From NCBI RefSeq assembly GCF_963853765.1, contig NC_088862.1, forward strand, positions 19,964,001-20,028,000: 64,000 bases of DNA. The letters run 5' to 3'. The notes below the pieces were generated by a model. It was not told the origin of the DNA. It did no database searches and was given only the letters and a program-made list of their open reading frames with translations. The DNA comes from Magallana gigas. Its lineage: Eukaryota. The position numbers were made by a program, and so were the translations under genes. Of the stretch, positions 1 to 64,000 are shown piece by piece (the first letter of the stretch is position 1; every line of letters begins with the position of its first letter).

Positions 1-27150: not shown

Positions 27151-28440
27151 CTGATATCAAGAAAAAGGGGCTGGCCCCTCAAATAAGGGACCTAGAGGGC
27201 TCTAAAGTCTTTTACCCATAACTCTTTACCGAGGAATATTTTGTAATAAATTATAGAAGCAAATATGTTTATCTCACAGATATGAAGCCAAGCAGTATAA
27301 CGATTTTCTCATATGTTACGTAATTAGGGATTTTTAGGGGTCAGAAGTCCAAAACTTTGACCACCTATATCTCAAAACGGAAAAATATTTTGAAATGCAG
27401 TATAGAAGAAAAGATGCTCAAAATGATGTACTTAACACCATGCAACCTAAAAAATTTGGTTCAGCGGCCCCAATAAGGCGATAAGGGACCGGCCCCTAAA
27501 ACATTCTTTCTCAGATATCTCAAGAATGGTAACGAATTTCTGAACACTTGTTGAACAAAATGTCTTTATAATTAAATGACCTTTCATTTGATACCAAGAA
27601 AAAGGGGCTGGCCCCTCAAATAAGGGACCTAGAGGGCTCTAAAGTCTTTTTACTATAGTTCTTTACTGAGGGATATCTTGTAATAAATTATAGAAGCAAA
27701 TATGTTTATCTTACAGTTATGAAGCCAAGCAGTATAACGATTTTTTCATATGTTACGTAATTAGGGATTTTTAGGGGTCAAAAGTCCAAAACTTTGATCA
27801 CCTATATCTCAAAACGGAAAAATATTTTGAAATGCAGTATAAAAGAAAAGATGCTCAAAATGATGTACTTAACAACATGCAACCTGAAAAATTTGGTTCA
27901 GCGGCCCCAATAAGGAGATAAGGGACCGGCCCCTAAAACATTCTTTCTCAGATATCTCAAGAATGGTGACGAATTTCTGAACACTTGTTGAACAAAATGT
28001 CTTTATAATCAAATGACCTTTCATCTGATACCAAGAAAAAGGGGCTGGCCCCTAACGGTAGGGACCTAGAGGGCTCTAAAGTCTTTTTCCTATAGTTCTT
28101 TACCGAGGGGTATTTCGTAATAGATTATATAAGCAAATATGTTTATCTAACAGTTATGTAGATTACCTTATTATGATTTTTCTCATGTGTTACGTAATTA
28201 AGGATTTTAGGGGTCAAAAGTCCAAAAATGTGATAACCTATATCTCAAAAAGAAAAATATTTTGAAATGCAGTATAAAAGAATAGATGCTCAAAATAATG
28301 TACCTAATAACATGCAACCTTACAATTTTTGTTCAGCGGCCCCAATAAGGAGATAAGGTCCGGCCCCTAAAATATTCTTTCTGAGATATCTCAAGAACGG
28401 TGACGAATTTCTAAACACTTGTTGAACAAAACTCTTACAC
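27151..28440 (+). repeat. Three tandem 437-bp units inside the outer HINE
   Basis: The (c/t)tgata(t/c)caagaaaaaggggctggcccct motif recurs at 27151, 27588 and 28025, a period of exactly 437. Confidence 0.95.
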
Positions 28441-28553
28441 CTGAAACAAAATAGTATCACTTAAAATGAAGATCCTCTTTTCCTGTTTTAAATCATGTAT
28501 AGCTGTTAAATAGCAAAATCAAGATCGAACATAAATCTCAATTTCTAAAATCA

Positions 28554-28597
<44 letters not shown>

Positions 28598-30214
28598 CCT
28601 CTTATGTTTGCATTTGAAATCTGCGACTATGAATAAATTTTGCTTATTCATGCGCCATGAACACAAATTTAACGTCATCACGTGTTTTGAGTATATTTAT
28701 TTTTTTTAAGATTAAATGAAACGTTCAGCCTTACATTACCAATTTCATATGACTGTAATTTTAACAAATATCATTTAATTATATCTACTCCTTAATAAAA
28801 AAAAATTCTCTACAAAGTTTACGGCACTATAATTTTAGTCGCGGAAGCGAACTAATTACTAGTAACATGTTTTAAATATGGTTCCATACTGTTAAATAAA
28901 TACTGTTCCATGTATGTTTCATATCCCTGACTGAGAGCGTATTTAACAGTAAATATAATAGCGTTACAACTACGATACACATATATTTCATTACAAATAG
29001 ACATCAGTATAAATATAAAAATAAGCTTTGAATGCTTATTTTTGGATGTCGTCGGTCCTAGTATATCTTGATCATTATAACAAAATAACACAGTATTAAA
29101 GATATTGAGTTTTTTAATTTTTTTATCAAGTCAAAATTGTTTGACTTCATATTTAAACATATATTTCTATTTTCTCTTATAATTCACATCATAAACAAGA
29201 ATTTAAAAAAGCAATATTTCGATATAAGATGAAACATTTTAGAATTAATATTTTTCTTTCCGCCTGTGCTCATTCTCGACCTTTTTCTATCTGCCTTCAA
29301 AGAAAAAAATATATTTGGTTCTCAAATAAGGTGGTACATGTACATATGAAATGTCCTCTGCGAGACACATTTTGTTTGTCCCGTCACGTTACCTTTCAGA
29401 CCAATCAGATGACGCATTAAAAAGAATTATGATACTAATTAGTGGTAACTTATTACTGCTGAATAAGATAATACGCGTATATATACGTAATAAAAAGGCA
29501 AATTAAGTGCTAATCAGAGATAACTGAAAAAAATAGACCTTACTGATGCTATACTAAGTCGTACACACAGATCGTCTTTTCAGCGTAATTTATCGTATAA
29601 TGTCATATTTGATTGTACGAAGGGTGTGTGGAGTCGTAAGAAAAATAGACTTATTCGAAATAATGAGACGATGGGTCATATGAACGAGAATCTCGAGGAA
29701 GATACACTTCTGTAAATCTCTTTACTGTTGTAGAATCATCGATATTTGTGGAGGTATCGTGGCACAAGCCGACATCCTAAACGGACTCTAAAACGTGAGT
29801 TCTATAGATACATGTAGTTTATACATAAAAGTATACTCGTAATAACGAGATCTTTTCTCGTAATTACGAGATAAAAATATTTTTTTATGACTATTCGTCT
29901 TTCGTAGATTTCACTCTGTTAATTATATATACGTAATGTCGCGTTATTTCGACAAATCACTTCCTACTTCTAATAGACAATTAATTAAATATACAAATTA
30001 TGAGATTATGTATCGATTTAACAATTTAATGCGTAATTATTATGACTTACAAAAGTTAAGTTCGGTCTTTCAAATCGTGATATTTATTCAGTAATAAATG
30101 TTTATTACATCATGTATTTCGTAATTACGACTATTCATCTTGAAGGCTCAGTAAAACAAGAATAAACTTAATTGATATCCACAAAAACAATACCAAAAAC
30201 AAAAAATAGAAATA

Positions 30215-31003
30215 AACTAGACACGATCTCGTTGTGCGCAACGAGTGGGTCTTCCGTTTGATTATGAATAAATGATAGGGTTGAATCAAAATGTTGACAT
30301 TTGGTACAAGTTACTATATTAACTTCCTTTTAACTAATTTTTTTACCTACACTGCAATATTGAGATTTCCGGAAAAGGTCATTTTAAAACTGCAATATCT
30401 CTGCAATACGTTGTCTGATTTTAAAACGGTTCTTAGTTTTGTATTCAGTACAAAAATGTCTACAAAACGTATATGCTATAATTGAAATTTTGGAATCGCG
30501 ACCGGAAGTGACGGACAGCCTGCTCATATTAAAATTTGATAAGTTTAAAACATATTCTGATGAAAAGAAATTGTAAATGTTTTAATTTGAAAATTTTTTA
30601 AAACACAATTTTCTAAAAATGCTGTTTGAGCGGACCAGAAGTGACGGACGATCATGGTTTTACCTGTCCGGCACCAAGAATTCAAAAATATACATGTAAT
30701 ATTCCTTAAAATTTCAATGTTCTATCTTTAATCGTTTTTGAGAAATAGGGAGAACAAAATCACTTTTTAAAAAAAGACCAGAAGTGACGTCTTCAACAAA
30801 AATATACGGTACGTGATAAACGACCTTGATATTTTGTATTATTCTTGAAAATTACTTAAAAATCCGTTGTAGCAGATATAAATTATTTGAGTTTTTAGAA
30901 AAATGTTAAGAAAAAAAAACAGAATAATAATAATAGTGAAAAATAGAGAAAAAGAAACCTAACAAAAACCATAGAGTCTTCCGTTGGAAACGGAAGACCC
31001 TAA
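30215..31003 (-). mobile_element. Third HINE sharing the GGTCTTCCGT subTIR, opposite orientation, lacking the 437-bp array
   Basis: aactagacacgatctcgttgtgcgcaacgagtgggtcttccgt at 30215 and gtcttccgttggaaacggaagacc at about 30976-30999. Internal gacc(g/a)gaagtgacg occurs three times. Confidence 0.88.
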
Positions 31004-32065
31004 TAAATAAACAAAAATTGTGAAAACATAAACCAAAAAATAAGAAAATCCAGCTTCATTCCTAAAAATGAAGAAAATATAATGAACAGTTTGAAAAATC
31101 AAACAATTTGTAAAAATGATAATTAGTTGAAAAAATATTATACTTCTGTGGAAACATACGTAAGTAGATTCAGATATAATTTACTTACGTATTTACTCTG
31201 TCTTTTGATGTATATGTCGTCTTATCACGTGTAAACACGTTGTTTATGTATCTCTTTCTATTGTGTATGTTGTAAATTACAACCAAAGAGATGAAACAAA
31301 CTTTTTCTTATTTAAATTATTGTAATTAAAACGAGCGAATGAATTTCTTTGATAGATACATGTATCATATTTCAAATCAATTCCGATAATGATCTGACAA
31401 TGTATTTCAAATAATCAAATCATGAAATGTCTGCCAGTAATTTTAGGATGAGTAGAAATACAAACTGGTTGTATCCAGAATTATTGTTCGAAAATGCAGT
31501 TGAAAACAGGGTCAGTTTCAGTTGAGAACCATTCAATGATAAACGACAAAGGCAAAATGAGATAACCGTATCCTCTAAGGGATACCCATCCTCAATAAAC
31601 TATTTCAGTTACTGTTCTACAGATATAATATATCTCAGACGATTTCTTTTTTTCTTTTACACTACGCCTATTGGCATTGCTTATTATAAGGTAATCTTGC
31701 AGTCGTTCGATGAATCTCCCAAAATCATATTAAATATAGAATTAAGATTCTTTCATCAAATATATAGTTACGCAATAATGGACGTTATTTGATAATTTCA
31801 AGAAACATTAAACATGAATAGTATGAAGTATTCCCAAAGCATAACTTAGTTTTCTGTTGTTCCCACGGACATAAAGTGATTGTCAACGAAGAAAAAAGTG
31901 TATTACATATAATGGTGTGGGAATAAACAAAATATGTACATTTAAAAGCAACCAATTGGCGACGCATTATCAAGTTCATCAACACGTGATCATGAAACAA
32001 TATTCAAATCTACAAAGTATTATTCCCTCTATTTCTTACGGAAACCTATAGTTAATTCATAGCTC

Positions 32066-32465
32066 TATAGAAACAGCAAGACTGAAATCTACACGCCCCG
32101 TTTATCGATTGGTCGAAATCTACAGCTGCTGAAACTAATAAGAAACTGACAGGACAGATATAGACACGCTCTGTTTATCGATTGGTCCAAACCTACAGCG
32201 ACCTAGAAAAAATCAAGGACTGCACGTAATAATCATGACGATGTCATACTCAAAGTCTCACAGGAGGCGATTTGGCTGTTTCTTTTAGCTAAAGTACTTA
32301 CGAACATTGACAGTAATTTAGTGAATTTAATTTACTTTTCATAATCAATTTATCAATTAGCTAAAAAAAAAATGTTAATGCTAACGCGGGTTATGTATTT
32401 TTTCTGCAATGTCGCTACCTTCATATCCCGAATGAATCACCAAAGAAAGCATTTTATTGTTTAAA
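32066..32465 (-). mobile_element. Second copy of the 1085-1587 repeat family, opposite orientation, without the fold-back
   Basis: Co-linear reverse-complement match to 1085-1190 plus 1297-1587. Confidence 0.75.
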
Positions 32466-35400
32466 TATACAGCATATCATGGATATTAAATAGATTTTTT
32501 TAAAATAATAAATTACAGTAAATGATTCAAAATGATTTGTACATCAGCTGTCAATTAACTTTTTAAACTACGTAAATCATACTTTAGAAAATTTATGTTC
32601 TGAACAAAACCGCATATATCAAAAGTTTTACACCAGTGTCGTAAAAAAAATTAAAAACTTGTAAGCTTTTAATACCATAGTTATAATTCTATTCTTAGAA
32701 TACTAGCAATGGAAAAAATCGAAGTTCCAAGTTATCTGAAGTTTACAAATAGAGACATAAAAGAACTATTAGTGAAGAATGTCGGGGTCTTCCGTTGCTC
32801 CCCCAACAGATTTGGTTATTATGAACGCCATCTTTACCACTGCAGTCTATTTTCCCTCCAATATCGATATGTCTCGTGGACAGTGTTTTATTTATGGAAT
32901 ACTTGATAGGAATGCTAGGATTTTGATAAAATAATGCAATTGTCCTCAAGAGACCAAAGCAATGGCTGTAGAATAGCGACTGAAACTCTATCTATTCCTG
33001 CCTATTTTAGAAACTTAAGTGGACGTTGGAGTCAGTTTGGCAAAATTCTTTATCAAATTGCATACCCATACTTTTATCTTTCTTAATACACATCACATAT
33101 CTATGACCAATTCTTGTATGTAAATGAAGTTTGTCACGATTTAAGCTGTAATTTTTTATATCTTAAGTTTCCCATTTTTATTGTTTATATCTATAGTATA
33201 GCCTAAGCTTTTTACTTTCTTATGAGAACCCAGACTGTCCGTTGTCCTGTGAAGAGCGATAGTTACACAAATCTAACCATCTTTACTTTGAAGACTTGCC
33301 TCTGCAATGGTTTTGCTTGTTGATTCTGAACACAATCACACAGTCCCTATCGTTTGCTAATTTCGTTCTTTAAAGGGGTAAAAACAAGATTGGAGTTTGT
33401 TGTTTTTGAATTTTTTTTTGGAATTATTAGTTGTTGTTGCCTTGAATGGTTAACATGGACATTTCAAAGCTTTACTAAAATATTAATGTAAGCTTTACTA
33501 AAAATGTTAATGTCATTAGTCGTGCTTTAAGCGTGAAACAGAGTTCGAATTTTTTTCCTCGAGTCAATTTTTTGTCGACAATGGTGTTATATTGATTTAT
33601 GTTTATCTAAAAAAAATTGCCGTTTAAAAAGTTTTTTTTGTGAACATGGTAAAGCAATTTATAATGTTTGTCACAAATCGTTAAACCTACATGCTATGCT
33701 AGTTTTTTTTGTGCGGAAAAGGTAAGAAGTTGGATTTGGCTTTGAGATTTGCTCTTTGTAAACAAAAGCCTTGTGTTTGAAAAATTAATGAGTAAAGCTC
33801 GGGTCAAGGACCATTCACTCAAATAGAACTGACTCATCCAGGCAAAAAAAAAACCATGGACACAACCAATCCTCTCCATAGAAAAGTTTAAATCAATCCA
33901 CACACATTGGCGTGTTCATATTTCGTTTCAAATCGGCTGTACTATCCGATTTGATAACACAGTTTTTTTTGTAGTAAAAATGTTTATTTTAATCTATTAT
34001 TATTTCGTAAACGACATATTTATCAAATTCAATTGTGTATATACATCAGTAAATATTTAGTTACATTTACCGACGCCGTTAAAAACTTTTAGCATTAGTA
34101 GTCGGAAATCTTTTTGCTGATGCTTGTTTTTTCAAAAAAATTATTTTGCTATCTAATATCAGTCAACAAAAATGATTGCTACTGATAAAATGTAGTCGAT
34201 TTTTTTTTGTCTCGGACTAACGTTATACAATATAACGATACTCTCTTTGAAATTTGAATAACGACAGCGATGTAAGGACAGGTTAACACGACTCTTATCA
34301 AGGCTGGTAAATGGTGAGAGACAATGCACTGCAACAAAAGTTAAGTTACTGAAATTATTACAAAAAAACCTCCTAATGACATCTAATGATTCAACGCGTC
34401 AGTCCATCAGATCCATTCATATAGAGTTTGCTGTGCCGCGGGGGGTATAGAAATGAAGCAATTTGTTCAAATGTTCTGACAATTAAACATTAAGGACACT
34501 CTCATTGATCGGAAATTGAGTATGTTGTAAAGGTGCTCGATCGCTTTTTGCAAAGTTCTCTATTGGTTTATACTAGAAACAATGAAACACCCGACCAGCT
34601 TCGAAAACCACAAGACGAACCATAAATAATTACTGGATTTTAGGTGGGCTGGATGGTTAAGGCAATTGTTAGATTATATTGCTCTCCTCATGAAGAAGAT
34701 CTTTGTATAAAGATATAGTAAACAAATTTTTTAAGATTTATGAAAATTTTCTTTACATAATAATAGTATAAAGTTTATACAACATACATGTAGCGTAAAG
34801 TTGTAGGTAAATCATCTGGTGGCTAATTTGTTTACCATTTAGCCTCCTTAAGAAGATAATTCTACGCACGTGCTGGCCCCATGTTACACTGCCGACCGTG
34901 CAGCTGATTAAATTGGAATAATGAGTAAAAGTGACACATTCAAACTTGATTCAGTTAATTTAGTGTATTTCTTCCTCTCCCTTCTCTCTCTATTTATTTC
35001 CCCTCAGGGAGATAATTAACAACACTAGGAATCAAATTTTTCATCCCCTTATCAAAAGAAAATAAAACGTATTCAATACCTTCAGAATACACTTTACGAA
35101 ACAAGCTTATTTATCAAAATCAATTAGGTCTTATATCATGTTTAGGTTTGCAGTGAGAAATAAATTTAGATAAATGACTGGGAGTATAGAGGCTTATGAC
35201 GGTCGTTAATTCCTCCTGGCGTTTTACAGGGCATAAGATCATCTTAACTCCATTATGGGTTGTTGGACATAAAGATGTTCTTTTCCATTGATCTTCTTAT
35301 GACTACACAGATTGTTTTATTTCAATATATAAACTTGCTCTCGGTTACGAACTGTTGAAGACACCCTGTCAAACACTGTACAACTTAGGTAGAATTCAGA

Positions 35401-38400
35401 ATACAAGTAAACTAACGATAATTGTTAGGATGGTAACGCAGCACATGGCAATAGAAATATACATTTCATAAAGTATTAAAATTGCTATTAATTTTCAGAG
35501 AGAAAGTAGCGAAGAAAGTAAATAAATAGAATATACAAATTTGAGGGTGTTGCACTTCCTATGCTAAGTTTCCCTAAGGGAGTTGCAGATAAAATGGAAG
35601 AATTCGATATTAATATTTTTTGCATGCATTGTTGTGTATAAAGCAGTGTAGAATTTCATTTGAAAAGTTTGTACTAACTTATTGAAGACCATGAAATGAA
35701 TTTGAAAATGGTTACACTGACAAACGTGGCAGATTTCACGCTTTATTAAAGGGGAATCCTCATCACTGTGAAAAACTGCCTCCTTGAAACAAAATCAATT
35801 TAATCTTAATGTTTAGAGTATAACAATTTCTTGAAAACTGCCATTTCTGATTTTTGTTTCAAAGAGGCATTTTAATAAATCTGACTTTTGGAAAAAAAAT
35901 CATATATACATTTGAAATCTAAAAAAGATGTGTTAAATTTCCCCTCTTTACATGTAATTCATGTCTAGATTAGTCGAGTGGTAACGCAGTTAGAATAGAT
36001 CATAACAATGTCTTACATTTTTGACTGGGTCAAATCCCGAAAAAGATGGATTTTTAAAATTATAGTTCTTTTAATCGCATGGACAAGTAATGTATATAGA
36101 TACTTTAAGAACGTCAGAATAAAGTTATTTAAATTCCTGTTAATGAAATATTTTGCATGTCTTCTCATTTTCTTCTGAACAAGAGATTTGAAAACAATGT
36201 ATTCATAATGCATTAATGTAGAAAGTTGATTTTTCACCCTTTTTTTTAAATGACCGGGTATACTGATTTCAAAAATACATGTACAGGTTGTTAAAAGCGA
36301 ACAAAAACATTTTTAAAAGTTTGAATCGAGGATGAAGCAATATGTTACTGAAAATATGTACTGATTACTAGTAATTTGTTCTACCTTTTTATCTAGGAGA
36401 TTTAGCGTTTATTTAGATATTATAGAAACATGGGATGGTTACAATTACAACTCTGACGGTTTTGAAGAGCCAGAATCAGATTTATTCATATATTTCAAGA
36501 ATGATTTTTTTAAAACACGTTGGACAGTAGAAATCAAATTGATATATTTTAACATTAAAATACAGAATATATGGTTATATTTCTAAATGTATTTCGTGGT
36601 TGCCATGTTCGATAGAAATGTGCGTAAAATATTTGTTTACTATTATTTTGCCTTCATACGGAACACACCCGCTATGTAAATTTAGTCGTCCACGTAATGT
36701 GTCTATATTTAAATATGGCTCCTAAATGATACGGATATCTTGAGGTCCTTTCCACGTTAGGGAATAGACCCGCTTTTATGCAACACCTTCTTTACAACAT
36801 CAACACTAGACATCCACTTGAATCCGGTTTTGGCCTGTTGCCCCTTGGAACCCACTTTCTTAGCACTGTGCTAGTTTATTATCGCTAAGTGTGAGTTAGC
36901 AATATAAACAACTACATGTATGGGAATACCTATGCAATGTGGCAATTATATATTTTACAAAAATATTATTTGGTCCACGTTATCTAGTTCCACTGAGTGA
37001 GATAAGTCACCAAACGGTTGACCATATATCTCAACCATTTCATTGGCACAATGGTAGTACATGTATCGGTAAGCGCTTCTAATGTACCAGCTAACATGAG
37101 TTAGTTATGACCTTTCCATACCCATAAAGGAAGTGTTACAGACACCAACCATTCATCACTACTATACCCCAAATTCAGCATGGGAATGTTGTAAATGAGC
37201 CATATGTTGTAGGTAATAATTAAAATATATAACTCTAGCACTCTTGGAGATTCTTGTATATGTTAAGTGTTAAGAAGTTAGTAGCAATGTATGTCGATAC
37301 TAAATATTAAATAAGTAAAAGTCAAGTTGTAAAATGACTTTCGCCCTTCAACATCGGTTAAAAGTTGTGCATATTTTCTGCAAATAAACATAATTTAAAA
37401 TCTTAAAGAAAAAATAGAAATGAATACTCATCCTTTTCTTTTTTACTAAATTTAGCTTGCATACAATGTTTGAATTTTATGCATAAAAACAAACATGTTT
37501 CAAGATCCTGTTATGTGGTTGTATGTTTGAGTTTCAGCTAAACACACTTATCTTATTTACATGTAAGATATGCGTTAGGTTTGGCATCGAACAGGAACAT
37601 CAGGTCTCTGTTTGAACTCTTTTGAACGGAGATTAGTTTAACTCTGTTTTCTTGTTCTTATTTGTCTAATTCAAAGCAATAGTAATATAATACATATAGT
37701 TTTACATCTTAAAGCAAAATTGATTTTATAATTACCAATTCACAGCTCTACAATATGCAACAAATAAATTCTATCGGGTGATTTCATCAATGCCCATCAT
37801 TCAAGTAATGAGGCGCAAAAATATCAATAGACAGACATAAGCACCTCTCTTAGACAAGTTTGAACTCAATTACAAGAACGCGGAAGTTCCCAATTTCTGA
37901 ACTAATGATTTATATTGTCTGCAAATTAAAAAGAACTGATCACTTAAATATACATCTGACGTAATCAATGTTCTATCGCACTACATTGACAACAGAACGC
38001 TATAATTAACACCATCATTTATATATTTTGAACCTAGATGCAATTTATGAAATCTTAGAATTGAATTCAATCACAATCTGAAGATATATATTATGTGCAC
38101 TAATGAATACTTAAAATAAGTTTATCATTCTACATTCAATATTCTTCGGCAATTATTGGCAATTTTCATATGGTTCGTTTTTGTCTCTAGTCAAACGCAG
38201 AGACATAAACATATTTTCAATAACACTGCGTGATGTATTATTATCAGAGTTATTAACAAATGTCCTTACAATTTTCAGCACAAATCTGATAGGGCTATCT
38301 ATCAGTGTCATCTTACAAATCCCCCGCCGCATAACATTTCAAAGGCTGGGCCGAGGTATGATAGATATCTGTCATCTGATTATTCCATGGTTATTAAAAC

Positions 38401-38487
38401 TAGAAACGAAACGAACTGTATCGTTAGAAAAACAAACAAAACGAATCGTATCGTCCAAAGGACGTACCGTTCAAAAAACGAACCATG

Positions 38488-38676
38488 CCTGCGCGGATCC
38501 AGAAAAAAATTTCCCGGGGGGGAGGGGTCCGACGCTTTTTTGAGCTTGCTATGGCGTGGGGGGAGGGGGTCCGAGGCATATTGCTGGTATTTTTATAATG
38601 TAATTTAAAGAAATTTGAATTTTGCAAGGAGGGGGGGGGGTCCAAACCCCCTGAACCCTCTTTAGATCCGCAAATG
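38488..38676. mobile_element. Short G-rich MITE of the CATGCGCGGATC...GATCCGCGCATG type (degenerate)
   Basis: Left end cctgcgcggatcc, right end gatccgcaaatg, with internal G tracts. Confidence 0.75.
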
Positions 38677-38911
38677 CGTGCCATGTAAGTTACATATTCA
38701 TAAAATACACGGTACCGTGTAACTGATGAAGTATCCGGTTTCAGATTTCAGTTGCGCAACTGGTCATACATTTACGAAATCAAAAAATGTAAGGGTACAA
38801 CGCATCAAGCTGTAGAAATGACGAGTTATTTTGAAGAAAAATAGTTGAAAAAGTTAAAGATTGCTTTAAAGGAAAAATTCATAACTTTTTGTTTGTTATG
38901 TTTGTGCTTAA

Positions 38912-39235
38912 GGTGGTATGGGACAGATCCATGTTGTGAAATACTATTCATCGAAATAAACAAAACAAAAAAATCAAGCGTAATTTTATAGATATTTTTT
39001 CCCTTTAAATTTGTACTTAACAGCGTAGCGCAGTGGGTTAGAGATTTCAATATGTCTCTGTAAGTCATGAGTTCGAATCCCGCGGGGGTTTTTAAAATGT
39101 TTACCTTTCCAATAATTTTCAAAACGTATTTTTTGGTTAAATATTGTAAAATTTGAAAATTCTAAACCGGTGAAAGTATCTTATTTATAGTTGCGTTATA
39201 ATTCACAATATTATTGACAGATGTCCCATACCACC
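38912..39235. mobile_element. TTAA-target MITE (Kolobok-like GG..CC termini) carrying a tRNA-derived segment
   Basis: Perfect 14-bp TIR ggtggtatgggaca / tgtcccataccacc. Flanks are TTAA (38908-38911) and TGAA (39236-39239). Confidence 0.85.
39026..39080 (+). promoter_or_regulatory. RNA polymerase III type-2 internal promoter-like A and B boxes (tRNA-derived)
   Basis: A box TAGCGCAGTGGG at 39026-39037 fits TRGCNNARYNNG. B box AGTTCGAATCC at 39070-39080 is one mismatch from GGTTCGANTCC. Confidence 0.65.
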
Positions 39236-40740
39236 TGAACGAAGAACTACATAAAACTCCGATTCTCGTTTTTGTGTTAAGATATCTTATGAGAAAAGAG
39301 CATAGTGTAGTGAACTTGGAGGTAATCGTCGTATTGATTATAGTGATCTCCTGGTTTTCACTGAAGCATAACGTAGTAATAGATTGTATATATCGCCACA
39401 GTATTTAATTTAAAGTAAATAGTCCTGAATAAGAAATTGAAATTACAAAGTTTCTTCATTTAAAAAAAATCTTTGACTAAAGTCATCTTCTTGCATTATC
39501 CCTCTATCATAAGTTATGTTAGTTATATCTGAAAACGTATACGTATACATCCGTATCGCTTAGGAGCCATATTTAAATATAGACACATTACGTGGACGAC
39601 ATAATTCTGTTTGAATTTGACTCGAATTATTAGATAAACCAAAAATTCAAGGAATATAATTGTGCAGTGCAGTGCAGAAGATGAAATTATTTGAATTTTT
39701 GGGTAATAAGTCACAGTCAAACTTTAATCCTCTACTTAAAAATTAATTTTCCTTTGTTAGATTACATATTTTTGTGTAATCTGTAGTAATTTATATTCAA
39801 GTGGTTCACGACACTGCATCTCCATACACACATGGCAAATACTTTACAAAATATACAGTTTGTATTAGTTAACAAAAGAAAAAAGTTCAAAAAGTTCTTT
39901 AAATCAGGGTTAGTGTTAAAATACATTTATTTAGATTCCATTTTGATTCAGAATACAAGTAATGAAGTATTTATAAATGGTATAATGTACTTGGCATCAT
40001 GATCTATATATACTAGTATTCGGATCAAAAACATCACCCCCGGTAATCCTGTAAGCCATACTGACCTCAATTGCTTTCCAACATGGCAAGGGAAAAGAAT
40101 ACTTATTCAATAAATAATGTAATTCGCAGTAACAAACGTCAAATCAGCTATCATAATGTGTTTAATATGAAAGGAACGGCAAGATTTGGTGAAGAGTACG
40201 TCATTAGATTGAGGTCTCCGCTGGAGCAGGCCTCCAAACACCGGCTATAGCAGTACTCTGTCAGGCTTAGACCTTATCTACGGAGGCACTGAAATGAATA
40301 ATTGTGTTTCAGCAAACGGTTAGTGTTTTTATAAATCTTTGACCTTTTCCTAGAAATTGAATAAGAACATATATTGATATTATCTCCGTCTATTTTACGT
40401 CATTCAGTTTCACCAATACTCGCATGTTTAACTCAAATCCATACAAAACTATTGATATAATAATTCTTTTATTTCCCCATTTTTTAATATAAAAGATGTT
40501 AAAAATTATTTTATTTCTCAAAAAAGTTACGATAACGTTTCATTTTCAATGGTAAGGTATTCTGTAATATTGAAATGAAATAGTGATACTCATGGAAAGA
40601 AATGAAGTTTTGTTATTAGTATAAAATCTTTTGGCTTTTATATTAATATGAAATCTTTATCTCTATAGCAAACTGTAAAAAAATGTTGATTAACCTCATA
40701 TTTATTCTTTGTTACCTGTTTGTGTTTCCCCACGTCATTA

Positions 40741-41100
40741 TATAAATAGTGTCTGTTTGGGAGGGTAACAGTTGAAATTGACACCCCGAGAAAACCATTG
40801 TCAACCGACGCGAAGGGTGGTTGACAATGGTTTTCGAGGGGTGTCAATTTCAACTGTTATCCTCTCAAACAGGCACTATTTATTTTGTTATACTGAATGT
40901 CTTAATTTTTAAGAAAATTTTACTGCTTTTATATAGGAATAACGTGAATTCTACAGCAAACCGTACGCGCATAACTTTCGCGCATGTAACAATTTTTAAT
41001 GTTACCCGTTGCTAAGTGCGTTGCTAACGCTGAGGGTAATAGAACGGATTGTGAACTGCGTCTTAAACAATCAGATTTCAGTTTAACATGAAAGTATAAC
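40741..41100 (+). mobile_element. Long-palindrome non-autonomous element (Crypton-like by architecture)
   Basis: 64-bp arms at 40743-40806 and 40819-40882 around the loop gacgcgaagggt. The tail to ...acatgaaagtataa is shared with 45499-45818. Confidence 0.75.
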
Positions 41101-41990
41101 AATTTCATATACAAAACTAAATAACAAATATAACCTGAACAATTTGCGTAAATTGTATTAAATAAATACTTATTTTCAAATCATGGTAAGTCCAAAAGCC
41201 ATTACACTATACTATCATATGTGATCAAATTTTTAATCTATTGCACAAATTGCACAACACTGAAAAATTTAATTGGATCGGTACTAATGTAAATAAACCC
41301 CAAACATTTAGACATAAAATGATGTGTCACTGCAACATATAAGGTTTTATATGCAGCTTTGTGTTGTAATCAAGGAACGAGAGGGAGAACCAAATACACT
41401 CACTATCCGGTCGTCAGTTCAGAGGTAGCAGCCTTTGATGCGTAATCTCTGTGGAGATTAGCGTTTGGAGATTTTCAATATGAGATTGCAATACCTCTGC
41501 AGTGCCTCAGAAAAAAAAGATTGATGGAAAAGCGTGGAAACTAATCAATATGTCGACTTATAATGACCACTCTGGCATTTGAATAAAGCTTTTTTTCATT
41601 TCTCTTCTCTTTGTTTTATCGCTGTTCAGGCTAAGAGACATAGAATAAAAAAAATCTATACGCAAAAGCATTAATTTGGAAGGAAGGGAGGTTTTGTGCT
41701 AGAAGAGCTTTGTCAGAGTAATAAGGATAAATTTTTATTTTGTGACATCATTCAATAACACATTGTCAATGAATTAGACAAATGTTTATTAATAACATTG
41801 AATATCTCATTTATATCATTATGAACCAATGTTAAGGTTTCACCTAAACAACATAAAGTGAGAGTCTTGATATGTCAGCTATGACTTTTAATTATAGATT
41901 GTGTGTATTATACGTTTTCGTGAAGTGCAAGCCATAAGTCTAGTTACATTAGTTTTTTAATATTCGCTTTGTTCTTTAATTCAAACTAGT

Positions 41991-42044
41991 GTATAACCGG
42001 CGTTATCGGTATAACCGGTATTATCGGTATAACCGGTATTATCG
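41991..42044. repeat. 18-bp minisatellite, 3 units (gtataaccggtattatcg)
   Basis: Units at 41991, 42009 and 42027. Confidence 0.92.
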
Positions 42045-43257
42045 GCATGCCAATGCAAGGATAACAATATAACCCATGAATGATGCTAGGGAACCCATGA
42101 CATTGTATTACGAATGTAATTGGGTTGTAAAATGGTGCAAAAGGAATCATGTATTAACATATTTACACCTACAATCAGTATGGAGGTACCCATTAATAGC
42201 CTTCTTGCAAAAAAACAAACCCCCCCAAAACAACCCCAACATGCTGGTATTTTTAAATTAGACACACGTTTCAAATAAAACTATCAAACTTTACATTAAC
42301 TTACAAAACACTTTAGCAAATAAAATACATTATTGAAATTGCTGTATGTCTTTTAAATTTTTACACATCCAAAAATATGGGCTTTGCTTACGTTGGGCTT
42401 AAATATTTGGCTGTCATAAAAATTCCTTCCATCACTTGCAGTAAAAAAACAGAAATGTTTGAGACATTTTAGCTTTCTGTATGTGGGGGAGATGTACAGC
42501 TAGATAAGTTAATGCGTAAGAATCCAGTAAATATCAATTAAGAGAGAGCCACAGAAGTAGCAAAATATCCAAGTCTTTCACAAAGGACCGGCCAGGAGAA
42601 CTGTCACACTGACGGAGGCTAGAGATGGTCAACAAATTAACCATCAGATCTGCCTAGAATTTTAAGATATGATTTGTTCAGCTATTAACTATTGTTTGTT
42701 AGGAAAAATTCCATATATTGTACCATTTGAATTGGGTATTTTTCAATATTGTTCAATAAAGCTCTTCTTCTCAAGGAGATCAATACAGTCTGAAATATGG
42801 TTACAACTACCGAACCCTCTTGAAATCAATTTGGTATATTTTCTATCTACGACATTCCATTCACTGTATCGACGGGAAGTACATCTATGTATTTTAATCT
42901 TTTTTATGAATAAAAAATTAAATCTTATATTTTGTCTCGTTTCATCTAGATCTAATCTGTATACGATTGGTTTATACTCAAAAGAAATTTGAATCAAACT
43001 GTTGGGGGGGGGGGGGGGGGGGGGGGTTGATAATTGATTGCTGCAATGTCTTCCGTATACTGAAGAGAAACTATTGCCATTTTCATGTTAAAAAATTTAA
43101 ATGCTTTTTTAAAAGCAAAGGCTCGTTTTTAAACTTAAAACATATTTGATGTTTCATTCCGGAATGATTTCAGATTGATATGAAGCAGAAAATCAAAGTA
43201 ATCTGTAGTATCATTCATATAATGAATTATAATATGATTTCCATAATCTATACTCAC

Positions 43258-43443
43258 CAAAAGAGTACAGGCAACCTCTCAGCTTCATGAAAAATTCATA
43301 TAGCCTTCTCCAATAATGATGTTAATTACAATGGTAAATAGATGTGACCCCGTGCTCGCTAGAATCTATTTTAACATCTAGAAAGGGAGGATAGTATTCA
43401 ATGACAGCCTTGCCGCTCTGTGTGAAGTCTCTGAACCCATCGT
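43258..43443 (-). pseudogene. Candidate symmetric phase-1 exon with one in-frame TAA (DGFRDFTQSGKAVIEYYPPFLDVKIDSSEHGVTSIYHCN*HHYWRRLYEFFMKLRGCLYSF)
   Basis: Strong acceptor atattttgcag| and donor tttg|gtgagt. 186 bp. No family recognised. Confidence 0.3.
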
Positions 43444-43647
43444 CTGCAAAATATCACTGCAGCTGTTTTCTTTTCACTACAAACAGGAAGTATGATCTTA
43501 GTTTTCAGACCTTTATAAATTTTACTCTCGTGGGTCGCCATGGGTTCAGATGACCGGTATTGACTTAAAACATAATTCATCTTAAGTTTATGACTAACTA
43601 GAACAATGAATGATGCAATTCTTCCATCAGATCTAACTAAAGATTTT

Positions 43648-44556
43648 TGTAACTCCAAGGGGGTCACTGCCTGTGTTCCCCCGCGGGCCCGTACCCGAGA
43701 TAGAATCGGATAGCCCTGATTGCTGTCAATATTTACAAGTGCAGACTTTAATCACCGCTCCAGCACATATATAGGGCCTCGACGTTACGCAGGCAGGAAT
43801 GACCGCACACCTACGCAACTCAACAGGTACCAACGTTAACGCAAGCAGGGATGACCGCACCCTTGTGTCAACAGCTCAACCTAACGCAAGCACTTGCGCT
43901 AGAAATGCCAACATCAGCAGGGATGACCACACACTAGTGCTCCGCCGCAACCACCACCAAAACAAGCAGGGATGACCGCACACTTGTATCAATGCGATAC
44001 AGAGCGGGGATGACCGCTCACTCTGTATCGTACGTTAGATCACCCAAAGATTAGATATACGAGATGACCACACTCTTAATCTAGACTTACCTGTCTAACT
44101 TTAACCCCAAACTTTCGCTCCAATTATTGATAGAGATACTATATTTATATATGTGCCTGCTTAAAATAATTTGAAGTATCTAAAAATTAGAAATCAAAAA
44201 TAAACACACTAATCCAATCTATTCCAAAACTACTTATGCACAACACCTTATTTACATATACTATTTATTATTGTATAAAAATAATCATCACAATAATTGG
44301 TTAACAGAGGATGCATTAATTAAATAATCAAGAATCAATAAATCAAGGGCAATAACTCAATACAAAAATACAGTAATAAGCTGCCCGCTTCATTTTTATA
44401 TCTTTATCTTGGAAATAAACTATTATTTATAAAATCCTAGTATTTCAGATATCAGAATTCTATATTCTACATCTATGTAATTGTATATCTTTATCTTGTC
44501 AAAGAAATAAAAAAAACGGTCACGGCCATCCATCCCTCCCTCTGAATGATGTTACT
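43648..44556 (-). mobile_element. LTR-like segment (possible solo LTR)
   Basis: On the minus strand it begins AGTAAC and ends GTTACA (5/6 inverted termini). Order is repeat array, then TATATA (43767-43772), then ATTAAA (43747-43752), then the end. No TSD found. Confidence 0.4.
43784..44082 (-). other. Array of six stem-loops with a conserved core GTGTGCGGTCATCCCTGC (minus strand) and unit-specific closing stems, plus one coreless hairpin
   Basis: Cores at 43793, 43845, 43917, 43966, 44004 and a degenerate one at about 44058. Flanks of each unit are mutually complementary. Confidence 0.85.
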
Positions 44557-45498
44557 CGTGCTGTAGTGGATATTTCTTTCATATACATGTATACTAAAAA
44601 CTCATTGCAAAAGATAAAGTATCAAAATTCTGAACCTGAAATCTGCTTTTTATATCCGAAGATAGCCTCTTAACCTGATTTTTAGGCATCGTATTACTGA
44701 TGAAGACTAATCTTTAGCTTGTTATAAAACAATCATTCCACTACCAAATGCTAGCTTCTCAGGAGTTAATTCTTTGAAATAAAATTGTTAAACGTAGTTA
44801 AGTTTGTAGCAACATAGCTGGTATCGCAGAATTTTCACTTTTCAATATGGCATACCGTCTGCTTCTCCACATATTGTGTTATAAATGAAAACTAATGTCA
44901 AAGAAAAAATAGGAAAAGTTTTTATTGGTTGGGGGTTCCGCTTGATTAGCTATCTTTTTTACTTTGGTTTACCAGACGAGAGACTTTAGACGTCACCAAT
45001 CCAGTTCTTTAATTTCTAACCTTATTGACAAATATATTGAATTGTCTCCAAGGATCTTTGTTCAATACCTTGTCTCATCATTTGGCAAAATTTTACAGAG
45101 AAAATAGATATAATTGAATAACAGAGGAAGTCGGCTGTCTCGCATGTTGTCCTCTGCTCGCGGGGGTCCACAGAAGGTCAGAGGCTCTTCCTCTCAGTAA
45201 AAAAGCGCTATGTTGTTTTGGAAAGCGGATTGCAAGCAAAGTAGCATAGCAGATGGTGTATTTTGCATGCCAATACCTTTTCCAATGTTTTGTATAACAA
45301 AACATTTGTATTGTATATTTTTTGAATGGTATTTAATAGATCTCGATTTGTTTAGAATATTTTTTAGCAATGTATGTACCTTGGGTTTGGTTTGGGGAAA
45401 TTTTTTACGAATGATTTTATTTGTTTTATCTTGTAGTTTATCACACTTGGTTACTTTCAAATGCCTATTGAGAGAAGATACATTGAAAGGGTTTTATT

Positions 45499-45818
45499 AT
45501 ATAAATAGTGCTTGTTTGGGAGGGTAACAGTTGAAATTGGCACCCCGAGAAAACCTGGTGAATTTTCTCGGAGTGTCAATTTAAACTGTTACCCTCCCAA
45601 ACAGGCACTATTTATTTTATTATACTGAGTGTCTAAATTTTTGAGAAATTATCACTGCTTTTATATACAAATGTAGAAATAACGAGAATAAATTACGCGC
45701 ATGTAATAGTTCGTTGTGTTACCCGTTTCCAAGTTTGTTGCTTACGTTGAGGATATTAGAAGGTATTATCAATTGCGTATAAACCAATCAGATGTCAGTT
45801 ATCAACATGAAAGTATAA
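45499..45818 (+). mobile_element. Second, more diverged copy of the long-palindrome element with a shortened hairpin tip
   Basis: Arms at 45502-45553 and 45563-45614. Same downstream tail as 40883-41100. Confidence 0.75.
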
Positions 45819-48679
45819 TAAAAATGACTGTTCATTTATAAGAAATAATTGTGTCCTTGTCATTGTATAGGTTCATTGAAATTCATTGCTTTAATGTATT
45901 TTCAAAATAATTAACAAACAGAGATAATTATGGCGATAGTACTAAACTAGAGATGTTAAATGATCCTAAAGGGTACCAATGGAGCAAGAGGATGCTACAT
46001 GTACATTTCTTAAAATCAGTGTTTTTAATTATTATTGATACGTTTTGAAAAACGAAAGTTCAAATCACCAAGCCGCTATTTTGATATTTTATCGATAAAG
46101 TTGTTATCTGTTGAACATATGATATAGGACACTGTGAATGATGATTGTAAAATAGACCACCGTCTAAAGAACCCTTATTGTATAAACACACCTCGTGAAA
46201 ACTACCCAGAACTGCTTCGCATATTACCCAGTGTGATATTGGATAAAAGAAAACCAAAGAAACCCTTTGAACACAACAAAATGATAAATGTCACGATGCA
46301 ATTTAATTGAAAAACTATTTTGAAAAATGAAAGATTTTAAGAAACAAATTGAAATTATATAATTAAAAAATTTAAAAAAAAATATAAAACACAATGCAAC
46401 TGATCATAAACTGGTACAATACAAATAAAAACGTTATGTAATAGAAATTGAAATTATACAACGCTGACTGAACACTAAAAGTTTGATGTAGTGAGCTAAT
46501 TTCTTGTGAACAAGGAGATCGGTTTGTATTTTTAAAACTTAAAGGACATCATGCGCTTATGAGATTGCAGTTTAGGATTACTTTATTTTAAATTTCATTT
46601 TACTTTAAATTTGTAATTCCACTTTCCTTTTTAGCGGCTGTATAATTAAAGAAATTTGACTTTTTGTTAAAAATTGTGAAGTCCGTGAAATAAAACCAAG
46701 AAAAAAAGATTTTTACACAAATTTTACACAATACAATACACTTTGTTCGGAATCATAATGGTTAGCAAACATTGACAAAAGAACTTTCCACTTAAATGTC
46801 ATTTTACTATTTCCCTTCGGAATATGTAAGTATAAGAGTAATCTAATGGATAGCTTTCATTGAAATGTTCCCAAGACGATAGAAGACAAAGTCAACTGGC
46901 AATACCAAAACAGATTTTTACGTAAAACTAAACCAAGCTTAATAATAGACTATCATTATCAAATTTATTGTTAATGTGTCTGCATTGTTCAATCAACCCC
47001 AGACCCCCAACCCCATTCCAACGGGTTTTACATCTGGTGATAAATACATATAGGTCATGACTATAAATAGGGAACACACAATAGCACATTTATTCTTCAC
47101 CGAATTAAACAGAATATAAAAAATTGTTTGGAAGAATCTTAAACTGCAAGACCACTTGACATATGTATTTATTATATTACTTTTGCGATATTCTTAACAT
47201 CCCATGATTTTGACCGATTTTTAAAATTTACGTCAGCATACAGAGAAACTCGCCTGATAATATTCAATTTACATAATAAGTATTTTTTTTCCTTCAAAGC
47301 AAACGAACTTATGAAGGCCAAACGATCACAAATATTGATAGAGGAGCAATATCTAATGTCGGGAAACTAATCTTTATTACGCATAAAGTCACATATTGCA
47401 ACTCGTAAGCTTTTACGTTGCAGACGTCTCATCCATTTAGTGTATCATGTGATTCCCCGATCCCGAAGTAAATCAGGATAAATGAGGTAACATCTGCCGC
47501 TTAAATGGTTCAAGTGGCGTAGAAATTTTTCGTGTAATGTTGTCTTCCAACGACTGAGGCATCTGTCAATGCAACAAAATAGCTATTGGTGTCTGAACAT
47601 GTCCGCTGTAAAGGAAAGAAACATTGTAACATATTGTTTTCGTGGTGAACACGACACCACTCCTTTCCCTATTGTGTCACTTAAATGAATGTGGTTGTGG
47701 AGTCGAGTGACATATTTCAGTAATGGGTTAGGCAACCATTTTTTATATCAAAAGTAGTTAATTTTTGGAATTTCCAGAAGTAGGTTGACAAATATCCCGT
47801 TTTTACAGATAGAAGATCAAGATTATGTGAAAAAGAATGAATTACCATACATCAATATTACCTTAAAATGGTGAACATTTTAGAAACAAAAACAATTTAA
47901 GTGTCGTTTTTTTAATTAATTAAAAGAAGCTGTAACATATAAGCAACATTTTTAGAATAATTAGATATAGTAACGTGAAGTGGTGTTGATAATAAAATAC
48001 ATGGTATTGTCATTTCTTTGATACATATAGTCCATACCAACAACAATAACTACATGTATGTGATATTAAATACGCTGCTGTAATTTTAGTACTTTGCTCC
48101 ACAGTGTTGCTTTTATTATTGCCGTTGTTTTCTTATTTTTTCATAGTTCTCAAATGATTTACAGCTTTTTGAAGATTTTTTTTCGTTCTGGTTCAAATGG
48201 TAACTTTTTCTGTAACATGTGAACATGCAAAAACCAGTGTAATTCCTCCAGAAAATGTGTAGACTCAACTTATTTAGCTCTTTTTTTTTTAATCGTATCT
48301 TCATGTGAGCAAGACTATTTCTATTAAAATAGGTATTTTGCCAGATCCTCACACAAGATATATCTGCTATTATAACGAATGTTTTAAATGGATATTTTGT
48401 AGAATAATTATTCTATTTTAATAAATCCTATAATATTGCTTTAAGAATTTTAAGATGTTTTGTTTTGTTAATTGGTTGCGAGAGTTACTTTGACTGTTGT
48501 GTATTTTGTATTGTGATCAGCTAGTATGTTTATTATTCCACTGGGTTTTTTGTTGTTGTTCATATGGGTTTTTTGTTGTGTTTTTTTACGTTTTTTTTTC
48601 ATAAAAGTTTACATTTAAGGATGATAGGAAACCTCAAACAAGCCTTTTTAACCTAATCATCGTATTTAACCTTGTTATT

Positions 48680-48976
48680 TTGGAGAAAAGCAAACCACTG
48701 AAAGAAAAATTTCCTTATGTAAGGAAAATTGTGATTAAGAATGGGGAGCTGATTACGAGGACAATAAAAAGTGCTGTAGTTGCAGGAGGCAGCAGCAGAA
48801 ATGGTCATCTTGATTCAGAAATCAATGGCAGACACTTAGCTACCGTCTCCGACGACTTCCGTTGTCAGCAGTACACATTTGACGTGCTATTTGGAGTAAT
48901 GCAGGAAGCCATTGAAAGACTAATGTTTCTTGACCCATTTCGGAATTTTTATATGGCATCTTTTACTCCCCAATAA
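48680..48976 (+). CDS. Isolated 98-codon coding-like frame or gene remnant, product unknown
   Basis: Non-repetitive open frame in very AT-rich surroundings with no ATG start. Contains a Gly-rich motif SAVVAGGSSRNG. Confidence 0.3.
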   Translation: MEKSKPLKEKFPYVRKIVIKNGELITRTIKSAVVAGGSSRNGHLDSEINGRHLATVSDDFRCQQYTFDVLFGVMQEAIERLMFLDPFRNFYMASFTPQ

Positions 48977-51900
48977 AATTGATGCATCAGGAAATTTTGT
49001 TTTTCAGTATCACAGCGACACAATAATGCATTTGGTAAAATTTACACCGTGTGATAATGCAAATAGTCTTCATTTGTCTTAAAATAACAAAATGAGTAAA
49101 AAGATTTGAGAGGTATATTATTGCAATCAAAGATTAAATGCTCTAGCTATAAAATTTAACAGATTAAAGAGGGAACTAAAAACAGTGAAAATGATTGTTT
49201 TAAAGACAAGGCGATTCCGTATCTTCGAGTTGTTCAAAAATATTAATTTACAGTGAATGGCAAAATACAGAACAAATTTACTATTAGTATCTTTGGTCCA
49301 TCCATTCATTGCTTGTATAGATTTATTGTCAATATTCTAATGAATAAACATCTTATTATGCGTATTACTTAAGACATTCCGTTGCTGATTATTCAAGCGC
49401 TTTTAAGAGTACAAGTATGTTAGCCAGAACATGGATATGCTATTACTACAAATATCGGGTTTGCTTTGCTGTTTTTCTTTATAAAAACGTGTTCACTTTG
49501 TATATCTTTCGAAAGTCATTAAAGAGGTTTAATTTCTTTTACAAATGATGAACTACAAATTGATACAACATTGTAATTTGCAATTATTATTAGCAGCTAT
49601 TTATAAGAAGTGATAATACACCAATTTTACAAACACGCCATGTGTAAAAAAACACACCTTATCGTTATATACGATAAAATTAATCGTACAACGTCAATGG
49701 AATCTCGTGACATTTGACTTTCGTGAGAAGACATCGCGACGGAACATTTGTTTGGCGAACGAGATTTAATTGGACCAATAGTTAGAACCATTCATATAGT
49801 TTTTCTATAATTACACTAAAAGAGCCAATTCTAGACACGACTTGTCAAGCTTACAATCGTAGCAAGTTCAAGGGAGGTTTTTATACCAGAATAACAATAG
49901 AATAGACTATCCTCATCATTGCCTCATTATTGAATGCTTTAAAAGAATATAATCAAACACATTTATGTGTTTTTTCTTTCGCTGAGGCCGGAAATATTAG
50001 GTTTTTTTAAAAGTGCAATTTGTTTACATCTATTTGTAATTAACTCAATTGATTAGCAAATGAATAAATCCTTCAAAATCCCTGAATGCAATTTGATATT
50101 TTTTCAGGCGATAACATATTTTAAATACTACAATTTATATTTACTTAGTTGAATGGAACATTTTTCAAACTATTAGTATTCAAGTTTATATTGTAATACA
50201 TTTACTTGTTTGTGTATGATTACAAGACATACCTGAATCTATGTTTTGGTGAGTTCATTCTAATACAACAATCACACAAAAAGCTAACAGATTCGGACCT
50301 ACAGTTCACAAATCTTTAACAAGATAAAAGCATGTATTTCAAATTCGTGTTTTGCGTCAGTTTAATCGCCATTTTGTCCATATCATTAATATAATAATTT
50401 TCATCTTTTGTCATAGGGATCCGACAGGTTCCGCTCAAGGTACCCGGTTCAGCACGCATAAATTGAATTTCATCCAATCTAGATTCTTGAGATTGTTAGA
50501 TCTTGTGTTCCTAGTGTGAATGAAATCTGAGCATCCAAGTACCGCATTTATTCGCCTGTAAGTCGATACGGAGGCTCAGTACAGTAACTGTATTTTTTCG
50601 CCTGTAAGTCGAAACGGAAGTCAGGGGAGTAGAAAAATCAAACAAAGGTTAGAGTTCCGACTAAATAGGCCTGACATACAGACATGTACTCCCCACCGAT
50701 AAAACCATTTTGGTTAATTGTACATCATTTAGAATTCTGTTCAGATCAGCCAACAAAACACAGTATTTTTATCCTTTTGTGGTATGATTTTATTTATATG
50801 GTACAAAATTGATCATGCAAATACGAGTTTTATGGATATATATTGTGTAACAAAGGTGATACCTATATGGCAAATTTTATATTAAAAAGAATATGTTGTG
50901 ATTTTTTAATTTATTATTTTATATCCCTTATCCATCTGTTCGCCCATGAAGAACTTTCAAAGAGTTTTTGTAATATCCTTTTAATCGAAATGCACACAGT
51001 TGTAGACCATCTTATCGAACAATAATTCACAAAAATAGCTTTAACACTTGACATTTTACAAAGAATCGATGTTCATTAATCTCTTGAAAAGCATCTCTTT
51101 TGTTAGAGCTGCTCTGAGGGTCTATGAACTTCAGCGCTAATCCATAATAAAATAAATATTTAAGATAGGAAAGACAGAAGGAGAGGGAAGCTAAATTTAA
51201 TAACAACTATAAAAGATATCTGAAAGGAACTTTAATTGTTCCCAAAAGCGGGTTTTTTTGCCCTAAGATCGTCATTAAGTCCAATATGTTTGCACCTTTA
51301 AGTTAATAATTACAAAATACGATAGCTTGCGGTGTCGATACATCAGCGGTAACAGATTGCCTTAACAGGTAGATGTCTAGTTATACATTTTTTTTTGTAA
51401 AACAAAATCAAAGGAGGGTTGTTTACGAAATTAGATCACAACGTTTGAACAATTTCATGTTTAACTATAAAAACATAACTGATGCAATTGTGCACTTTAT
51501 TCACATGTAGCATATATATATATATATATAAATTATTTCTTTCACAGAATGGGCAGTTTTCGACTTATATCCTTTATTGAGATGTGTTTTTCAAGTTGTT
51601 CTTATTTTTGTCCCATGAAAAGTGAATTTTTATTTCATACAAACTAATATGCTAACTCTCACTAAATCGGGGGTTTAAGGAAGAAAATAAGAATATTTTT
51701 GTTGGTTATAAAAAATCAAAAGCGAATGAATGTATCATGTATATGTGTAAGTGTTAGCAGTACTTACTAGTATGTTGAATTATCATGCATCGTTTACCAA
51801 AGATTATTTTTAGAAATTAAAATAGTGTACACTAAGCTTAGTTATTTTTCTATTTACCCAAACACTCTTGATGGCTTTTTATGGTGATTTGGCGAATTCA

Positions 51901-52024
51901 GAAGATTCTGCATAAATATTGGTCCACCTTGCTCGAGACAAATCTTTAAAAGAGGCAAAATCATCCGTTATCCTTTCAATTATTCATAAATTTCTCTCGG
52001 TGCAATGGGGTGAGCAACTGCATG

Positions 52025-52031
<7 letters not shown>

Positions 52032-52109
<78 letters not shown>
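52032..52109. repeat. (TA)n microsatellite
   Basis: Direct reading. Confidence 0.98.
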
Positions 52110-52112
<3 letters not shown>

Positions 52113-52397
52113 CTTTACACATATGTTATATTCACATATACATGTACAAGCAGCTTTAAGAATATGCTGTCACTTTTGCATTTTGTTCCTAGTCATTAGC
52201 ATTGCACCGATCGAATGTTTACAAAGAGTATATTTAACAAAACACTTTATGTTTAAACGGTTTTTATTTGTTCTGTGAAACGATGAAAAATCTTCAAAAG
52301 CTTTATTTTTATCAAAGCAATGTGATCCTTTTAATTCAAAACTTGTGAAGGTCCTTAAAATGATGAAAGACGTCTTAGTTTATGAAACGAAACAGAC

Positions 52398-52497
52398 CTC
52401 TAGAAGAGATGTTTTGTTTTGATGGGTCCATTCCATCATCTGGAACATATGATTGCATTAATCGTTCATTGGCACCGGATTCTGACAGTGCTGCCAT
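52398..52497 (-). CDS. Candidate first coding exon (MAALSESGANERLMQSYVPDDGMDPSKQNISSR)
   Basis: ATG at 52497-52495, open frame, possible donor agag|gtctgt. No family recognised. Confidence 0.2.
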
Positions 52498-53832
52498 TAG
52501 TTATAACATTATGCTATTCGCGGACAAGACCAAGGTAAAATAGGGAACAAGAATATCCTCAAAATGAAAGACTGATCTACAATAGGGAACCCAAGCAGAA
52601 TGAGGGAATACTACACCTCTCTTGTTTTCAGATTTTGTTTTGAATTTAGATGGACGAAACATCTAAAACTCATCACGTGTCATAATGATATGTTTTGAGT
52701 AGAAACTCAAATCCTCCCCCGGGGAACTAACCGCCGTACAGAGGATTGAGAGATCATATTTACCATTACTACTTTGTTTACCCATGGGGCTGTAATCTAA
52801 ATATAACAGAAGTTAGCACGTGGTATTTCGTTTTGTCATTAACAAAAACAAGGGTAAATTCCATCATTTGCAAGGGTCCACGTAATCATGTCGTTGGAGC
52901 AAGGCCATACATTCACAATGTTATGATTGATAGATCGATACACGTATGTTATATCGCATATTATTTTACTGTATTCAAACATACAACTGTTGCATTTATG
53001 TGCCCAAAGGGAAAAAACATCAAAATTGAACACATAAACGATAAACGTAAGTGTGAAATTCATTGACATGAAAGTATAGGGGAAAATATCATCGAAAACT
53101 TTACCTATGTTTTGCTAACTAATGCTCAAAATATCAAATCTTTCGAACAATATTCGTATTTTGAAAGTAATGAACTGCGTAATACAATTTACTTAAACGT
53201 TACTGACAATAAATAACTTGTATGACGGGAAGTGGAGAAGTCCAAATGTTTTGAATAAAATTATCTGGAATTTTGATTATCAATGATGGTTGTTTCATTT
53301 TACATCTTATACAGTTTTCCTGACCAAAAGCGATGATGTAATTTTTATTTGATAACTTTCTGTGATAGTCAATATTATATCATAAGCTTGTGTGCCCTAC
53401 ATGAAAAAGTTACTATACGAATATGTATAAGATATCGAACATGCGCTCAGTGGGCTCCTGTCTTTTCTTTTTGAAATATATATACAAAGAATGATAATGG
53501 TTAAGATGAAAATGCTGGCTTAATTCTTTAAAAATGCTCTGCCACGCTTTTCGGAGACCAACCATTTCCGCTGACTGCCCTGTGACATAGTCAGTATCAC
53601 CCTGGCTGCGGTGGTTATATGTTTGACTGAGCGCTGGCCATTAAAGAAGGAGTATCCTGAAAGCTTTTTGGATTCACGTTACTTTGCCAAAAACATTTTA
53701 CAGACATTAACATGTCTTCAGAAACCCAAAAAGGACTTTTATACATTCCGGTATAAAAAAGAGTGATTGCTATGATGATTGAGGACTGGACATAATTCTG
53801 TCAATATCATTTGTTCACTACTAGACAAAATA

Positions 53833-54411
53833 ATGATGTCATCTACAAAGTATTTCAGTATCCGTCCTAAGTGGTGGGCACAGTTAAGCGTGTTGCTACT
53901 CACCACCTCCACCTATGTTACTGAAGGACACTCCCACATTACTCATGGAACTTCCACCAATAGCAATCAAGGACACCCCCATATTACTAACGGAACCTCT
54001 TTCTATGTTACACTAGGACACTCCAACATTATTCACGTGACCAACTCCACCAATGTTACTCAGGGACACTCCCACATTACTCACGGAACCTCTATTAATG
54101 GTAATCAAGGACACCCCCATATTACTCACGGAACCACCTCCACCAATGTTATACAAGGATACACCCACTTTAATTATGGGTACTCCACCTATGTTACACA
54201 AGGACACCCCCCTACCCCCATTTCCAATAAGTCCACCTCCACCAATGTTACTCAAGGATACACCCACATTACTCACGGGACCTCCGTCAATATTACACAA
54301 GGATACACCCACATTATTCACGGGACCCCCACCTATGTTACACAAGGACACTCCCAACTTCCCAACGGGACCTCCACAAATATTACTCAAGGACATCCCC
54401 ATATTACTTAG
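53833..54411 (+). CDS. Putative 192-aa His/Thr/Gly-rich repetitive protein with a signal-peptide-like N-terminus
   Basis: ATG at 53833, leader MMSSTKYFSIRPKWWAQLSVLLLTTSTYVTEG, then 14-aa repeats (STNVTQGHSHITHGT-like) with 8 N-x-S/T sequons. The frame may be open only because of the minisatellite. Confidence 0.3.
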   Translation: MMSSTKYFSIRPKWWAQLSVLLLTTSTYVTEGHSHITHGTSTNSNQGHPHITNGTSFYVTLGHSNIIHVTNSTNVTQGHSHITHGTSINGNQGHPHITHGTTSTNVIQGYTHFNYGYSTYVTQGHPPTPISNKSTSTNVTQGYTHITHGTSVNITQGYTHIIHGTPTYVTQGHSQLPNGTSTNITQGHPHIT

Positions 54412-54882
54412 GGAACCTCCGCCAATTTACAAGAGGATGCCGCCACATTACTCACGGAAACTCACTCAATGGTAATCAAGGATACACCCACATTACTCAT
54501 GGAACCACTTCCACCAATGTTATACAAGGATACACCCACATTACTCATGGAACCACCTCCACCAATGTTATATAAGGATACACCCACATTAATCACGGGA
54601 CCTCCACCTCTGTTACACAAGGACACCCCAACTTTCCGACAGGACCTCCACCAGAGTTACTCAAAGACATCCCTATATAACACAGGGAACCTCCACCAAT
54701 GTTACACAAGCTTAAGGATACTGCCACATTACTCACGGGACCTCCACCAATGTTACACAAGGATACCGCCACATTTCTCACGGGACCTCCACCAATGTAA
54801 CACAAGGATACACCCACATTTATCACGGAACCTCCATCATTGCTACAATTTAATAGGATACATCTACATTACTCACGGAACT
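53901..54882. repeat. 42-bp minisatellite, about 23 degenerate units (acctccaccaatgttacacaaggacacccacattactcacgga-like)
   Basis: Direct reading. Periodic ORFs on both strands in the track. Confidence 0.95.
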
Positions 54883-55274
54883 TTGGTCATATTACCAAAG
54901 TTTCCAGGACATCCTGTTTACAAAGTGTCAATTTCTGGGGTTTTTTTTAAGAGATTACGTGGCATTAAAGTTGCATATCAATAGATTATTTAAAGGTTTT
55001 CTCGAAAATTTCGGCCTCAAAGGGGACAAACAAAGTATCAATCTGATATGATTAATACATTTTGAAGTTAGTTTTACCTTAAATGGCAAGTCTGAAGGAC
55101 ACTCGTGTTCATTCCCAAAATAAGAAATACTTAATCGGACATTTTATGGCCATTTATTTAAAATTGCACACAAAGATATAGTGACATAAAAAACAAGCAA
55201 TTTTAGGGATTGTAACCTTTCTACAAGTAGTCGGGTGCGGGGCACGAAGTATTACGCAAACACGTGCACGTCAC

Positions 55275-55451
55275 CTGCAATGGCTGCCAATGGCATATTT
55301 CATAATCTGTTTAAGAGTAATTGTATTAAAGGTGGTCGGCGTAATTTTAGAGTGTTGAATATTTCCCAATGTTTGTAAATCATCCGGGAATTCAGATCTT
55401 TGCTTGTTGAGATCTGCGTTCAAACGACCCTCAGCTTCCACCGACTCTCGT
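55275..55451 (-). CDS. Candidate symmetric phase-2 exon (RESVEAEGRLNADLNKQRSEFPDDLQTLGNIQHSKITPTTFNTITLKQIMKYAIGSHCR)
   Basis: 177-bp open frame with donor gcag|gtgacg. Acceptor ctgcag| has a poor pyrimidine tract. Confidence 0.22.
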
Positions 55452-58400
55452 CTGCAGCGATCGATTTACCGCGCGCGCTCTGGTCCCGCACTGTATTGTG
55501 GGGTTTTTAAATCACTTCCTCATAGGTCCTTGTTGGAAGTATCGGCTGTTGCTCCGTCAGAACAGAATACCGTTATATTCCATTTTGCACTGTAAACAAA
55601 GGAACCTTTTTCTGAATAGATACCGGATTTAACTGAATCCACTCGAGTTTATTACATTGGAAAATCCATTGTGGGATTTCTTTTTTTTTAATATAAAATT
55701 TTGTAGACTTTTCAGACCTTGAAAAGTACCCAAAACCCTTGGAGACACAAATGTAAACGAGTTTCAGCAATGTCGCGATATATCTATATTGAGGTTGTTC
55801 CCGAAAACTAAACAACGTTATTTTTCTTCAAATATGTACTTTGCCACCTAAATGACTATTGGATTTGTATCGATTTTCTATTGTGCTTGGAGTGCATTTA
55901 AACAGTCATCAGGAAAATTTACAAACACTGCATTCGGAGATTGCACAAGACAACAGGAACTCGGAGCGACTTTATCTGTGTGAAACAAATCCAGGTTCAC
56001 TGTAACAGTGTTAACAGTCTCCAGAAATCTCAGGAGTTCTTGGAGAAGATAAACACTCCAGGGATTTAACCAAATCTAGATTCAGGTAGCGTAATTTGTT
56101 TAAACACTGTTTTGTTCTTGCACAGCTTGCGTTTTCTGGCTGTACTTCCCTTACGCATTAAACATGCTACATATTAATAAGGTGTATCGTTTAGATTTGG
56201 ATTGGTTTAATTATTTTGTATATTTTTTAAATGTTCAATTTATTAAATATTACTGTTAATTAATTGCTTTTTAAGCCATTAAAAAGTTTATTATAATTAT
56301 ACAAACAACTTTGGTAATTATATGTAAAAAAAAAAAATCCAAAATTTGTAATCGGATGAAAAAAATAATAAACCCCCGACATAGTTAGTAATAAACATAA
56401 ATAAACTCTTTCAAATTCATAAATATCAAACACTTACATGTAAATGCTTTTTCAACTAATAAAAGGGTTGTTATAATAATACAATATCCTCTATGGTAAT
56501 AATATGCAAAGAATTTTCTGCCCTATTATCAGAAAAAGATAAACGGCTGATATACAAAAATAAACTATCAACTTTTGCGGCAAAATTAGTGTTATTACCT
56601 ACCGTAATGTCGGTGGTAGAACTAATCCGCGCTTAGTTAAAATGGTGTGAAACACGGCTTTCGCGATCGTTTGGAATATTTACTTTATCAGAAAACAGCA
56701 AGTGGTCTGAACTGTTAAACAAACAATAATTCCTTAGATCTTTTTAGTTGACTCAGTTTATTTACATGTAATTAGTATTCCCTTAGATCAATGTACATTT
56801 TTTTTTAAATTATTATTTTATATGATGTATTCAGATCTGGAGCGCATACGACATGACAATTTTAGCCGTTCTTTTGGAATCAAAAGTAGAGAAAAGAATT
56901 GAAATTATTTAACCAAAAGCATGAAAGAGCGAATCTTTCTACTGTTACTCACTCTCTGTATTTTTACTTACATCATCGTCATCATCATCGCATGTACAAA
57001 TCTACATGTAACCAAACTAAAAGTAAGTACTGATAGTTACAAGCATTGTGCACTAGGAAGCAGTCAGCAGAGAGAGAGAGGATGCTTAGGGACTCTAATA
57101 CCTATAAAAGCCTCATTAATGATCAGATAATTGGAATGGACAGTCTGGATAAAAGTGTTTATTCCGGTTAAAAAGCAGCACATGGGGAGTGAAATCCGGA
57201 ACTTAGGTTAACTAAACACACAGGCTGTATGATCGGTCGGTCCACGGCTGTTACACATTCATATCGTTAATAAAATGTAATCTACATGAAGCGCGGTAAT
57301 TCAACGGTATTTTGAGATAGTTGATTGAGCCTTTTTTATATAAGTGAAATTATCTGTATCTGAATTCCATTAAGATTATTCTTAACATTACAGATGCCTC
57401 CCATGCCGTTAAATTAAGGATAATGAACCAGACCTCCTTGTATATTAAAGACGCTAACATTTCGCTTACATTGGGTACGACATGCCGATAAAAGTGAAGG
57501 CATGCAACAATGACATCTCTCCCTTCCTCCATCTCTTCTTTTTCTTTCTCTCTTTTTTTTTGGAATTTATTTACTTTTCACCTTCCTCCCACAAAAACCT
57601 TTGGAACTTTAAAACGTCACATATTTATTTAATTTTGTTGGTTAATTATTGACAAATTCGGGCTGCATTAGACTAGGCTTGATCCAATTATCTCGCTAAA
57701 CAAGCGATTCCGGAGTCTCAGAACCTAGTAAGCCATTCTATATCCAAGTCAGGTTCCGACTTTGTAACCTTCTCCTCTCAACTGGTTCACGAGTGTGTTA
57801 TGAATAATTGATGAGTTAATTCATGAATCTGTTAAGGTGAATATATATAAGCTACGACAGAATAGCGTCGTTCACCAATTAGCCATACAAATGCTTCAAA
57901 CTCCCGCGCTGAACAGTTTGCTAACAACTATTACCACGATGTTCGCTGAGGTAATCACGATGGTTTTGGATGACAGACATAAATAGGTTTTTTTCTTCAA
58001 ATTTTTTTTTATGTAAACGAGCTACAAGTCAATTAACAAATGTACAACCACTGTATCCTAATAAAAAACCACCAAAGGCTCCAAATAACACCATTCCCCA
58101 CAAACCCTGTACTCCCACACCATCCACCCCCTCCCAGAAAAAGAAAACAAAAACAGAGGGAGATTTTGCAACGAAAAGTGAGAATTTGTTATTTAATATT
58201 AGTACAAGTATATGGCACGTATCTACAACAGGTAGTACATAGTAAACACGTTCACGTTATGTTTTGCTTTTCATCGCTTTATATGCGTGTATTTTTTAAA
58301 ATATGCAAAATGCGTGTTTTGAGTATACTTTTCTACCAAGGAATACTGTTAATCCCTCTTGCATTATAATCTTTTTAAAATTAATTGTTTTCACTCTATT

Positions 58401-59201
58401 ACTTGATGAATGATTGTCTTTTCCCCCTTTGGGCAGTAGCTTTATTCCCGAGAATTACATCAATATTTGTGAAGATATTGTTTTCCTGTATTTAGTCCCG
58501 GCAGATTGATAGCACGTTGATGTTTGTTCTTCGCCGATTGTTTTTGGACCGGAGAAAACGCGAGCGCCTCAATTCCAAAGAAGATAATCTATTTTTTTTA
58601 TTTTGAATTTCATTTCCAGCGATAACCTTAGCTCGTCCTCTCGGTGTTCAAACTCTGTAGTAGTTAATCACGTTTTTGACCAATTGATTCTCCCCTGTCA
58701 AACATTTTTCTCCCTTCTACAATAATTAATAAATTCTTTTGTTGATTTATTTGCCATCACAAAATCTCTCTCATCGACGAAATGTCGCCATACTTAAATC
58801 CACAGGGACCTCATTATGGGAGCGACCACAAATTGCTGCAGAATCCCTCTCTTATCCCAAATTTAGATACAATGATAAATATGTCATTTGTTCTGTTCAT
58901 CGATTAAGCTGTTTAACATTTCAGTCTTAACTGATGTCGCTGACAAAGAAATAACAAAAACAATATATGCGTATCCCTGTTAAGCTAACCTGATATACGT
59001 AAAATTCTGTTCAAATACTTCCCTAGAATTAGCTTCCGAATTAAGTTTGATTTGTACTGGAAATGCTAGCTAGGTTGCTAGCAGAAAATCACTCGATCTT
59101 TCCCCTTCGAACTATAACATAACATCTGTGATGGAAATAGAGTAAAAGAGGTTCTCGTGGAAATAAGATTATTTTTAATCATAGGAAGATGTAAACAAAC
59201 G

Positions 59202-59232
<31 letters not shown>

Positions 59233-59237
59233 TCTCT
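59202..59237. repeat. (CT)n microsatellite, interrupted
   Basis: Direct reading. Confidence 0.9.
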
Positions 59238-59481
59238 TTCGTACCAAAATCTTCTCTTCGACAGGGTTTCTTTATTGATTGGTGTTTTATTAATCAATGA
59301 ACATACTTCTCATAATTAAGCATTGAATTATGAATGAACATACTTATGTTCAGTCATGTTGTTTTGCTTTTCATGATGTACATTATTTTTTTCGCTGTTG
59401 TGAAACAACTTACCTATATTTATTCATCTATTACTTTATTACTTATCTATATTGTTTGATCCGGAACAAGTAACAAGGTGG

Positions 59482-59484
<3 letters not shown>

Positions 59485-59554
<70 letters not shown>
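59485..59554. repeat. Compound (TC)n(TG)n microsatellite
   Basis: Direct reading. Confidence 0.97.
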
Positions 59555-59746
59555 AAACAGATTGGCGTTGTTTTTTACATGGACCACAAGCGATAAGTTT
59601 AACAGATATTATAATGCACGGTTTATATTACTCAACTATTAGAGGGAGGGGGGGGGGTCTATCTGACTGTAGTTCCGAACCCTACTCACCAGAACAGGAA
59701 AAATCAGCGACGTCCACAGAGCCTTGAATTATTTACAATCACTTAC

Positions 59747-59894
59747 GACCGCTGCATTACAACTATTGTTTTATGAAGCCAACCTTCGATTTTATTCGGT
59801 AGGGCTATTTCTGTATCCTTTAGAACGAGAGGGACCCGGATCAATGGCGGTAGATCTTCAGGGATTTGGAGTCCCGATTGATATACACGATCCC
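59747..59894 (-). CDS. Candidate exon (DRVYQSGLQIPEDLPPLIRVPLVLKDTEIALPNKIEGWLHKTIVVMQR)
   Basis: Only one frame open over 148 bp. Strong donor gtc|gtaagt; acceptor ctaactgacaag|. Confidence 0.28.
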
Positions 59895-60782
59895 CTTGTC
59901 AGTTAGTGAGTTATTTACAGAAGGGTCCATTATTATGTCTTGACATAGGATTTGGTTTTGATTTTGTTTTGGCTGTAAGAGGAGGAAATATCTGCCCTAT
60001 TAACCGATTTGTTGTAAAGTGGGGTTTTTTCTGTTAGAATAAATGGAAGAACGAACCTTATGCCTATTCAGAGTAGGTTATTACTTTGATCCCCCGAAAT
60101 GTTTTCTTTTAATTCAAATTGCTTGATTTTTACCTAATTTTTTTATGATCATGATGTTTTAAGAACGTACGCATAAAAGTTTCAGAAAGCTTGATATGGA
60201 AACGCTGGGTTCATTGGGCCAGGGCCTAATTCACCGAGATGCTATCTTTTATTAAAAAGTCTCCCTGTTTTTATACATGTATATCAACAGGATTATTAAA
60301 TCTGCTCAGCAATTTAATTTCCTCTGAATCTAATTGGCAATGTAAATGTTAATAAAAATATTGTAATGTAGTATAGTGGTGTAAAAGTAAAAACTATAAA
60401 TGCATACACGATAGAAAATGAAATAAGAAGTTATACAAAATCTCCTAATTTTTACATTAGAATCGCAGACACCGGAAAATGTATGGTTATGTATCCAAGA
60501 TATACAGAGACGTTATATACATGTATATACGTAAGGAAACGCCCTTATAAATATCAACGAGTGTTCATTAGATTTATAAATCTGACATAGTAATTATTTT
60601 ACATACCTCAATCAAAATAGCGTGGAGGAAAAACAATGATCAATATTTAACTCAATTTAAGATACAATCAACCACTGAATAGAGAGACAACTCCCTCTGG
60701 AAAAAATTATTTTTATAAGAAGGCAACATTTTTCAAATATTGCCATGCAAAGTGTGCTGGTATATTGCAATTGTCTGTATTC

Positions 60783-60845
60783 AAATCAGGAATTATCAAT
60801 TTTTCTTCACTATTTAAATCAGGAATTATCAATTTTTCTTCACTA
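60783..60845. repeat. 30-bp direct duplication (33-bp period)
   Basis: aaatcaggaattatcaatttttcttcacta at 60783 and 60816. Confidence 0.95.
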
Positions 60846-61744
60846 AAAGAATATCTTTAAGCGTTTATAATTTCACAGACGAAATATTTTCTTACTTAAA
60901 TTTTTCACTTAGAATCTTTATTTTAGTTTTATATCATTAACCCGATTCTTATTTTTAATCATAGAAAAGATGAGCGATGACTATAAACTATTGTACAAAT
61001 CATTTGGCGTTTGACAGGTACACTGTACACAGGTACACTGTACATGTATATATATAATTTAATTGTATATGCTGAGAATACCTGTCAAACGCGAAGCGTG
61101 CATTTGTACATATGCCTCAAAAAAGATAAGGAGAGGGAAATTAAAGGAAAAAAATTGGAACGACAATGAAATTATCCAAGACTTTCTCTCGCACGTAATC
61201 ATAATTGAGTTCAGTTTATTTCGAGTCACAGATGGAGACAATTTACATCGTCCTTTGAATCAGAAGTAGAACCAATATTTATGTCTTCGTCCTCGGTTTA
61301 TATCAGTAATTAGCATGAAAGCATTGGTTCTCGCAGAATTGATGGAAAATTGAACGTGGGTCGAGACAGAAGAAAGAATTGATTATATTGCTACACAAAT
61401 GCTTATCAATTACTATTATAAGCAAGAATCTAGAGCTATAGACACCGACTGTAGCCCAACTCATTGACCCCGTGATCTAAGATATAAGCAATAATAAGGA
61501 CGTCTTATTCGACAATGTGCTATTTTAAATACACGTAAAACAAATTCAGCTGACCATTACCTGGTTGAATAAAAATGATTTTTTAAATTTAAGATGATAA
61601 TATAGTTGATGACAGAAAACTCTCTGATAAATACTTTTATGTTAATTTACAGTTGCATGAGTATTCATTAACATATGCAGGAAAGAGTTCCTTGTGCATG
61701 TCATACCACACGATGTGCAGGAGAAGTTTGCAGATAACCTTTTT

Positions 61745-61747
<3 letters not shown>

Positions 61748-61791
<44 letters not shown>
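61748..61791. repeat. (TC)n microsatellite
   Basis: Direct reading. Confidence 0.98.
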
Positions 61792-61797
<6 letters not shown>

Positions 61798-64000
61798 ACG
61801 TTTGTCTTAGATATGTAACCTAGTAACCTAGTAACAAGTTACAACATCTTGCCTTGCGCTTCTAATGAGGTCTTTTCATGTTAAAGCAAATTAGGATCAA
61901 AACTGAATTCATCTTGAGCCATGCTCGCAAGCCACGCTTTGAAAACAGTTTTTGAAAAAAAAAAAGTTTTTTTCTTGCGAACTCCTTGTGTCATTAGAAC
62001 AAAAGTACCACAATAGGTACAACAAAATACCTCAGATACACATATACAGATTACTGACAGTAAAGGAGTATTTATTACATTATAACGATAGAATGAAATA
62101 AATAAATATAAAATATTAATATATATAAAATAAAAAGCTCTTTGATAAAATATACAGAAACGTTTTGACAATCATAGCGGAACTCTTCATTCGATCATGG
62201 TCCCGGTCTTTTATTAATACATGTCACTTTTCGGATTACTGGTTTGCCTATCCTGATGATCGTAAATCAACATTTCCTTTTTCACGATCATATATATTTG
62301 GAACAGTGTGCTGTAAAATGAAATTAAAAAGTGCAACCTACTTGAACTGGACAACATACAATCTAAGGCAAATCAAAAATTGAATTTTGTCTTGTTGAAG
62401 TGCAAAAGTGCATGGCCACGTTATGTTTGATCATTTAGTAAATTTCTCGTGCTTTGTGCTATGTTGTTATCATTGACTGCAGTAATCGGTGAAATATCCC
62501 TCATTTATCGATATGTTACTTTTAACCGCAATATCATTTAATCCATTTGGTTTCGTTCGAAAACATGAAATAAACCTTATAATGAAAATTTTGAATTTTA
62601 TTCATCATTTTCTACTGCCATTCTACCTTTAAGTGACTGAATTACGATAAGGCTAAAAGCGGTCACTGTAAAACAAACCTCATCTCGATGATTTAATAAC
62701 AAATCTTGTTTCCATTGAAGTCAAATCATTTGATCGCAACGAAACATCAGATCAACTAAGACCTACTTAATTAAAACGAGCTCGATTGTTTCTGTGTTCT
62801 CATTAGATACCCAAAGCTTTGTTGTTTATTTTTAGGACTTAATTAAATTGATTTCATTACAAGTTTCTTTTTTTTTTTCGTTTAATCAAAATCTCATAAT
62901 GAACAAAGCTATCAAAAATCAAAAATCCTCTGGGTCGGGGGACTCACGTTGTACGGATTAATAACCGTATCAGAGAGTGCATCCAGATGGATTTCTTTTT
63001 TAAAAGTTAGAGTATTCACGTAGCTAAAACATTAATTATCGTATAATGCAGGGGGAAAAAAATGAAAACTGTTAAAATAATTGAAAATGTCGAAAATACT
63101 GAGAACTGCAAACTGGTGAAACATAAATCGCAATAACGTATGATTATTTAACGAGGCCTTAGCCACTGTTGCACTTAATGGGTGCGAACGTGTTGGCGTT
63201 AAACAATGAAAGATAAAAAGATAAAATATGTAGATCAAATGAAAAGAAGAAAATAATATGCAAAAATCTATGATGAAAATTTCCATTATTAAAACCATCT
63301 GGCGCCTTTTGCGAGCCATGCTCTGACGACTGATTCAGGCTCAGTGTGTTAGGTGGGCCAGGGAGTACTCCCTAGAGACATACAGCGATCACGGACAAAA
63401 CAGACAAAGTGAAAGTCAAAATAATAAATATCCATATCTATCAAAGTCTTAATGTGCTTTTGCCTATTTTATGAGTTATTGCACGAAACCCATGAATATT
63501 TTTCGGAATTGAATGTAAACAATAGACAGAGGTGTAAAAATGTGGTTTATGTGTTATTGCTTTTAGCGATTAGGTAACTAAAAGATAATAATGCTCTTCT
63601 GCATAAACATGTACCTCTAACAAATATTTACGGAATCAATTTATTTGTACATTAAAACTGCGCAGAAAAACACAATATTTTCCCTTTCCGCTCGTCTTTT
63701 GTACACATTGCATGTAATGTATGTATATGTTAAAGGGTAAAATAGCTAATATGCCTGAATTAGAACATTTTACAGTTTCTTTGCATATTTAAACGCAAAC
63801 CAAAACAGAAGCTCATATAATTCACAGAATTTTATTTTTCCCGATGTGAAAAATAAACACCTTACCTGATACGTGTTAAACATTCTACATGCAATTATAT
63901 TATTAGGTAATGAGTATATCTTTTAGTACGGAAAAAAAAATACAATGAGGTCAGGTGCCTCTGTGATATCAGTCTATCTAGAAAAGTGAATACATGAAAT

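What the first reader, a model, noticed from the sequence alone, without database searches (positions are those of the whole stretch)
43784..44082. Strand-specific array of UCAU-capped hairpins: conserved core, different but self-complementary stem on each unit
Seen in sequence: an 18-nt core (plus gcagggatgaccgcacac; minus GUGUGCGGUCAUCCCUGC) recurs six times at irregular spacing (43793, 43845, 43917, 43966, 44004, ~44058). It looks superficially like repeat-spacer DNA, but the spacers are not free sequence. Each core is closed by its own stem: minus-strand GUUGCGUAGG/CCUGCGUAAC (10 bp, 2 G-U), GUUGACACAAG/CUUGCGUUAAC (11 bp, 1 G-U, 1 mismatch), AGCACUAG/CUGAUGUU, CAUUGAUACAAG/CUUGUUUUGGUG (12 bp, 3 G-U, 1 U-U), CGAUACAGAG/CUCUGUAUCG (perfect 10 bp), AGAUUA/UAAUCU. 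Most plus-strand A-C mismatches become G-U wobbles on the minus strand. The core itself folds on the minus strand as G-C, U-G, G-U, bulge, G-C, bulge, GG/CC with a UCAU tetraloop. Several core substitutions keep that fold: G-C becomes G-U in unit 1, G-U becomes G-C in unit 5, and units 3 and 5 change only bulged bases. Established: YCAY in hairpin loops, in clusters, is the Nova/Pasilla KH-domain ligand, and bulged hairpins with small loops are classic capsid or packaging operators (MS2 type). Inference: a selected multivalent RNA (or ssDNA) protein-binding array, for example a retroelement packaging, localisation or host-factor module. I know of no description of it.
Basis: partly seen in the sequence, partly recalled or inferred. 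Interest (0 to 1): 0.85.

Follow-up and report, generated by a model that had tools for sequence, protein, structure and literature searches.

The report
Seven-hairpin module of oyster retrotransposon LTR
The repeated hairpins are real, but they are an internal part of a 745-base solo LTR left by an oyster LTR retrotransposon. In the parent element the module looks like a selected, folded RNA platform, whereas this copy is decaying neutrally.

Summary
Five near-exact copies and one degenerate copy of an 18-nt core lie at the stated coordinates. Each is flanked by its own complementary arms. A seventh unit (43881-43902) has lost its core.

The array is not a free-standing locus. It sits inside a 745-bp dispersed repeat (window 43648-44392, sense = minus strand). 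That repeat has TG...CA ends and TTTT on both flanks. In copy L210 an exact 18-nt complement of the tRNA-Leu 3' end (a primer-binding site) follows it. So it is an LTR, and the window copy is a solo LTR.

Related copies occur in oyster-derived contigs and in three Magallana gigas gene models. The copies decay evenly across cores, arms and linkers (about 10-12% mismatch each), so single copies are not under selection.

The seven units of the family do show strong compensatory covariation:
- 11 of 18 pairs carry double changes, 0/500 shuffles.
- RNAalifold predicts the same fold.
- The best copy folds with z = -6.7.
- Non-Watson-Crick positions are biased towards G-U on the sense strand (11:2).
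- A 16-19-bp inverted repeat closes the domain.

Best reading: a reiterated RNA stem-loop platform in the retroelement's genomic RNA. The link to Nova/KH proteins is unsupported. This is a new variant of a known kind, of moderate interest.

The parts
43648..44392 (-). Solo LTR (745 bp) of an LTR retrotransposon family. Sense strand reads 5'-TGAAGCGGGCAGC ... CCCTTG(G/C)A(G/C)(T)TACA-3'.
   Evidence: The left end is shared by independent loci with unrelated flanks: L203/L204, L205, L200/L201 and L207/L208, plus L209/L210, where PBS and internal sequence follow it. The right end is defined by L210, which is 84.6% identical over window 44392..43644. In L210 the 3' end is followed after 7 nt by TGGTGGCAGCGGTGGGAT, the exact complement of the 18-nt tRNA-Leu(AAG/TAG) 3' end. 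There is no second copy and no internal sequence in the window.
43644..43647 (.). Left copy of the candidate 4-bp target-site duplication, TTTT.
   Evidence: Read directly from the sequence. It is low-complexity, so it is weak evidence on its own.
44393..44396 (.). Right copy of the candidate 4-bp target-site duplication, TTTT.
   Evidence: Read directly from the sequence.
43784..43819 (-). Hairpin unit U1. On the sense strand the arms are GUUGCGUAGG/CCUGCGUAAC, with 2 G-U pairs. The core has 1 mismatch.
   Evidence: z = -3.4. CM R1 scores it 39.4 bits.
43835..43872 (-). Hairpin unit U2.
   Evidence: z = -1.5. CM R1 scores it 41.1 bits.
43881..43902 (-). Unit U2b. The arms are intact and 14 nt of the core are deleted in this copy.
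   Evidence: I5, D4. Other copies carry a core here. CM R1 scores it 25.7 bits. Fold z = -4.4.
43910..43941 (-). Hairpin unit U3. The stem is weak in this copy.
   Evidence: In one search it does not fold as proposed (z = +0.7). CM R1 scores it 34.2 bits.
43955..43994 (-). Hairpin unit U4, with an exact core. The stem has decayed from a perfect 9-bp stem seen in other copies.
   Evidence: CM R1 scores it 46.6 bits.
43995..44030 (-). Hairpin unit U5, with a perfect 10-bp stem.
   Evidence: I3. One search gives z = -6.4. CM R1 scores it 30.2 bits.
44048..44082 (-). Hairpin unit U6. The core is degenerate in this copy and intact in L203.
   Evidence: CM R1 scores it only 11.2 bits, E ~1.
43763..43778 (.). 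Left arm of the inverted repeat that brackets the array (GCACATATATAGGGCC on the + strand). It is TATA-like. On the sense strand it reads ...CCCUAUAUAUGUGC.
   Evidence: The 19-nt inverted repeat is 95% complementary in L210 and 89% in L202. It forms the closing helix in the folds.
44135..44156 (.). Right arm of the bracketing inverted repeat. It is degenerate in the window because of an insertion.
   Evidence: Alignment with L202 and L203.
43747..43752 (-). ATTAAA on the sense strand, 10 nt downstream of the left inverted-repeat arm. It is a candidate polyadenylation signal.
   Evidence: Read from the sequence. It is conserved in L210 at 782-787. A role as a signal is inferred.
43648..43762 (-). 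GC-rich 3' part of the LTR, a candidate R/U5 region. It contains a GGGGG...CCCCC hairpin and ends in ...TTACA.
   Evidence: Alignments. Calling it R/U5 is inference from canonical LTR layout (PMC3601003).
44157..44392 (-). AT-rich 5' part of the LTR (U3).
   Evidence: Homology with L202 and L210. Composition is shown.
44085..44093 (-). CAG|GUAAGU, the only strong 5' splice-site consensus in the window. The perfect match is specific to this copy.
   Evidence: Other copies have CAGGTACGG.

Best explanation
The array is the central module of the LTR of an oyster LTR retrotransposon that uses tRNA-Leu as primer. The window holds a solo LTR at 43648-44392, with its sense strand on the window minus strand.

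In the ancestral element the module had seven stem-loops of about 42 nt. Each has 8-12 bp of unit-specific stem. Each is topped by the same apical piece: G-C, U-G, G-U, bulged U, G-C, bulged C, G-C, G-C and a UCAU tetraloop. G/U-rich linkers separate the stem-loops, and a 16-19-bp long-range helix closes the whole domain of about 400 nt.

Shown:
- The element is an LTR.
- The units covary.
- The fold is better on the sense strand.
- Individual genomic copies, including this one, decay neutrally.

Inferred:
- The hairpins form in the element's genomic RNA. Most likely this is in U3, that is the 3' UTR, because the sense-oriented TATA-like box and ATTAAA lie just downstream of the array, about 125 nt from the LTR's 3' end.
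- They act as a reiterated binding platform for one protein. That protein could be the element's own Gag (selective packaging) or a host factor for export or stability of the unspliced RNA.

At this locus the array is a relic with no demonstrated function.
For: LTR identity:
- Independent loci with unrelated flanks (L203/L204, L205, L200/L201, L207/L208) share one end, which L209/L210 also share.
- L210 gives the other end.
- The termini are TG...CA. Their first 12 bases match as an inverted repeat at 8 of 12 positions (my own alignment of the ends read, not a tool result).
- TTTT flanks both sides in the window.
- In L210, 7 nt after the LTR, lies an exact 18-nt complement of ATCCCACCGCTGCCACCA. 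PMC10591036 identifies this as the 3' fragment of tRNA-Leu AAG/TAG, and the same 18-mer appears among snail small RNAs in PMC7328434.
- L209 and L210 share the sequence downstream of the LTR at 78% identity over the alignment that spans both.

Family: homologous arrays are found in three M. gigas protein models and in 11 fetched contigs.

Neutral decay of copies:
- Mismatch to the family majority is 9.8% (left part), 10.4% (arms), 11.7% (cores) and 10.5% (linkers).
- Pairing of a copy's own arms is 82.6%, against 81.9% for arms taken from different copies.

Structure:
- The seven units of L210 pair in 89.7% of cells against 71.5% in shuffles. 11 pairs and 24 cells have double changes, reached by 0/500 shuffles. 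Slid controls give 40-52%.
- RNAalifold independently returns the same fold, with 11 compensated pairs.
- The L210 domain folds at -180.8 kcal/mol with z = -6.7 and all seven hairpins plus the closing helix. The antisense strand gives z = -4.2 and recovers fewer of the unit hairpins.
- L202 gives z = -3.1 on the sense strand and -1.8 on the antisense strand.
- Majority-state arms hold 55 Watson-Crick pairs, 11 sense G-U, 2 antisense-type and 2 other. Neutral substitutions in copies split 32:22:36.
- A covariance model built from L210 recovers six window units, all on the minus strand, and nothing else in 64 kb.
Against: - No RNA data were available, so transcription, the U3/R/U5 borders and the folding molecule are not observed.
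- A second TATA-like box upstream of the array could place the array in the 5' leader instead.
- Pfam did not recognise the ORF pieces after the primer-binding site as gag. No contig holds both LTRs.
- The TSD is low-complexity.
- The + strand of the array is A+C-rich even in the linkers. Part of the G-U bias could therefore reflect a strand-biased mutation process in the retroelement cycle rather than selection.
- The seven units are not independent: U2/U2b and U4/U5 are recent duplicates.
- Short-read contigs through repeats may be chimeric.
- U3 regions commonly carry DNA enhancer repeats, so a DNA-level role is not excluded.
Confidence: 0.6

Rival explanations
1. DNA-level enhancer. The seven 18-bp cores are binding sites for a transcription factor in the U3 region of the LTR, like the tandem enhancer repeats of other LTRs. 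The hairpin potential is incidental or serves cruciform formation.
For: - The array lies upstream of a sense-oriented TATA-like box and ATTAAA, about 125 nt from the LTR's 3' end. That is where U3 enhancers sit.
- The layout is a conserved 18-bp core with variable flanks and irregular spacing.
- The core contains a GGTCA/TGACC word.
Against: - A double-stranded binding site does not explain why arms that differ between units stay complementary within each unit (11 compensated pairs, 0/500 shuffles).
- It does not explain why non-Watson-Crick positions are almost all G-U on one strand (11:2).
- It does not explain the 19-nt inverted repeat that closes the domain.
Confidence: 0.17
2. Single-stranded DNA role. 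The hairpins form in plus-strand DNA, which has the same sense as the RNA, during reverse transcription. There they might pause synthesis or guide strand transfer. They do not act in RNA.
For: The sense-strand bias of wobble pairs fits G-T in plus-strand DNA as well as G-U in RNA. LTR sequences pass through single-stranded DNA stages.
Against: I know of no precedent for a seven-fold hairpin array with an invariant apical motif acting in plus-strand DNA. G-T pairs and tandem wobbles are less stable in DNA. Nothing here separates this reading from the RNA reading.
Confidence: 0.07
3. No function. A palindromic unit of about 50 bp was tandemly duplicated in the LTR by replication or reverse-transcriptase slippage or snap-back. 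The pattern is a by-product of that history.
For: - U2/U2b and U4/U5 are evident recent duplicates.
- LTR U3 regions often hold variable tandem repeats.
- All present copies decay neutrally.
Against: Under neutrality the cores should have diverged among units as much as the arms did. In the family's majority state the cores differ at 0-3 of 18 positions. The arms differ at up to half their positions and do so in a compensated way. In the well-preserved copy L210, arm columns 5-12 hold 1 non-wobble mismatch among 56 cells.
Confidence: 0.1
4. Host regulatory RNA at this locus. This is the first reader's reading taken literally: a selected array, for example Nova/KH-bound YCAY hairpins next to a 5' splice site, acting in a host transcript.
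For: A perfect CAG|GUAAGU lies 3-10 nt upstream of U6 on the same strand. It is the only such site in 128 kb of both strands. Each unit has a UCAU loop.
Against: - The copy diverges about 5% from the family majority in all compartments alike.
- One core is deleted and one is degenerate.
- The splice-site match is copy-specific. Other copies read CAGGTACGG.
- No open reading frame or Pfam match lies upstream.
- YCAY density is not above shuffles (p = 0.06).
Confidence: 0.03
5. The repeat is not an LTR but a SINE, a LINE 3' tail or a MITE that carries the array.
For: One end is constant and the BLAST end points on the other side vary. There is a weak 12-bp terminal inverted repeat. No second LTR or recognisable gag/pol was seen.
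Against: - The apparent 5' truncations dissolve on inspection, because homology continues beyond the BLAST end points.
- The exact 18-nt tRNA-Leu complement next to the 3' end in L210 is what a 5' LTR predicts.
- There is no tRNA-like head, and T-runs lie near the sense 5' end.
- No matching inverted terminus occurs in the window.
Confidence: 0.03

Closest known systems
Multi-stem-loop response elements of complex retroviruses (HIV-1 RRE; HTLV-1/BLV Rex-responsive element in U3/R)
   Same: A domain of several hundred nucleotides in retroelement RNA, closed by a long helix. Several hairpins radiate from it and serve as a multivalent protein platform. The HTLV element also lies in the LTR. This rests on my own knowledge.
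   Different: There is no sequence similarity and no Rfam hit. Here one hairpin is repeated seven times with an identical apical motif, rather than several different stems. No Rev/Rex-like gene is known for this element. Binding is untested.
Constitutive transport elements of simple retroelements (MPMV CTE, IAP RTE, MusD MTE)
   Same: Cis-acting structured RNA in the 3' untranslated part of an unspliced retroelement RNA. The CTE repeats one conserved internal-loop motif within variable helices and recruits a host export factor. This rests on my own knowledge.
   Different: The CTE has two motif copies in one extended hairpin. Here seven separate hairpins each carry a bulged helix and a UCAU tetraloop. 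The motif sequences are unrelated. An export function is untested.
Array of five iron-responsive elements in the transferrin receptor 3' UTR
   Same: Several hairpins at irregular spacing. They share a conserved loop and bulge and have different, covarying stems. Together they form a multivalent site for one protein. This rests on my own knowledge.
   Different: That is a host mRNA rather than a mobile element. The loop is CAGUGN with a C bulge. There is no enclosing long-range helix.
Tandem enhancer repeats in LTR U3 regions (e.g. MLV 75-bp repeats, Tnt1 BII boxes) and the gypsy Su(Hw) site array
   Same: A reiterated short conserved motif inside a retroelement's regulatory region. Copy number varies between copies. 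The general LTR layout is described in PMC3601003.
   Different: Those act as double-stranded DNA sites and have no unit-specific complementary flanks. Here the arms covary and show strand-biased wobble pairs.
   Same: A small hairpin with bulged bases and a 4-nt loop. A YCAY tetranucleotide is exposed in the loop.
   Different: The MS2 operator has a bulged A and an ANYA loop. Here, on the supported strand, the bulges are U and C and the loop is UCAU. Nova sites are dense single-stranded YCAY clusters. Here there is one per ~50 nt, not above shuffles.

Membership tests
LTR of an LTR retrotransposon | Terminal TG...CA with short inverted repeats | tested here: met
   The sense strand reads 5'-TGAAGCGGGCAG... 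and ends ...CGTTACA-3' in L210 and, with small changes, in the window. My own alignment of the two ends matches them at 8 of the first 12 positions as inverted repeats. The 3' end resembles the YNYAACA consensus of PMC3601003.
LTR of an LTR retrotransposon | Primer-binding site complementary to a tRNA 3' end just downstream of the 5' LTR | tested here: met
   L210 895-912 reads TGGTGGCAGCGGTGGGAT, the exact reverse complement of ATCCCACCGCTGCCACCA (tRNA-Leu AAG/TAG 3' end, PMC10591036). It lies 7 nt after the LTR end. L209 carries a degenerate version.
LTR of an LTR retrotransposon | Target-site duplication of 4-6 bp | tested here: inconclusive
   The window has TTTT at 43644-47 and 44393-96. 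This fits but is low-complexity. No other copy was seen with both flanks of a solo LTR.
LTR of an LTR retrotransposon | Two direct copies flanking an internal gag-pol region | tested here: inconclusive
   L209 and L210 share the sequence after the primer-binding site, within an alignment that is 78% identical overall, and it carries broken ORFs. Pfam found no gag. The contigs are too short to reach a second LTR.
LTR of an LTR retrotransposon | Dispersed multi-copy family with unrelated flanks and neutral decay | tested here: met
Structured cis-acting RNA element (generic) | Compensatory covariation supporting the helices | tested here: met
   Among the seven paralogous units. There is none among genomic copies, as expected for dead copies.
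Structured cis-acting RNA element (generic) | Transcribed on the folding strand | not testable with these tools
   No RNA data were available. The sense orientation follows from the primer-binding site only.
Nova/KH YCAY cluster | Dense cluster of single-stranded YCAY | tested here: not met
   There are 6 YCAY in 299 nt of the sense strand, all of them the core UCAU. Shuffles average 3.0 (p = 0.06). The antisense strand also has 6. Protein binding is not testable here.
MS2-type coat-protein operator | Bulged A two pairs below an ANYA tetraloop | tested here: not met
   The consensus fold on the supported strand has U and C bulges and a UCAU loop. An A bulge with an AUGA loop exists only on the strand that folds worse.
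Any Rfam family (including miRNA, snoRNA, ribozymes, retroviral elements) | Score at or above the gathering threshold | tested here: not met
   There were 0 hits at gathering threshold in 64 kb. The best local hits had E of 0.27 or more and scored far below the thresholds.
Coding repeat | Core read in one frame, with spacing in multiples of 3 | tested here: not met
   Spacings are 52, 72, 49, 38 and 54. The core is read in all three frames within the one open frame.

The most novel reading that the evidence does not exclude
The seven-fold stem-loop domain is a previously undescribed type of retroelement cis-element. One invariant apical motif (tandem U-G/G-U, two bulges, UCAU tetraloop) is repeated on covarying stems, and a long-range helix in the LTR closes the domain. 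It would recruit many copies of a single protein (Gag or a host export or stability factor) to the genomic RNA of a mollusc LTR retrotransposon. That would make it a natural, MS2-array-like multivalent tag.
Probability: 0.35. Interest if true: 0.6.

Novelty: new variant of a known kind. Interest (0 to 1): 0.42.

Why it matters
If the module is a protein-binding RNA platform, it gives a compact and clearly defined motif for asking how invertebrate LTR retrotransposons select, export or stabilise their genomic RNA. The motif is a 42-nt unit with covariation support and is absent from Rfam. Almost nothing is known about this outside vertebrates, yeast and Drosophila.

There are also practical consequences for oyster genome annotation. 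At least three Magallana gigas protein models translate the antisense strand of this array. The family also breaks short-read assemblies.

For the window itself, the result is that the locus is an ordinary solo LTR.

Tried and rejected
- Rfam at gathering and at permissive thresholds found nothing.
- Exact and gapped pattern scans of viral contigs and metagenome contigs gave only chance matches. Two false leads turned up: L053, a phage iteron-like array, and L169, a bacterial 21.5-nt tandem repeat. They share only the word GGATGACCGC.
- Exact look-up of ten window ORFs found none in the collection.
- Pfam searches on ORFs around the array and on the pieces after the primer-binding site found nothing.
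- Literature searches for the core and for linker strings found only unrelated primers. The oyster satellitome and bivalve TRIM papers do not contain the motif.

Ideas considered and dropped:
- Hammerhead or other ribozymes, C/D snoRNA, SECIS and miRNA cluster. There are no Rfam hits and the hairpins are only ~42 nt.
- A coding repeat. The core is read in all three frames.
- A DNA transposon with terminal inverted repeats. The window holds no matching terminus.
- A SINE or LINE 3' tail with 5' truncations. The apparent truncations were BLAST end points inside diverged sequence.
- TSD candidates AAAGATTTTT at 46705 and CAGATTTT at 46911. The L210 boundary superseded them.
- An intron start at the CAGGTAAGT. 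The match is copy-specific.

I did not build a family consensus or an ancestral sequence. Majority states were used only for per-position counts.
Full report
**1. The observation**

The 18-nt core GCAGGGATGACCGCACAC is on the + strand at 43793, 43845, 43917, 43966 and 44004 with 0-2 mismatches. The chance expectation is 0.02, and 0/100 shuffles reach five. A degenerate sixth copy lies near 44058. Nothing similar exists elsewhere in the window.

Complementary arms flank each core. Eleven pairs are changed on both sides, reached by 0/500 shuffles, and slid controls give 43-53%.

It is a hairpin that shares its stem with unit 2 and has no core.

Several details were overstated:
- The stems are diverged versions of one palindrome and not unrelated sequences.
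- Unit 3 does not fold as proposed, and units 2, 4 and 6 are marginal.
- On the window copy alone the two strands cannot be told apart. The whole array gives z = -1.42 and -1.20, and the excess over shuffles is equal on both strands.

**2. What the array belongs to**

Rfam gave nothing. Pattern scans of viral and metagenome contigs gave only chance matches.

The breakthrough came from a spurious 58-codon ORF that runs through the array on the + strand. It has homologues:
- three Magallana gigas UniProt models, K1QQG1, K1PPY4 and K1PPM5;
- several short contigs from sequencing runs and oyster-associated metagenomes.

A second search used antisense-frame ORFs and brought more contigs.

Independent loci with unrelated flanks (L203/L204, L205, L200/L201 and L207/L208) share exactly the same end, at window ~43648. 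L209 and L210 share that end too. Contig L210 is 84.6% identical to window 44392..43644 and defines the other end. The array therefore lies inside a 745-bp dispersed repeat at window 43648-44392.

**3. The repeat is an LTR and its sense strand is the window minus strand**

- Read on the minus strand, the repeat starts with TG and ends with CA. The two ends are weakly inverted-repeated, and TTTT flanks it on both sides in the window.
- In L210 its 3' end is followed after 7 nt by TGGTGGCAGCGGTGGGAT. This is the exact reverse complement of ATCCCACCGCTGCCACCA.
- That 18-nt sequence is the 3' end of tRNA-Leu AAG/TAG (PMC10591036). The same 18-mer is found among small RNAs of the snail Biomphalaria (PMC7328434).
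- This is a canonical 18-nt primer-binding site.
- L209 carries a degenerate version at the same place. L209 and L210 continue with homologous sequence holding broken ORFs; the alignment spanning LTR and downstream sequence is 78% identical. Pfam did not recognise these ORFs as gag.

The window has no primer-binding site, no internal sequence and no second copy. It therefore holds a solo LTR.

I first considered a SINE or LINE tail because the BLAST end points looked like 5' truncations. Inspection showed that homology continues beyond them.

**4. Individual copies are not under selection**

Across six copies, mismatch to the per-column majority is 9.8% in the left part, 10.4% in the arms, 11.7% in the cores and 10.5% in the linkers. 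The window copy is about 5% diverged everywhere.

Across ten copies, arms pair as well with the partner arm of another copy (81.9%) as with their own (82.6%). There is one compensated double change against five uncompensated ones. Single changes at Watson-Crick pairs give sense G-U, antisense-type A-C and other mismatches in the ratio 32:22:36, as expected for neutral decay.

In the window, the core of unit 2b is deleted and that of unit 6 is mutated. Other copies keep both. The perfect 5' splice-site consensus next to unit 6 is the only one in the window. It is also copy-specific, because other copies read CAGGTACGG.

**5. The master element was under selection for hairpins on the sense strand**

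- In the best-preserved copy, L210, seven units of 42 nt align without gaps. 89.7% of cells pair against 71.5% in shuffles. Eleven pairs and 24 cells carry double changes, reached by 0/500 shuffles, and slid controls give 40-52%.
- The same structure on the antisense strand pairs 69.8% of cells.
- RNAalifold, with no structure supplied, predicts the same fold. This includes the inner helix G-C, U-G, G-U, bulge, G-C, bulge, G-C, G-C with a UCAU loop.
- In majority states, the ten arm positions of the seven units hold 55 Watson-Crick pairs, 11 G-U pairs on the sense strand, 2 of the antisense type and 2 others. This is far from the neutral 32:22:36 ratio. The two invariant wobble pairs of the core add to the bias.
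- The cores of the seven units differ at 0-3 of 18 positions in majority state. The arms differ at up to half their positions.
- A 19-nt inverted repeat, 95% complementary in L210 and 89% in L202, brackets the array.
- The 430-nt L210 domain folds at -180.8 kcal/mol with z = -6.7. All seven hairpins and the closing helix appear in both the MFE and the centroid. The antisense strand gives z = -4.2 and recovers fewer of the unit hairpins. L202 gives -3.1 against -1.8.
- A covariance model built from L210 alone finds six window units, all on the minus strand, at 25.7-46.6 bits. Nothing else in 64 kb scores below E = 0.1. In the other loci every hit is on the sense strand.

The strand indicated by the wobble pairs and the strand indicated by the primer-binding site agree, and the two lines of evidence are independent.

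**6. Mechanism**

Shown: the array sits in an LTR, it has a covarying seven-hairpin domain, it folds preferentially on the sense strand, and genomic copies decay neutrally.

Inferred: the domain folds in the genomic RNA.

The bracketing inverted repeat is TATA-like in both copies. The copy downstream of the array reads TATATATG on the sense strand. An ATTAAA follows it 10 nt later, and it lies about 125 nt from the LTR's 3' end. This fits the canonical TATA, poly(A) signal, short R, U5 layout (PMC3601003). On that layout the whole domain lies in U3, which is the 3' UTR of the genomic RNA. If the upstream TATA-like box is the one used, the array would instead be in the 5' leader, and the closing helix could form only at the 3' end.

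One invariant apical motif repeated seven times on variable stems is what a multivalent site for a single protein looks like. Element-encoded Gag (packaging) and a host export or stability factor (as for CTE, RTE or MTE elements) are the two candidates I consider most likely. I cannot choose between them.

The main rival is a DNA enhancer role in U3, which could also coexist with the RNA role. It does not explain the compensated arms, the strand-biased wobbles or the closing helix.

**7. Comparison with known systems and novelty**

In function, the nearest analogues are:
- retroviral multi-stem response elements (RRE, and the Rex-responsive element in U3/R);
- constitutive transport elements;
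- outside mobile elements, the five iron-responsive elements of the transferrin-receptor 3' UTR.

The array is a member of none of these, because sequence and motif differ and Rfam is silent. The Nova/YCAY link is not supported: there are 6 YCAY in 299 nt (p = 0.06). The MS2 operator features are not met on the supported strand.

I found no description of this element. I rate it a new variant of a known kind, namely a cis-acting structured module of a retroelement. The window locus itself is an ordinary solo LTR.

**8. Limits**

- No RNA data, complete oyster genomes or repeat libraries were available.
- The family sample is ten short contigs. Some may be assembly chimeras: L203 and L204 have 99.9% identical flanks but arrays only 75-82% identical.
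- The seven units are paralogues with shared history, so the shuffle statistics overstate independence.
- The TSD is low-complexity.
- I did not build a consensus or ancestral sequence of the element.

Noticed in passing
window 40737-41102 and 45496-45821: A direct repeat pair, 74% identical over 368 bp. The two copies also match each other in inverted orientation over about 140 bp. They look like two old copies of a foldback or MITE-like repeat flanking the region.
   Followed up: no
window 36679-36736 and 39549-39606: A 58-bp inverted repeat, 93% identical and 2.9 kb apart. These are candidate terminal inverted repeats of a DNA transposon.
   Followed up: no
window 43004-43026 and 42003-42045: A run of 23 G, and a palindromic 18-mer TTATCGGTATAACCGGTA repeated 2.4 times.
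   Followed up: no
window 44085-44093 (minus strand): The only MAGGTRAGT 5' splice-site consensus on either strand of the window lies directly next to hairpin U6. Other copies of the LTR read CAGGTACGG, so the perfect match arose in this copy.
   Followed up: partly
Magallana gigas proteins K1QQG1, K1PPY4, K1PPM5 (P0001, P0002, P0007): Three UniProt gene models translate the antisense strand of this LTR array. One is fused to the C-terminus of a Tpt1/KptA homologue. Another uses the array as the first exon of a membrane-protein model. These are probably annotation artefacts, or exonised LTRs.
   Followed up: partly
L203 1196-2369 versus L204: Two Logan contigs have 99.9% identical flanks, but their arrays are only 75-82% identical. 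Either the assemblies are chimeric through the repeat or the locus is hypervariable.
   Followed up: partly
L053 5500-5900 (IMG/VR contig) and L169 750-1400 (metagenome contig): Unrelated prokaryotic arrays that share only the word GGATGACCGC. L053 is a phage iteron-like cluster of (A/C)GGATGACCGC. L169 is a 21.5-nt tandem repeat, CCATACCCAGGGATGACCGCAC.
   Followed up: partly
L209 1041-2104 versus L210 398-1497: The two copies that carry primer-binding site and internal sequence are 84% identical in the LTR array. A stretch of the internal region is only 71% identical. The conservation is uneven, and I did not determine the cause.
   Followed up: no
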